Shown piece by piece: positions 1 to 64,000 of a DNA stretch of 64,000 nt. The notes under the pieces are model-generated. The model searched no databases. It was given only the letters and a program-made list of their open reading frames with translations, and had not been told where the DNA came from. A program made the position numbers and the translations under genes. Numbering within the stretch: the stretch's first letter is position 1; each line of letters begins with the position of its first letter. Where the stretch lies: positions 1,056,001-1,120,000 of the forward strand of contig CAVPCT010000003.1 of NCBI GenBank assembly GCA_963702475.1. The letters are read 5' to 3'. The stretch comes from an uncultured Thermoleophilia bacterium (GTDB taxonomy: Bacteria; Actinomycetota; Thermoleophilia; UBA2241).

Positions 1-357
1 GGCGAGGGCGGGCGCTGGCCGGGCCTCGGCGTGCTGCCCGGCACCGTCGAGCGGCTGCAGACCACCCTCAAGGTGCCGCACATCGGCTGGAACGAGCTCG
101 ACTGGACGGCCGCGGGGGCGGGCATGGCCGCCGGGCTGCCCGCCCGCCCGGCCGTCTACTTCGTGCACTCGTACGCGGCCGTCCCTTCCGATCCGTCCGT
201 CATCGCCGCCACCACTGACTACGGCTCTCGCGTGGTGGCGGCCGTGGCGCGAGATACCGTGTGGGCTGTACAGTTCCACCCCGAGAAGAGCTCGACCGTG
301 GGTCTGGCGCTGCTGGCCACCTTCGTGGCCCGGGCCCGGCAGGAGGCAGCCTCGTGA
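1..357 (+). CDS. hisH: Imidazole glycerol phosphate synthase glutaminase subunit (5' truncated by window edge)
   Basis: KVPHIGWN, YFVHSY and QFHPEKS motifs; directly upstream of hisA and hisF. Confidence 0.96.
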   Translation, partial: GEGGRWPGLGVLPGTVERLQTTLKVPHIGWNELDWTAAGAGMAAGLPARPAVYFVHSYAAVPSDPSVIAATTDYGSRVVAAVARDTVWAVQFHPEKSSTVGLALLATFVARARQEAAS

Positions 358-1079
358 TCGTCTTTCCGGCAGTCGACATCCAGGGCGGCAAGGCCGTCCG
401 CCTGCGCCGCGGCGATTTCCGCGACGTCACCGTCTTCGGTGACGACCCGCTCGAGCTCGCGAAGATGTGGGAGGCGCGGGGGGCGGAGGCTCTGCACGTG
501 GTCGACCTCGACGCCGCCCGCACCGGCGACCTCGCCAACTTCCCCCTCGTGGAGCGTATCGTGCAGACGCTCTCCATCCCGGTCGAGTACGGCGGGGGCA
601 TCCGCAGCGCGGAGAGCCTCGACGCGCTCGCCGCGCTCGGCGTGCGGTGGGCGGTCATGGGCACCGCGGCGGTGACCGCAAGGGATCTCCTCGACCTGGG
701 CGTGGAGCGTCTCGGCGACCGCCTCGTCGTGGGTGTGGACTGCAGCGAGGGCATGGTGGCCACGCACGGCTGGCAGCAACGCTCGTCGATGAGCGCCACG
801 CACTTCGCGCGCATCCTCACCCAGCACGGTGTCGGCCGCATCGTGTACACCGACACGTCCCGCGACGGCATGCTGGGAGGTCCCGACCTGGTCGGGCTCA
901 AGGAGCTGGCCGAGGCCACGTCGCTCGAGATCGTCCTGTCCGGCGGCATCGCGATACTGGACGACCTCCGCCGGCTGCGCAGGCTCGCCCTGCCCAACGT
1001 GTGCGGGGTGATCGTCGGGCGTGCCTTCTACGAGGACGCGTTCACGCTGGCGGACGCCCAGGCCGCCGTGCGCGCCTGA
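354..1079 (+). CDS. hisA: ProFAR isomerase
   Basis: [37 protein letters not shown]; GTGA overlap with the hisH stop. Confidence 0.95.
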
Positions 1080-1095
1080 GCCTGGGGGTCCCGCC

Positions 1096-1893
1096 GTGCA
1101 CATGAAGCGCGTCATCCCGTGCCTCGACGTGCGCGACGGCCGCGTGGTCAAAGGCGTGAACTTCGTCGACTTCCGCGACGCCGGCGACCCTGTCGAGCTG
1201 GCGGCCAAGTACGACGCCGAGGGCGCCGACGAGATCGTCTTCCTCGACATCACCGCCTCGCACGAACGGCGCGACATCATCGCCGGCCTCGCGGCGCGCT
1301 GCGCGGAGCAGGTCTTCATCCCCTTCACCATCGGCGGCGGGCTGGCGAGCGAGGATGACGTGCGCATGATCCTCCAGGCCGGCGCCGACAAGGTCACGAT
1401 GAACACGGCCGCGGTGCAGGACCCCGAGCTCGTCCGGCGCTGCGCGGAGCGGTTCGGGGCGCAGTGCATCGTGGTGGCCGTCGACGCCAAACGGGTGCCG
1501 GGAAGTGGGGAGGACGGTCGCCCGCCCAGGTGGCAGGTGTATCTGCACGGAGGGCGGACGCCGACGGGGATCGACGCCGTGGGCTGGGCGGTGCGCGCGG
1601 CCGAGCTCGGCGCCGGGGAGTTCATGCTCACGAGCATGGACCGCGACGGTACCCTCGACGGGTACGACCTCGAGCTCACACGCGCGGTGGCGCGCGCCGT
1701 CGACGTACCGGTGATCGCCTCGGGGGGCGTCGGTACTCTGCAGCACCTCGCCGACGGGCTCACGCTGGGCGAGGCCGACGCGGTGCTGGCGGCGAGCATC
1801 TTCCACTTCGGGACCTACTCGCTGGCGGAGACCAAGCGGTACCTCGCCGCGCGGGGCATCCCGGTACGCGTTGCGGAGGGGCAGGCGCCGTGA
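1096..1893 (+). CDS. hisF: Imidazole glycerol phosphate synthase cyclase subunit
   Basis: [42 protein letters not shown]; start is GTG 1096 or ATG 1102. Confidence 0.97.
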
Positions 1894-2636
1894 GCGGTGG
1901 GGGTGGGGCGGCGGGCGCCGGCGGGCCGCCGGCCGGGGCCGCCGGCGAGCGCCCGAGCCGCGTGGACCTTCGCGCTCTCCGGACTGCGCAGGACCTCGCG
2001 CGCCTGGCCGCGGACGTGACCGCCGCGCGCCTCGTCTGCTTCCCTACCGACACCGTGTACGGGGTCGGCGGCGCGCTCACGCCGGCCGTCGCCGCGGCCG
2101 TCATCGCCGCCAAGGGGCGCGATGAGGGCAAGCCGCTGCAGGTCGTGTACCCGGCCCTCGAACTGCTGCGGACGGCGGTCCCGCTCGGCCCGCGCCTCAC
2201 GGACGCCGTGCGGCGTCTGCTGCCCGGGCCGTTCACGCTGTTGGTGCCGTATCCGGCCGGTCTCGAGTTCCCGCCCCCGGGCAGCGTGACGCACGAGACG
2301 CCCGGCGGCGCCTCCCGTGAGGTGCTGACCCTGGGCGTGCGCGTCCCACGCTGGCCGGCCGGCGCGGCTGCGCTGGCCGGCCTGCCCTTCGCGCTGCTCG
2401 CCTCGAGCGCGAACCCGAGCGGAGGGGTCGCTCCCGGCAGCCTCGGCGCCGTCGACCCGGGGCTGCTCGCGTCCTGCGACCTCGTGCTCGACGCCGGCTG
2501 TGTGGGCGGGCTCGCCTCCACGGTGCTCGACCTGAGCGAGTACGAGGCGACCGGCAGGTGGCAGGTGCTGCGCCGGGGTGCCGTGGCCGAGGATGAGGTG
2601 GCGGCGCTCCTGGCGGCGCCCTACGAAGGAGCATGA
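1890..2636 (+). CDS. tsaC: L-threonylcarbamoyladenylate synthase (YrdC/Sua5 family, single domain)
   Basis: [37 protein letters not shown]; GTGA overlap with hisF. Confidence 0.9.
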
Positions 2637-2637
2637 G

Positions 2638-3540
2638 ATGAGCCGACTGCTGTCGTTCGTACAGGTGGACGTGTTCGCCGAGCGCGCCCTGGCCGGCAAC
2701 CCGCTGGCCGTGTTCCCCGACGCCGCGGGGCTCACCGGGGAGGAGATGCAGGCCATCGCCCGTGAGATGAACCTGTCCGAGACGACGTTCGTGACGCCGC
2801 CGGAGGGGGACGGGTCGGCGCGCGTGCGCATCTTCACCCCCGAACTGGAGCTGCCGTTCGCCGGCCACCCGAGCGTGGGCACGGCCTGCGAGCTGGTGCG
2901 CCTCGGAGTGGTGGAGGCTCGCGAGCGGGTCGTCCCGGTGGTGCTCGAGCTCGGTGTCGGTCCGACGCTGGTCGAGGTCGAGATGGTGGGAGGAGCGCCG
3001 GTGGGCGCGACGGTCCACCAGGGGGTGCCGCGTTACGGCGCCGAGGTGCCCCGCGCCCGGGCCGCGGAGCTCTTCGGTCTCGGCCCGGACGACCTGCACC
3101 CGGAGCTGCAGCCGTCCGTGGTGGACACGGGGCTCGCCTACGCGATCGTGCCACTGCGCGACCGCGCCACGCTCGCGGCGCTCAGCCCCGTCCTCGGCCT
3201 GTTCTCGGCCTTCGAACACGAGTACGCCGAGGTTTACGCCTGCGCCTTCACAGGCGAGGACTCGCCGTGGGTCGAGGCCCGAGGTCTGTTCCCCAACTCG
3301 GGCATCCCGGAGGACCCGGCCACGGGGAGCGCCGCCGGGCCTCTGGCGGCGTACATGGCGCGCGCCGGACGCCTGCCGCCGGGCGAGCGGCGGGTCGTGC
3401 TCCAGGGCGCCCGCATCGGCCGCCCGAGCCATCTGACGGTGGCCGTGGAGGGCGATGCGGACGACATCACCGACGTGCTGGTGGGCGGCCGGGTGTACCC
3501 CGTCTTGCGCGGAGAGATGGAGCTGCCGGACCGCGCCTGA
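2638..3540 (+). CDS. PhzF-family isomerase
   Basis: VDVF..GNPLAV, NLSETTF, RIFTP..ELPFAGHP, EDPATGSA. Confidence 0.92.
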   Translation: MSRLLSFVQVDVFAERALAGNPLAVFPDAAGLTGEEMQAIAREMNLSETTFVTPPEGDGSARVRIFTPELELPFAGHPSVGTACELVRLGVVEARERVVPVVLELGVGPTLVEVEMVGGAPVGATVHQGVPRYGAEVPRARAAELFGLGPDDLHPELQPSVVDTGLAYAIVPLRDRATLAALSPVLGLFSAFEHEYAEVYACAFTGEDSPWVEARGLFPNSGIPEDPATGSAAGPLAAYMARAGRLPPGERRVVLQGARIGRPSHLTVAVEGDADDITDVLVGGRVYPVLRGEMELPDRA

Positions 3541-3548
3541 GCGGACGT

Positions 3549-3578
3549 CCGCCCGGGCCGCGCGGCCGGCCCGGGCGG
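3549..3578 (+). terminator. GC-rich hairpin after the phzF-like gene (possible terminator, no U-tract)
   Basis: 12-bp perfect stem CCGCCCGGGCCG / CGGCCCGGGCGG just after the stop codon. Confidence 0.4.
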
Positions 3579-3682
3579 CGATGCCGACGACCTGGGGGTC
3601 GCAGGCGCCGGCTCACCGGGCGGCGTGGCCCGCGGGACCCGCGGGCGGCGGCCGCCGCAAGCCGGAGGCCGGCCCTCCGGGC

Positions 3683-3691
3683 TGGTAACAT
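3683..3691 (+). promoter_or_regulatory. Putative extended -10 promoter for rpiB-glyA operon
   Basis: TGGTAACAT, an AT-rich island in a GC-rich intergenic region about 70 nt upstream of rpiB. Confidence 0.5.
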
Positions 3692-3763
3692 AAGGCGTTC
3701 CAGACAGGGCCGCGGCGCTGCGTCGGCGGCCCTCCCGCACGCCGCCGAGCGAAAGGACCCGTC

Positions 3764-4210
3764 GTGAAGATCGCCGCAGGAGCCGACCATGGCGGTTTCG
3801 CCCTCAAACAGGCCGTGGTGCGCCGCCTGCGCTCGCAGGGACACGAGGTCGTCGACGTGGGCACCGACTCCGAAGAGGTCTCGGTCGACTACCCGGACTT
3901 CGGCCACAAGGTCGCGGCCATGGTGGCCGCCGACGAGGCCGAGCGGGGCATCCTCTGCTGCGGCACGGGGCTCGGCATCTGCATGACCGCCAACCGGCAC
4001 GCCGGGGTGCGCGCCGCCGACTGCTTCACGCCGCACCTTGCGGAGATGGCGCGCCGCCACAACGACGCCAACGTGCTCTGCATGGGCGGGCGCATCCTCA
4101 GCGAGGACGAGGCCTGGGCCATCACCGAGGTGTTCCTGAGCACGCCGTTCGAGGGCGGCCGCCACGAACGCCGCATCGCCCACATCGAGCTGGAGGAGCC
4201 CGCCTCGTGA
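3764..4210 (+). CDS. rpiB: Ribose 5-phosphate isomerase B
   Basis: GADHGG, DYPD, CGTGLG, ARRHNDANVL, FEGGRHERR. Confidence 0.96.
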   Translation: MKIAAGADHGGFALKQAVVRRLRSQGHEVVDVGTDSEEVSVDYPDFGHKVAAMVAADEAERGILCCGTGLGICMTANRHAGVRAADCFTPHLAEMARRHNDANVLCMGGRILSEDEAWAITEVFLSTPFEGGRHERRIAHIELEEPAS

Positions 4211-5475
4211 GCCCTGTCGGCCGCGAGTGGCGGCGTGAGCCCCTCTACCACCTCGACCCGGAGCTCAACGAGCTGCTGCGGCTCGAGCTCATCCGTCAGC
4301 AGGAGACCCTGGAGCTCATCGCCAGCGAGAACTTCGCCAGCCGCGCGGTGCTCGAGGCCACCGGCTCCGTGCTGACCAACAAGTACGCTGAGGGCGTGCC
4401 GGGAGCCCGGTACTACGGCGGCTGCGACATCGTCGACCGTGTCGAGCAGCTCGCCATCGACCGCTGCAAGGCGCTGTTCGGGGCCGAGCACGTCAACGTG
4501 CAGCCGCACTCGGGGTCGTCGGCCAACCTCGCCGCGCTCTTCGCCGTCATGGAGCCCGGCGACACGCTCCTGGCCCTGGAGCTCACCCACGGCGGGCACC
4601 TCACGCACGGCATGGCGCTCAACTACTCGGGCCGCACGTACAAGGTCGTGCCCTACCACGTGTGCCGCGACACCGAGACCATCGACTACGACGAGGTCCG
4701 CGCGCTGGCGCTCGAGCACCGTCCGAGGCTCATCATCTGCGGCTACAGCGCGTACCCCCGCATCGTCGACTGGGCCGCCTTCCGGGCCATCGCCGACGAG
4801 GCGGGTTCCCTGCTGCTCGCCGACATCGCCCACATCGCCGGGCTCATCGCCGCCGGGATGCACCCCAACCCCGTGCCGCACTGCGACATCGTCACCAGCA
4901 CCACCCACAAGACGCTCACGGGGCCGCGCGCGGGGCTCATCATGTGCAGGTCCGAGTACGCCCGGGCGATCGACAAGGCGGTGTTCCCCGGCATGCAGGG
5001 CGGCCCGCTCATGCACGTCATCGCCGCCAAGGCGGCCTGTCTCAAGATCGCCCAGAGCGAGCAGTTCCACAGGCTCCAGCGGCAGATCGTCGCCAACTGC
5101 GCCGTACTGGCGCAGACCCTGGCCGACGGCGGACTGCGCCTCGTCTCCGGCGGCACCGACGTCCACCTCGCGCTGCTCGACCTGCGCGGCACCGGCCTCA
5201 CGGGCCTGCAGTACCAGGAGCTGCTCGAGAGCGTGAGCATCACGGCCAACCGCAACGTGGTGCCGTTCGAGGAGGGCTCCTTCAACGTGGCCAGCGGCCT
5301 GCGCGTCGGCTCGCCGGCGGTGAGTACGCGCGGCTTCATGGAGGCCGAGATGCGCCAGACCGGCGAGCTCATGCTGCGCGCCCTCGGGGCGCGCGACAAC
5401 GAGGCTGCGCTCGCCGAGATCCGTCGCGAGGTGCTCGATCTGCTCGACCGCTTCCCGCTCTACGAGTTCCTGTGA
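4207..5475 (+). CDS. glyA: Serine hydroxymethyltransferase
   Basis: [37 protein letters not shown] (PLP Lys), QGGPLMH. Confidence 0.98.
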
Positions 5476-5936
5476 GCGCCGTCCACCACGATCGCCCCAG
5501 CTGGGACGAGTACTTCATGCAGCTCGCGCGTCAGGCGGCGACGCGCTCCACGTGCCTCCGGCGACAGGTGGGCGCCGTACTGGTCCGTGACAAGCGCATC
5601 CTCGCCACCGGCTACAACGGCGCCCCCCGCGGGGTCTCTCACTGCCTCGACATCGGCTGCCTGCGCGAGCAGCTCGGCATCCCGTCGGGGGAGCGGCAGG
5701 AGCTCTGCCGGGCCATCCACGCGGAGCAGAACGCGGTGATACAGGCCGCCGTGCACGGCGTGGCCATCGAGGGCGCGACGCTGTACACCACTCTCCACCC
5801 TTGCGTGCTCTGCGCCAAGATCCTGATCAACTGCGGCGTGAGCGAGATCCACTACGTCGAGGGCTACCCCGACGATCTCTCGCGGGAGCTGCTGGCCGAG
5901 GCCGGCGTGGCACTGCACAAGGAGACCCTGCCATAG
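5472..5936 (+). CDS. dCMP deaminase / ComEB-like protein
   Basis: [37 protein letters not shown] zinc motifs. Confidence 0.93.
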
Positions 5937-7216
5937 ACGGTCCCCTGCTGCTGGACAGCCCGGTGCGCACCGCGATCCTGGGCTTCCTGGTCGCGGCCGC
6001 GCTGGTCTTCGTGCTCACCCCGCTGATGAGCCGCCTGGCGCATCGCACCGGCGCCATCGACACGCCCACCGACGGTCGGCGCATGCACGAGATGGCCATG
6101 CCGCTCCTCGGCGGCCTCGGCATCTACCTGGCGTGGATGGTCTCCGTGATGGTCTTCGTCAAGGTCGACCGGCCGGTGTGGGGCATCATCGGCGGTGCGA
6201 CCATCGTGGTGGCCGTCGGGCTCTTCGACGACCTGTACGAGCTCGAGCCCATCGTCAAGTTCATCGGCCAGCTCCTCGCCATAGGCGTGGCCATCTACTT
6301 CGACATCCAGGTCAACCGCATCGGTATCCCGTTCACCGACCTGATGTGGTACCTGCACCCGGTGGTCTCCGTCGTCGTGACCGCCTTCTGGATGGCGATG
6401 ATCGTCAACATGGTGAACTTCATCGACGGGCTGGACGGGCTCGCCGCCGGGGTCTGCGGCATCTCGGCGCTCACCTTCTGCATCATCTCGCTGAGCACCA
6501 ACTTCCCGGCGGCCGGTGTCGTCGCCGCCATCCTCGCGGGCGCTACGTTCGCCTTCCTGCGCTTCAACTTCCACCCGGCCAGCATCTTCATGGGCGACGC
6601 CGGCTCGATGCTGCTCGGGTTCGTCCTCGCCTGTCTCAGCGTCCAGAGCGTGATGAAGGGGACGGCGGCCATCGCCCTCGTCCTGCCGCTTCTCGTGCTC
6701 GGCGTACCGTTCGTCGACCTCTTCCTCATCGTGTGGCGCCGCTGGCAGCGGGGGGTGCCGTTCTACTCGCCGGGCCAGGATCACGTGCACCACGACCTCG
6801 TGCTGGTGCACGGCTTCTCGCAGCGCAAGAGCGTGCTGCTGTTGTACACGTGGTGCATCCTGCTCAGCGGCCTCGCGATCGCCATCCAGCGCGAGAACAG
6901 CTGGGGCAAGATCCTGTTGGGGATCGGCGCCACCGTGGCGACGGTCTACATGCTGCAGCTGCTCAGCCGGTATCGTCTCAACCAGCGCGGCCTGCCGGAC
7001 CCCCTGGCGCCGGGCGTGGGCAAGAACCCGCCGCTGTCGGAGGCACCCGCTGTGACGTCGGGCGGTCCCGCCCCCGGTCCCGGTGACAACGGTCGCCGCT
7101 CACCGGCGACCCCAGACGATGCGGCGACCGGCGACGCCGCGGCCGCGGCTCCGCGGGACAGCCGAGCGCCGGCTGACAGCGAGACGCCGCCGGACGCGCC
7201 GTCCCCCGGCGCCTGA
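5933..7216 (+). CDS. Undecaprenyl-phosphate GlcNAc-1-phosphate transferase (WecA/TagO, MraY family); start uncertain (ATA 5933 or GTG 5963)
   Basis: Multiple TM helices, [29 protein letters not shown]; low-complexity Pro/Ala tail. Confidence 0.9.
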
Positions 7217-7233
7217 CCGGCTCTTGCGGCGGC

Positions 7234-8520
7234 TCAGGCGGAGCCGCGGCCCAGGTGCGAGGCCAGGCGTGGGCCCCGCGTCCCGAGGCCGAGCTTGCGG
7301 CGCAGGTTCTTGCGGTGGAACGACACGGTGGTGGGGGAGATGTACAGGGCCTCCGCGATCTCACTGGTGCTGCGGCCCTGCCTGATCAGGCCGGCGATCT
7401 CGCGCTCCCGCGGTGTGAGCTGCGCACCCCCCTCGCCGGCCGGGTTCAGCGCCTGCGCGAAGGGGCTGACGACCTCGCGCAGCGCCTGTGCGGCAGCCTC
7501 CAGGTAGATGGTCTCCGGCGTGCCGGCCAGCGGCTTGGCCAGGCGGCCGAGCATCGGCAGTACCATGGTCTCCACGTTGTCCGTGATGGTCCGCTCCAGC
7601 TCGGCCCGGTCGCGGTTGCGTTGCTCGAGGATCACGCGCAGCGCCGTGTTGCTGTCCGAGAGGGCGTCGGCCTGACGCCGCAGCGACGCCTCCGACTCCT
7701 CCAGGGCCAGGCGCAGGGTGCGGTGGTCGCTGATGTCCGTGCCGAGGGCGAAGCAGGTCGTGGCGCCGCGGAAGCGGCACGGGACCAGTGTCACCGTGAG
7801 CGCCTTGACGGCGCCGCCCAGCTCGAGCTCCAGCTCGAGCGAGGTGGCGGCGCCCGACGCCGTCGCGTCGCGCACCGCGGCGAGTGCGGCGCGGCCCCAC
7901 ACCTCGCCCACGCCGTGGCTCAGCAGCTGCGCGCGGCTCGTCTCCAGAAAGAGGACGCCGGCGGCGTTGGCGTCGACGAAACGGCCCCGTTCGTCGATCA
8001 GGTAGGCGGGGTTCACGGCGTTCTCGAAGAGCGTGCGGTACAGCTCGGCGGCTTCCAGCAGGGCCCGCTGCGCCTCGAGCTCGTGGGTGATGTCGCGGAT
8101 GGCGCCGACCATGTGCGTGACCGTGCCGTCCTCGTCCTTGAGCACCACGCCACGATCACTGACCTGGACGTAGGTACCGTCCTCGCGCCGCATGCGGTAC
8201 TCGTCGCGGTACAGGCCGCCCTCCTGCACGACGGTCTCCACCAGTCGCACGGTGGCCCCGCGGTCGTCGGGATGGAGCCGGTCGAGCCACGCCGCGAAGG
8301 CACGCGGCATGCCGTCGGGCGGTAGCCCGAGCAGCGCGTCCATCTGCGCCGAGAACTCCATGTAGCCTGTACGGATGTGCCAGTCGTAGTAGGCGTCGTA
8401 CACGGAGTCGACGAACGCGCTGAAGCGCGACTGCGCCGGCGGCCGGCGGTCGGGGCGCGGGATGGGGTCGTCCAGCGACGGCAGCGTGAAGGCGATCCGC
8501 GGCGTTTCTTGCGTGTCCAT
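7234..8520 (-). CDS. PAS-PAS-LuxR HTH one-component transcriptional regulator
   Basis: PAS_3-like WLDRLHPDD..EYRMRREDG, second PAS domain, coiled coil, C-terminal LTPREREIA..STSEIAEALYISPTTVSFHRKNLRRKLG; divergent from the redox operon. Confidence 0.92.
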   Translation of the reverse strand: MDTQETPRIAFTLPSLDDPIPRPDRRPPAQSRFSAFVDSVYDAYYDWHIRTGYMEFSAQMDALLGLPPDGMPRAFAAWLDRLHPDDRGATVRLVETVVQEGGLYRDEYRMRREDGTYVQVSDRGVVLKDEDGTVTHMVGAIRDITHELEAQRALLEAAELYRTLFENAVNPAYLIDERGRFVDANAAGVLFLETSRAQLLSHGVGEVWGRAALAAVRDATASGAATSLELELELGGAVKALTVTLVPCRFRGATTCFALGTDISDHRTLRLALEESEASLRRQADALSDSNTALRVILEQRNRDRAELERTITDNVETMVLPMLGRLAKPLAGTPETIYLEAAAQALREVVSPFAQALNPAGEGGAQLTPREREIAGLIRQGRSTSEIAEALYISPTTVSFHRKNLRRKLGLGTRGPRLASHLGRGSA

Positions 8521-8553
8521 GGTCCTCCCGGTGGCCGGTGAGGATGCACGTAG

Positions 8554-8621
8554 TGAGAGGCAAAGACTCTCAGTAGACCCCCATAGTACCCTCTTTTCTT
8601 CGTCGCGTCGGTCGCTAGACT
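8554..8621. promoter_or_regulatory. Divergent promoter region with candidate operator
   Basis: Inverted repeat TGAGAG-N7-CTCTCA (8554-8572); candidate -10 TAGACT at 8616-8621. Confidence 0.35.
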
Positions 8622-8735
8622 CAGGGCGACCCGCCGGGCCTCCTCCCGCGCGAGCTCAGTCCCGTCACTCCCGAAGACCCAACGCCGCCGTGGCCTCCGC
8701 GGCCGGACCCGCCGCAGAAAGGAGTCGATGGATCA

Positions 8736-10271
8736 ATGGCAGTCGCACCGACCATCTACGGAGCCGTCACCGAAGAGGTGATCGCCGAGCTCAGGGCGCT
8801 GCTCGGCGAGGAGAACGTGCTCACCGACCTGCACGAGCGGGCCATGCGCGCCTTCAACTGCGCACCGGCGCCGCTCCACCGCTGGGCCGACCAGACGCCC
8901 GACGTGGTGGTGCTGCCGGGCGGCACCGACGACGTCGTCGCCATCCTCAAGCTCGCCGACGAGCATCGCATCCCGGTCACCCCGCGCGGCGGCGCCTCCG
9001 GCCTCGCCGACGGCGCCATGCCGCTGCGCAAGGGCATCTGCGTGGACATCAAGCGCATGAACGAGGTCTTCGAGATCGACGAGGAGAACTCGTGCGTCAC
9101 GGTGGGCACCGGTATCAACCCGCTCAAGCTCAACGAGATCCTCGAGCCGCTCGGCAAGTTCTTTCCGGACGACCTCGCCGGGTACGCCAACGCCGTCATC
9201 GGCGGGCGCATCGGCTGCGGCGGCTGGACGCTCATCGGCGGCCGCTACGGCCACATCCCCGACACCGTCATCAGCATGGAGTGCGTGCTGCCCAGCGGCG
9301 AGGTGATCTGGGTCGGCGGCGGCGGCACCAAGAAGGTCCGCAAGAGCTCCTCCGGGTACCGCCTCAAGGACCTCTTCATGCAGCACCAGGGCACGCTGTG
9401 CATCGTCACGCGCGCCGTGCTCGAGCTCTACCCCAAGCCCGAGGTGGAGTTCGCCGGCTACTTCGCCTTCGATAACTGGGACGACTCCTACGCCGCGCTC
9501 TACGACGTCACCACCAAGGGCTTCGGCACGATCTCCTCGGCGATGATCTTCGACGACCGCAAGATCGACTTCCTGCGCCGCGACGACGAGGCCTTCATTC
9601 CACTCCACAAGGACGTGAAGTTCGTCAATCTCTTCACGTTCTACGGCCTCAAGTGCGAGGTCGAGCCGGCCGTCAAGGAGGCCTTCCAGATCATGAAGAA
9701 GCGGGGCGGCACGTACCTCGGCCCCGAGCAGGGCGAGGGCGACTGGGCCTCGCGCCACGACCGCTACCACCTCTCGTACCACGGCCGCACGCCGGACGGG
9801 CAGGCCACCCTCATGAGCTGGCACTGCGAGGACACCGCCGCCGTGCACTCCGAGCTGCCGGCCCTGCGCGTCAAGTTCCACGAGATCGTCGACCGCTACA
9901 TGCAGGAGTACCCCGGCGTGTTCGACGACTGGGGCATCTTCATCTACACCAGCAACCCCTTCAAAGGCTGGGGCGACTATCTCATCGAGATCGACGTGGG
10001 GGTCGCGGAACTGCAGTACAACGACGAGACCTGGGACGCCTGGATACGCATGAAGAAGGAGATCGCCAACGCTGCCGTGGACCACGACGCGTCGGTCTCC
10101 ATCTGCCACGGCTCCTGTCGCGAGGGCGACGACGACGTGGCCATGCACCGCGAGATGTCCAACGGCCAGTTCGAGATCATGAAGAAGATCAAGCGCCTCA
10201 TCGACCCCAACAACATCATGAACCCCGGCAAGTACTGCCTGGACGAGGCGTACGACGAGGTGTCCCGATGA
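8736..10271 (+). CDS. FAD-linked oxidoreductase (VAO/PCMH fold, GlcD / D-lactate dehydrogenase-like), substrate unknown
   Basis: PDVVVLP, VTPRGGASGLADG, KSSSGYRLKDLF..QGTLCIVT, C-terminal IKRLIDPNNIMNPGK; SD AAAGGAG. Confidence 0.9.
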   Translation: MAVAPTIYGAVTEEVIAELRALLGEENVLTDLHERAMRAFNCAPAPLHRWADQTPDVVVLPGGTDDVVAILKLADEHRIPVTPRGGASGLADGAMPLRKGICVDIKRMNEVFEIDEENSCVTVGTGINPLKLNEILEPLGKFFPDDLAGYANAVIGGRIGCGGWTLIGGRYGHIPDTVISMECVLPSGEVIWVGGGGTKKVRKSSSGYRLKDLFMQHQGTLCIVTRAVLELYPKPEVEFAGYFAFDNWDDSYAALYDVTTKGFGTISSAMIFDDRKIDFLRRDDEAFIPLHKDVKFVNLFTFYGLKCEVEPAVKEAFQIMKKRGGTYLGPEQGEGDWASRHDRYHLSYHGRTPDGQATLMSWHCEDTAAVHSELPALRVKFHEIVDRYMQEYPGVFDDWGIFIYTSNPFKGWGDYLIEIDVGVAELQYNDETWDAWIRMKKEIANAAVDHDASVSICHGSCREGDDDVAMHREMSNGQFEIMKKIKRLIDPNNIMNPGKYCLDEAYDEVSR

Positions 10272-11509
10272 CGTACCAACTCAGCAAGAAGGAGTTCTAC
10301 GCCGAGCCGCTCGCCAAGGCCACGGGTATCTCGGAGGAGTTCGTCAAGGAGGCCTACCTGGTGTTCGCGTGCAGGCACAAGTTCTGCCGCGACATCTGCC
10401 CGAACTTCGACCTCACGCGCCTGGAGGAGCACACCTCCTACGGCTTCCACACCGCGATCCTGGCCGTGAGCCGGGGCGTGGGCGACCTGGGCCAGCTGCT
10501 CGACGACTTCACCTACTGCCTCGAGTGCGGCGCCTGCGAGCTGCGCTGCCCCAACACGTCCATGGGCGGCGACTTCTACAGGCGCTCCACCACCACCGTC
10601 GACATGGTGCGCAAGGTGCGCCGCGACCTGGTCGCCGACGGCGGCGCCATCCAGGACTGGGCCGCGGTCAAGGAGTACCTGGACGAGCACCGCGGCTTCG
10701 TCGCGAGCCAGGGCGACCTGGTCACCAAGTGGGCCGAGGGCATCAAGCTCGCGGGAGACATGAAGACGGCCCTCTTCGTGGACTTCTTCACGGCCACGCA
10801 GGGCACGGAGGTGCCCAGACTGGCCGCGCAGATCCTCGCCAAGCTCGGCGTCAAGATCGGCGTGTACGCCACGCCCGGCGTCACCGCGCCCGAGCTGCTC
10901 AGCGAGGACGACGAGGAGTGGAAGAAGTACGCCGCCGAGAACGTGGAGAGCTTCAAGGCGCTGGGCGTCAAGACGCTCGTCGTCGCCAGCCCGCACGACT
11001 ACGCGCTGTTCGTCCGCGAGTATCCCAAGTGGTTCGAGATGGGCGACCTGGAGGTCGTCTTCGTGACCGACTTCATCCTGCGCAAGATGAAGGAGAAGGG
11101 CGTCACGCCGTCTGTCGCCGTGGAGGGTCGGTTCGCCTACCACGACCCGTGCACGCTCAACAAGCTCGTGGTCGAGGCCGACTCGCCGCGTGACCTCATC
11201 GCCATGGTGCCGGGCGCGGAGATCGTCGACGTGATGCCGGGCAACCAGTGGCGGTACTGCTGCGGCAACGGCAACGGGCCCTATCGCAAGCTGCACCCGG
11301 ACATCGCCTACCGCATCGGCCAGAAGCGCCTGCGCGCCGCGGCCGACCTGGGCGCCGACACCATCCTCGTCGCCTGCCCGCACTGCAAGGACCAGTTCAC
11401 CGACGTCAAGGCGAAGGCCGGTCTCCCCGTGGAGCCGGTGCACGTACTCGAGGTCGTCGCCAAGTCGATGGGTATCGACTGGACGACCACGTCGCCGACG
11501 GTCGGCTGA
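10268..11509 (+). CDS. Fe-S / CCG-domain subunit (GlcF/GlpC/HdrD-like)
   Basis: CLECGACELRCP ferredoxin motif; YHDPC, CCG and ACPHC in the C-terminal domain; ATGA overlap with the upstream gene. Confidence 0.9.
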   Translation: MTYQLSKKEFYAEPLAKATGISEEFVKEAYLVFACRHKFCRDICPNFDLTRLEEHTSYGFHTAILAVSRGVGDLGQLLDDFTYCLECGACELRCPNTSMGGDFYRRSTTTVDMVRKVRRDLVADGGAIQDWAAVKEYLDEHRGFVASQGDLVTKWAEGIKLAGDMKTALFVDFFTATQGTEVPRLAAQILAKLGVKIGVYATPGVTAPELLSEDDEEWKKYAAENVESFKALGVKTLVVASPHDYALFVREYPKWFEMGDLEVVFVTDFILRKMKEKGVTPSVAVEGRFAYHDPCTLNKLVVEADSPRDLIAMVPGAEIVDVMPGNQWRYCCGNGNGPYRKLHPDIAYRIGQKRLRAAADLGADTILVACPHCKDQFTDVKAKAGLPVEPVHVLEVVAKSMGIDWTTTSPTVG

Positions 11510-11532
11510 GGCCGAGGGAGAGGAGAGCCGGC

Positions 11533-11736
11533 ATGGCTGAAGAGGTCATCTACAAGAACGGCGAGCTCGAGATCCTGCCCACGCGCATGGAGAAGTACAT
11601 CCAGCAGCAGCAGATGGACGAGGGTGAGCGCGAGCGCATCGTGCGCGCCAGGAGCATCCACCTGGACTGGTACCACCGCCACTTCGCCTACGAGATCCTC
11701 CCTCCGCCCGAAGGCGAGTGGGAGCCCCGCGCCTGA
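11533..11736 (+). CDS. Small hypothetical protein, 67 aa (MAEEVIYKNGELEILPTRMEKY...)
   Basis: Strong SD GAGGAG, G/C-ending codon usage matching neighbouring genes, operonic position. Confidence 0.75.
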   Translation: MAEEVIYKNGELEILPTRMEKYIQQQQMDEGERERIVRARSIHLDWYHRHFAYEILPPPEGEWEPRA

Positions 11737-11887
11737 CGAAGGCGCGGGGTCGACACGGGCGCGGCCGGGCGTCTCGGCCCCCCGCCGAGCCCGGGTCCGG
11801 CCCGGCCACACTCGCGGCCGCCGCCGGCGGAGCCCTTCATCAGGGCTCCGCCGGCCGGGCCGCCGACCGCCACCATCGGAGATCCGC

Positions 11888-12649
11888 ATGAGAATCCTCG
11901 TCATCGCCAAGCACGTCGTGGACTCGACCGAGATCCGCTGGGACGACGCCCGCGGCGAGGTCCTGCTGCGCAACCTGCCGACCAAGATCAGCGACTACGA
12001 CCGCAACGCCATCGAGGCCGCCGTGGTCCTCAAGGAGACGGGTGACCTCGTCGACGTGGACGTCCTCATGGTGGGCGGTGAAGCGGCTGTCAAGACGCTC
12101 AAGGAGGCCGTGGCCATGGGCGCCGACAAGGGCTACCTGGTGGAAGGCGGCTGGGACGACCCGTTCGACCCCCTGCGCAGCGCCCGCGCGCTGGCCGGCA
12201 TCATCGGCGGACTGGAGGAGCCGGACGTCATCATGGGCGGCCTCGTCTCCGAGGACGGCTACAACGGCATCACCGGGCCGGCGCTCGCGCAGCTCCTCGA
12301 CTGGCCGTACGTGGCGCCGGTGCTGGAGCTCGAGGCCGGGGACGGCCAGGTGCAGGCCGTGCTGGACGCCGGCGACGTGCGTCGCACGGTCAAGGTACCG
12401 ACGCCGTGCGTGGTGGGCGTCGACTCGCAGATGAACGTGCCGCGTCTGCCGACGGTGCTGCAGGTCATGAAGGTCAAGAGCGACCGCATCGTCAAGGTCC
12501 CGCTGGGCGGCGCCGACGCCGCGGTGACCGCGGCGCTGGTGGGCGCGAAGTCCGGGGCCGTCGAGCGCAAGAAGGTCGTCCTCGACGGCCCGCCGCAGGA
12601 GAGCGCTGCGAAGCTCGTCGAGGCGCTGCGTCAGGAAGGGGTGCTCTGA
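11888..12649 (+). CDS. etfB: Electron transfer flavoprotein beta subunit
   Basis: MRILVIAKHVVD, DYDRNAIEAA, AVAMGAD, NVPRLPT. Confidence 0.92.
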   Translation: MRILVIAKHVVDSTEIRWDDARGEVLLRNLPTKISDYDRNAIEAAVVLKETGDLVDVDVLMVGGEAAVKTLKEAVAMGADKGYLVEGGWDDPFDPLRSARALAGIIGGLEEPDVIMGGLVSEDGYNGITGPALAQLLDWPYVAPVLELEAGDGQVQAVLDAGDVRRTVKVPTPCVVGVDSQMNVPRLPTVLQVMKVKSDRIVKVPLGGADAAVTAALVGAKSGAVERKKVVLDGPPQESAAKLVEALRQEGVL

Positions 12650-13608
12650 TGGCCGGCCGCTTCATCGTCAGCGCGGCCTCCGTGGCCGACCTGCGGCGCG
12701 TGGCCGCCGCGGCGCGCGAGCTGGCGGGCGCGGACGGCCGTGTCGAGGCCGTGGCGCTGCAGGACGCCGGCGGGCTTGCGCCCGCCGGGACCACGGCCGA
12801 GGAGGCCGCAGCCGCGCTCGCCGGCCTCGCCGACGCGCTCGTGGTGTACGACGGCGCCGGCGTCTGGCTCCGCGGAGACGTGTGGGCTTCGTGCCTGCTC
12901 GACGCCCTGGGCGACGGCGCCGACGGCGTGTTCGTCGCCGACACCCCTGCGGCGCGCGAGGCCGCGGGCCGTACGGCCGCCGCCCGCGGCTCGTCCTGCG
13001 CCAGCATGTGCGACGCCGTGAGCCGCGGCCCGGACGGCCTGGTCGCGACGCGGTCCATCTACGGCGGCGTCGCCGACGGCATCATCTCGCTGCCGGTCGC
13101 CCCGGCGGTGTGCCTCTTCGCGGCCGGGCAGTACGAGGGCGAGGCCTCGGGGGCGGCGCCGGCGATCGAGCGCCGTCAGGCGCCGGCGCCGGCGTATCAG
13201 GCCGAGTGCGTCGCCGAGGAGCCTGTCGTGAAGACCGTCGACCTGGCGGCGGCACAGGTGGTCGTGGCCGTGGGCCGCGGTTTCGTGAAGGCCGAGGACC
13301 TCGATCTCGTCAAGCCGCTCCTCGAGCGTCTCGGCGCGGAGCTGGGCTGCTCGCGGCCCATCGCCGAGGACTTCAGGTGGTTGCCGCAGGAGCGCCAGGT
13401 CGGCCTGACCGGGGTCTCCGTGAGCGCGGGGCTGTACATGGCTCTCGGCATCTCCGGGCAGGTGCAGCACCTGGCGGGCATCAAGGGCGCCAAGGTCGTC
13501 GTGTCCGTGAACAACGACGCGCGGGCGCCCATCACACGCAACGCCGACTACGTGGTGATCGGCGACCTCTACAAGGTGGTCCCCGAGCTCGTGAGCGCGC
13601 TGAGCTGA
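12649..13608 (+). CDS. etfA: Electron transfer flavoprotein alpha subunit
   Basis: VVAVGRG, GCSRP, QVGLTG, GISGQVQHLAG, VNND..API, GDLY. Confidence 0.93.
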   Translation: MAGRFIVSAASVADLRRVAAAARELAGADGRVEAVALQDAGGLAPAGTTAEEAAAALAGLADALVVYDGAGVWLRGDVWASCLLDALGDGADGVFVADTPAAREAAGRTAAARGSSCASMCDAVSRGPDGLVATRSIYGGVADGIISLPVAPAVCLFAAGQYEGEASGAAPAIERRQAPAPAYQAECVAEEPVVKTVDLAAAQVVVAVGRGFVKAEDLDLVKPLLERLGAELGCSRPIAEDFRWLPQERQVGLTGVSVSAGLYMALGISGQVQHLAGIKGAKVVVSVNNDARAPITRNADYVVIGDLYKVVPELVSALS

Positions 13609-13624
13609 GCGGGGAGGAGGCGCC

Positions 13625-15691
13625 GTGGGCATCGACTACGTCCGGGAGTACCTGCCGTTCCTGCCGCACACGGCCACGCTCGTCGCCATGTACACGTGCG
13701 TGGGCGTGGTGGCCGTGCTCTTCATCTGGGGCTTGGTGCGCCGCTACCGCCGCTACCGCGGCGCCGGCGGCGCCGGCCTCTGGACGGCTGTGAACGGCAA
13801 GGTGCTGCCGTGGGGCCCGCGGCTCTCACGGGCGCTCCGCGACGTGGCCCTGCAGGCCAAGGTCGCGGAGCGCCGCCTGCCGGCCGCGCTGCACCTGCCC
13901 ATCTTCTACGGCATGGTGCTGCTCTTCATCGGGACCGCGCTCGTGGCTTTCTACGAGGACGTCCTCGGCTGGTTCGGCGAGTTCTCCATCCAAGGCGCGT
14001 TCTACGTGGGGTTCGAGGCCGTGCTCGACGTGGCAGGCCTCGCTCTCGTCGTAGGTGTGGTGGTCGCCATGGTCCGGCGCTTCATCGTACGGCCGGACCA
14101 TCTGCTGCCGAAGCTCTCCACCACGCTCGTGCTCTGCGGCCTGCTGTTCATGGGCGTCACCGGGTTCCTGCTCGAGGGGTACCGCATCGCGGCGCAGCAG
14201 AACGAGTGGGCCTCGGCGGCGTTCGTCGGCACCGCAGTCTCCGGGCTGTTCCCCACGGCGGCCGACGGATCGGGCGTCACGGCCTACCAGGTCCTCTGGT
14301 GGGCTCACGCCGCCGCCGCCTTCAGCCTGATCGTCGGCCTCGCCTGGACCGGGTTCTCGCATGTGCTTGTGGTGCCCGGGGCGGTGGCCGCGGACGACCC
14401 CGCGCGGCCGCGCACGAAGCTCACGACCCCGTTCGACCTGATCGCCGCGATGGAGTCCGACGAAGACGTCGAGGCCGTCGCCGGCACGGCGACCACGGCG
14501 GTCATCGGCCCCGGCGAGAAGCTCGCCGCCGACGCCTGCGTAGCCTGCGGCCGCTGCCACCAGGAGTGCCCGGCGCGCGCGGCGGGGCGTCCGCTCTCGC
14601 CGCGCGACCTCATGCAGGACGTGCGGCGCGCGCTGGGCACCGACGTGGGCGGGACGGTGGCCGAGCGGCCGGCGGCCGACTTCGAGGACGCCGTCTGGTC
14701 CTGCACCAACTGCTACGCCTGCGAGCAGGCGTGCCCGGCGCGGATCCGTCATGTGGATTACGTCCTCGACTTCCGCCGCGCCCTCGTCGACGAGAACCGC
14801 CTGGACGAGCAGAAGTCCGGCGTCCTGCAGGCGCTCGACCGCAACTCGAACCCGTACCGGCTGCCCTCGCACGAGCGCGCCGCCTGGCTCATGGAGCTGC
14901 CGTACGCCGAGGAGATCACCTTCGGCGTCGCGGAGCCCGAGGAGCCGCCGGAGTACCTCTACTGGATCGGCTGCGGCGCCGCCTACGACCAGCGCTCGAG
15001 CGAAGTGGTGCGCGCGACCATGGACCTGCTCCGCGCCGCCGGCGTGAGCTTCGTCACGCTCGGACCGGCGGAGCCCTGCTGCGGCGAGCCGGCGAAGCGC
15101 CTGGGCGAAGAGGGGCGCTTCCAGATGCTCGCCATGATCGCCATCGAGATGATCAAGGAGACAGGCGCGCGCAGGATCGTCACGCACTGCCCGCACGGGC
15201 TGAACACCTTCTTGTACGAGTACCCGGCCCTGGGGTTCACGATCCCGGCCGTGCATCACGCCGAGCTGCTTGCCGAGCTCATGGCTGCCGGGCGGCTGGA
15301 CCTCGACCCCGGCGCGGCCGGCGCGGTCGCCTACCACGAGCCCTGCAACCTGGCCAGGGCCGGTCGCCCAACGGCCGCGGCCCTGTCGGTGCTCGGCGGG
15401 CAGCCCGTCCTGCCGCCGCGCTCCGGCCTGCGCACCTTCTGCTGCGGCGGCGGCGGCGCCAACGCCTTCTACCAGGTCGAGCAGGAGGAGACGCGCATCA
15501 GCGCCCTGCGGTACGAGGAGCTGGTCGCCACGGGCGCGGATCGGGTAGCCGTGGCGTGTCCGCACTGCCTGACGATGCTGCGCGACGCGGCCGGCGCCCG
15601 GGGGCCGGAGGCGCCGCAGGTGCTCGACGTCGCCGAGGCGCTGCGCGCGCGGCTCCGCGACGCCGGGCCCGCGGCCGGCGCCGGCGCCTGA
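13625..15691 (+). CDS. Membrane-bound Fe-S oxidoreductase (NarI-like TM region, 2x[4Fe-4S], 2xCCG); FadF/EMO-like ETF:quinone oxidoreductase
   Basis: N-terminal TM helices with His residues; CVACGRCHQECP and CTNCYACEQACP; WIGC/CCG and YHEPC/CCGGGG/ACPHC; directly after etfA. Confidence 0.88.
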   Translation: MGIDYVREYLPFLPHTATLVAMYTCVGVVAVLFIWGLVRRYRRYRGAGGAGLWTAVNGKVLPWGPRLSRALRDVALQAKVAERRLPAALHLPIFYGMVLLFIGTALVAFYEDVLGWFGEFSIQGAFYVGFEAVLDVAGLALVVGVVVAMVRRFIVRPDHLLPKLSTTLVLCGLLFMGVTGFLLEGYRIAAQQNEWASAAFVGTAVSGLFPTAADGSGVTAYQVLWWAHAAAAFSLIVGLAWTGFSHVLVVPGAVAADDPARPRTKLTTPFDLIAAMESDEDVEAVAGTATTAVIGPGEKLAADACVACGRCHQECPARAAGRPLSPRDLMQDVRRALGTDVGGTVAERPAADFEDAVWSCTNCYACEQACPARIRHVDYVLDFRRALVDENRLDEQKSGVLQALDRNSNPYRLPSHERAAWLMELPYAEEITFGVAEPEEPPEYLYWIGCGAAYDQRSSEVVRATMDLLRAAGVSFVTLGPAEPCCGEPAKRLGEEGRFQMLAMIAIEMIKETGARRIVTHCPHGLNTFLYEYPALGFTIPAVHHAELLAELMAAGRLDLDPGAAGAVAYHEPCNLARAGRPTAAALSVLGGQPVLPPRSGLRTFCCGGGGANAFYQVEQEETRISALRYEELVATGADRVAVACPHCLTMLRDAAGARGPEAPQVLDVAEALRARLRDAGPAAGAGA

Positions 15692-15854
15692 GCGGCGGTC
15701 GACGACGATGGGCCCGGCGGTGACCAGCCGCCGGCTGCGGCCTGCGGCGCCCGGCGGCACCCGGCCTGCCGTGGGCGCCCGCCCGTCCTGCCCCTCCGCT
15801 CCCGTCCGGGGTCGCCGAAAACACCCCGGTGCTGCATCCGGACCCCACTGCAGG

Positions 15855-15860
15855 TAGAAT
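15855..15860 (+). promoter_or_regulatory. Candidate -10 box of atp operon
   Basis: TAGAAT followed by an AT-rich leader, 70 nt upstream of the first atp gene. Confidence 0.45.
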
Positions 15861-15929
15861 CCGCGTGGTTGTTCTTTTTCGCACAATCTCGGTCTGGCGC
15901 ATTGCAGCCCGGGGCTTCGGCAGGATAAA

Positions 15930-16151
15930 GTGACGGACGCATCATCGAAGGGATCAGGTGGCGACGGCCCGAAGCGCCGGGCGACCTCGGCGGAGTCTGT
16001 CGCCTTTCTGCTGCTTGGCGGCGTCGTCACCGGTCTGGGCGTGGGTGCGGGCATCGACTGGCTGGTGCGCACCTTCCCCCTGTTCACGGTGATCGGTGTG
16101 TTCGCCGGGTTCGCCCTGGCGCTCTATGCGATCTACCTGGAGACGAAGTGA
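15930..16151 (+). CDS. AtpZ/AtpI-family small membrane protein
   Basis: Two TM helices, GxGIDWL..T.P.FTVIG pattern; first gene of the atp operon. Confidence 0.8.
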   Translation: MTDASSKGSGGDGPKRRATSAESVAFLLLGGVVTGLGVGAGIDWLVRTFPLFTVIGVFAGFALALYAIYLETK

Positions 16152-16167
16152 GTGAGCGAGAGGTGAC

Positions 16168-16547
16168 GTGTCCATGCGCGCCAAGGGCCTGATACCGCTC
16201 GTCCTGGCCGCGGTGACGGTGGCCGCCGTGGTGGTGGCCGCCGTGCTGTCGCAGCCCCTGTGGGCGGCCCTGCTCGGCGGCCTGCTGATGTTCGCCTATT
16301 GGGGCCTCGAGGTCCTCACCTGGCGGCGCGCCCGCACGCGCGACGACCTCGCTCTCGGCCTCGCCGTCGGCGGCATGGGCATCCGCCTCGCCGTGGTGCT
16401 GGGGGTCCTGGTCGTCGTAGGCGTCGTCGCACGGCCCGCATTCCCAGCGGCCGCCCTGTCGTTCATGGCCGGGTTCACGGCCTACCTGGGGCTGCGGCCG
16501 CTCACCTACTCACCCCCGTCCAAGTCACGTCCGCGCCCGGAGGCACG

Positions 16548-16551
<4 letters not shown>
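16168..16551 (+). CDS. ATP synthase protein I-like membrane protein
   Basis: Four hydrophobic helices, immediately before atpB. Confidence 0.7.
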
Positions 16552-17668
<1,117 letters not shown>

Positions 17669-17711
17669 TGACCCACGCCGTTCCCACGCTGTCGGAAGGA
17701 CGGGGGACACC

Positions 17712-18215
17712 ATGCTGAACACAGAGTGGGGTCTGATGGTATGGACCCTCATCACGTTCGCGATCGCGGTGTTCGTCCTCTGGAAGTTCGCCTTCGGCCC
17801 CATCCAGAAGCTCCTGGACGACCGCCGCAAGGCCGTGCAGGACAGCATGGACACCGCCGAACAGGCGCGCGCCGAAGCCCGGCGGCTGCTCGCGGAGTAC
17901 GAGGCTACGCTGGCCAAGGTGCGCCAGGAGTCGGAGGAGATCCTCGAGCGCGCCCGCTCCACGGGGGAGCACGCCAAGACCGAGCTCATGGCCGAGGCGC
18001 GGGCCCAGTCCGAGCGGCTGCTGGCACAGGCCCACGAGCAGATCGAGCGTGACACGCGCGCCGCGGTGCGCGACCTCAAGGGGCAGATCGCCGACCTTAC
18101 GGCGCTCGCCACCGAGAAGGTCATGGCCCGTGCCATCACCGCCGCCGACCAGCGTCGTCTCATCGACGAGGCGCTGGCCGAGCTCAACGTCGAGCAGCTT
18201 GGCAGGGAGAACTAG
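17712..18215 (+). CDS. atpF: ATP synthase Fo subunit b
   Basis: N-terminal TM helix, WKFAFGPI..LDDRR, long coiled coil. Confidence 0.95.
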   Translation: MLNTEWGLMVWTLITFAIAVFVLWKFAFGPIQKLLDDRRKAVQDSMDTAEQARAEARRLLAEYEATLAKVRQESEEILERARSTGEHAKTELMAEARAQSERLLAQAHEQIERDTRAAVRDLKGQIADLTALATEKVMARAITAADQRRLIDEALAELNVEQLGREN

Positions 18216-18217
18216 CG

Positions 18218-18775
18218 ATGGGTGAGGAGCAGGTCGCGGCGGTCTACGCCCGCGCCCTCTTCGACGCGGCCGGCCAGGCCGGCGCCGTCGAGCCGGTGCG
18301 CGAGGAGCTCGACGCCTTCGCCGATGCGCTCTCGGCGTCGGCGCAGCTGCGCGACGTGCTCTCCGACCCGCAGGTCGACACGGCCGCCAAGCGCCGCGTG
18401 CTCGCCGAGATCACGCGTGACGGGCAACCGCTCGTGCGCAACACGCTGCTCCTCCTCCTCGATCGCGGCCGTTTCGCCGTGACCGGGGAGCTGCGCGCGG
18501 CATACGATGCGCTGGCCGCCCGTGAGGCGGCGCGGGTCGAGGTGGAGGTGACGTCCGCCGTGACCCTCACGGAGGACGACCGCAAGAAGATCGCCGCGCG
18601 GGTCGCGGAGACCACGGGACGCACGGTCGACCTCACGGAGCGGGTCGACCCCGGCATCCTGGGCGGTCTCGTGCTGCGCGTCGGCGACGTGATCGTCGAC
18701 GGCAGTGTGAAAGCCCGCATACGCCAGCTGCGCCGCCGGCTGGCTACCGCTGAATTGAGAGGTGACGTGGAGTGA
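18218..18775 (+). CDS. atpH: ATP synthase F1 delta
   Basis: [26 protein letters not shown]. Confidence 0.95.
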
Positions 18776-20332
18776 AGCTGCGCCCTGAAGAGATCGCCTC
18801 GGTCCTCAAAGCACAGATCGAGAACTACCAAGCCGAGGTCGAGGTCGACGAGGTCGGCACCGTCCTCGAAGTGGGCGACGGCATCGCCCGCATCTACGGC
18901 CTGCGCAACTGCCTGGCCATGGAGATGCTCGAGCTCCCACACGACGTCACCGGTCTCGCGCTCAACCTCGAGGAGGAGAACGTCGGCGCCGTGCTGCTGG
19001 GCGAGGACACCCTCATCAAGGAGGGTGACCTGGTCAAGCGCACCGGCAGGGTGCTGCAGGTCCCGGTCGGCGAGGCGCTCGTGGGTCGCGTGGTCGACCC
19101 TCTCGGCCGCCCGCTCGACGACAAGGGGCCCATCGAGACCACTGAGACCCGGCCGGTCGAGTTCAAGGCCCCGGGTGTCGTACAGCGTCAGGGGGTCAAG
19201 GAGCCGCTGCAGACCGGCATCAAGGCCATCGACTCCATGATCCCGATCGGCCGCGGCCAGCGCGAGCTCGATCATCGGTGACCGTCAGACCGGCAAGACG
19301 TCCATCATCGTCGACACCATCATCAACCAGAGGGGTCAGGACGAGATCTGCGTGTACGTCGCCATCGGTCAGAAGGCGTCCACCGTCATGCAGGTCGTGC
19401 AGAAGCTCGAAGAGTACGGCGCCATGGACTACACCATCGTCGTGGCCGCCACCGCGTCCGCCTCGGCTCCGCTCAAGTACCTGGCGCCGTACGCCGGCGC
19501 CGCTATGGGCGAGTACTTCCTCTACAGCGGCCGTCACGCGGTGTGCTTCTACGACGACCTCAGCAAGCAGGCCGACGCCTACCGCCAGATGTCGCTGCTG
19601 CTGCGCCGCCCGCCGGGCCGCGAAGCCTTTCCCGGCGACGTCTTCTACCTGCACTCGCGCCTGCTCGAGCGCGCCGTCAAGCTCAACGACGAGCTCGGCG
19701 GCGGGTCGCTCACAGCCATCCCCGTCATCGAGACGCAGGCCGGCGATGTATCGGCCTACATCCCGACCAATGTGATCTCCATCACCGACGGGCAGATCTT
19801 CCTGCAGAGCGACCTGTTCTACTCTGGCGTGCGTCCCGCCGTGAACATCGGCATCTCCGTCAGCCGTGTGGGCGGTAACGCCCAGATCAAGGCCATGAAG
19901 CAGGTCGCCGGCCGTCTGCGCATCGACCTTGCGCAGTTCCGCGAGCTGCAGGCGTTCGCCTCGTTCGGCTCCGACCTCGACGAGGCCACCAAGAGGACCC
20001 TCGCCCGCGGCGAGCGCATGATCGAGCTGCTCAACCAGGGCCGCTTCGACCCCATGCCGGTCGAGGAGCAGGTCGCGGTGATCTTCGCCGGCAGCAACGG
20101 CTACATCGACGACATCGAGGTGGAGCGCGTGAGCGCCTTCACCGAGGGCCTGCGTCAGTACCTCAAGGCCGAGTGCGCCGAGACGCTGGCGGCCATCCGC
20201 GACGAGAAGGTGGTGTCCGAGGCGAGCGACGCCAAGCTTCGCGAGGCCATCGAGGCGTTCCACAACTCGTTCGCGCCCGAGGCCGGCGCTCCGGGCATCC
20301 CTGCCGAAGACATCGAGGCGGTCGGGGCCTGA
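18772..20332 (+). CDS. atpA: ATP synthase F1 alpha; one extra base near 19270 splits the frame (probable sequencing error)
   Basis: [16 protein letters not shown], then [10 protein letters not shown] (Walker A) continues in the next frame; [23 protein letters not shown]. Confidence 0.96.
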
Positions 20333-22672
<2,340 letters not shown>

Positions 22673-22679
22673 GGCACCC

Positions 22680-23111
22680 GTGGGCGACCAGCATGCACTG
22701 CACGTCGAAGTCGTCACGCCGGACGGCGAGGTCTTCAGCCGGGATGTCGGCATGGTCGTGCTGCCGGGTGTGGAGGGAGAGCTCGGCGTCCTGCCGCGGC
22801 ACCAGCCGCTTGTGACGCTGCTGGGCGTGGGGGAGACCCGCATCCGCGACCTCGACGGCGAGTGGGAGTACATCGCCACGGGCATCGGCTACGCGCAGGT
22901 CCTGTTCGACAAGGTCCTGGTGGTGGTCGACCACGGCGAGCTCGCCGGCTCCATCGACCACATCCGGGCACAGGAGGCGCGGGACCGCGCCCAGGAACGG
23001 CTGCGGGACCGCAAGGACCCGGGCGCTCAGGCGGAGGTAGACTACTTCCGCGCCGAACAGGCGCTCAAACGCGCCGAGAACCGTATCAGCGTCGCGCAGC
23101 GCCGGCGCTGA
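22680..23111 (+). CDS. atpC: ATP synthase F1 epsilon
   Basis: VEVVTPDG, GELGVLPRH, C-terminal ALKRAENR helix. Confidence 0.94.
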   Translation: MGDQHALHVEVVTPDGEVFSRDVGMVVLPGVEGELGVLPRHQPLVTLLGVGETRIRDLDGEWEYIATGIGYAQVLFDKVLVVVDHGELAGSIDHIRAQEARDRAQERLRDRKDPGAQAEVDYFRAEQALKRAENRISVAQRRR

Positions 23112-23151
23112 CGACGGCCCTCGGTCGGTGGCTCGGACTGAGGACCTTCTG

Positions 23152-24496
23152 ATGGACGGTTCGACCGTACAGGACGCGCGTCTCGAAGTGCGCGGCGGAC
23201 GGCGGCTGCACGGCAGCGTCTCGCTGTCGGGCGCCAAGAACTCCGCGCTCAAGCTGCTGGCCGCCTGTCTGCTCACGGACGAACCGTGCGTCGTCCGCCG
23301 CGCCCCGCGCATCACCGACGTCGGCACCATGCTCACCATGCTCCGCGCCCTCGGCGCGGAGGTGAGCGAACACACCGACGGCACGCTGCGCGTGCAGCGC
23401 GCGCGCCTCTCTGGGCAACTGCGCGCCGTACGAGCTGGTACGCACCATGCGCGCCAGCATCATCGTGATGGGCCCGCTGGTGGCGCGTCTGGGCGAGGCC
23501 ACGATCGCCATGCCGGGCGGCTGCAACATCGGGCCGCGGAGGATCGACTTCCACATCCGCGGCCTCGAGAAGCTCGGCGCCTCGGTGCAGATCGACCACG
23601 GGTTCATCCGCGTGCACACCGACGGTCTTCGGGGGGCCGTCGTGCCGCTCGACTATCCGAGCGTGGGCGCCACCGAGAACCTGCTCATGGCTGCGACGGC
23701 CGCGCGTGGCGAGACCGTCATCGAGAACGCCGCCCGCGAGCCTGAGATCGCCGACCTCGCGGCGTTCCTCATCGGCATGGGCGCCGTCATCGAGGGCGCC
23801 GGAACGAGCACGGTGCGCGTCGAGGGCGGCCACCCGCTCCACGGCGTCGACCACGAGGTGGTGGCCGATCGCATCGAGGCGGGCACCTACCTGGTCATGG
23901 GGGCCGCCACAGGCGGCGAGGTCACGGCCCTCGGTCTTGACCCCGTGCACCTCGAGCGCTTCCTGGAGAAGCTCGACGCCATGGGCGTCGCCGTCAGCAC
24001 CGGGGAGCACAGCATCACGGTACGCCGGGAGGGGCCGCTCGCGCCGGTCGACATCTCCACCCTGCCGCACCCCGGGTTCCCCACCGACCTTCAGGCGCAG
24101 ACCATGGTCCTGTTGTCGCTGGCGCAGGGGACGTCCATAGTCACGGAGAACGTGTTCGAGAACCGCTTCGTGGTCGTCGACGAGCTCAACCGTCTGGGGG
24201 CCGGGATCAGCACGAGTGGACATCACGCCGTCGTGGAAGGACCGCGCGCCCTGAGTGGTACGGTCGTCGAGGCCCCCGACCTGCGCGGAGGCGCCGCGCT
24301 CGTGGCCGCGGGGCTCGTGGCGGACGGCGTCACCGAGGTGCGCGCAGTGCACCACATCGAGCGCGGCTACGAAGACCTCATCGGCAAGCTGACCGCGCTG
24401 GGCGCCGACGTGACACTGCTCGGCGGCGAACGAACGGAGGCTCTGCCGGCCTCGTCTCTCAGCACGTACCGGAGTGACGCGGCGCGCAGCGCCTGA
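23152..24496 (+). CDS. murA: UDP-N-acetylglucosamine 1-carboxyvinyltransferase; one extra base near 23413 (probable sequencing error)
   Basis: SGAKNSAL, then APYELVRTMRAS in the shifted frame; PGGCNIG, SVGATEN, PGFPTDLQ, FENRF, DLRGGA. Confidence 0.95.
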
Positions 24497-24519
24497 CGGC
24501 GCACGCCCGCTGGAGGAGC

Positions 24520-26553
24520 ATGGGCACCTACCGTGTCTACAAGGTCGGTGAGGAGGAGGCCGTGCGCGAGGCGCGCGCGGCGGTCGCCAGACCACTGAGG
24601 GGCAGAGGCGGATCGGCCGGACCGCGGTCTTCCGGACTCCGCCCCCTGCTGGTGTGGGCGGCGGTGGCGGCGGCGTGCGCCGCGGCCGCCGCCCTCTTCT
24701 GGTTCTACGGCCGCGAGATGCTCGGCAACTCGCAGGCCGCCTTCGATCTCGCCAAGCTCTCCGGCAAGGTGCCGGGCTGGGCCTTCTACGGGGTGCCGCT
24801 CATCGCGGCCGGCATCGTGGCCCTCGCGGCCGTGTACCTGGCGTTCGGCCGGTACCTGGCGCTCAAGCTGATCGGCGTGGCCGTCGTAGTCGTGGTGCTG
24901 GCTGCGCCGGGGCTCGCCCTGGGTTGGGCCAACGGTACCGTGAGCGTCGTGTCCCACCGTTCCGCCGCCGTGCAGAAGGTCGTGACGGAGACCACCAAAG
25001 AGCTCCGCCCCGCGCTGCCCGGCAGGGCGCAGAACATCCTGCTCATCGGCTCGGACAAGTCCGACGTGATCGGCGACCCGGGGCGTTCGGACACGCAGAT
25101 GCTCATCAGGCTGGACCCGCAGACGAAGAGCATCACCATGCTCTCCCTGCCGCGCGACCTGCGCGTGCTCATCCCCGATCACGGCTACGACAAGATGAAC
25201 ACGGCCTACTCGTACGGCGGGCCGCCGCTGGTGGTGAAGACGTTCAAGGAGATCACGGGCCTGCCGGTGCACCACTTCGTGGAGATCGACTTCGCCGGCT
25301 TCTGGCACGTCACCAACATCCTCGGCGGCGTCTACATCCCCGTGGACCACAAGTACTTCGTCCCGGCCAGCGCCGACTACAAGTCCATCAACCTCGACGC
25401 AGGCTACCAGCTGGTGCGCGGCAAGCAGGCCCTCAACTACGTGCGCTACCGCCACGACCAACGCGGTGACTTCACGCGCATGCAGCGTCAGCAGTTGTTC
25501 CTCAAGGAGCTGCAGCGCCAGTCCGGCCGCTGGAGCGGGGACTGGCAGCAGGTGCTCGAGCTCATCAACGCCATCGCCGCGGAGACGACCTCCGATATCG
25601 ACTCCCTGAAGCGGCTCGAGCCGCTCGTCGAGCTCGTGTTCGAGGTCGACACCGCCAAGATCACCACCGTCCACCTCGAAGGCGAGACGCCGATGATCGA
25701 CGGCGTCTCCTACGTCACCGCCACGCAGGAGCAGATCGACGCGGCCGTGGAGGAGTTCGAGAACCCGGCGCAGGCGCCGGTCAAGGATGCCGCCCCCAAG
25801 ATCAGCAAGAAGCTGTACCCGGTCACCGTGTACAACGGCAGCGGCATCCCCGGCCTCTCCACGACGGCGGCGAACCAGCTCGTGGCACAGGGCTATCGCG
25901 CCGAGGTCGGCCCCGACGATCCCTCGTTCCCGGGCACCACCACCATGGTGTACGCGCCGGAGTCCCTGGAGCGACCCGCCAAGGCCATCGCGGCGATGTT
26001 CTCGCCCTCCGATGTCCAGCTCGTCGAACGGGCCCCCGGTGTGTCCGACGGCATCGAGGTCATGGTCACGTCGTCGTTCGACGGCGTGCTGAACATCCCC
26101 GAGGCCCCGGCAGAACAGCCGCAGCAGACGCTGGAGAAGAACCTGCGCTATGACGCGGCCTCGTGGAAGGCTCTGGCACAGCAGACGCCGCTGCGCCTGG
26201 TGATGCCCACCTCATGGCCGAGCGGCTCCGTGTACGAGGAGTTCCGCAAGTACAGCATCCCCAACTACGACGGCAAGGGCACGCGGGCTGCCGTCGCCGT
26301 TGCGCGCACGCCGCTGGGTGGCTACTGGAGTGTGCAGACCATGCGGTGGACCGACCCGCCGGCCATCGAGGACCCCAGCGACGTGCGGACCGTCAAGGGC
26401 CAGAAGTACCTGCTGTTCTACCAGGGAGACGACCTGCACATGGTCGCCTGGGAGCGCCACGACACCCTGTACTGGATCCTCAACACGCTCGACAACCAGC
26501 TCTCCAGCGACGTCATGCTCGGCCTGGCGACGTCGTGCAAGCCCGTGAAGTGA
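24520..26553 (+). CDS. LCP (LytR-CpsA-Psr) glycopolymer transferase with LytR_C and an additional C-terminal domain
   Basis: Three N-terminal TM helices; NILLIGSD, RSDT, SLPRDL, RYRH..DFTRMQRQQ; VTVYNGSGIPGL (LytR_C). Confidence 0.93.
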   Translation: MGTYRVYKVGEEEAVREARAAVARPLRGRGGSAGPRSSGLRPLLVWAAVAAACAAAAALFWFYGREMLGNSQAAFDLAKLSGKVPGWAFYGVPLIAAGIVALAAVYLAFGRYLALKLIGVAVVVVVLAAPGLALGWANGTVSVVSHRSAAVQKVVTETTKELRPALPGRAQNILLIGSDKSDVIGDPGRSDTQMLIRLDPQTKSITMLSLPRDLRVLIPDHGYDKMNTAYSYGGPPLVVKTFKEITGLPVHHFVEIDFAGFWHVTNILGGVYIPVDHKYFVPASADYKSINLDAGYQLVRGKQALNYVRYRHDQRGDFTRMQRQQLFLKELQRQSGRWSGDWQQVLELINAIAAETTSDIDSLKRLEPLVELVFEVDTAKITTVHLEGETPMIDGVSYVTATQEQIDAAVEEFENPAQAPVKDAAPKISKKLYPVTVYNGSGIPGLSTTAANQLVAQGYRAEVGPDDPSFPGTTTMVYAPESLERPAKAIAAMFSPSDVQLVERAPGVSDGIEVMVTSSFDGVLNIPEAPAEQPQQTLEKNLRYDAASWKALAQQTPLRLVMPTSWPSGSVYEEFRKYSIPNYDGKGTRAAVAVARTPLGGYWSVQTMRWTDPPAIEDPSDVRTVKGQKYLLFYQGDDLHMVAWERHDTLYWILNTLDNQLSSDVMLGLATSCKPVK

Positions 26554-28232
26554 AGCTTCTGCGAGCCGTGCTGGCGCGCCTCGACCCATGGGCCGCCATC
26601 GTGCTCGGCGTCCTCGTCGCCCTCGGCGTCGTCATCCTGCTTGCCACACCCGGACCGTGGCACAAGGTCGTCGGGCCGCCGCCGGCGGTGGACCTGGCGC
26701 CGCCGCCCCCGACCGATCTGGCCGTGTTCGCGCTCACCGGCCCTCGGCGGGCGTGTGAGGCGGTCGTGTGGGTCCACGTGGACCACGAGGTCCCCTCGCT
26801 GACGGCCGTGGTCTGCGCGCCTCCCACTCAGGGCTTCCTGGCCGGCGCCGGCTTCATGCCGCTTACGAAGATGGTGGATGCGGCCGGACCGGCAGCCGCC
26901 ACGACCGCGCTCGGACAGGAGCTGGGCGTCCACATGGACGCCTGGCTGACGCTGGACGACGAGGCCGTGCGCATCGCGTTCTCGGCGGCCGAGCCTGCCG
27001 GGTCCGGGAGCGCCAGGGTGGTGCAGTATCGCGGCTGGGAGGGCGCCTGGAACGGCTCCGTGGGTCCCGTGCGCGCCTGGCGGCTGCAGACGACCGCGCT
27101 GGCACAGAGCTTGCTGCGCGTGCCCTGGGGACGCACCAGCATCATCGGCTTCGCCAACTACGTGCTCGGCTTCGGTCACGTTCGCACGGACATGGATCTC
27201 CAGCAGGCCACGTCGCTCGCCACCACGCTGAAGGCGCTACCGCCGTCGCAGGCGGGCGCGTGTGCGGTGCCGGCGCTCGTCGAGACGTGCCGCGCCGGCC
27301 GGGCGTGGCGGGTGGACCCTGGGGCGGCCGCGGTCCTGCGCCGGGAGCTGGCCGCAGGCCGCCTCCCGGAGCCCGCGCGGCCGGTAATCACGCTCGCTGC
27401 GGTCCCGGCCAGGGTGCTGGTCGTGCTGCCCGGCCGGCGGCCGGCTGCGCGCGCCTACGTCGACGAGGTCCGGCGCCAGCTTGCGGTGTCCGCCGGCGCC
27501 CCCGTCGCCGTGAAGGCGATCACCGTGACCGCGTGGCCGCGCCTGGCGGCGCGTACCGTGGCCGCGGCGCGGGCGTGGCGTCCGCTGGCGGTGCTGGTCG
27601 GCCCGCCCGTGGCCTCGTCCTCCGCCGAGGCGGCCGAGGCCCTGGCCTCGTTGCGCGTGCTCGGCATCGCGCTGCGCATCAACTGGCTGCCGGCTGTGGT
27701 GAGCCGGCCGTTTCCCACCGAGACCACCGGAACGGTCGTGCCCGGCGCTGCCGACCTGCACGCGGCCGTCGTCACGTCGCGCCAGCCAGTGTCGCCGCTC
27801 GCCGCGCCGTCCGGCGAGACGGCCGCCGCCGCGCAGTCCAGCGAAATGACCGCCGCGGCAGAGGCGCGCCGCGCCGCGCGGGCGAACGTGGCCACGCTGG
27901 TGCGCGCCTGCCGGTCGGGCACACTGGCGCCGCACCTCGCGTCGACGCGGCTCGGCTTCTCCTTCGCCGCCCGCAGGCGCACCCATGTGGCGGTGCTCGC
28001 GCCGGCCCCTGACCTCGCGGCGAGCTACGCGGCCAGACTGCGGACATGGGGCTTCCAGGCCCGCGCGGAGACGGATGAGTTGTGGACGCCCCCGCTCCTG
28101 CGTGAGGCTGTGTTCTACCACGACGGCGAGCGGCGTGCCGCCGTGTCGCTCGCCGGGGACCTCGGGCTGCCTGTGTCCGCGGTCGCCGCCGAGCCCGGCG
28201 GCCCGGCGCAGCTGACGTTGTCGGTCAAGTGA
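26550..28232 (+). CDS. Membrane-anchored degenerate LCP-like protein
   Basis: GTGA overlap; N-terminal TM helix; LCP-like spacing (GPAAATTALGQELGVHMDAWL, VRTDMD) without the catalytic Arg motifs; LytR_C-like C-terminus. Confidence 0.6.
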   Translation: MKLLRAVLARLDPWAAIVLGVLVALGVVILLATPGPWHKVVGPPPAVDLAPPPPTDLAVFALTGPRRACEAVVWVHVDHEVPSLTAVVCAPPTQGFLAGAGFMPLTKMVDAAGPAAATTALGQELGVHMDAWLTLDDEAVRIAFSAAEPAGSGSARVVQYRGWEGAWNGSVGPVRAWRLQTTALAQSLLRVPWGRTSIIGFANYVLGFGHVRTDMDLQQATSLATTLKALPPSQAGACAVPALVETCRAGRAWRVDPGAAAVLRRELAAGRLPEPARPVITLAAVPARVLVVLPGRRPAARAYVDEVRRQLAVSAGAPVAVKAITVTAWPRLAARTVAAARAWRPLAVLVGPPVASSSAEAAEALASLRVLGIALRINWLPAVVSRPFPTETTGTVVPGAADLHAAVVTSRQPVSPLAAPSGETAAAAQSSEMTAAAEARRAARANVATLVRACRSGTLAPHLASTRLGFSFAARRRTHVAVLAPAPDLAASYAARLRTWGFQARAETDELWTPPLLREAVFYHDGERRAAVSLAGDLGLPVSAVAAEPGGPAQLTLSVK

Positions 28233-28233
28233 A

Positions 28234-28269
28234 CGACGAAGCGCCCTCCGGAGGGAGGGCGCTTCGTCG
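28234..28269. terminator. Probable bidirectional terminator hairpin
   Basis: Perfect 16-bp stem CGACGAAGCGCCCTCC / GGAGGGCGCTTCGTCG with a 4-nt loop between convergent genes. Confidence 0.8.
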
Positions 28270-28291
28270 CAGACGGGTCTGCCGCGGGTGT

Positions 28292-28666
28292 CTAGGCCGA
28301 GACGCGGCGGCGAAGATAGGCTCCGCCCCCGATCAGTCCCAGCCCGGCGCCGAGGATGAGGATGACCTCACCGCCGGTGAACGCGAGCTCGCCGCTCTGC
28401 TCGCCGGGAGCCTGCAGGCTGGCGAGGTAGTCCTCGAGGGTGCCTTTGACCCCTCCGTACTCGTCCTCCGTGGGGTTGTTCTCCACGTACGCCAGAGCCG
28501 CGCGGATCTGCTCGGCAGTCCAGTCCTCGCCGTCGATGGTGCCGTCCCTGGCGTCGTCGATGATGGCGTCGATCGTGTCCTGAGAGACCGCGGCCGACGC
28601 GGCGACGGCGAACACCAGAAGGAGGACAAGCGCGAGCGCCAGAACGGCAACGAACTTGGCCTTCAT
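28292..28666 (-). CDS. Small secreted cell-wall protein with LAXTG-type sorting signal
   Basis: Signal peptide MKAKFVAVLAL..AASA; acidic core; LAFTG + hydrophobic helix + RRR tail; G-rich SD. Confidence 0.85.
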   Translation of the reverse strand: MKAKFVAVLALALVLLLVFAVAASAAVSQDTIDAIIDDARDGTIDGEDWTAEQIRAALAYVENNPTEDEYGGVKGTLEDYLASLQAPGEQSGELAFTGGEVILILGAGLGLIGGGAYLRRRVSA

Positions 28667-28724
28667 GTTTTCACCCCCCCTCGAGCCACGTGGTCCGGTC
28701 GTGATGACCGGGCACTTACCACTG

Positions 28725-28823
28725 CTTATACCATTCGACTACGACCAAGACCATATGTCGGCACCGACTTCGTGCCTCTGAAGCCCGGCGGGTAGGGTCG
28801 CCGTCGATGCTTACCGCTATAAT
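28725..28823. promoter_or_regulatory. Divergent promoters
   Basis: Minus strand TGGTATAAG (28733-28725); plus strand TATAAT at 28818-28823, 7 nt before ATG 28831 (likely leaderless). Confidence 0.55.
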
Positions 28824-28830
28824 CCCAGCG

Positions 28831-30930
28831 ATGGAGCCCGGCGTAAACACACTCCGTTGGCGCGCGGGCCGCATCCGTGACGTCTTCCCCTTCGCGCTCA
28901 CCCTCGTGTGCGCCGGCGCTCTGTGCTTTCTCTCCGGCGGTTTCATCTTCACGAGGAGCGCTCCCGTCGCCATCGTCTACCTGCTCGCCGCCGCGCTGTG
29001 GGTCTGGTTCCTGCGCCGTCGCACCGCTCCTTCGCCGCTCTTCCTCGTCACCCTTGCGGCATTCGGTCTGTTCGTGGCGTGGACGGGCCTCTCCGTCCTC
29101 TGGTCGCTGGGGCCGGACAGGAGCTGGATGGCGTTCGACGTGGCGGCTCTGTATCTGTGCGTCCTGGGCGTCGTGGGGCTCACACCCGCGGGGCCGCTCC
29201 AGCTCCGTGTCGCCGGGTTCGGTTTTCTCGTCGTCTGCGTCGCCGTCGGCGTCTACGCGCTGCTCGGAAAGGTGACCCCCGATGTGGTGACGCACGCGCA
29301 CCTGTACGCGAGGCTGACCAGCCCTGTCGGGTACTGGAACGTGCTTGCGTTGCTGATGGTGATGGGCTTCGTCGTCGCGCTCTCTCTGGCGGGGGACCCT
29401 CGGGCGCATCCGTCTTGGAGGGTGATCGCCGCTGTGGCCGGCGTTCCGCTCCTCCTGACGTTCTTCTACAGCTTGTCGCGTGGCGGCTGGGTCGCGCTCG
29501 CAGTCGCTCTGGCGTTCTACTTCGCGCTCTCCACGAGCAGGTTGTCCAGCTTCGTCAGCCTCGCGGTCATGGTCGCACCCGGCGCCGCAGTCGCCTGGGG
29601 GCTTCGCGGCCTGTCGACCCTGGTCACCGCCACCACTGACGATGCTTTGCGCACCGCTGAAGGGCACACGCTGCTGCGCTGGACGCTGGTCGCGCTCGCG
29701 GTGACGGGCGCTCTGCAGGCGCTCGTCGTGCTGGCGCAGCGCCTGGTGCCGTGGCCGCCCCGGGCGCGTCTCGTCGCCGGCGTCGCCGTGGTCTTCGTGC
29801 TGGTGGGCGTCGCCTCCGTCGGCTCTTGGCGGTTCCTCGAGCCGCGCGGTGCCACGAGGTGGATCGAAGACCGCCTACACACGTTCATCGCCGGCGACGA
29901 CGAGACGTATGCACACGAGGGCACGTCGCGTCTCATCTCCCTGAACACCGGCCGTCCGCCGTTGTGGCGGGAAGCGCTGCAGCAGTCCCGCTCTGCCCGT
30001 GCCGCGGGCACCGGCGCGGACACGTTCGTGTTCACGCACGAGCGCTTTCGTGAGAACGGAGCCGTGGTCAAGGATGCGCACAGCCAGTGGTTCAACGTCC
30101 TCAGTGAGCTCGGTGTCGTCGGCCTCGTCCTTTTCGTGGCAGCCATGGCGCTGGTCGTGGCATCGGCAGTGCGCAATCCATTCAGGGACAGAGGCGACCC
30201 CCTTCGGCCGCTCGTCGTGGCCCTGCAGGCCGGGGTGGTCGCCTTCATCGTCCACATCTCTTGGGACTGGGACTGGGACATGGCGGCCGTGACCGTCGTC
30301 TTCCTGCTGTTCGCCGCCACGTGTTCGACGTATCTGGCCACGCGCCGGGACACGGTGGAGTCGGCGGTCCGCGGAGCTGCCGCGAGCCTTGGGGCCGGCG
30401 CCGGCGGCGTAGTCGTGCCGTCGGGCTCGGCGCGCACCCCGATCGACGAGTCGCAGCCCCTTCGCAGCTGCCCGGGCCCGGACGAGCCGCATCGCAGGTC
30501 CGCCATGACTTTGGCGCTCCGTGTCGGCGCCAGCACTGCGCTCGTGGTGCTGGTAGCGAGCTGGCTGTTCCCGTACCTCTCGCTGCGCGCGGAACAGGCC
30601 GCCGCGACTGCGTCGAGCAGGGGCGATCCAGCCGCGGCTCTCGGCCAGGTGCAGCGCGCCGAGCGCTTGAATCCTCTGGCTGCGGATCCGCTCGTCACGC
30701 AGGCGTTGCTGCTGCAGCACCTCGGACGCAACGGCGAGGCGCTCGAGACGCTGCGGCGGGCAGAGCGACTTCAGCCGGACTACGCCAAGCCGTACTTCTA
30801 CGAGGGTGTGCTGCTCCTCACGGCGTTCGACGACCGCGAGGGAGCGATCGCCGCCCTCACGCACGCCCTCGCTCTCAATCCTTTCGATCGCCTGGCGCGC
30901 TACGAGCTCGAGCAGGCCTTCCGTCGCTGA
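28831..30930 (+). CDS. O-antigen ligase-like (Wzy_C) membrane protein with C-terminal TPR repeats
   Basis: Many TM helices; RLTSPVGYWN, SLSRGGW, GRPPLWREAL, GTGADTF, DAHSQWFNVLSELGVVG; TPR-like AERLNP / AERLQP / ALALNP. Confidence 0.88.
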   Translation: MEPGVNTLRWRAGRIRDVFPFALTLVCAGALCFLSGGFIFTRSAPVAIVYLLAAALWVWFLRRRTAPSPLFLVTLAAFGLFVAWTGLSVLWSLGPDRSWMAFDVAALYLCVLGVVGLTPAGPLQLRVAGFGFLVVCVAVGVYALLGKVTPDVVTHAHLYARLTSPVGYWNVLALLMVMGFVVALSLAGDPRAHPSWRVIAAVAGVPLLLTFFYSLSRGGWVALAVALAFYFALSTSRLSSFVSLAVMVAPGAAVAWGLRGLSTLVTATTDDALRTAEGHTLLRWTLVALAVTGALQALVVLAQRLVPWPPRARLVAGVAVVFVLVGVASVGSWRFLEPRGATRWIEDRLHTFIAGDDETYAHEGTSRLISLNTGRPPLWREALQQSRSARAAGTGADTFVFTHERFRENGAVVKDAHSQWFNVLSELGVVGLVLFVAAMALVVASAVRNPFRDRGDPLRPLVVALQAGVVAFIVHISWDWDWDMAAVTVVFLLFAATCSTYLATRRDTVESAVRGAAASLGAGAGGVVVPSGSARTPIDESQPLRSCPGPDEPHRRSAMTLALRVGASTALVVLVASWLFPYLSLRAEQAAATASSRGDPAAALGQVQRAERLNPLAADPLVTQALLLQHLGRNGEALETLRRAERLQPDYAKPYFYEGVLLLTAFDDREGAIAALTHALALNPFDRLARYELEQAFRR

Positions 30931-30971
30931 CCCCCCGGCCGGCGGGCGCGCCGGGGCCGCGCCGACCCCTG

Positions 30972-30980
30972 TGGTAGACT
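30972..30980 (+). promoter_or_regulatory. Putative extended -10 promoter for ugd operon
   Basis: TGGTAGACT about 40 nt upstream of the start; SD GGAGGTG follows. Confidence 0.5.
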
Positions 30981-31022
30981 TCCGCGCGTAGTTCCTCACG
31001 CCACCCGGAGGTGCTCCCCGCC

Positions 31023-32339
31023 ATGCAGCCAGCCGCTCCCATCGGCGTCGTCGGCACGGGCTACGTCGGCCTCGTCTCGGCCGTGTGCTTCGCCCATCTG
31101 GGCCACCGCGTGGTGTGCATGGATGTCGACGAGAGCAAGATCGCTCGGCTGCGCCGGGGGGAGGCGCCCATCTACGAGCCGGGGCTCGACAAGCTCATCG
31201 ACGACAACGCCTCCCGCCTGTCGTTCACCACGTCATACGACGAACTGCTGGATGCCTCCACCGTGCTGTTCATCGCCGTGGACACGCCGCCGTCGCCATC
31301 CGGCGACGCCGACCTGTCGCGCGTGCAGTTCGCGACCTCCGAGATAGCGCGTCGGGGCGGACCGCGGCTCCTCGTCATGAAGAGCACCGTGCCGGTGGGC
31401 ACCGGCGAGAAGGTCATGGCCGATCTCGAGGCCATGGGTGCTATGGACATCACCTACACCTCGAACCCCGAGTTCCTGCGCGAGGGCGCCGCCATCCAGG
31501 ACTTCCTCGAGCCCGACCGCATCGTGATCGGCGCGTCGTCGCAGGCCGACGGCGACGTGGTCGAGGCGCTGTACCGGGGCATCGACACCGACGTGGTGCG
31601 CACCAGCGTGGCCACGGCCGAGATGATCAAGTACGCCTCGAACGCCTTCCTGGCCACCAAGATCTCGTTCATCAACGAGATCGCCAACGTGTGCGAGCAG
31701 GTGGGCGCCGATGTGCGCACCGTGGCCAGGGGCATGGGCCTGGACCACCGTATCGGACCGCACTTCCTGCAGGCCGGCATAGGCTACGGCGGCTCGTGCT
31801 TCCCCAAGGACGTGCAGGCGCTCAAGCAGCTGGCGGGCAACACGGGCTACCACTTCCAGCTGCTGAACGCCGTCATCGAGGTCAACGCCCTGCAGAAGCG
31901 GCGCGTGGTCGGCAAGCTCAAGCAGCACCTCGGCGGCTTGCGCGGCAAGACGGTGGCCCTGCTCGGGCTCACGTTCAAGCCTCAGACCGATGACCTGCGC
32001 GAGGCGGCCTCCATCGTCCTGGCCGGCCGCCTCATCCACGAGGGCGCGGTCGTGCGCGCCTACGACCCGATGATCGCGGCCGGCGAGCACCCGCTGTTCC
32101 CCGGTGTGACGATCGCCGGCGAGCCGCTCGACGCGCTCGAGGGGGCCGACGCCGCCGTGCTGGTCACGGAGTGGCCGGAGTTCGCGCGCCTCGACTGGGC
32201 CGCCGCGGCGGCCGTCATGGCGCGTCCCCTGCTCGTCGACGGCCGCAACCTCATCGACCCGGCCGCGGCCGCGGCGGCCGGCCTCGAGTACGACGGCATC
32301 GGCCTCGGCGACACGGCGCCCGTCACCGCCGGCGTCTGA
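31023..32339 (+). CDS. ugd: UDP-glucose/GDP-mannose 6-dehydrogenase
   Basis: GTGYVG, KSTVPVG, SNPEFLREG, KYASNAF, GYGGSCFPKD. Confidence 0.94.
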   Translation: MQPAAPIGVVGTGYVGLVSAVCFAHLGHRVVCMDVDESKIARLRRGEAPIYEPGLDKLIDDNASRLSFTTSYDELLDASTVLFIAVDTPPSPSGDADLSRVQFATSEIARRGGPRLLVMKSTVPVGTGEKVMADLEAMGAMDITYTSNPEFLREGAAIQDFLEPDRIVIGASSQADGDVVEALYRGIDTDVVRTSVATAEMIKYASNAFLATKISFINEIANVCEQVGADVRTVARGMGLDHRIGPHFLQAGIGYGGSCFPKDVQALKQLAGNTGYHFQLLNAVIEVNALQKRRVVGKLKQHLGGLRGKTVALLGLTFKPQTDDLREAASIVLAGRLIHEGAVVRAYDPMIAAGEHPLFPGVTIAGEPLDALEGADAAVLVTEWPEFARLDWAAAAAVMARPLLVDGRNLIDPAAAAAAGLEYDGIGLGDTAPVTAGV

Positions 32340-32348
32340 GGCTGCGCC

Positions 32349-33509
32349 GTGAGCGCCGCCGCCTCCACCCCCAGGCAGGCCGTCATCCTCGTCGGCGGCG
32401 AGGGCACGCGGCTGCGGCCGGTGACGTCGAAGGTGCCCAAACCGGTGGCGCCCGTCGTGGAGCGCCCCTTCGTGGCCTACATCCTCGACACGCTCGTGCG
32501 CCACGGCGTCGAGCTGGCCGTGTTCTCCACCGGCTTTCTGGCCGAGGCCATCGAGGCCGAGATAGGCGACGGCGCGGCCTACGGCCTGCGCGTGGAGTAC
32601 GCCGTCGAGAAGGAGCCCCTCGGCACGGCCGGCGCCATCGCCAACTGCGCCGGCCACCTTCACGACGACGCCTTCTTCGTCTTCAACGGCGACGTGCTCA
32701 GCGACGTCGACCTCACGGAGCTCGCCGCGTTCCACGCCGAGCGGGGCGGCATGGCGACGGTCTTTCTCACGCCGGTCGACGACCCGCGCCGCTATGGGCT
32801 TGTCGAGCTGCGTCCCGACGGCGCCGTCGCCAACTTCCTCGAGAAGCCGGGCGAGTGGGAGGGCACGGCCCTCATCAACGCCGGCGTCTACGTACTCCAA
32901 CCTGAGGTCCTCGAGCTCATCCCGCGCGGGCGCCTGTTCAGTATCGAGCGCGGCGTGTTCCCCAAGCTGGCGCAGGCGGGGTCGCTCTACGGCCACCCCG
33001 GGCGCGGGTACTGGCGCGACATCGGCACGCCGGAGAGCTACCTGCAGGCGCACTTCGACATCCTTGAGGGTACCGTGCAGACGGCGATCTCCGAGCTGCT
33101 CGGAGAGCACTACTCCTACGTGGCGCCGACCGCCGAGATCGGGCCCGGCGCCCGCCTGGTCCCGCCGGTGTACGTGGGGGAGTCGGCGCGTGTGGGTGGG
33201 GACGCGCGGGTCGGGCCTCTCGCCGTGATCGGCGCCGGCGCAGCGGTGGAGGAGGGCGCCACCGTCATCGAATCGGCCATCCAGAGCGGCGTGACTCTCG
33301 CCGCGCACGCCCAGGTGGAGCTCAGCATCGTCGTGCGGGGCACCGTCATCGGCGCCGGTACTCACCTGGAGGGAGCCGTGGTGGGCGAGGGCTGCGACGT
33401 CGGCGCGGGAAACCGCCTGGCGGGCGGGATCTGCCTCTACCCGGGTACTGTCCTCCCCGACCACTCCATCCAGTTCAGCGACGCGTTCCGCATCAGGGAG
33501 GCCCGATGA
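32349..33509 (+). CDS. NDP-sugar synthase (mannose-1-phosphate guanylyltransferase-like)
   Basis: LVGGEGTRLRPVT..PKP, EPLGTAG, FNGD, FLEKP, C-terminal hexapeptide beta-helix. Confidence 0.9.
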   Translation: MSAAASTPRQAVILVGGEGTRLRPVTSKVPKPVAPVVERPFVAYILDTLVRHGVELAVFSTGFLAEAIEAEIGDGAAYGLRVEYAVEKEPLGTAGAIANCAGHLHDDAFFVFNGDVLSDVDLTELAAFHAERGGMATVFLTPVDDPRRYGLVELRPDGAVANFLEKPGEWEGTALINAGVYVLQPEVLELIPRGRLFSIERGVFPKLAQAGSLYGHPGRGYWRDIGTPESYLQAHFDILEGTVQTAISELLGEHYSYVAPTAEIGPGARLVPPVYVGESARVGGDARVGPLAVIGAGAAVEEGATVIESAIQSGVTLAAHAQVELSIVVRGTVIGAGTHLEGAVVGEGCDVGAGNRLAGGICLYPGTVLPDHSIQFSDAFRIREAR

Positions 33510-34852
33510 CGATCCCGGACGGCATCTTCAAGGCGTACGACGTGCGTGGCCTGTACCCTCAGGAGATCGATGAGGCGGCGGCCGAGCGCATCGGGTTCGC
33601 CCTCGCGCAGCAACTGGGGGCCACCCGCCTGGGCGCGGGCATGGACCCGCGGCCTTCGTCGGCGAGCCTGCTCCAGGCCTTCGCCGCCGGTGCCGGCGCC
33701 GGCGGCGCGGCGACCGTCGACTTCGGGCTCGTGCCCACGGAGATGCTCTACTTCGGCGTCGCCTCTCGCGGACTCGACGGCGGGGCGATGGTGACGGCGT
33801 CGCACAACCCGCCGCAGTACAACGGCATGAAGCTCGTCGGTGAAGGCGCACTTCCGCTCAGCGGTGACGCCGGCATCCCTGAACTCAAGCAGCGCGCGCA
33901 GGCCGCCACGGAGCTGCCGGCATTCGCCGGCGGCGTGGAGGGGAGCGTCGACCTGTATCCGGACTACGTGCGTCACCTGCACGACCTCGTCGACCCGACC
34001 GGCTTTCGCCCGTACAAGGTCGTCATGGACGCGGCCAACGGCGTGGCCGGCAAGCTCGCCCCGCTGGTCTTCAAGGGCACGCCGCTCGCGTGCGTCGAGA
34101 TGTACTTCGAGGTGGACGGCACGTTCCCCAATCACGAGCCCAACCCGCTGCTCGAGGAGAACAGCCGCGAGATCCGCGAGCGCGTCGTCGCCGAGAAGGC
34201 CGACCTCGGCATCGCCTGGGACGGCGACGCCGACCGCTGCTTCTTCATCGACGAGGACGGCGAGTTCGTGCCCGGAGACTTCGTCACCGCGCTGCTCGCC
34301 GAGGCCCTGCTCATCAAGAACCCGGGTGCGAAGATCCTCTACGACCTGCGCGCCAGCCGCGCCGTGCCCGATGTGATCGAGACCAACGGCGGCGTGCCTC
34401 TGGTCAACCGCGTCGGGCACGCCTTCTTCAAGCAGCGCATGCGCCGCGAGGGCGGGCTGTTCGGCGGCGAGGTCTCCGGTCATTACTACTTCGCCGACAA
34501 CTACAACGCCGATTCGGGGTTCATCCCGGCGTTGCTGATCCTCGACCTGCTGTCCCGCAAGCAGGCGACCATGGCGGAACTGCTGGAGCCGCTGAGGACG
34601 AAGTACTTCATCAGCGGCGAGATCAACTCCACCGTCGCCGACGTGCCTGCCGCGTTCGCGCGCATCGAGGAGCGGTTCGCGGACGGCGAGATCACCAGGC
34701 TCGACGGCATCTCCGTCGACTACGCCGACTGGCACTTCAATGTGCGTGCGTCAAACACCGAGCCGCTCGTGCGTCTCAACCTGGGGGCCGATGCGCAGGC
34801 CCTCATGGAGGAGAAGCGCGACCTTGTGCTCGGCGTCCTCCGCGAAGGCTGA
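33506..34852 (+). CDS. Phosphomannomutase/phosphoglucomutase
   Basis: IFKAYDVRG, TASHNP, DGDADR, GEVSGH, RASNTEP. Confidence 0.95.
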   Translation: MTIPDGIFKAYDVRGLYPQEIDEAAAERIGFALAQQLGATRLGAGMDPRPSSASLLQAFAAGAGAGGAATVDFGLVPTEMLYFGVASRGLDGGAMVTASHNPPQYNGMKLVGEGALPLSGDAGIPELKQRAQAATELPAFAGGVEGSVDLYPDYVRHLHDLVDPTGFRPYKVVMDAANGVAGKLAPLVFKGTPLACVEMYFEVDGTFPNHEPNPLLEENSREIRERVVAEKADLGIAWDGDADRCFFIDEDGEFVPGDFVTALLAEALLIKNPGAKILYDLRASRAVPDVIETNGGVPLVNRVGHAFFKQRMRREGGLFGGEVSGHYYFADNYNADSGFIPALLILDLLSRKQATMAELLEPLRTKYFISGEINSTVADVPAAFARIEERFADGEITRLDGISVDYADWHFNVRASNTEPLVRLNLGADAQALMEEKRDLVLGVLREG

Positions 34853-34857
34853 GGCCG

Positions 34858-36048
34858 GTGGGCTGCGCGACCGTGGGTCCGAGCGGCGGTGACGCGGCAG
34901 CTCGCCCGTCAGGGGGAGGGCTGGACGATGCCCTGACGCCGCAGGGCGTGGCGCGCCTGGACGCCGGCGGCATGCTCGGCGCCATCGCCGAGCTCCCCCG
35001 CCAGCTCACGGCGAGCTTCGCGGTGGCGCGCGAGGAGCTCCGGAGAGCCGGTGGCGCCGCCGCGCCGGAGGACCGGCCCACCGGCGTGGTGCTCTGCGGC
35101 ATGGGCGGCTCTGCCATCGGCGCCGACCTCGTGCTGGCCTGCCTGCCGGAGCTGTCTGTGCCGGCTGTGGTGGTGCGTGGGTACCGCCTGCCCGCGTGGG
35201 CCGGACCGCGCACGCTCGTCCTCGCCGCCAGCTATTCGGGGCAGACCGAGGAGACGCTGGCCTGCGCCGGCGCGGCTCTGCAGCGCGGCTGCCGGCCGGT
35301 CTGCGTCGCTTCGGGCGGCGCTCTGGCGGAGCTGGCCGTGGCGCACGGCCTGCCGCTGGTCCGCGTGCCGGGCGGGGCGCAACCCCGCGCCGCCCTGGGT
35401 CACCTCTCGGCGCCGCTGCTCGCCGCCTTGGAGGCCGCCGGCCTGGCGGACGACGTGGCCCCCCAGGTGGACGAAGCGGCGGCCCTGCTGCGGGAGGGCA
35501 ACGGGCGCTTCGCGCCGGGCCGTCCCGCGGGTGACGGGCCCGGCGACAACCTCGCCAAGGCGCTGGCCCTGTGCTCCCATGGGCGGCAGATCGTCGTGTA
35601 CGGAGCGGGCCTCACGACGCCGGTCGCGCGGCGCTGGAAGGGGCAGGTCAACGAGAACGCGAAAGCTCCGGCCTTCTGGAACGAGCTGCCGGAGCTGGAC
35701 CACAACGAGCTCATGGGCTGGACCAGCCTGCCGGAGGTGGCGGCATCGACCCTGGCGGTGTTTCTCGACGATCCGCAGGCCGATCCCCGCCTGGCGCGGC
35801 GCGCCGATCTCACGGCCGCCGAGCTCGAGGCGAGGGGCCTCGCCGTGGAGCGCCTCACGGCACACGGCGCGTCCCCGCTGGCGCGGCTGTCCTCCCTGGT
35901 CCAGCTGGGCGACTACGCGTCGTTCTACCTGGCGCTGCTGTACGGCGTGGACCCGACACCGGTCCAGGCCATCCAGGACCTCAAGGCCAGATTGAGCGAC
36001 GGAAGCGGGCTCAACGAGGGGTGGGCCGAAAGGGGCACCCCCCAATGA
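34858..36048 (+). CDS. Bifunctional phosphoglucose/phosphomannose isomerase
   Basis: GMGGSAIG, SYSGQTEET, QPRAA, RWKGQVNENAK, PELDHNE; start approximate; last 17 codons lie inside a repeat unit. Confidence 0.92.
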   Translation: MGCATVGPSGGDAAARPSGGGLDDALTPQGVARLDAGGMLGAIAELPRQLTASFAVAREELRRAGGAAAPEDRPTGVVLCGMGGSAIGADLVLACLPELSVPAVVVRGYRLPAWAGPRTLVLAASYSGQTEETLACAGAALQRGCRPVCVASGGALAELAVAHGLPLVRVPGGAQPRAALGHLSAPLLAALEAAGLADDVAPQVDEAAALLREGNGRFAPGRPAGDGPGDNLAKALALCSHGRQIVVYGAGLTTPVARRWKGQVNENAKAPAFWNELPELDHNELMGWTSLPEVAASTLAVFLDDPQADPRLARRADLTAAELEARGLAVERLTAHGASPLARLSSLVQLGDYASFYLALLYGVDPTPVQAIQDLKARLSDGSGLNEGWAERGTPQ

Positions 36049-36149
36049 GCTACGAAGCGGGCTCAACATGGGGTGCACCGAAGAGGCACCCCACACGGCA
36101 CGACGGAAGTGGACGCAACGAGGGGTGAACCGGCAGGCGCACACCTCAT
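35993..36149 (+). repeat. Three tandem copies of a ~52-nt hairpin repeat (family A)
   Basis: Units at 35993, 36046 and ~36097 share ACGGAAGCGGGCTCAACGAGGGGTG..CCGAA.GGGCACCCC. Confidence 0.85.
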
Positions 36150-36169
36150 CGGCCGGCTCGGCCTGAGCC

Positions 36170-36784
36170 GTGCCCTCGCGGGACATCGCCGTCGCGCTCT
36201 GCGCAGAAGGACCGGTGCTCGCAGCCGTCTGCGGCCGGCTGTACCCGGCAGCTCCGTGCCGGCTCCTGACGCGTGAGGGGCTCCGTCCGCGGACCCCGTT
36301 CGCCGGCCCGCTGTTCGAGCTTCTCGCCGGCGTGCGCCGCGGGTCCTGCGTGGGCCTGGTCGTGCCCGCGCGGCGGGTGACGCGTTCGGCCGCTGCGGGC
36401 GCGCGAGGTCCTTCGGAGGCGCCCGCCCCCTCGCCGCCGGACGCGCTCCTGCCCGTGGCCGACCACGTGAACCTGGAGCTGCGCGGCCCGCTCACCGGCC
36501 GCTGGCCGGCCGGCGTGCCGCGCGACTTCCCCCAGGTGGCCGGCATATATCAACCCGCGGTCGTTCGTGCCTCCGGCGGGGCTCGGGTATACTCGTCCGG
36601 CGTGGTGGTGGCGGGTGTCGCCGACGCCCGGCGGCTCACGCCGTTCGAGGCTCAGGCAGTCGCCGAGCTTGGCGTCATCGCCGTCTCCGACGTGCTCGTC
36701 CCGGCCGCCATCGTGGCCGCATACTACGGTCTCACGCTCGCCGCCTGCGCTGTCCCGCAGGCGGACGGCAACGACGAACAGTGA
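36170..36784 (+). CDS. Degenerate purine nucleoside phosphorylase-like protein (pseudoenzyme or decaying gene)
   Basis: DHVNL..GPLTG, FPQVAGIY, LTPFE, LGVIAVSDVLVPAAIVAAYYG follow the PNP motifs DHINL..NPL.G / FPDM..AY / ETPAE / LGADAVGMSTVPEVIVA. Confidence 0.6.
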   Translation: MPSRDIAVALCAEGPVLAAVCGRLYPAAPCRLLTREGLRPRTPFAGPLFELLAGVRRGSCVGLVVPARRVTRSAAAGARGPSEAPAPSPPDALLPVADHVNLELRGPLTGRWPAGVPRDFPQVAGIYQPAVVRASGGARVYSSGVVVAGVADARRLTPFEAQAVAELGVIAVSDVLVPAAIVAAYYGLTLAACAVPQADGNDEQ

Positions 36785-39218
<2,434 letters not shown>

Positions 39219-39222
<4 letters not shown>

Positions 39223-40418
39223 GCCGGCTCACGGATCCGTCCGGCGGCAGTCCGCCCAGCAGCGGCCCGCCCAGCAACGGCCCGCCCTGTAGGGCCATGA
39301 TCATGGCCGCGGGGCTGGGCACGAGGCTGTACCCGCTCACGGGGCTCACGGCCAAGCCCATGGTCCCCATCCTCAACCGGCCCGTCATGCAGCACATGCT
39401 GCACCTGCTGCAGAAGCACGGCATCCGCGACGTAGCCGCCAATCTCCACTACCACCCGGACAAGATCCGCGCGTACTTCGGTGACGGCTCGGCCTTCGGC
39501 GTGCGCCTGCACTACAACCTCGAGGACGAGCTTCTCGGCACGGCCGGCGGGGTCGGGGCCTTCCGTGACCTGCTCGGCGAGGGCACGTTCCTGGTGGTCA
39601 GCGGCGACGGCCTCACCGACGTCGACGTCACCGCGTTCCTGCAGGCGCACCGCCGCAACGGTGGCGTCGCCACGATGGCCGTCAAGCGTGTGGCCGACCC
39701 TTCGCTATACGGGGTGGTGGTCACCGATGCCACCGGCAGAGTGACCGGCTTCCAGGAGAAGCCGCCTCTCGACGAGGCAAGGTCCGACCTCTGCAACACC
39801 GGCATCTACGCGTTCGAACCGCGCATCTTCGAGTTCGTCGCGCAGGGACGGTTCGTCGATTGGGCCAGGGACGTCTTCCCGGCGCTTCTCGCCGACGACG
39901 TGCCGTTCCACACCTGGACGCTCGAGAGCTACTGGAACGACGTCGGCAACATCGAGCAGTACCGGCTCAGCAACTTCGACGCCCTGCTGGGGCACGTGGA
40001 CGTGCAGATTCCCGGGCGTCTCATCGCCCCGCAGGTGTGGGTCGGCGACGGCTCCGAGATCGAGAACGGCGCGCGCCTCAAGGCGCCGGTGCTCATCGGC
40101 GCCGGATGTCTCGTCGAGAGCGGCGCCGAGCTCATCGGGCCGCTCATCATCGGCGACGGGTGCGTCATCGAGCGCGGCGCCGTCCTCGAAGGCGTCATCA
40201 ACTGGGACGGCGTCAAGGCCGGGCGCAACGCCCACGTGGCCGGCAGCATCGTGGGCCGCAATGTGATCGTGCACCACGAGGCCGTGGTACGCGAAGACAC
40301 CGTCATCGGCGATCGCAGCCAGATCGGCGCGCACGCGACGCTGCTGCCGGGCACGCGGCTGGAGCCGCGTTCGCACCTCACCCAGAGCGACCCGCCCCGG
40401 ACGAGCGGCGCCTCCTGA
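39219..40418 (+). CDS. Second NDP-sugar synthase (mannose-1-phosphate guanylyltransferase-like)
   Basis: AAGLGTRLYPLT..KPM, LGTAGG, SGDG, FQEKP, YWNDVG, hexapeptide repeats. Confidence 0.9.
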
Positions 40419-40431
40419 GCCGGGGCCGTCG

Positions 40432-41304
40432 ATGACCGCGAGCGGCATCGTCGACGGCCTGGTTGACCTTCTTCTGCCGCGCCGCTGTGTGGCGTGTGGC
40501 GTGGCGGGCGCCTGGCTCTGCGCCGAGTGCGCCGGCGCCCTCCGCCCTCTCCCGTCGCGGCGCTGCCCGCGCTGCGGCGCGCCGGGGCCGTGGTCGGCGC
40601 CGGCGCCTGGGGCGGGTCGGCGCACGGCTGCCGACTCCTCGTCCGCCTCAGGCCTCGGCGGCCCGGAACCGGCCGCCGGTGCCGGCCCGCGGCGCCTCGC
40701 CCTGCGAACCGGCGGCCGGCGCTGCCCCGAGTGCGGCGGACGCGACCTCGCCTTCGTGTCCGCCTCCGCCGCATTCACCTATGAAGGGCCGGCGCGGGCT
40801 CTCGTCACGGCCTGCAAGTTCCGCGCCTTGCGGTCGCTCACGCAGGACATGGTGGACCGCGCCGCCCCCGCCTTCGCCGCGGCGGCGCAGGACGCCTTCG
40901 TCACCTGGGTGCCCGGGCACCGGGACCATCAGCTGGAGCGCGGCTTCAACCAGGCCGAGCGTCTTGCACGCGGGTTTGCGCGGACGGCTGGGCTCCCCTA
41001 TGCTCCCTTGCTCCGCCGCACGCGTCACGGGGCCCGCCAGAGTGGCCTCTCCCGCGCCGCGCGGGCGGCCAATGTGAAAAGCGCGTTCGCGTTGCTGGAG
41101 GGTACAAAGGGGGTACAGAGAAAGCTCAAGCGAGTGGTGGTCGTTGACGACGTATACACCACAGGTGAGACGTTGGATCAGTGTGCACAAGTGCTCGCTC
41201 AAGCCGGTCTGGAGCCCCGTGTCTTCACGTTCGCACGTACCGTGCGAGCGACCCCTTCCCAAGCATCGCTAGACCATGCCGTCCAGAAGGAGCGATGTCC
41301 ATGA
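40432..41304 (+). CDS. comF: ComF-family protein (double zinc ribbon + PRTase domain)
   Basis: Four CxxC motifs, ERGFNQA, VVDDVYTTGET. Confidence 0.88.
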   Translation: MTASGIVDGLVDLLLPRRCVACGVAGAWLCAECAGALRPLPSRRCPRCGAPGPWSAPAPGAGRRTAADSSSASGLGGPEPAAGAGPRRLALRTGGRRCPECGGRDLAFVSASAAFTYEGPARALVTACKFRALRSLTQDMVDRAAPAFAAAAQDAFVTWVPGHRDHQLERGFNQAERLARGFARTAGLPYAPLLRRTRHGARQSGLSRAARAANVKSAFALLEGTKGVQRKLKRVVVVDDVYTTGETLDQCAQVLAQAGLEPRVFTFARTVRATPSQASLDHAVQKERCP

Positions 41305-41915
41305 AAACGCAGATCAAGGGCCGCAATGTCACCGTCACCGACGCCCTGCAGGACTACGCCAACGAGAAGATCGAGCACGTCCACAAGCTCCTGCAGCAGC
41401 GCAAGATAGACGAAGTGACACGGGTAGAGCTCGAGCTCCTGGTGGAGAAGAACCCGAGCATCCCCGAGCCCTGTGTTGCCGAGGCGACCGTCTTCACGCG
41501 CGGGCCCGTGATCCGCGCGCGCGAGTCGTCCACCGACATGTACGCGGCCATCGATCTGGTCACCGACAAGCTGCAGCGCCGCGTGAAGAAGTACCACGAC
41601 AAGGCGCACGGAAAGACCCGCCACGGCCACGACAAACCCGTGGTGCGCGAGGAGCAGGTCGAGCAGCTGGCGCCGGTGGCAGCGGCCGCCGCGATCGGAG
41701 AAGAGCTCGGCGCCGAGTCGGGTGGGGACAACGGGCGCATCGTCAAGACCAAGCAGTTCGCGCTCAAGCCCATGTCGGTCGACGAGGCGACGCTGCAGCT
41801 CGAGCTGGTGGGTCACGATTTCTTCGTGTTCACCAACGCCGAGTCCAACCGCACCAACGTGGTGTACCGGCGCAACGACGGGCACTACGGACTCATCGAG
41901 CCGGTCGAGAATTAA
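41301..41915 (+). CDS. hpf: Ribosome hibernation promoting factor (long form)
   Basis: IKGRNV.VTDAL, DMYAAID, KPMSVDEA..ELVGHDFFVF, YRRNDGHYGLIE. Confidence 0.95.
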   Translation: MKTQIKGRNVTVTDALQDYANEKIEHVHKLLQQRKIDEVTRVELELLVEKNPSIPEPCVAEATVFTRGPVIRARESSTDMYAAIDLVTDKLQRRVKKYHDKAHGKTRHGHDKPVVREEQVEQLAPVAAAAAIGEELGAESGGDNGRIVKTKQFALKPMSVDEATLQLELVGHDFFVFTNAESNRTNVVYRRNDGHYGLIEPVEN

Positions 41916-42015
41916 TGACGGAAGAGGATCAATCGAGCGGTGCGCCGCAAGGGGCACCCCTCAGTTGGCGAGGGAACCGGGCTGATCGAGGGGTGCACCG
42001 AAGGGGCACCGCTCA
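41913..42015 (+). repeat. Two tandem copies of repeat family A
   Basis: GACGGAAGAGGATCAATCGAGCGGTGCGCCGCAAGGGGCACCCCTCA and GAGGGAACCGGGCTGATCGAGGGGTGCACCGAAGGGGCACCGCTCA. Confidence 0.82.
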
Positions 42016-42184
42016 CCGAGGCGTCGGCGTCCCTCGCCGGCGAAGCGCACGTCGCAGCTGGACGGGGCCGCGCCCGAGGCGGCTCGTGCGTGCCGCGCGC
42101 TCGCGTGTGGCACAATGAGGAGGTGAGGTCGCGGCCTCCGGCCGCGGCCGCACCCAGACAAGCGACTTCGGGAGTGTCGTCTCC

Positions 42185-44834
<2,650 letters not shown>

Positions 44835-44836
<2 letters not shown>

Positions 44837-44985
44837 GCGGCTTCGCCGCTCCTGACGTCCACGGCCACTCGTCCGCTGCGTAGCGCATCGTCACGGAGCG
44901 TGACCGGCTTCGCCGGTTGCCCTCGGTGACCACTCGTCGGCTGCGTCGCGAATCGTCACGGCGCGTGTGAGCCGACTGCGTCGGC
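44835..44985. repeat. Two 38-nt direct repeats (period 65 nt) alternating with three short hairpins (family B)
   Basis: CCACTCGTC.GCTGCGT.GCG.ATCGTCACGG.GCGTG at 44865 and 44930; hairpins at 44835-44851, 44903-44917 and 44971-44985. Confidence 0.8.
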
Positions 44986-44999
44986 CTGCCGGCGCGTCG

Positions 45000-45272
45000 A
45001 GACGTCCGGTCTCGAGCAGTCTGATGGACTCGTCGGCGGGCGCGGCCCGGCGGAACACGAAGCCCGGGAGACCGTCGGAGGATTCCGCGCGGCAAGCCGC
45101 GCTCCGCCTGCGTCTCCACGCCCTCCGCTACTACAGTGAGGCCCAGGCGACGGCCGAGGGCGCTCATGGAGGCGGCGACCGCCGCATGCTCTGGCACGCC
45201 GGACGAGTCGTGCACGAAGGAGCGGTCGGTCTTCGCGGTGACGACAGGCAGGCGCTCCAGGTGGCTCAGAGA
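45000..45272 (-). pseudogene. C-terminal remnant of an EAL (c-di-GMP phosphodiesterase) domain
   Basis: SLSHLERLPV..KTDRSFV..LGLTVVAEGVET, then frameshifted DGLPGFVFRRAAPADE; no N-terminal part. Confidence 0.75.
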
Positions 45273-45294
45273 CGGGCTCTCCGAACTGCGTTGT

Positions 45295-45324
45295 TTGACA
45301 ATACTGTGAGTCACACAGTATAGT
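45295..45324 (+). promoter_or_regulatory. Sigma70-type promoter with palindromic operator in the spacer (probable PadR site)
   Basis: TTGACA-18nt-TATAGT; inverted repeat ATACTGTG-N5-CACAGTAT at 45301-45321; ATG 7 nt after the -10 box. Confidence 0.8.
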
Positions 45325-45331
45325 GTGAAAC

Positions 45332-45676
45332 ATGCACGAGAACGACGCTATCGTGACCGGTCACCTGCAGGAGATCAGAAGAGGCTCCGTGGTCATCGCG
45401 AGCCTGGCCGCGCTGCGCCGTCCGCAGTACGGCTATTCGCTGCTGCGGATTCTCGAGCGGGCCGGAATCGAGGTGGACGGCAACACCCTGTACCCGCTCC
45501 TGCGTCGTCTCGAGAAGCAGGGGCTCCTCACGAGCGCCTGGAACACCGACGATCCCCGCCCCCGCAAGTTCTACTGCACCAGCCCGCTCGGTCGGCAGGT
45601 CCTCGAGGTCCTCGCCGCCGAATGGTCGCAGCTCGGACGCGATCTGCAACGACTCCTCCAAGAGGAGGAACGATGA
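45332..45676 (+). CDS. PadR-family transcriptional regulator
   Basis: EIRRG, YGY, NTLYPLLRRLEKQG, RPRKFY. Confidence 0.93.
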   Translation: MHENDAIVTGHLQEIRRGSVVIASLAALRRPQYGYSLLRILERAGIEVDGNTLYPLLRRLEKQGLLTSAWNTDDPRPRKFYCTSPLGRQVLEVLAAEWSQLGRDLQRLLQEEER

Positions 45677-46668
45677 ACGACATGGTCGACAGGTACGTGT
45701 GGGCGGTCGCGCGCGACCTGCCCAAGTCCATGCGCGACGACGTCGCCCGCGAGGTGCGCGCCACCATCGAGGACATGCTGGAGGCGCGCGGCTCGAGCGG
45801 CGACGAGACGGTCCGCGACGTGCTGCTGGAGCTGGGCGATCCCGCGGAGCTGGCGGCTGGCTACGCCGGGACGAAGCGGTACCTCATCGGGCCGGCGCTG
45901 TACCCCGCCTTCGTCAAGCTCCTGCGCACCGTGCTGCTGGTGGCCCTGCCCATCGTGGCCGCCGCGACACTGGCGGGCGGGTTGCTGTCGCGGGACGCGG
46001 GCGTCTGGGCCTCCATGCTCAGCGCCCTCAACGCCGCGTTCATGACGGGCGTCATGATCGCCTTCTGGGTGACGCTGGTCTTCTTCTTCATCGAACGTTC
46101 CGGTAAGGCCGGGTCGCAGTCGCAGCGCGCGAAAGGGGACTGGCGCCCCGAGTCGCTGCCCCAGGTGGCGGAGCCACGGACCATCTCGCTCGCGGAGACG
46201 GCGCTCTCCCTGGTCGCGCTGACGCTCCTCGTTGCGTGGATCCCCTGGCAGAGGACGCACTCCGTGATCCACACCGACGGGGTACCGGTGCCGTTCCTCT
46301 CGGACTACCTGTGGGAGGCGTGGATCCCGGTCTTCATCGCGATCGTCGCGGTGAGCATGGGCATCGAGGTGTGGAAGTCCGTCTCTGGACGGTGGACGCG
46401 GCCGCTCGTGATCGCCAACATCGTCGCGGACGTGGTCTTCGCGGCGTTCGTCGCGGTGCTCCTGGGGACGCAGCAGGTCGTAGGCCCTGAGTTCCTCGCT
46501 GCCTTCGAGGCGCGTACCGGCCTGGCCTTCCCCGGCGAGGTGTTGGGCACGGTCGTGCTCCTGGTCGTGCTGGGGATCTGCGCCTGGGACAGCATCGAGT
46601 GCGTGCTGAAGTACGTGCGGTCCGGGCGGGCGCGCGCAACAGGGCGTTTCGTGGCCGGCGTGATCTGA
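45673..46668 (+). CDS. PadR-associated membrane protein (HAAS/DUF1700-like N-terminus)
   Basis: DRYVWAV..DVAREV..IEDML..LLELGDPAELA, followed by several TM helices; ATGA overlap with padR. Confidence 0.8.
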   Translation: MNDMVDRYVWAVARDLPKSMRDDVAREVRATIEDMLEARGSSGDETVRDVLLELGDPAELAAGYAGTKRYLIGPALYPAFVKLLRTVLLVALPIVAAATLAGGLLSRDAGVWASMLSALNAAFMTGVMIAFWVTLVFFFIERSGKAGSQSQRAKGDWRPESLPQVAEPRTISLAETALSLVALTLLVAWIPWQRTHSVIHTDGVPVPFLSDYLWEAWIPVFIAIVAVSMGIEVWKSVSGRWTRPLVIANIVADVVFAAFVAVLLGTQQVVGPEFLAAFEARTGLAFPGEVLGTVVLLVVLGICAWDSIECVLKYVRSGRARATGRFVAGVI

Positions 46669-46733
46669 GCGCGCCGGGTCTGCGCGGTGTGCGGTCGCTG
46701 GCGGCGGCGGATTTCGGGTACACTACCTCGGTC

Positions 46734-47895
46734 ATGAGCCCCGCCGCCTCAGAAGCACTCGTCCAGCTGGATGCGCTCCGCGAGCGTCTCAAGGAAGCCT
46801 CCGGGCGCCTTGGATGGCTGCGGAGCTATCTTTGACCCCCCCAGGCTGACAGAGCAGCTCGCGGCGCTCGAGGAGCGCATGCGTGCGCCCGACTTCTGGG
46901 ACGACCAGGAGCAGGCGTCCCAGGTCTCCGCCGAGTACAGCCGCGTCAAACGCCGCCTCGAGGAGTTCGCCGAGCTCGAAGGGCGCTTCGCCGACCTCGA
47001 GTCCACCGAAGAGCTCCTGCGCGAGGAGACGGCCGGCGACGCCGTGGACGACGAGCTCCTCAAGGAGCTCGTGGACGGCGTCGCCCGCCTCGAGCACGAC
47101 CTCGAGCGCGGCGAGGAGCAGCGCTTCTTCAGTGGCAAGTACGACGAGGGTGGCGCCATCATGACCATCCACCCCGGCGCCGGCGGCACCGAGTCGCAGG
47201 ACTGGGCCGAGATGCTGCTGCGCATGTACCTGCGCTGGTTCGAGCGCCGCGGCTTCAAGGTCGAGATCAACGACCTGCAGGACGGCGACGAGGCGGGGCT
47301 CAAGAGCGCCACGCTCACCGTCGAGGGCGAGAACGTGTACGGACTGGTCCAGGCGGAGCGCGGCGTGCACCGGCTCGTGCGCCTCAGCCCGTTCGACTCG
47401 GCCAACCGCCGCCACACGAGCTTCGTGTCCGTCGATGCCTCACCGCTCGTCAGCGACGACGTGGACGTCGAGATCGACGAGGACGAACTGCGTATCGACA
47501 CCTATCGCTCCAGCGGCGCCGGCGGGCAGCACGTGAACAAGACCAGCTCGGCCATTCGCATCACGCACCTGCCGACCAACATCGTCGTGCAGTGCCAGAA
47601 CGAGCGTTCCCAGCTGCAGAACAAGACGGTCGCCATGCACATGCTCAAGTCCAAGCTCGTCGAGCTCGAGGAGCGCAAGCGCGCCGAGGAGATGGCGCGC
47701 GAGCGCGGCGAGGTGCTCAACGTGGACTTCGGCAGCCAGATTCGCAGCTACGTGCTGCATCCGTACCAGATGGTCAAGGACACGCGCACCGGCTTTGAGG
47801 TCGGCAACGCGCAGGGCGTGCTCGACGGCGACCTGGACGGTTTCGTGCACGCCTACCTGGTCTGGCGCGCGGGCGGCAGCGAGACGCGCGCGTGA
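46734..47895 (+). CDS. prfB: Peptide chain release factor 2 with programmed +1 frameshift
   Basis: GGAG-CTAT-CTT-TGA-C at 46822-46836; GAGGTESQDW, SPF anticodon-mimic, GGQ. Confidence 0.97.
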
Positions 47896-48524
47896 CGCCG
47901 GGCGGCGAGCAGCCCGCCGCCGCCCACCCCGCCGCGCAGCGCGCTGAGGGCGGTCCGGGACGCGCCGCCGAGCGCGGTCGGTCCGCGGGAGTGGGGAGCT
48001 TCGGAGTCGCGACCGTCCCTGCAGTGCTGCGCGGCCGGATCGTCACCCTGAGGCCGGCGACCGCAGCCGACGCGCCGGCCTTGCTCGCCATCCTTGACGA
48101 ACCCGAAGTCGCCGCCTGGTGGCGGCGCGACGAGTGGGAGCGCCTGGACGAGACCGACGCCGTCAGTCTCGTCATCGAGGTCGACGGCGTCGCGGCGGGC
48201 TGTATCCAGTACCACGAGGAGGCCGACCCCGACTACTTCTCTGCGGCCGTGGACGTCTTCGTCTCGGCCGCCGTCCACGGCCGCGGCGTCGGCGCCGACG
48301 CCATGCGCGCGCTCATCGCCTGGCTCATCGACGTGCGTGGTCACCACCGCCTCACGGTCGATCCGGCGGCGGCCAACGCGCGCGCCGTCCACGTGTACGA
48401 GAAGCTCGGGTTCCGTATCGTCGGCACGCTGCGGCAGTACGAGCGCGACGGCGACGGCAGGTGGCGCGACGCGCTGCTCATGGAGCTGCTGGCGACGGAG
48501 CTCGTGCGCGACGAGGGTGCGTGA
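47892..48524 (+). CDS. GNAT acetyltransferase (RimJ/RimL / AAC(6')-like)
   Basis: LRPAT..D, HGRGVG, DP..NARA..YEKLGF; start approximate. Confidence 0.85.
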   Translation: MTPGGEQPAAAHPAAQRAEGGPGRAAERGRSAGVGSFGVATVPAVLRGRIVTLRPATAADAPALLAILDEPEVAAWWRRDEWERLDETDAVSLVIEVDGVAAGCIQYHEEADPDYFSAAVDVFVSAAVHGRGVGADAMRALIAWLIDVRGHHRLTVDPAAANARAVHVYEKLGFRIVGTLRQYERDGDGRWRDALLMELLATELVRDEGA

Positions 48525-49420
48525 ACGCTCCGTCGTACACCACCACGGGTCTCCTGCCCTTCCGCGGCCACCGCACGTGGTACGGGATCGTCGGGGCAGG
48601 CGAGGAGCCGGGCCGCTCGCCCCTGGTGGTCTGTCACGGCGGGCCGGGATTCCCGCACGACGCCCTGGAGCCGCTGGCCGCACTGGCGCGGGGACGTCGC
48701 GTCGTCTTCTACGACCAGCTCGGTTGCGGGCGCTCCGATCACCCGCACGACCCGTCGCTGTGGTCGGTCGAGCTGTTCGAGGCCGAGTTGGGCGCGCTGC
48801 GCGCCGCGCTCGGCCTGGAGCGCTGTCACCTGTTCGGCCAGTCCTGGGGAGGGTCGCTGGCGCTGGCGCACGCCGCGGGCGCCGACGGCATCACGAGTCT
48901 GACGCTGGCCGATCCCCTCGTATGTACTGCCGACTGGATCGCCGAGGCCGACCGGTTGCGCGCGCAGCTGCCCAGGGACGTCCAGGGCGTGCTCCGCCGG
49001 CACGAGGCGGCCGGCACCGCCGGCGACCCCGCCTACCAGCAGGCGATGATGGTGTACTACCTGCGACACGTCTGCCGTCTCGACCCGTGGCCCGACTGTC
49101 TGCTGCGCTCGCTGGCGGCGCTCGAGGCCGACCCCGAGGTGTACCTCACCATGTGGGGGTCGAGCGAGTTCCACTGCACGGGGGTCCTGAAGGACTGGGA
49201 CGTGCGGCCGCGTCTCGGCGACATCCGGGCGCCGTCACTGGTCGTGGGCGGGCGCTACGACGAGTGCACGCCGGCCATCCAGGAGGACCTGTCCCGGCGC
49301 CTGTCGGGCTCGGAGTGGGTTGTCTTCGAGGGAAGCTCGCACATGCCCTTCCTGGAGGAGACCGGCCGGTTCCTGGCGGTCGTGGACGCGTTTCTGCGCC
49401 GCGTGGAGTCCTCCGTATGA
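48521..49420 (+). CDS. Proline iminopeptidase-family alpha/beta hydrolase
   Basis: HGGPG, YDQLGCGRS, GQSWGG, GRYDE, SSHMPF. Confidence 0.92.
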   Translation: MNAPSYTTTGLLPFRGHRTWYGIVGAGEEPGRSPLVVCHGGPGFPHDALEPLAALARGRRVVFYDQLGCGRSDHPHDPSLWSVELFEAELGALRAALGLERCHLFGQSWGGSLALAHAAGADGITSLTLADPLVCTADWIAEADRLRAQLPRDVQGVLRRHEAAGTAGDPAYQQAMMVYYLRHVCRLDPWPDCLLRSLAALEADPEVYLTMWGSSEFHCTGVLKDWDVRPRLGDIRAPSLVVGGRYDECTPAIQEDLSRRLSGSEWVVFEGSSHMPFLEETGRFLAVVDAFLRRVESSV

Positions 49421-50460
49421 GGCAGAAGGGCAGGCGGGCCGGCGCGGATACGGCGCCCGTCACGCGGGCACCGTATCCCAAGATCGAGCTGCACGTGCAC
49501 CTGGAGGCCACCGTGAGGCCCGCGCGACTGCTCGAGATCGCGCGCCGCAACGGCGTGCGCCCGCCGGCGCGCACCGTGTGGGGCCTGCGCCGCGTGTACC
49601 GGATCGGCGGCTTTCACGACTTCCTCAGGGCGTGGATCAGGACCTCGCGCTGTCTCGTCCGCGCCCGCGACTTCCACGAGGTCGTCGTCGACTACGCCGA
49701 GGAATCGGCCTCACGTGGCTGCGTCTACGTCGAGGCGCTCTTCTCGCCGACCGAGCCGATGAAGCGCGGCACGCCCTGGCAGGAGGTCTTCGAAGGGTAC
49801 TGCGACGGGGCCGACGAGGCGCGCGAGCGGCACGGCGTGGACATCCGCTTCACGCCGGACATCACCCGCGACCTGCCGGTGGAGCTGGCGGACCAGCTGG
49901 TGCAGTGGGCGGTGCGCTTCCGCGAGCGCGGGGTGCTCGGGGTGAGCCTCGGTGGCAGCGAGGACCGGTATCCGCCGGAGCTGTTCGCGCGACCGTTCGC
50001 GGCCGCCCGTGAGGGCGGCCTGAAGGCCGCGCCGCACGCCGGCGAGCTCGCCGGGCCGGCGTCGGTGCGCGCCGCGCTCGACGTGCTGCACGCCGACCGC
50101 CTGCGGCACGGCGTGCGAGCCGTCGAGGACCCGGCGCTCCTGGCGGAGCTGGCCACGCGCGGCATCGTGTGCGACGTGACTCCGACCAGCAACGTCCTTA
50201 CCGGCGTCGTGCGCTCGCTCGACAGGCATCCGTTGCCGCGGATGCTGGCCGCCGGCGTGCCGTGCTCCATCTCCACCGACGATCCGGTGCTGATGGGCAC
50301 CGACCTCGACCGCGAGTGCGCGGCGGCCGTCCGCATGGGGCACACGCCGCGGGGCATGTTCGAGCAGGCGCTCTCGGGTGTCTTCTGCGACGACGACACG
50401 TGTCGCCGCCTCTCCACGCTCGGCGAAGCCTTCGACTGGACGGCGACGGAGGTTGCCTGA
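49417..50460 (+). CDS. add: Adenosine/adenine deaminase family protein
   Basis: PKIELHVHLE, PHAGE, RLRHG, PTSN, STDDP. Confidence 0.88.
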   Translation: MRQKGRRAGADTAPVTRAPYPKIELHVHLEATVRPARLLEIARRNGVRPPARTVWGLRRVYRIGGFHDFLRAWIRTSRCLVRARDFHEVVVDYAEESASRGCVYVEALFSPTEPMKRGTPWQEVFEGYCDGADEARERHGVDIRFTPDITRDLPVELADQLVQWAVRFRERGVLGVSLGGSEDRYPPELFARPFAAAREGGLKAAPHAGELAGPASVRAALDVLHADRLRHGVRAVEDPALLAELATRGIVCDVTPTSNVLTGVVRSLDRHPLPRMLAAGVPCSISTDDPVLMGTDLDRECAAAVRMGHTPRGMFEQALSGVFCDDDTCRRLSTLGEAFDWTATEVA

Positions 50461-50484
50461 AGCCCGCACTGGGCACCGTAGAGC

Positions 50485-51861
50485 GTGGAACCCGCCGGCC
50501 AGGAGGTCCGCGTGACGTCGTCCCGCACCGTCGTGTCCGTCCTCGTCGCCTGCAGCCTCGGCTACACCCTCGCAGCACTGCTGCTCCCGTTCGAGGTGGC
50601 CGAGGTTCTCGGCGGCCCGCTGGTCGTGGCCGGCGCCTACTTCGGCGGTCGCCGTGGAGGCCTGCTCACGGGGCTGTGGGCCTCTCTCTCCATCATCGTC
50701 GCCAGCCTCTCGCTCGCGGACGTCGGGCTCGATGAGGTGATCATCGTCGCCGCCGGGTACCTCGTCCTCGGCATCGCTCTGGGCGTCGGGGTGCACAGAT
50801 GGCGCCTCGAGCAGCGCGACCTGCGGGACGCCCTGGCGTCACGACAGGCGGTGCAGACGCAGCTGTCGGCGAGCCAGAAGCGCTACCGCCTGCTGTTCGA
50901 GAGCAGCAACGACACGGTGTACCTCCACGGGATGGATGCCCACGGAGAGCCGACGCGCTTCGTGGCCGTGAACGACGCGGCCTGCGAGCGCCTGGGGTAC
51001 ACGCGTGATGAGTTGCTCGGTCTGCTGCCGCGCAAGATAGACGCCGCTCCGCGACCGGGGCAGCTCCGTGAGGTCATGGCGCGTCTTCTCAAGGAAGACC
51101 GCGTGATGTGGGAGTCCGTCTTGCGCGCGCGGGACGGCGAGAAGATCGCGGTGGAGATCGGCTCCAGCCTGACCGACGTGGACGGGGAGCTCGTGGTGCT
51201 CTCCATTGCGCGGGACATCAGCGGCCGCAAGGAGCAGGAGCAGCGCCTCCTCGAGCTCTCGCTGCGCGACCACCTCACCGGCCTGCTCAACCGGCGCGGC
51301 TTTCTCGTGATGCTGCCGGAGCACCGCAAGCAGGCCAAGCGCAGCGGCACACGTGTCGTCGTTCTGTACGCGGACCTGGACGGGCTCAAGGAGATCAACG
51401 ACCGCCTCGGCCACGCGCGTGGCGACGAGGCGATCAGGGCGGTGGCCGTGGCGCTGCGGCAGACCTTCCGCGAGACCGACCTGATCGCGCGCCTGGGTGG
51501 AGACGAGTTCTGCGTGGTCGCCCAAGCCGATCAGGACGCCGATCCCAGAGCGTTCGTGAGGCGGCTCGACGCCGCCCTTGCTGAGGCCGGGGTCAAGCTC
51601 GAGCTGCCGTTGAGCGTGAGCTGCGGCACCGTGGTCACCGGCTGGCGGGGACTGGAGGACGCACAAGACCTGCTGGAGCGTGCCGACGCCCTGATGTACG
51701 AGCAGAAGAACTCCCGGCGCGGGGAGCCCGGCTCGGCGCACGGGGGGACCGAGCCGCGCGCCGCGACGGACACGGCGGCGGGGACAGCACCCGCAGGTGA
51801 AGCCGAGTCCGGGGGGGAGACGGGAGCCGCACCGCGAACGGCGTCCGCCGGTGGAGCTTGA
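50485..51861 (+). CDS. Membrane-anchored PAS-GGDEF diguanylate cyclase
   Basis: N-terminal TM helices, PAS (VNDAACERLGY), DHLTGLLNRR, RETD I-site, GGDEF. Confidence 0.93.
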   Translation: MEPAGQEVRVTSSRTVVSVLVACSLGYTLAALLLPFEVAEVLGGPLVVAGAYFGGRRGGLLTGLWASLSIIVASLSLADVGLDEVIIVAAGYLVLGIALGVGVHRWRLEQRDLRDALASRQAVQTQLSASQKRYRLLFESSNDTVYLHGMDAHGEPTRFVAVNDAACERLGYTRDELLGLLPRKIDAAPRPGQLREVMARLLKEDRVMWESVLRARDGEKIAVEIGSSLTDVDGELVVLSIARDISGRKEQEQRLLELSLRDHLTGLLNRRGFLVMLPEHRKQAKRSGTRVVVLYADLDGLKEINDRLGHARGDEAIRAVAVALRQTFRETDLIARLGGDEFCVVAQADQDADPRAFVRRLDAALAEAGVKLELPLSVSCGTVVTGWRGLEDAQDLLERADALMYEQKNSRRGEPGSAHGGTEPRAATDTAAGTAPAGEAESGGETGAAPRTASAGGA

Positions 51862-51921
51862 ACGGTCGCCGGCGGTGTAGGCTACTCCTGTGAGGGCGCC
51901 CCGCGGTCACGCCGCGGGGCT

Positions 51922-52935
51922 GTGGTGTGCAAGGAGATCCGGGTGGGTGAAGAAGCGCTCGCGGGGAGCGCGGGTGCCGGCCGTGACGCCCTGAACGTCG
52001 TGTTGGGCGCGCGTGGCGGCATCGGCGGCGCCATAGTCAGGGAACTCGTGGGGCAGGGCAGGCGCGTGCGCGCGGTGACGCGCACCGGCGACGCCGGGGT
52101 CAGCGAGACCCCTCTTCCCCCGGCGTCGTACGAAGACTGGGCCTGCGACCTCACCGACGCCGAGCGTCTGCGCCGCGCCGTCGCCGGCGCCTCCGTGGTC
52201 TACCACTGCGCCCGCCCCGCCTACACCCGCTGGTGGAGCGAGTTCGAGCCGCTCAACCGGGCGGTGGTCGACGCCGTCGAGGCGGCGGGCGCCAAACTGG
52301 TGTACGCCGACAGCCTGGCGATGTACGAACCAGGGTCGAGCCCGATGACGGAGGAGTCACCGGCGACGGCGGGCACCAAGAAGGGGTCGCTGCGCGCCAG
52401 ACTGGCCGCGGAACTGCTCGAGGCGCACGCGAGCGGCCGCTTGCGCGTGGTCATCGGGCGCGCGGCCGACTACTTCGGGCCGCGCGGAGTGCACTGCGCT
52501 CTCGGGCGGCGGTTCTTCACCGACCTGCTCGCCGGCCGCAAGACGCAGTGGTTCAAGTCGTTGGACCAGCCCCACAGCCTGAGCTACCTGCCCGATCTCG
52601 CGCGGGCCTTCGTGCTGCTCGGCGCCCGCGACGACGCCGACGGGCAGGTGTGGCACACACCGGTGTGCTGTCCGGTGACCGGACGGGAGCTCATCGAGGC
52701 CGCGGCCCGCGCCGCAGGCGTGAAACCGCGGCCGGCCGTCCTCAAGGAGAGTACAGTCACGTTCTACGGCATCTTCGTCCCGACGTTCCGCGAGTACCCC
52801 GAGCTCGCGTACCAGTGGGACGCGCCCTTCGTGAGTGACGCGGGCAGGTTCGAAAGGGCTTACGGACCCTTCGCGCTCACGCCGCTCGACGAGGCGCTCG
52901 AGGCGACTGTCGCCTGGTACAGGGCGCTCGTCTGA
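51922..52935 (+). CDS. NAD-dependent epimerase/dehydratase family (atypical SDR)
   Basis: VLGARGGIG Rossmann motif, KKG..RA, RAADYFGP, SYLPDLA; start approximate. Confidence 0.85.
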   Translation: MVCKEIRVGEEALAGSAGAGRDALNVVLGARGGIGGAIVRELVGQGRRVRAVTRTGDAGVSETPLPPASYEDWACDLTDAERLRRAVAGASVVYHCARPAYTRWWSEFEPLNRAVVDAVEAAGAKLVYADSLAMYEPGSSPMTEESPATAGTKKGSLRARLAAELLEAHASGRLRVVIGRAADYFGPRGVHCALGRRFFTDLLAGRKTQWFKSLDQPHSLSYLPDLARAFVLLGARDDADGQVWHTPVCCPVTGRELIEAAARAAGVKPRPAVLKESTVTFYGIFVPTFREYPELAYQWDAPFVSDAGRFERAYGPFALTPLDEALEATVAWYRALV

Positions 52936-53282
52936 GCGCGGGGAGGCGCTGCTTGAGCGGCCCGCAAGACCGGGGCCGCGGCCGGCCCGGCTTGCCTGTA
53001 GAATCCGGACCTGATAAGGTGTGTTTCCAGACCACGGGAGCCGGTTCCCGCCTGAGCGCCTCGCGCCGGGCATTCCTCCCGCAGCAATCGCCCAGACTCT
53101 GTGAAAACCGGACAGTGTTCTGAATGAAAGGAACACCAGTCCGCAGCCAGTCTGGCCGCCCCGAGGGCGGCTCTTCACAAGGCGAACTCCCGCTCACCCC
53201 GCTGATCCCTGTCGAGTCGTCAGGGTCGTCGGACGTGCGCGTCGCCGAGGCACGTACGGGTGAGTCCGGGAAGAGAGAGTCA

Positions 53283-54956
53283 GTGAATCCAGTCATCGAT
53301 CCCGCCGTCGACACCGCACGCCCGCAGGGCGAGGAGGCGCCGACGCGCCGTCGCCGCGGTGGACGCGGCCGCGGCACCGCCGCCCGCCCTGAGGGCGGCG
53401 CCGGCACGGCCGTTCAGAGTCCCGCCGCCCCGAGTGGCGCGACGCAGGCACCGCCCTCCTCCGAGCAGCGCACAGACGAGCGGTCTGAGCGCCAGCCTCG
53501 TGAGGGCCGGGAGCAGCGTCGCGACAGCAAGGGCGGCTCTGGCCGCGACAGGTCCGGCCGCGACCGCGACCGCGGGCGCGGCCCGCGTCGCGACCGCGAA
53601 GGCCGCGGCGGCCAGGGTGTGGACAAGAGCTACGTGGAGCGTCAGCACGCGGCGAGGCCTTCAGGCCCCGCCCCTGAGGTCGACCTGCCGGCGTTCGCCG
53701 CGCTCGGCCTCACGGGCGAACTGCTGGCCGGCGTCGCCGCCATGGGGTACGAGACGCCCACCCCCATCCAGGAGCAGGCCATCCCGCGCGTCCTCGCCGG
53801 ACGCGACGTGGTGGGAAGTGCGCAGACCGGTACCGGCAAGACGGCCGCTTTCGTCGTGCCCATCTTGCAGCGCATGACAGGCCCGACCGTCGCCGACGGC
53901 CGCACGGCCCACCCGTCCACCCTGGTGGTGACTCCCACGCGCGAGCTCTGCGCGCAGATCGAAGAGGTCGGCGAGACGCTCAGCACGTACAGCGGGCGCA
54001 CCGTGGCCGCCGTGTTCGGCGGCGTGCCGTACGACCCCCAGGCGAAGAGGGTGCGCAAGGGCGTCGACATGCTGGTCGCCACCCCGGGCCGCCTGCTGGA
54101 CATGCTGCGCCAGGGCGACGTGCTCCTCGACCAGGTCGACACGCTGGTCCTGGACGAGGCCGACCGCATGCTCGACATGGGCTTCTGGCCGGACGTCAAG
54201 CGCATCATCGACGCCCTGCCGGCCAAGCGCCAGAACCTCTTCTTCTCCGCCACCATGAGCAAGACCGTGCTCAGCATCATCGAGGACACCCTGCATCAGC
54301 CGGTGTTCATCCAGCTGGGCGGCGTGGCCACCCCCGTGGACGGCGTCGAGCAGAAGGTCCTGCCGGTCAACCAGGAGCAGAAGGTGGACCTGCTGGTGGA
54401 GTACTTCCGCCACCACGACCCCGCGCGCACCCTGGTCTTCACGCGCACGCGTCGTCGTGCCGAGCGCCTCTCCATCACCCTCAACAGGGCGGGCATCACC
54501 TGCGAGGCCATCCACGGCGACCGTTCGCAGGGCCAGCGTCAGCAGGCGCTCGACGGCTTCAAGAACGGCAAGATCGCCGTGCTCGTCGCCACCGACGTGG
54601 TCGCGCGCGGCATCGACGTGGACAACATCACCCACGTCATCAACTTCGACATCCCGACCAACCCCGAGGACTACGTGCACCGCATCGGGCGCACCGCCCG
54701 CGCCGGCGCCAGCGGCATCGCCGTCAGTCTGCTGACGGGTGAGGACGTGCACGACCTCAAGGCCATCGAGCGGCTCATCGGCGCCACCATCGAGCGGCAC
54801 GACCTGCCGGGGTTCGAGTACGACAAACGCATCATCCCCGAGTCCCACCAGGTCGAGCCCCGCATGGGCAAGATGGTGTGGAACGGGGGCGCGCGACGTG
54901 CCTGGACGAAGACGGGTGTCCGCCGGCGTCCGCCGAAGCGCGCTTCGTCGCATTGA
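53283..54956 (+). CDS. DEAD-box RNA helicase with charged N-terminal extension (frame open from 53124)
   Basis: Q motif TPIQ, AQTGTGKT, PTREL, TPGRL, DEAD, SAT, ARGID, HRIGRTAR. Confidence 0.95.
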   Translation: MNPVIDPAVDTARPQGEEAPTRRRRGGRGRGTAARPEGGAGTAVQSPAAPSGATQAPPSSEQRTDERSERQPREGREQRRDSKGGSGRDRSGRDRDRGRGPRRDREGRGGQGVDKSYVERQHAARPSGPAPEVDLPAFAALGLTGELLAGVAAMGYETPTPIQEQAIPRVLAGRDVVGSAQTGTGKTAAFVVPILQRMTGPTVADGRTAHPSTLVVTPTRELCAQIEEVGETLSTYSGRTVAAVFGGVPYDPQAKRVRKGVDMLVATPGRLLDMLRQGDVLLDQVDTLVLDEADRMLDMGFWPDVKRIIDALPAKRQNLFFSATMSKTVLSIIEDTLHQPVFIQLGGVATPVDGVEQKVLPVNQEQKVDLLVEYFRHHDPARTLVFTRTRRRAERLSITLNRAGITCEAIHGDRSQGQRQQALDGFKNGKIAVLVATDVVARGIDVDNITHVINFDIPTNPEDYVHRIGRTARAGASGIAVSLLTGEDVHDLKAIERLIGATIERHDLPGFEYDKRIIPESHQVEPRMGKMVWNGGARRAWTKTGVRRRPPKRASSH

Positions 54957-54992
54957 GCGGCGGGGCGTAGCTTCACCGCCGCCCGGGTCGAG

Positions 54993-55027
54993 AAGGAGGC
55001 CGCGGCTGACAGGCCGCGGCCTCCTTT
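54993..55027 (+). terminator. Intrinsic terminator of the helicase gene overlapping the tRNA promoter
   Basis: 14-bp stem AAGGAGGCCGCGGC / GCCGCGGCCTCCTT; CTGACA at 55006-55011 and TG-C-TATACT at 55027-55035. Confidence 0.7.
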
Positions 55028-55048
55028 GCTATACTGCCGTTCCCGCGT

Positions 55049-55124
55049 GGGCGACTAGCTCAGTTGGGAGAGCGCCTGCTCGACAAGCAGGAGGTCGTTG
55101 GTTCAATTCCAACGTCGCCCACCA
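55049..55124 (+). tRNA. tRNA-Val(GAC)
   Basis: Full cloverleaf: acceptor GGGCGAC/GTCGCCC, D arm GCTC/GAGC, anticodon arm CCTGC-TCGACAA-GCAGG, T arm GTTGG-TTCAATT-CCAAC, encoded CCA. Confidence 0.96.
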
Positions 55125-55206
55125 CCTCTGCGCTTCCCTGCAGGGAAGCGGCTCCGCGCGAGAGTGTCGCGTCGCGATGAGGCTCGCGTAACGCGCAGCG
55201 GCGCTG

Positions 55207-55240
55207 ATGGCTTCTGCCCCTGGGGCGGAGGCCATTTTTC
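55207..55240 (+). terminator. Intrinsic terminator after tRNA-Val
   Basis: ATGGCTTCTGCCC / GGGCGGAGGCCAT stem (with G-U pairs) followed by a T run. Confidence 0.7.
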
Positions 55241-55364
55241 GTTTCGGGCTCCTGGTGAAGACAAGATGATGGCCGAGGGCATGGTGACTGTGGAGCCCGG
55301 CTGGGGTGCGGCAGGCCGGTTGGCCGGGCACGTCGGGCGACACGGCTTGCGCCGCGCCGCTCTC

Positions 55365-55414
55365 TGAGCGGTGCACGTGCGGCGCACCCCTCGCTGAGCC
55401 CGCTACGGGGGTCA
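55365..55414 (-). repeat. Single copy of repeat family A beginning at the trpA stop codon
   Basis: Reverse complement reads TGACCCCCGTAGCGGGCTCAGCGAGGGGTGCGCCGCACGTGCACCGCTCA. Confidence 0.78.
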
Positions 55415-56296
55415 GTCTGCGGCGATCGCGGCGCTGGCCGCGCCGATGAGCTCAGCGGCGGCACGGCAGGCGGCGTCGGGGCTCGCCGCGGCCGACACTG
55501 CGTCGATGAGCGCACTCCCGATGATGACGCCGTCGGCGAGGTGGGCCACGCGCGCTGCCTGCTCCGGGGTGGAGATGCCGAAACCGACCACGAGCGGCAC
55601 GGCGGTACGCTCGCGCAGCCGTTCGAGCAGGCGCGGCAGGTCCGCTCCCACCTCGGCGCGCGCCCCGGTGACGCCGGTGACGGCCACGCAGTAGATGAAG
55701 CTCGTGGCTGAGGCCGCCACCATGTCGAGACGGGCCTCGGTGCTCGTGGGCGTGGCCATCGGGACAAGGGAGACGCCGTGCTGCGAGGCGAGGCCGGTGA
55801 GGCCGCCGGGGGTGCCGGGGAACCCGTCCTGCGCCGGCGGGAAGTCCGGCGTCGCGGCCTCGTCCAGCGGCAGGTCGGGGATGACGAGGGCCTCCACGCC
55901 GGAGGCGGCCGCACGCGTGAAGAACCGCTCGGGACCGTAGGCGAGCACGGAGTTGACGTACGTGAGGAGCACGAACGGCGCCGCGCCGCTGTGCCCCGCG
56001 ACGAGCTGTATCACGTCGTCGGGCGTGACCCCCGCGACGAGCGCCTGGTGCGTGGAGCGCTGCACGACAGGTCCGTCGGCGATGGGGTCGGAAAAGGGGA
56101 CGCCGAGCTCGACGATGTCGGCGCCGGCGGCGGTCACGGCGTCGATGAGCCGGCCGCTGGTCTCGAGGTCGGGATGCCCGCCGGTGAGGTACGGCATGAG
56201 GGCCGCGCGGCCGGCGCGCGGCGCCGCGAAGGCGCGCGCCAGGCGCGGCCCGAGGTTGGGCAGCGGCGCGGGTGACGGTGCGTCCGGGTCTCTCAT
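55412..56296 (-). CDS. trpA: Tryptophan synthase alpha
   Basis: [38 protein letters not shown]. Confidence 0.96.
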
Positions 56297-57573
56297 CGGG
56301 ATCCCTCCGCGCTCCGCGCGTCGCTCTCCAGCAACTGCGCGGCCTCGTGTACGTCCTTGTCGCCGCGCCCGGACAGGTTGACGATGACCAGGTCGCCCTC
56401 GGCGAAGCGCGTCTTTGCCGGGTCGAGCTCCTCGTTCTGACCGTCGATGGTGAAGCGCCCCGTGGCCGACGGCGACGGGGCGGTGGCCGGCGAGGCGCTG
56501 GGCCCGCGCAGCACGTACGCCACCGCGTGGGCGCTCTCCAACGCCGGGATGATGCCTTCGAGCTCCGCGAGCATGCGGAAGGCGGCCAGCGCCTCGGCGT
56601 CGGTGGCGGCCGCGTAGCGGGCCCGGCCGGAGTCCTTGAGCCACGAGTGCTCCGGCCCCACGCCCGGGTAGTCGAGGCCGGCCGACACGGAGTGGGCCTC
56701 GGCCACCTGGCCCCAGGCATCCTGCAGAAGGTAGCTGTACGAGCCGTGCAGCACGCCGGGCTTGCCGGCCGCGAGCGGCGCGCCGTGTCTGCCCTGCAGC
56801 CCCTCGCCCGCCGCCTCCACGCCCGTCAGCCTCACCGGCAGGTGGCGGAAGGCGTGGAAGATGCCCATGGCGTTGGAGCCGCCGCCCACACAGGCCACGA
56901 CCTCGTCGGGCAGGTGCCCGTAGCGCTCGCGCACCTGGGAGATGGCTTCGGCGCCGATGACCGCCTGGAAATCCCGCACCATGGCCGGGTACGGCGCCGG
57001 GCCGGCCACCGAGCCGATGCAGTAGAACGTGTGGGCGACGTTGGTCACCCAGTCGCGAAGGGCCTCGTTCATGGCGTCCTTCAGGGTGCGGGACCCGCTC
57101 TCCACCGGGATGACGGTGGCGCCGAGCAGGCGCATGCGGACCACGTTGAGCTCCTGCCTGCGCACGTCCTCGCTGCCCATGTACACGGCGCACTCGAGAC
57201 CCAGGAGCGCGCAGGCCGTGGCCGTGGCCACGCCGTGCTGACCGGCGCCCGTCTCCGCGATGACGCGCGTCTTGCCCATGCGCCTGGCGAGGAGCGCCTG
57301 GCCGAGGACGTTGTTGATCTTGTGCGCGCCGGTGTGGCAGAGGTCCTCGCGCTTGAGCAGGACGGTCGCGCCGCAGCGCTCACTCAGGCGCGGCGCGCGG
57401 TACAGCGGAGTGGGCCGGCCGGCGTAGTCGGTGAGCAGGCGCGTGAGCTCGGCCTGGAAAGCGTTCTCGCCGCGTGCCTCCTCATAGGCCGCCGCCAGCT
57501 CGTCGAGCGCCGGGATGAGCGTCTCGGGCACGTAGCGGCCCCCGTAGGGCCCGAATCTGGTCTCGACCGTCAT
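56293..57573 (-). CDS. trpB: Tryptophan synthase beta
   Basis: [53 protein letters not shown]. Confidence 0.98.
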
Positions 57574-58205
57574 GAAGCGGCACCTCCGGTGTGGTCGGCG
57601 GCCGCGACGGCCCCGAAGAACGAGCGCATCAGTCTACGCTCTTTGACGCCCGGCGTGCGCTCGATGCCACTGCTCACGTCCACGGCGAACGGGTGCAGCA
57701 GGTGGATGGCGCCGTCGACGTTGGACGGCTTGAGCCCGCCGGCGAGGACGAGGCGCTCGCGGGGCAGCTTCGCGGCCGCCAGCGCCTTCCAATCGAGCGT
57801 GTAGCCGGTGCCGCCGTACTGGTCGGGCCTGCGTGCGTCCAGCTGCAGCAGGTCCGCGCCGGCGGCACCGGCGGTGTCGGCGGCGGCGATGAGGCGCGGC
57901 CGCAGGCCGCGCCTCTCCAGCGCCGCCCGCACTTCCGGCACCGACGGGCCGTCCTCGCCGGCCGACAGCTGCACCGCGCCGAACCCGCCCTGCTCCACGG
58001 CCGCGGCGATCCACTCGGGGGTCTCCGTGGTGACCACGGCGACGGCCAGCGACTCCTCCGTCAGGGGGGTGAACTCGGCGGCGCGTGCCGCATCGATGTG
58101 GCGCGGGCCGCGAGAGATGACGAAGCCGCAGGCCCATGCCCCGCAGGAGACCGCGAGCCGCACGTCGGCCTCCCGCGTGAGGCCGCAGATCTTGATGTGC
58201 GTCAC
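57570..58205 (-). CDS. trpF: Phosphoribosylanthranilate isomerase
   Basis: [26 protein letters not shown]. Confidence 0.93.
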
Positions 58206-59023
58206 GCGGCGCCGTCCGGTCCCACGCAGCGGAGCGCCGCGACGGCGCCGGCCAGGCGGTCGTGCGGCGTGCTGACCAGCGCCTCGCCCACGAGGATCGC
58301 CTGGGCGCCGGCGTCGCGCACGCGTCTCGCCTCTCCCGGCGAGTGGATGCCGCTCTCGCTCACGAAGATGACGCAGCGCCCTATGATGGCGCCGAGCTCC
58401 TCGCTGACGGCCAGATCGACGTCCAGCGTGCGCAGGTCGCGGTTGTTCACGCCGATGATGGAGGCGCCCACTGCGTAGGCGCGCTCGAGGTCGTCGGCAG
58501 TGTGAACTTCGACGAGGGCGTCGAGGCCGCAGTCGTGACACTCGTGCAGCAGGGCGCGCAGAGAACCTGCCGGGAGGGCGGCCGCGATGAGCAGCACGGC
58601 CGCCGCACCTGCGTCCGCGGCCTCCCAGACCTGGTACGGGTCGACGATGAAGTCCTTGCGCAGCACGGGGATCCGGACCGCTGTCGCGACGGCGCGAAGG
58701 TCGTCCATGGAGCCGCCGAAGCGGAACGGCTCGGTGAGCACCGAGACGGCGTCGGCGCCGGCGGCCTCGTAGGCCATGGCCTGCTTGACGGCGTCGAGTT
58801 CCGGGGCGATGTCACCCTTGCTGGGCGAGCGGCGCTTGACCTCGGCGATGATCGCCAGCGGCTCGGGCCGCATGGCCGCGCGGGCGTCTTCGGAGGGCGC
58901 GGCGAGCGCGTTGCGGAAACGCCGCGGCTGGGGCGGGTCCGCGGGCGGCCACAGCGGGCGCTCTGTGCGCGCCGCCTCCGCCCGCTGCGCCGAGCTCTGG
59001 ATCATCTCGAAGAGGAAGTCCAT
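58202..59023 (-). CDS. trpC: Indole-3-glycerol phosphate synthase
   Basis: IIAEVKRRSPSKG, SVLTE, LRKDF, VEVH, GVNNRDL, SESGI. Confidence 0.96.
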   Translation of the reverse strand: MDFLFEMIQSSAQRAEAARTERPLWPPADPPQPRRFRNALAAPSEDARAAMRPEPLAIIAEVKRRSPSKGDIAPELDAVKQAMAYEAAGADAVSVLTEPFRFGGSMDDLRAVATAVRIPVLRKDFIVDPYQVWEAADAGAAAVLLIAAALPAGSLRALLHECHDCGLDALVEVHTADDLERAYAVGASIIGVNNRDLRTLDVDLAVSEELGAIIGRCVIFVSESGIHSPGEARRVRDAGAQAILVGEALVSTPHDRLAGAVAALRCVGPDGAA

Positions 59024-60072
59024 CAGGCGGCGCTCTCCGCGTGCAGGCGCTGCGTGGCGGCGACGAGGGCGTCGAGCTTGGCGCGCGCGGCGCCGGAGGC
59101 GACGGCCGCGCGCGCCTTCTCCACGCCCTCGGCGATGCTGCCCGCCGCCTCGGCGATGAACAGCGCCGCCCCGGCGTTGAGCAGCACGATGTCCAGCCGC
59201 GGGCCGGGCACGCCGTCCAGCACGTCACGCACGTGGCCGGCGTTCTCGGCGGCGTCGCCGCCGGCCAGGTCCTCCAAGCGCGCCCGGACGAAGCCGAACT
59301 CCTCGGGCGAGACCTCGTAGCGTACGTCGAAGCCCTGCCCGGCGAAGACCTCCACGACGGCCGTCGGGCAGGTGGTGGAGATCTCGTCGAGGCCGTCGGC
59401 GCTGTGCACGATGAGATTGCGCTCGTTGCCCATCATGCGCACGGCCTGGGCGATGCGCTCCACGTAGCGCGCGTCGGCCACGCCGATGAGCTGGTGGTGG
59501 GCGCCGGCCGGGTTCGTGAGCGGGCCGATGAGGTTGAAGGTGGTGGCCATGCCGAGCTCGCGGCGCACCGGGGCGACGTGCTTCATCGCGAGGTGGTGGC
59601 GCGGCGCGAACATGAAGCCGATGCCCGCCTCGCGGATGCAGGCGCTCACCTGCGCGGGGGCGATGTCGATGACCACGCCGAGCGCCTCCAGCACGTCGGC
59701 GCTGCCGCACTTGCTGGTGGCCGAGCGGTTGCCGTGCTTGGCCACCGTGACACCGGCGCCGGCGGCCACGAGGGCGGCTGCCGTGGAGATGTTGAAGGTG
59801 TGGGCGCCGTCGCCGCCGGTGCCGCAGGTGTCGAGGATGACGTCGGCGTCCACCTCGACCTTCTCGGCCAGTCCGGTCATGGCGCGCGCCATGCCGACGA
59901 TCTCCTCGGCGGTCTCGCCCTTGACGCGCAGGGCGCTGAGAAAGGCGGCCGTCTGGGCTTCGCCGGCACGGCCGCCCATGATCTCCAGCAGCACGTCGCG
60001 GGCCTGCTCCTCCGTGAGGTCGTTACCGAGGGAGAGCTCCTGCAGGGCTGCGCTGAGCACGTCATTCGGCAT
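59023..60072 (-). CDS. trpD: Anthranilate phosphoribosyltransferase
   Basis: DTCGTGGDG..TFNIST, KHGNRS, GSADVL, GLDE. Confidence 0.97.
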   Translation of the reverse strand: MPNDVLSAALQELSLGNDLTEEQARDVLLEIMGGRAGEAQTAAFLSALRVKGETAEEIVGMARAMTGLAEKVEVDADVILDTCGTGGDGAHTFNISTAAALVAAGAGVTVAKHGNRSATSKCGSADVLEALGVVIDIAPAQVSACIREAGIGFMFAPRHHLAMKHVAPVRRELGMATTFNLIGPLTNPAGAHHQLIGVADARYVERIAQAVRMMGNERNLIVHSADGLDEISTTCPTAVVEVFAGQGFDVRYEVSPEEFGFVRARLEDLAGGDAAENAGHVRDVLDGVPGPRLDIVLLNAGAALFIAEAAGSIAEGVEKARAAVASGAARAKLDALVAATQRLHAESAA

Positions 60073-60769
60073 CGCGGCCTCCTTCGTCCGGGTCGGCCGC
60101 GGCGGCCGGGCGCTGCGCCGCGGCGGGCCGCCGCTCCACCTCGTCGCGCCCCATCACGAGGAAGTTGCGCAACAGGTCGAGCCCGACGGCGGTGAGCACG
60201 CTCTCCGGGTGGAACTGCACGCCGTGCACCGGCAGCTCACGGTGGCGCACGCCCATCACGATGCCGTCCTGGTTCCAGGCGGTCAGCTCCAGGCACGACG
60301 GCAGGTGCTCGTCGACGACCAGGGAGTGGTACCGGGTAGCGGTGAACGGGTCGGGCAGCCCGGCGAACACGGCGCGGCCGTCGTGGCTCATCTCGTCGGC
60401 CTTGCCGTGCACCGGGTAGCCGGCGCGGCGCACGGTGCCGCCGTACACCTGGCCGATGGCCTGGTGCCCGAGGCACACGCCGAGCACCGGCAGGTTCTCG
60501 GCTCCGAACCGCCTGATGGCGTCCATGCTGATGCCGGCCTCGTTGGGCGTGCACGGGCCGGGTGAGACCACCAGGTGCGTGGGCTTCTCGGCGGCGATCT
60601 CATCGAGGGTCGTGCGGTCGTTGCGTTTGACGATCGTGTCGGCTCCGAGCTCGCCCAGCTCCTGCACGAGGTTGTAGGTGAACGAGTCATAGTTGTCGAT
60701 CATGAACACCCGCGGGGCCGGGACGACCGGCTCGCGCGGCGCGGGATCGAGGTCGGGCAGCGTGGTCAT
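60062..60769 (-). CDS. trpG: Anthranilate synthase component II
   Basis: IDNYDSFTYNL, SPGPC, GVCLGHQ, RYHSL, GVQFHPES. Confidence 0.96.
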   Translation of the reverse strand: MTTLPDLDPAPREPVVPAPRVFMIDNYDSFTYNLVQELGELGADTIVKRNDRTTLDEIAAEKPTHLVVSPGPCTPNEAGISMDAIRRFGAENLPVLGVCLGHQAIGQVYGGTVRRAGYPVHGKADEMSHDGRAVFAGLPDPFTATRYHSLVVDEHLPSCLELTAWNQDGIVMGVRHRELPVHGVQFHPESVLTAVGLDLLRNFLVMGRDEVERRPAAAQRPAAAADPDEGGRDAE

Positions 60770-62328
60770 TGCGCGAACTCCTCGTGGGCCAGCTCGACGG
60801 CACGAAGCAGTGCCGCCGCCTTGTTGCGGGTCTCCTCGTACTCCGTGGCCGGGTCGGAGTCGGCGACGATACCGGCTCCCGCCTGCAAGTATGCCGTACC
60901 GTCCTTCACGACGACCGTTCGGATGCAGATGCAGGTGTCCAGGTCGCCGCCGTAGCTCAGGTACCCGATGGCGCCGGCGTAGGGGCCGCGGCGCACCGTC
61001 TCGAGCTCGTCGAGGATCTGCATGGCGCGGACCTTGGGAGCGCCGCTCACGGTGCCGGCGGGGAAGGCCGCCTTGAGCGCGTCGATGGGCGCGCATTCCG
61101 GCGCCAGCGTGCCGCGCACGCTCGAGACCATGTGGATGACGTGCGAGTACAGTTCCATGCTCATGAACTCCTCGAGGCGCACGGTGCCCGGCACGCACAC
61201 GCGCCCGAGGTCGTTGCGCCCGAGGTCGACGAGCATGACGTGCTCGGCGCGCTCCTTCTCGTCGGCCAGCAGGTCGGCGGTGAGCGCCTTGTCCTCGGCC
61301 GCGGTCGCACCGCGACGCCGCGTGCCGGCTATGGGGCGCGTCTCCACCTCGCCGTTCTGGACGGTGATGAGGGGCTCGGGGCTGGAACCGCAGAGGGCGA
61401 AGTCGTCGAAGGCGATGTAGTACAGGTACGGGCTCGGGTTGACCGCGCGCAGGCCGCGGTAGACGGAGAAGGGCGCGACGTCGACCGGCGTGCTGAAGCG
61501 CTGGCTGAGCACGACCTGGAAGGCGTCGCCGGCGTGGATGTACTCACGGATGCGCTCCACGCCGGACTCGTACTGCTCGCGGGTCAGCGACGACGTCACC
61601 GGGCGGGCCTGCGGCGGCCCGGCGGCGTCCGGGGCGGACGGCGCGGCGCCGCCCTCGACGTCGTCGTCCTCGGCGAGGCCGTAGGCGCTCGCCGGGAGCG
61701 GCGCGAGCAGCTTCTCCTTGACGGCCGCGATGCGCGCGACGGCCCGTTCGTACGGGCCGTCCACGTCGCGGCCCTCCACGAACGCGTTGGCGACCACCGT
61801 GATGCGGTGCTTGAGGTGGTCGAACACGAGCACGGTGTCGGCCAGCAGGAAGGCCATCTGCGGCAGGCCGAGGTCGTCCGGCGGCGCGTCGGGCAGGTCC
61901 TCCAGCCGCCGCACCAGGTCGTAGCCGAAGTAGCCGACCAGGCCGCCGGCCAGCGGGGGCAGGGCGGCGTCGCCGAGCGCCCCGGGCGCCGGCGGCCGGT
62001 AGCTGCTGATGAGGTCGGCGGCGGCCGCGAACGGGTCGGCGTGCTCGACCTCGAGGCGGTCGCCGTTCTCCTGCACCGTCAGGCGCCCGTCCCGGTAGGT
62101 CACGAGGGCGCGGGCGCCGACCCCCAGAAACGAGTAGCGGCCCAGGTGCTGCCCCTGCTCGGCGCTCTCGAGCAGGAAGGCGCGCCGCGGCGCGCCGAGC
62201 TTGAGGAACGCGGAGACGGGGGTCTCGAGGTCGGAGACGAACGAGTGGGTGATGGGCAGGACGTTATGCGCCAGTGCGAGGCGGCGCGCCTCGACTAGCT
62301 GCGGTAGTACCCGTATGTCCTTTGCCAC
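60766..62328 (-). CDS. trpE: Anthranilate synthase component I (start uncertain, see findings)
   Basis: FLLES, GRYSF, NPSPY, PIAGT, EHVMLVDLGRND, FPAGTVSGAPK, QAGAGIVADS. Confidence 0.97.
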   Translation of the reverse strand: MAKDIRVLPQLVEARRLALAHNVLPITHSFVSDLETPVSAFLKLGAPRRAFLLESAEQGQHLGRYSFLGVGARALVTYRDGRLTVQENGDRLEVEHADPFAAAADLISSYRPPAPGALGDAALPPLAGGLVGYFGYDLVRRLEDLPDAPPDDLGLPQMAFLLADTVLVFDHLKHRITVVANAFVEGRDVDGPYERAVARIAAVKEKLLAPLPASAYGLAEDDDVEGGAAPSAPDAAGPPQARPVTSSLTREQYESGVERIREYIHAGDAFQVVLSQRFSTPVDVAPFSVYRGLRAVNPSPYLYYIAFDDFALCGSSPEPLITVQNGEVETRPIAGTRRRGATAAEDKALTADLLADEKERAEHVMLVDLGRNDLGRVCVPGTVRLEEFMSMELYSHVIHMVSSVRGTLAPECAPIDALKAAFPAGTVSGAPKVRAMQILDELETVRRGPYAGAIGYLSYGGDLDTCICIRTVVVKDGTAYLQAGAGIVADSDPATEYEETRNKAAALLRAVELAHEEFAQ

Positions 62329-62339
62329 GGGCCAACCAT
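62295..62339 (-). CDS. Candidate leader peptide MVGPWQRTYGYYRS overlapping the trpE start out of frame
   Basis: GGAGG 6 nt before ATG 62339; 1 Trp and 3 Tyr in 14 codons. Confidence 0.5.
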   Translation of the reverse strand: MVGPWQRTYGYYRS

Positions 62340-62404
62340 GTGACACCTCCGGGTGAGCACTGGGCCCATCATCACGTGCTGCCGTTTCGGCAGCTTGCCC
62401 GCGA

Positions 62405-62434
62405 ACCGTAGGACAGGGGGCGGGGGGCTGTCAA
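62405..62434 (-). promoter_or_regulatory. Putative trp operon promoter
   Basis: Minus strand TTGACA-18nt-TACGGT, just downstream of the vapC stop. Confidence 0.6.
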
Positions 62435-62440
62435 CCTTCC

Positions 62441-62848
62441 TCAGCCGTCGGCCGCGAGGCACCAATCGTCGAGCCGCAGGCCGCTGACGCGCGCGAAGTG
62501 GGCGCGGTTGTGGGTGACGAGTGTGAGGTTGTGCACCAGGGCGCATGCGGCGATTCCCAGGTCGAAGTCATCGAGACTCATGCCGTCGCTGTCGAGTTGG
62601 GCCTTCAGCGCGCCGAAGACCTCGGCCGTGTCTGGCTGCAGATCCCAGACCGTGACGGCCTTCTCGAGGGCACGCACCCTGCCCAGGTTGCCGGCCACCT
62701 GCTGCGATCTGAAGGCTCCGTTGTACAGCTCCATGAGGGTGACGACGCTCACGCCCAGCTGGTCGTTGGCGTGCAGACTCAGATTGCCGAGGACCTCCGG
62801 CTTGCCCTTCAGGGCGTAGATCATGGTGTCGGTGTCGAGCAGGAACAT
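62441..62848 (-). CDS. vapC: PIN-domain toxin of a type II TA system
   Basis: FLLDTD, MELY.GA, DFDLGIAA.AL..LVTHN..HF. Confidence 0.93.
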   Translation of the reverse strand: MFLLDTDTMIYALKGKPEVLGNLSLHANDQLGVSVVTLMELYNGAFRSQQVAGNLGRVRALEKAVTVWDLQPDTAEVFGALKAQLDSDGMSLDDFDLGIAACALVHNLTLVTHNRAHFARVSGLRLDDWCLAADG

Positions 62849-63139
62849 CTACAGCGCAGGCTTGGTGCCGGCATTGCGCCGCGTTGATCTGAGATCCGCG
62901 ATGATGTCGTCGGCGTCGCGCGGGTCGTCCCAGGACCCCGCCAGACCGAGGAGCCCTCGGGCTGAGGTGCCGGCGACGAGCTGATCCTCCCTGCGCGCCA
63001 GGTGCTCCTCGATGAGGTGCAACACCTCCTGACTGATGGAGCGATGGTCGGTCGCTGCCATCTGCCTGAGGCGCGCATAGAGCGCGTCGTCGATTCCCTT
63101 GATCTGCAGGATCGCCATGACATCCTCGTTCTTGCCCAT
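62849..63139 (-). CDS. Antitoxin with FitA-like ribbon-helix-helix N-terminus
   Basis: LQIKGIDDALYARL..A..HRSISQEV, LAGSW; abuts vapC; alternative start 63118. Confidence 0.85.
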   Translation of the reverse strand: MGKNEDVMAILQIKGIDDALYARLRQMAATDHRSISQEVLHLIEEHLARREDQLVAGTSARGLLGLAGSWDDPRDADDIIADLRSTRRNAGTKPAL

Positions 63140-63360
63140 GTTCCCTCGCGGTCATTCATAGTACATGCGACTTCATGAACATGCACGTGGATGAGGGCAC
63201 TCCTCGCTCGTGAGCATAGGACCTGGCGCGGGCGAGGTCTGCGGGTGACATGGCCGGAAGGGGTGACGTTGGCTGCCTCAGCGGGACACAGCGCGCGCGG
63301 GGGTGACGGACGCGCCGCTCCCGGCGACCGCGTGACGGAGAAGCTGTCGAGCGCGCGTCG

Positions 63361-63680
63361 GCCCAGCTGCTGCGTGAGCGACTTCTCGTCAGCGGAGACC
63401 CTCAGGCCGGCGAGCGCCCCGTTCACGAGGACGAGTTGCGGCGGCAGGTGACCGATGTCCATGTCGTAGACGACCGGGATGTCGAGGCCGCCGAGCGCGT
63501 CCTCCAGGGCGGCCCGGGGTGTGAGCTCGCGCAGGTCCTGTGCTGCCGTGCGCCCGATCAGCAACGCGTTCGCGTGGCGGAACCACCCGGCCAAACGCAG
63601 GTGGTGGAGCATGCGGCAGTACTGGGCGGGGTCGAAGTCGCAGTTGTCGAGGTAGAACAGCAGGCCCTCCGGCGCCGCCC
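63361..63680 (-). pseudogene. C-terminal remnant of an S66 (LD-carboxypeptidase/MccF) peptidase
   Basis: LLFYLDN, RMLHHLRLAGWF, IPVVYDMDIGHLPPQL..NG; no N-terminal Ser-nucleophile domain and no nearby stop. Confidence 0.7.
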
Positions 63681-63701
63681 GCTGAAGCCGGCGCGGCTGC
63701 G

Positions 63702-64000
63702 TCAGGAGGCGCGCCGCTCGGCGATGGCGCGACGGATGAGCCTCACGCCCTCCGCCGCGTCGTTCGCCCACAGGTCGGCGCCGGTGTGGCGGCGCATCTG
63801 CTCGTCCACGATGCCGCCGCCGATGATCACCGGCACGTCGCGGCCGAGGTCGCGTGAGACGTCGCGCAGCACGTCGACGGTGTCATTCATGCCGGCGGTG
63901 GCGACGCTGAGCAGGCCGGAGAGTCCGACGATGTCCGGCCTAAGCCGGCGTACCTGCCGCGCCACCTCGTCCGGCTGCACGTCGACGCCCAGGTCGTGCA
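63702..64000 (-). CDS. Cobalamin (B12)-binding domain protein, corrinoid-protein-like (5' truncated by window edge)
   Basis: DLGVDV, DIVGLSGLL, VIIGGG, GAD.WANDA.EG. Confidence 0.88.
   Translation of the reverse strand, partial: HDLGVDVQPDEVARQVRRLRPDIVGLSGLLSVATAGMNDTVDVLRDVSRDLGRDVPVIIGGGIVDEQMRRHTGADLWANDAAEGVRLIRRAIAERRAS

Follow-up and report, generated by a model that had tools for sequence, protein, structure and literature searches.

How is anthranilate synthase component I (TrpE) translated, if the only strong Shine-Dalgarno (SD) sequence upstream of its gene serves a start codon in another reading frame? This question arises at the trp operon on the minus strand of a 64,000 nt stretch of DNA (the window) from an uncultured Thermoleophilia bacterium, a soil organism with uncultured relatives. 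An initial annotation had proposed that a leader micro-ORF, whose single Trp codon sits on the presumed trpE start codon, regulates trpE either by a -1 frameshift under tryptophan starvation or by gating trpE initiation. Table 1 compiles the features of the locus.

Table 1. Features of the trp operon and its leader region (positions in the window)
Feature	Position	Strand	Remarks
-35-like box TTGACA of the putative trp operon promoter	62429..62434	(-)	TTGACA or CTTGACA at the same place in relatives
-10-like box TACGGT (TANNNT), 18 nt past the -35 box	62405..62410	(-)	relatives: TACGGT, TACCGT, TACCCT
5' UTR hairpin GCTGCCG-AAA-CGGCAGC	62378..62394	(-)	predicted fold; arms covary in relatives
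GGGCC, candidate pairing partner of slip-site GGCCC (62333-62329)	62363..62367	(-)	from relatives' sequences
SD sequence GGAGGTG	62344..62350	(-)	7 bases complementary to the 16S 3' end (..GGATCACCTCCTTTCT)
Leader micro-ORF, 14 codons + TAG	62295..62339	(-)	read from the sequence; peptide MVGPWQRTYGYYRS
C_CCG, proposed slip site (tRNA-Pro CCG -> CCC)	62328..62331	(-)	invariant in 49/49 trpE-positive genomes
GTG, first post-slip trpE-frame codon or rival start codon	62326..62328	(-)	46/46 unique sequences
UGG, sole Trp codon of the leader, proposed hungry A-site codon	62325..62327	(-)	invariant
ATA, rare Ile codon of the trpE frame	62314..62316	(-)	46/46 unique sequences
Hairpin CGAGGCG-CGC-CGCCTCG, 7 bp, directly after the leader stop	62277..62293	(-)	within codons for EARRLA
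trpE, anthranilate synthase component I	60766..62328	(-)	Pfam Chorismate_bind 2.5e-95, Anth_synt_I_N 3.7e-38
trpG	60062..60772	(-)	ATG overlaps the trpE stop (ATGA); own SD GAGGAG
trpD	59023..60072	(-)	SD GAAGGAGG 5 nt before ATG; overlaps the trpG end
trpC	58202..59023	(-)	start overlaps the trpD stop (TGATG)
PLP enzyme, probably trpB	56293..57633	(-)	Pfam PALP 3.6e-43

The trpE 5' end and its operon

A spacer of four bases (TCAC, 62343-62340) separates the SD from the ATG (62339-62337) of the leader, which comprises the codons ATG GTT GGC CCG TGG CAA AGG ACA TAC GGG TAC TAC CGC AGC TAG and terminates at 62297-62295. Relative to the leader, trpE is read in the -1 frame, and both ORFs overlap by 34 nt. 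Two GTG codons are present in the trpE frame, one at 62346 within the SD and one at 62328, which is composed of the G of CCG and the TG of TGG. The initial annotation had reported the strong SD correctly spaced to an out-of-frame ATG, the overlap of the leader Trp codon with GTG 62328 and a series of A-ending trpE-frame codons (GCA, ATA, GTA, CTA, CTA). All of this was confirmed, including every coordinate.

GTG 62328 is the only conserved in-frame start candidate of trpE. It has no SD within 12 nt upstream, and GGAGG is located 17 nt away; in each of trpG, trpD and trpC, an SD precedes the start codon by 5-9 nt. A start at GTG 62346 was considered and rejected: It would leave no spacer to the SD, and among 46 unique sequences this codon is followed by TGA in two (L064, L185) and replaced by GTA in one (L135). 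From its sequence, the locus looks as if trpE could be reached from the sole good SD only via a back-slip of one base at the Trp codon.

TrpE and TrpD are devoid of Trp (0 in 520 and 0 in 349 residues, respectively, compared to 1.4% genome-wide) and can therefore be made without Trp-tRNA. The designation trpB for the PLP enzyme is probable and follows from its position in the operon. The genome encodes tRNA-Pro CGG, UGG and GGG and has a single tRNA-Trp gene. The -35-like and -10-like boxes presumably constitute the trp operon promoter. In a sigma-70 scan the TTGACA box was not flagged, because the second hexamer matches at just 3/6 positions. The 5' UTR hairpin is missing in one subclade (L058, L118, L135, L157, L166, L186) and is, hence, dispensable.

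Conservation of the arrangement in relatives

Is the offset between the two frames a property of the gene or an error of the assembly? Among 89 genomes of the Thermoleophilia order, 49 were scored as trpE-positive (TrpE ortholog at E<=1e-30). All 49 carry ATG-NNT-GGC-CCG-TGG-C...ATA at the trpE 5' end, which covers 7 of 11 genera, and none of them has an in-frame or leaderless version of trpE. When searched as ATGNNTGGCCCGTGGCN7ATA, the motif was found in 50 of the 89 genomes, with one copy each except for G065, where it occurs twice on two contigs. In the 50th genome (G014), trpE is interrupted by a contig end. A reversed-pattern control yielded 0 matches. The arrangement exceeds chance. Relatives with an in-frame ATG or without the Trp codon, for which the initial annotation had suggested a search, did not turn up: Out-of-frame ATG and Trp codon are kept in 49/49.

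The same annotation had offered a missing C as mundane alternative, i.e. an assembly or sequencing indel that disguises a continuous TrpE starting with MVGPVAKDIR. Indels do occur in long-read MAGs, and trpE frames break early in L049, L058 and L061 (229, 166 and 411 codons). However, an identical offset is present in all 49 trpE-positive genomes, which originate from many studies and assemblers, and a DNA contig of the independent short-read run X1 is identical over 62054-62411 (0 differences, 0 gaps). Contigs from three RNA libraries (runs X15, X16, X17) span the site gap-free with CCC and no extra C, although such contigs can conceal minor variants. Their depth was not taken as expression, because such libraries may contain DNA and the shares are small. 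The out-of-frame ATG in 49/49 relatives together with CCC in independent DNA and RNA contigs excludes the missing C. The constraint on the leader stop described below argues against it as well, and the probability of such an error is close to nil.

GGAGGT is retained in 46/46 unique sequences, whereby the search patterns themselves demanded GGAGG. The leader comprises 14 codons in 38 of these 46 relatives, 10 codons in six, and 8 and 29 codons in one each. Its TAG is created by the trpE-frame codon CTA, which is present in 39/46 sequences compared to 19 of the 1374 Leu codons elsewhere in trpE (~1.4%). Seven sequences have CTG, and in 6/7 a stop is found four codons earlier, created by the rare codon GTA. 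Along trpE, only 15.6% of the 10-codon windows read in the frame of the leader contain a stop. CTA enrichment, replacement stop and low background together indicate that the leader stop is under selection.

Downstream of the Trp codon, the trpE-frame ATA is invariant (46/46; elsewhere in trpE, ATA accounts for 7 of 453 Ile codons). It is this codon that is invariant, and not the leader Tyr codons. The leader had initially been described as Tyr-rich. Its three Tyr codons are indeed present, but only the first Tyr position is conserved, and a role of Tyr as second sensor is weakened by one relative (L178) that has the stop TAA there and retains ATA. The Ala codon following GTG varies at its third base only (GCA 24, GCG 20, GCC 2). 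Within the leader peptide, Gly3-Pro4-Trp5 is invariant, and beyond Trp5 the peptide is unconserved.

A motif scan of a wider collection of genome contigs returned 71 loci, with no TrpE match outside Thermoleophilia/Actinomycetota; the one Caldilineaceae locus inspected of 10 sits within a large glycosyltransferase-like ORF. In the genome under study, crude scans revealed no further operon built in this way. A search for short ORFs with SD and ATG that overlap a long -1/+1 ORF gave 95 matches, most of them spurious. An additional GC3 filter left 47, and the further demand for an X_XXN slip site 23, among which trpE alone has a codon cognate to its own pathway. One scan match, located before a trpS-like gene (C4:258754), lacks a Trp codon at its slip site.

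Candidate mechanisms of trpE translation

With a probability of roughly 0.55, trpE may be controlled by a tryptophan-sensing -1 ribosomal frameshift at the leader UGG. Ribosomes would load at the strong SD and initiate at ATG 62339. Three steps on, peptidyl-tRNA-Pro would occupy CCG in the P site with UGG in the A site. When Trp-tRNA is plentiful, UGG would be decoded, the leader frame held and translation terminated at TAG after 14 codons. In this model, neither trpE nor trpG-D-C, which are translationally coupled to it, would be translated after this termination. Under a shortage of Trp-tRNA, the A site would be empty at UGG, and tRNA-Pro could slip back by one base from CCG to CCC, assisted by the still-paired initiating SD 12-14 nt upstream. 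After the slip, GUG would enter the A site and TrpE would be synthesized as a trans-frame fusion beginning with M-x-G-P-V-A-K-D-I-R.

Several observations are consistent with such a slip. The shift site (C 62331) is 12 nt from GGAGGTG (end 62344) and 14 nt from GGAGG, which falls within the 9-14 nt range given for SD stimulators of -1 frameshifting in excerpts of a recoding review (PMC5009743). Re-pairing of the P-site tRNA in the new frame (CCG -> CCC) is feasible in 49/49 genomes. Furthermore, the offset of one base is retained family-wide, though one indel would suffice to join both frames, which would argue for a regulatory use. With the out-of-frame ATG kept in 49/49 relatives and no fourth C in the contigs, the overall reading of the initial annotation gains support. 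Other features speak against a slip. U_GGC_CCG is not tandem-slippery, an X_XXY_YYZ heptamer is lacking, and only P-site C_CCG can re-pair, where tRNA-Pro(CGG) on CCC would leave a C-C wobble mismatch. The leader contains a single Trp codon, and this TGG arises automatically from GTG and the following G (GCN, Ala) and is, therefore, not independent of a GTG start. For -1 shifts, a slow A site is stated to be less important than for +1 shifts (PMC5009743, in excerpts). In addition, the slip leaves the invariant GG of GGC, the preceding T and the ATA codon unaccounted for.

A conserved stimulator adjoining the slip site (5-9 nt downstream) was found neither by RNAalifold of 46 sequences nor in the single-sequence fold (z = -1.9). 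RNAalifold returned only the post-stop hairpin and a dubious long-range GGGCC pairing. Almost all relatives have GGGCC, GGGTC or GGGCT at the GGGCC site, and all three can pair with the invariant GGCCC. L185 has GGCCT, for which only 4 pairs are possible, and the changes at this site are one-sided only. For the genome under study, a fold with a CCCGU/ACGGG stem is predicted; its perfectly pairing CGG version is present in only 6/46 relatives. The 7-bp hairpin after the leader stop exists as initially annotated, but it starts 31 nt past UGG, which exceeds the reach of a classical frameshift stimulator. In its stem, GAG and CTC keep their synonymous bases in 46/46 and CGC in 45/46.

The leader peptide or its ribosome could also act as roadblock or arrest element, e.g. 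by a TnaC-like free-tryptophan arrest at the leader stop that would block trpE-frame ribosomes at high tryptophan. The regulatory sign would be correct, Gly3-Pro4-Trp5 is invariant and the conserved hairpin directly follows the leader stop. Nevertheless, such an arrest is improbable, as the peptide past Trp5 is unconserved, its length varies (8, 10, 14, 29 codons) and L178 has a stop at the Tyr position. Moreover, initiation at GTG would still be required and unaccounted for.

The 5' UTR hairpins and the presence of a Trp codon in a short leader ahead of trpE are reminiscent of classical leader-peptide transcription attenuation or a T-box. However, the minus strand has no terminator-like site between 62150 and 62500, and an Rfam cmscan of 62100-62600 with E up to 10 yielded three chance matches, none of them Trp_leader or T-box and none at gathering score. 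This agrees with the initial annotation, in which neither a terminator or U-tract nor a T-box had been seen. The leader has, in addition, only one Trp codon and overlaps trpE. RNA polymerase slippage adding a C would be a further option, but a three-C run is far below known slippage runs, for which 9 A or T are mentioned in excerpts of the recoding review (PMC5009743). The RNA-library contigs have no extra base, with the above reservation on minor variants. All three mechanisms are highly improbable.

Alternatively, TrpE may start at GTG 62328, and the leader, as an upstream ORF with an overlap, may supply or gate ribosomes without any frameshift. Possible routes would be termination at TAG followed by a 31-nt back-scan to GTG or melting of local structure. 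Re-initiation upstream of a stop codon is known from bacteria. GTG is invariant (46/46), the constraint on the TrpE frame begins right after it, as the Ala codon varies at the third base alone, and the short stop-to-start distance is maintained; TGG would be a by-product of GTG-GCN. We regard this start as the main rival of the slip, though as unlikely. With GGAGG 17 nt off, GTG has no SD at a usable distance, and ribosomes coming from the ATG 11 nt upstream would overrun it. A ribosome stalled at UGG would cover GTG, so that TrpE would decrease under starvation, the opposite of what a biosynthetic operon needs. The invariance of C_CCG would be unaccounted for, save via the weak GGGCC/GGCCC stem. 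The hungry-codon -1 slip appears to fit anatomy and regulatory logic better than gating.

At somewhat less than even odds, the frameshift model may be extended to a family-wide bacterial frameshift attenuator, in which anthranilate synthase would be made only as a trans-frame fusion, with the SD as stimulator and a UGG lock in the E site. At codon 4, the initiating SD would also serve as -1 stimulator. Owing to the invariant T-GG that precedes CCC, a second UGG would come to lie in the shifted-frame E site, and abundant uncharged tRNA-Trp bound there could fix the ribosome in its new frame.

Known systems and implications

In B. subtilis, translation of the rtpLP leader ORF signals the supply of Trp-tRNA to the trp genes. 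As in rtpLP and the trpL-type attenuators (Rfam RF00513), a short leader ORF would take over this task at trpE. However, the RF00513 class has at least two adjacent Trp codons in a leader located wholly upstream, whereas the trpE leader has one Trp codon, no tandem Trp codons, no terminator/antiterminator, no Rfam match and a 34-nt overlap with trpE. The T-box model RF00230 does not match either. The output, in contrast to trpL, would be the reading frame itself.

The +1 autoregulatory frameshift of prfB is similar in its short first ORF, the re-pairing of the P-site tRNA alone, the upstream SD-antiSD stimulator and a product that restores the scarce factor. In prfB, the ribosome shifts by +1 at a stop codon with an SD 3 nt upstream. 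By contrast, the trpE leader would use a sense UGG, a -1 shift at codon 4-5 of the message and the initiating SD at 12-14 nt, and the scarce factor would be an aminoacyl-tRNA. Hungry-codon frameshifting in starved E. coli also involves an empty A site and a slip of peptidyl-tRNA to an overlapping cognate codon (Gallant and co-workers; PMC5009743, in excerpts). There it is an error process and a matter of constructs, whereas the trpE leader would be a conserved switch in actual use. According to the excerpted parts of the 2016 recoding review, no natural starvation-specific trans-frame protein from hungry-codon frameshifting is known (PMC5009743). Excerpts of this review cover two further relatives. 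In ermCL, a ketolide-induced regulatory shift inside a leader ORF turns on the downstream gene; it is induced by a drug, and the shifted ribosome merely opens the RNA for ermC initiation, whereas at trpE the shifted ribosome would make the enzyme (PMC5009743). The dnaX cassette shares the -1 direction and a 5' SD stimulator at 9-14 nt (PMC5009743). It works at a fixed 1:1 ratio and has a tandem slippery site (A_AAA_AAG), which is missing in the trpE leader, and a 3' stem-loop, of which no conserved counterpart was found there.

Literature searches retrieved neither a published precedent for a leader-trpE frameshift switch nor a starvation-specific trans-frame protein of this kind. That leader translation controls amino-acid operons is textbook knowledge. 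To our knowledge, every known case acts via RNA structure (terminator, SD sequestering) or via a protein. If the frameshift model holds true, trpE would be switched by the reading frame itself, and the shifted product would be the enzyme. This would be the first natural hungry-codon frameshift controlling an amino-acid pathway in bacteria. With about 60 nt, the element is compact and could be used to sense the supply of aminoacyl-tRNA. It appears to be a hitherto undescribed means of turning on the trp pathway under tryptophan shortage.

The trpE leader and the trp operon

According to Pfam matches, the trp genes are arranged in the order trpE, trpG, trpD, trpC, followed by a PLP enzyme, which is probably TrpB. 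trpG, trpD and trpC each overlap the stop codon of the preceding gene (ATGA, an 11-nt overlap and TGATG, respectively) and have their own Shine-Dalgarno (SD) sequence 5-9 nt before the start. Among the four genes, an in-register SD is missing for trpE alone. The 16S 3' end of the same genome has 7 bases complementary to the GGAGGTG upstream of trpE. An ATG that is out of frame lies 6 nt after GGAGG; GTG 62328, in frame with trpE, is 17 nt away from it. The ATG opens a leader of 14 codons (ATG GTT GGC CCG TGG CAA AGG ACA TAC GGG TAC TAC CGC AGC TAG). The trpE frame, one base behind, reads ..GTG TCA CAT GGT TGG CCC GTG GCA AAG GAC ATA.

Features of the trpE 5' region
Feature	Position	Strand	Remark
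vapC (PIN domain) and FitA-like antitoxin pair	62441-63139	same as trp	directly upstream of trp promoter; Pfam
Intergenic gap, vapBC-like pair to trpE		minus	100 nt; read from sequence
TTGACA	62434-62429	minus	18 nt before TACGGT
TACGGT	62410-62405	minus	read from sequence
7-bp hairpin upstream of SD	62394-62378	minus	
GGGCC	62367-62363	minus	
SD GGAGGTG	62350-62344	minus	4 nt, then ATG 62339
T ending leader codon 2	62334	minus	
C_CCG	62331-62328	minus	candidate slip site
Leader UGG	62327-62325	minus	
ATA of trpE	62314-62316	minus	
Leader TAG	62297-62295	minus	
Hairpin after leader stop	62277-62293	minus	

Distribution and conservation of the leader

ggaggtgtcacATGnnTGGCCCGTGGC is common to 17 of 17 same-genus TrpE loci and to 23 of 23 further loci with at least 71% N-terminal identity; it occurs in none of the compared loci with 54% identity or less. 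The order surveyed consists of one family with 89 genomes in 11 genera. ATGNNTGGCCCGTGGCN7ATA was found in 50 of these genomes, belonging to 7 genera, and the reversed pattern, used as a control, had no match in the same 89. A TrpE ortholog (E<=1e-30) is encoded in 49 genomes from the same 7 genera, and in every one of them the 5' end of trpE has the motif. In the 50th motif genome (G014), trpE is cut by a contig end. With these queries, neither motif nor ortholog was detected in the other 39 genomes, some of them nearly complete. Using one protein query, a TrpE match at this threshold is absent from 40 of the 89, including G061 and G049 (98-100% complete), which suggests that tryptophan synthesis was frequently lost within the family.

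The out-of-frame leader proposed in the initial annotation is borne out, and the offset is family-wide. The mundane alternative considered there, an indel, did not hold: over 62054-62411, the window is matched exactly by a DNA contig of a public run, contigs of three RNA libraries from two studies are gapless across the site (contigs represent the majority sequence and an RNA library may contain DNA), and the motif is present in 49/49 genomes. The probability of an assembly error is practically negligible. Early breaks of the trpE frame in some relatives (L049, 229; L058, 166; L061, 411; L021, 488 codons) are probably indel errors of those assemblies.

In Thermoleophilia families other than this one, the gene before trpE is hisE-like and ends in ..R-W-K/R-stop (cgATGGaaaTAA; L025, L026, L027, L054, L055, L057, L065, L067), some 10 nt ahead of where the TrpE start is projected. 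Its Trp codon has two bases in common with the likely ATG of trpE. Thus, the trpE start again overlaps a Trp codon outside the family, but in another arrangement. The 26-nt search motif was also encountered in Caldilineaceae MAGs (L116, L122, L127, L136, L142, L153, L163, L175, L181). At L136, the sole locus inspected, it lies within a large glycosyltransferase-like ORF (..HAWEEAYGWPVGH..), a coincidental match in coding sequence that has nothing to do with trpE.

Conservation was scored on 46 unique sequences. GGAGGT, ATG, the T ending codon 2, GGC CCG TGG C and ATA are invariant. The pattern that gathered these sequences itself demanded GGAGG, ATG, the T, TGGCCCGTGGC and ATA; therefore, invariance rests on the 49 homology-defined genomes and the 17 and 23 homologous loci. 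Leader codon 2 varies (ATT, ACT, CTT, TTT, GTT, CCT, TCT), the Ala codon after GTG is GCA in 24, GCG in 20 and GCC in 2 sequences, and at the Pro position of TrpE all four CCN codons are used. From the Ala codon onward, variation is synonymous for TrpE and non-synonymous for the leader. This means that TrpE-frame translation covers the stretch and that the leader peptide past Trp5 is free to vary. The GTG inside the SD is ruled out as trpE start by a following TGA in two unique sequences and GTA in one.

Two bases or codons are accounted for by no model. One is the Ile codon ATA of trpE, found in 46/46 sequences but rare elsewhere (1.5%); the other is the T ending leader codon 2, invariant although the genome prefers C or G there. 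Owing to this T, the trpE frame contains another TGG, 7 nt ahead of the leader's. The hairpin directly after the leader stop falls in the part of trpE that codes for a conserved EARRLA. Synonymous positions in its stem (GAG, CGC, CTC) show no change in 45-46 of 46 sequences, so that selection may act on the RNA structure as such.

The leader stop codon

The leader TAG needs a CTA Leu codon in trpE. CTA is used in 39/46 sequences; elsewhere in trpE of the same loci it accounts for 19 of 1374 Leu codons. Among the seven CTG sequences, one has a 29-codon leader. In the other six, the rare Val codon GTA provides a stop four codons before the usual place, which may reflect only one or two evolutionary events. 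In one further sequence the leader stops at codon 9. Along the rest of trpE, 1.6% of the codons in the same frame are stops; of windows 10 codons long, 15.6% contain one. Judged from these codon counts, the leader stop is under selection.

A side observation concerns pyrrolysine (source genome G000, C3:641046-641118 and C3:657647-658372; window 63702-63998). The genome encodes a tRNA with anticodon CUA, called Pyl by aragorn, as well as tRNA-Sec. A PylS C-terminal domain match (314.6 bits) is above the cut-off, MttB-family methyltransferases account for 75 matches, including 14 with a single in-frame TAG, and a B12-binding domain protein is encoded at the right end of the window. With the Pyl-type tRNA, PylS and MttB matches, this uncultured Thermoleophilia organism appears to use pyrrolysine and to have a very greatly expanded MttB family. 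In such a cell, the leader TAG might be leaky.

Proposed frameshifting and alternative readings

From the anatomy of the region, we infer that leader and trpE form a tryptophan-sensing -1 frameshift switch (probability about 0.55). TrpE has to be produced although the sole well-placed start signal opens a frame of no more than 14 codons. C_CCG would be the single point for entering the trpE frame with a re-paired tRNA, tRNA-Pro shifting from CCG to CCC with UGG in the A site. Low Trp-tRNA would cause the slip, yielding TrpE and the coupled downstream enzymes and, in turn, tryptophan. The tRNA genes of the genome, a single one for Trp and all three for Pro, fit this reading, as does the Trp content (TrpE 0/520 residues, TrpD 0/349, genome-wide 1.4%). 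According to excerpts of a 2016 recoding review, an SD-antiSD duplex stimulates -1 shifts from 9-14 nt and persists through 5-7 nt of movement (PMC5009743). With codon 4 in the P site, the initiating SD is located 12-14 nt before the slip site, which counts for frameshifting. Against it count the absence of a tandem slippery heptamer and of a conserved 3' stimulator at the slip site, the greater weight of a slow A site in +1 shifts, as stated in the same excerpts (PMC5009743), and the fact that the leader TGG is forced as soon as GTG precedes a G. Moreover, frameshifting leaves the invariant GG, T and ATA without explanation.

In the main rival, which is rather unlikely, TrpE would initiate at GTG 62328 and the leader would serve as an ORF for coupling or gating. 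It requires SD-less initiation beneath a stream of leader ribosomes, and the regulatory sign is wrong, as stalling at UGG places the ribosome over the GTG. An arrest-peptide roadblock is quite improbable, as length and sequence of the leader are variable. Classical attenuation, T-box and transcriptional slippage each fail their tests and are highly improbable even jointly.

Three crude scans of the genome found no second operon of the same design, which likewise counts against the switch. Before a trpS-like gene (..GIQPSGTMHLGNYLG..; G000 C4:258754, plus strand) stands a short SD-ATG ORF in another frame. The possible slip site there lacks a Trp codon, and a simple upstream ORF or a wrongly assigned start is the probable explanation.

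In the literature searched, no tryptophan- or starvation-driven frameshift switch of trpE or biosynthesis-operon kind was found. The excerpted review text knows no examples of starvation-specific trans-frame proteins, treats the ermCL case and views pheL frameshifting as a by-product (PMC5009743). pheL is the subject of PMC3082878, tRNA-Pro UGG that of PMC4519876, Trp-codon frameshifting in cancer cells that of PMC13751296, and start-codon-associated frameshifting under nutrient stress that of bioRxiv 10.1101/2023.02.15.528768. For the conserved, family-wide out-of-frame leader on trpE, a -1 frameshift switch that senses tryptophan is the preferred reading. If true, this would be a bacterial case with the leader fused directly to the enzyme, new compared to what is in print.
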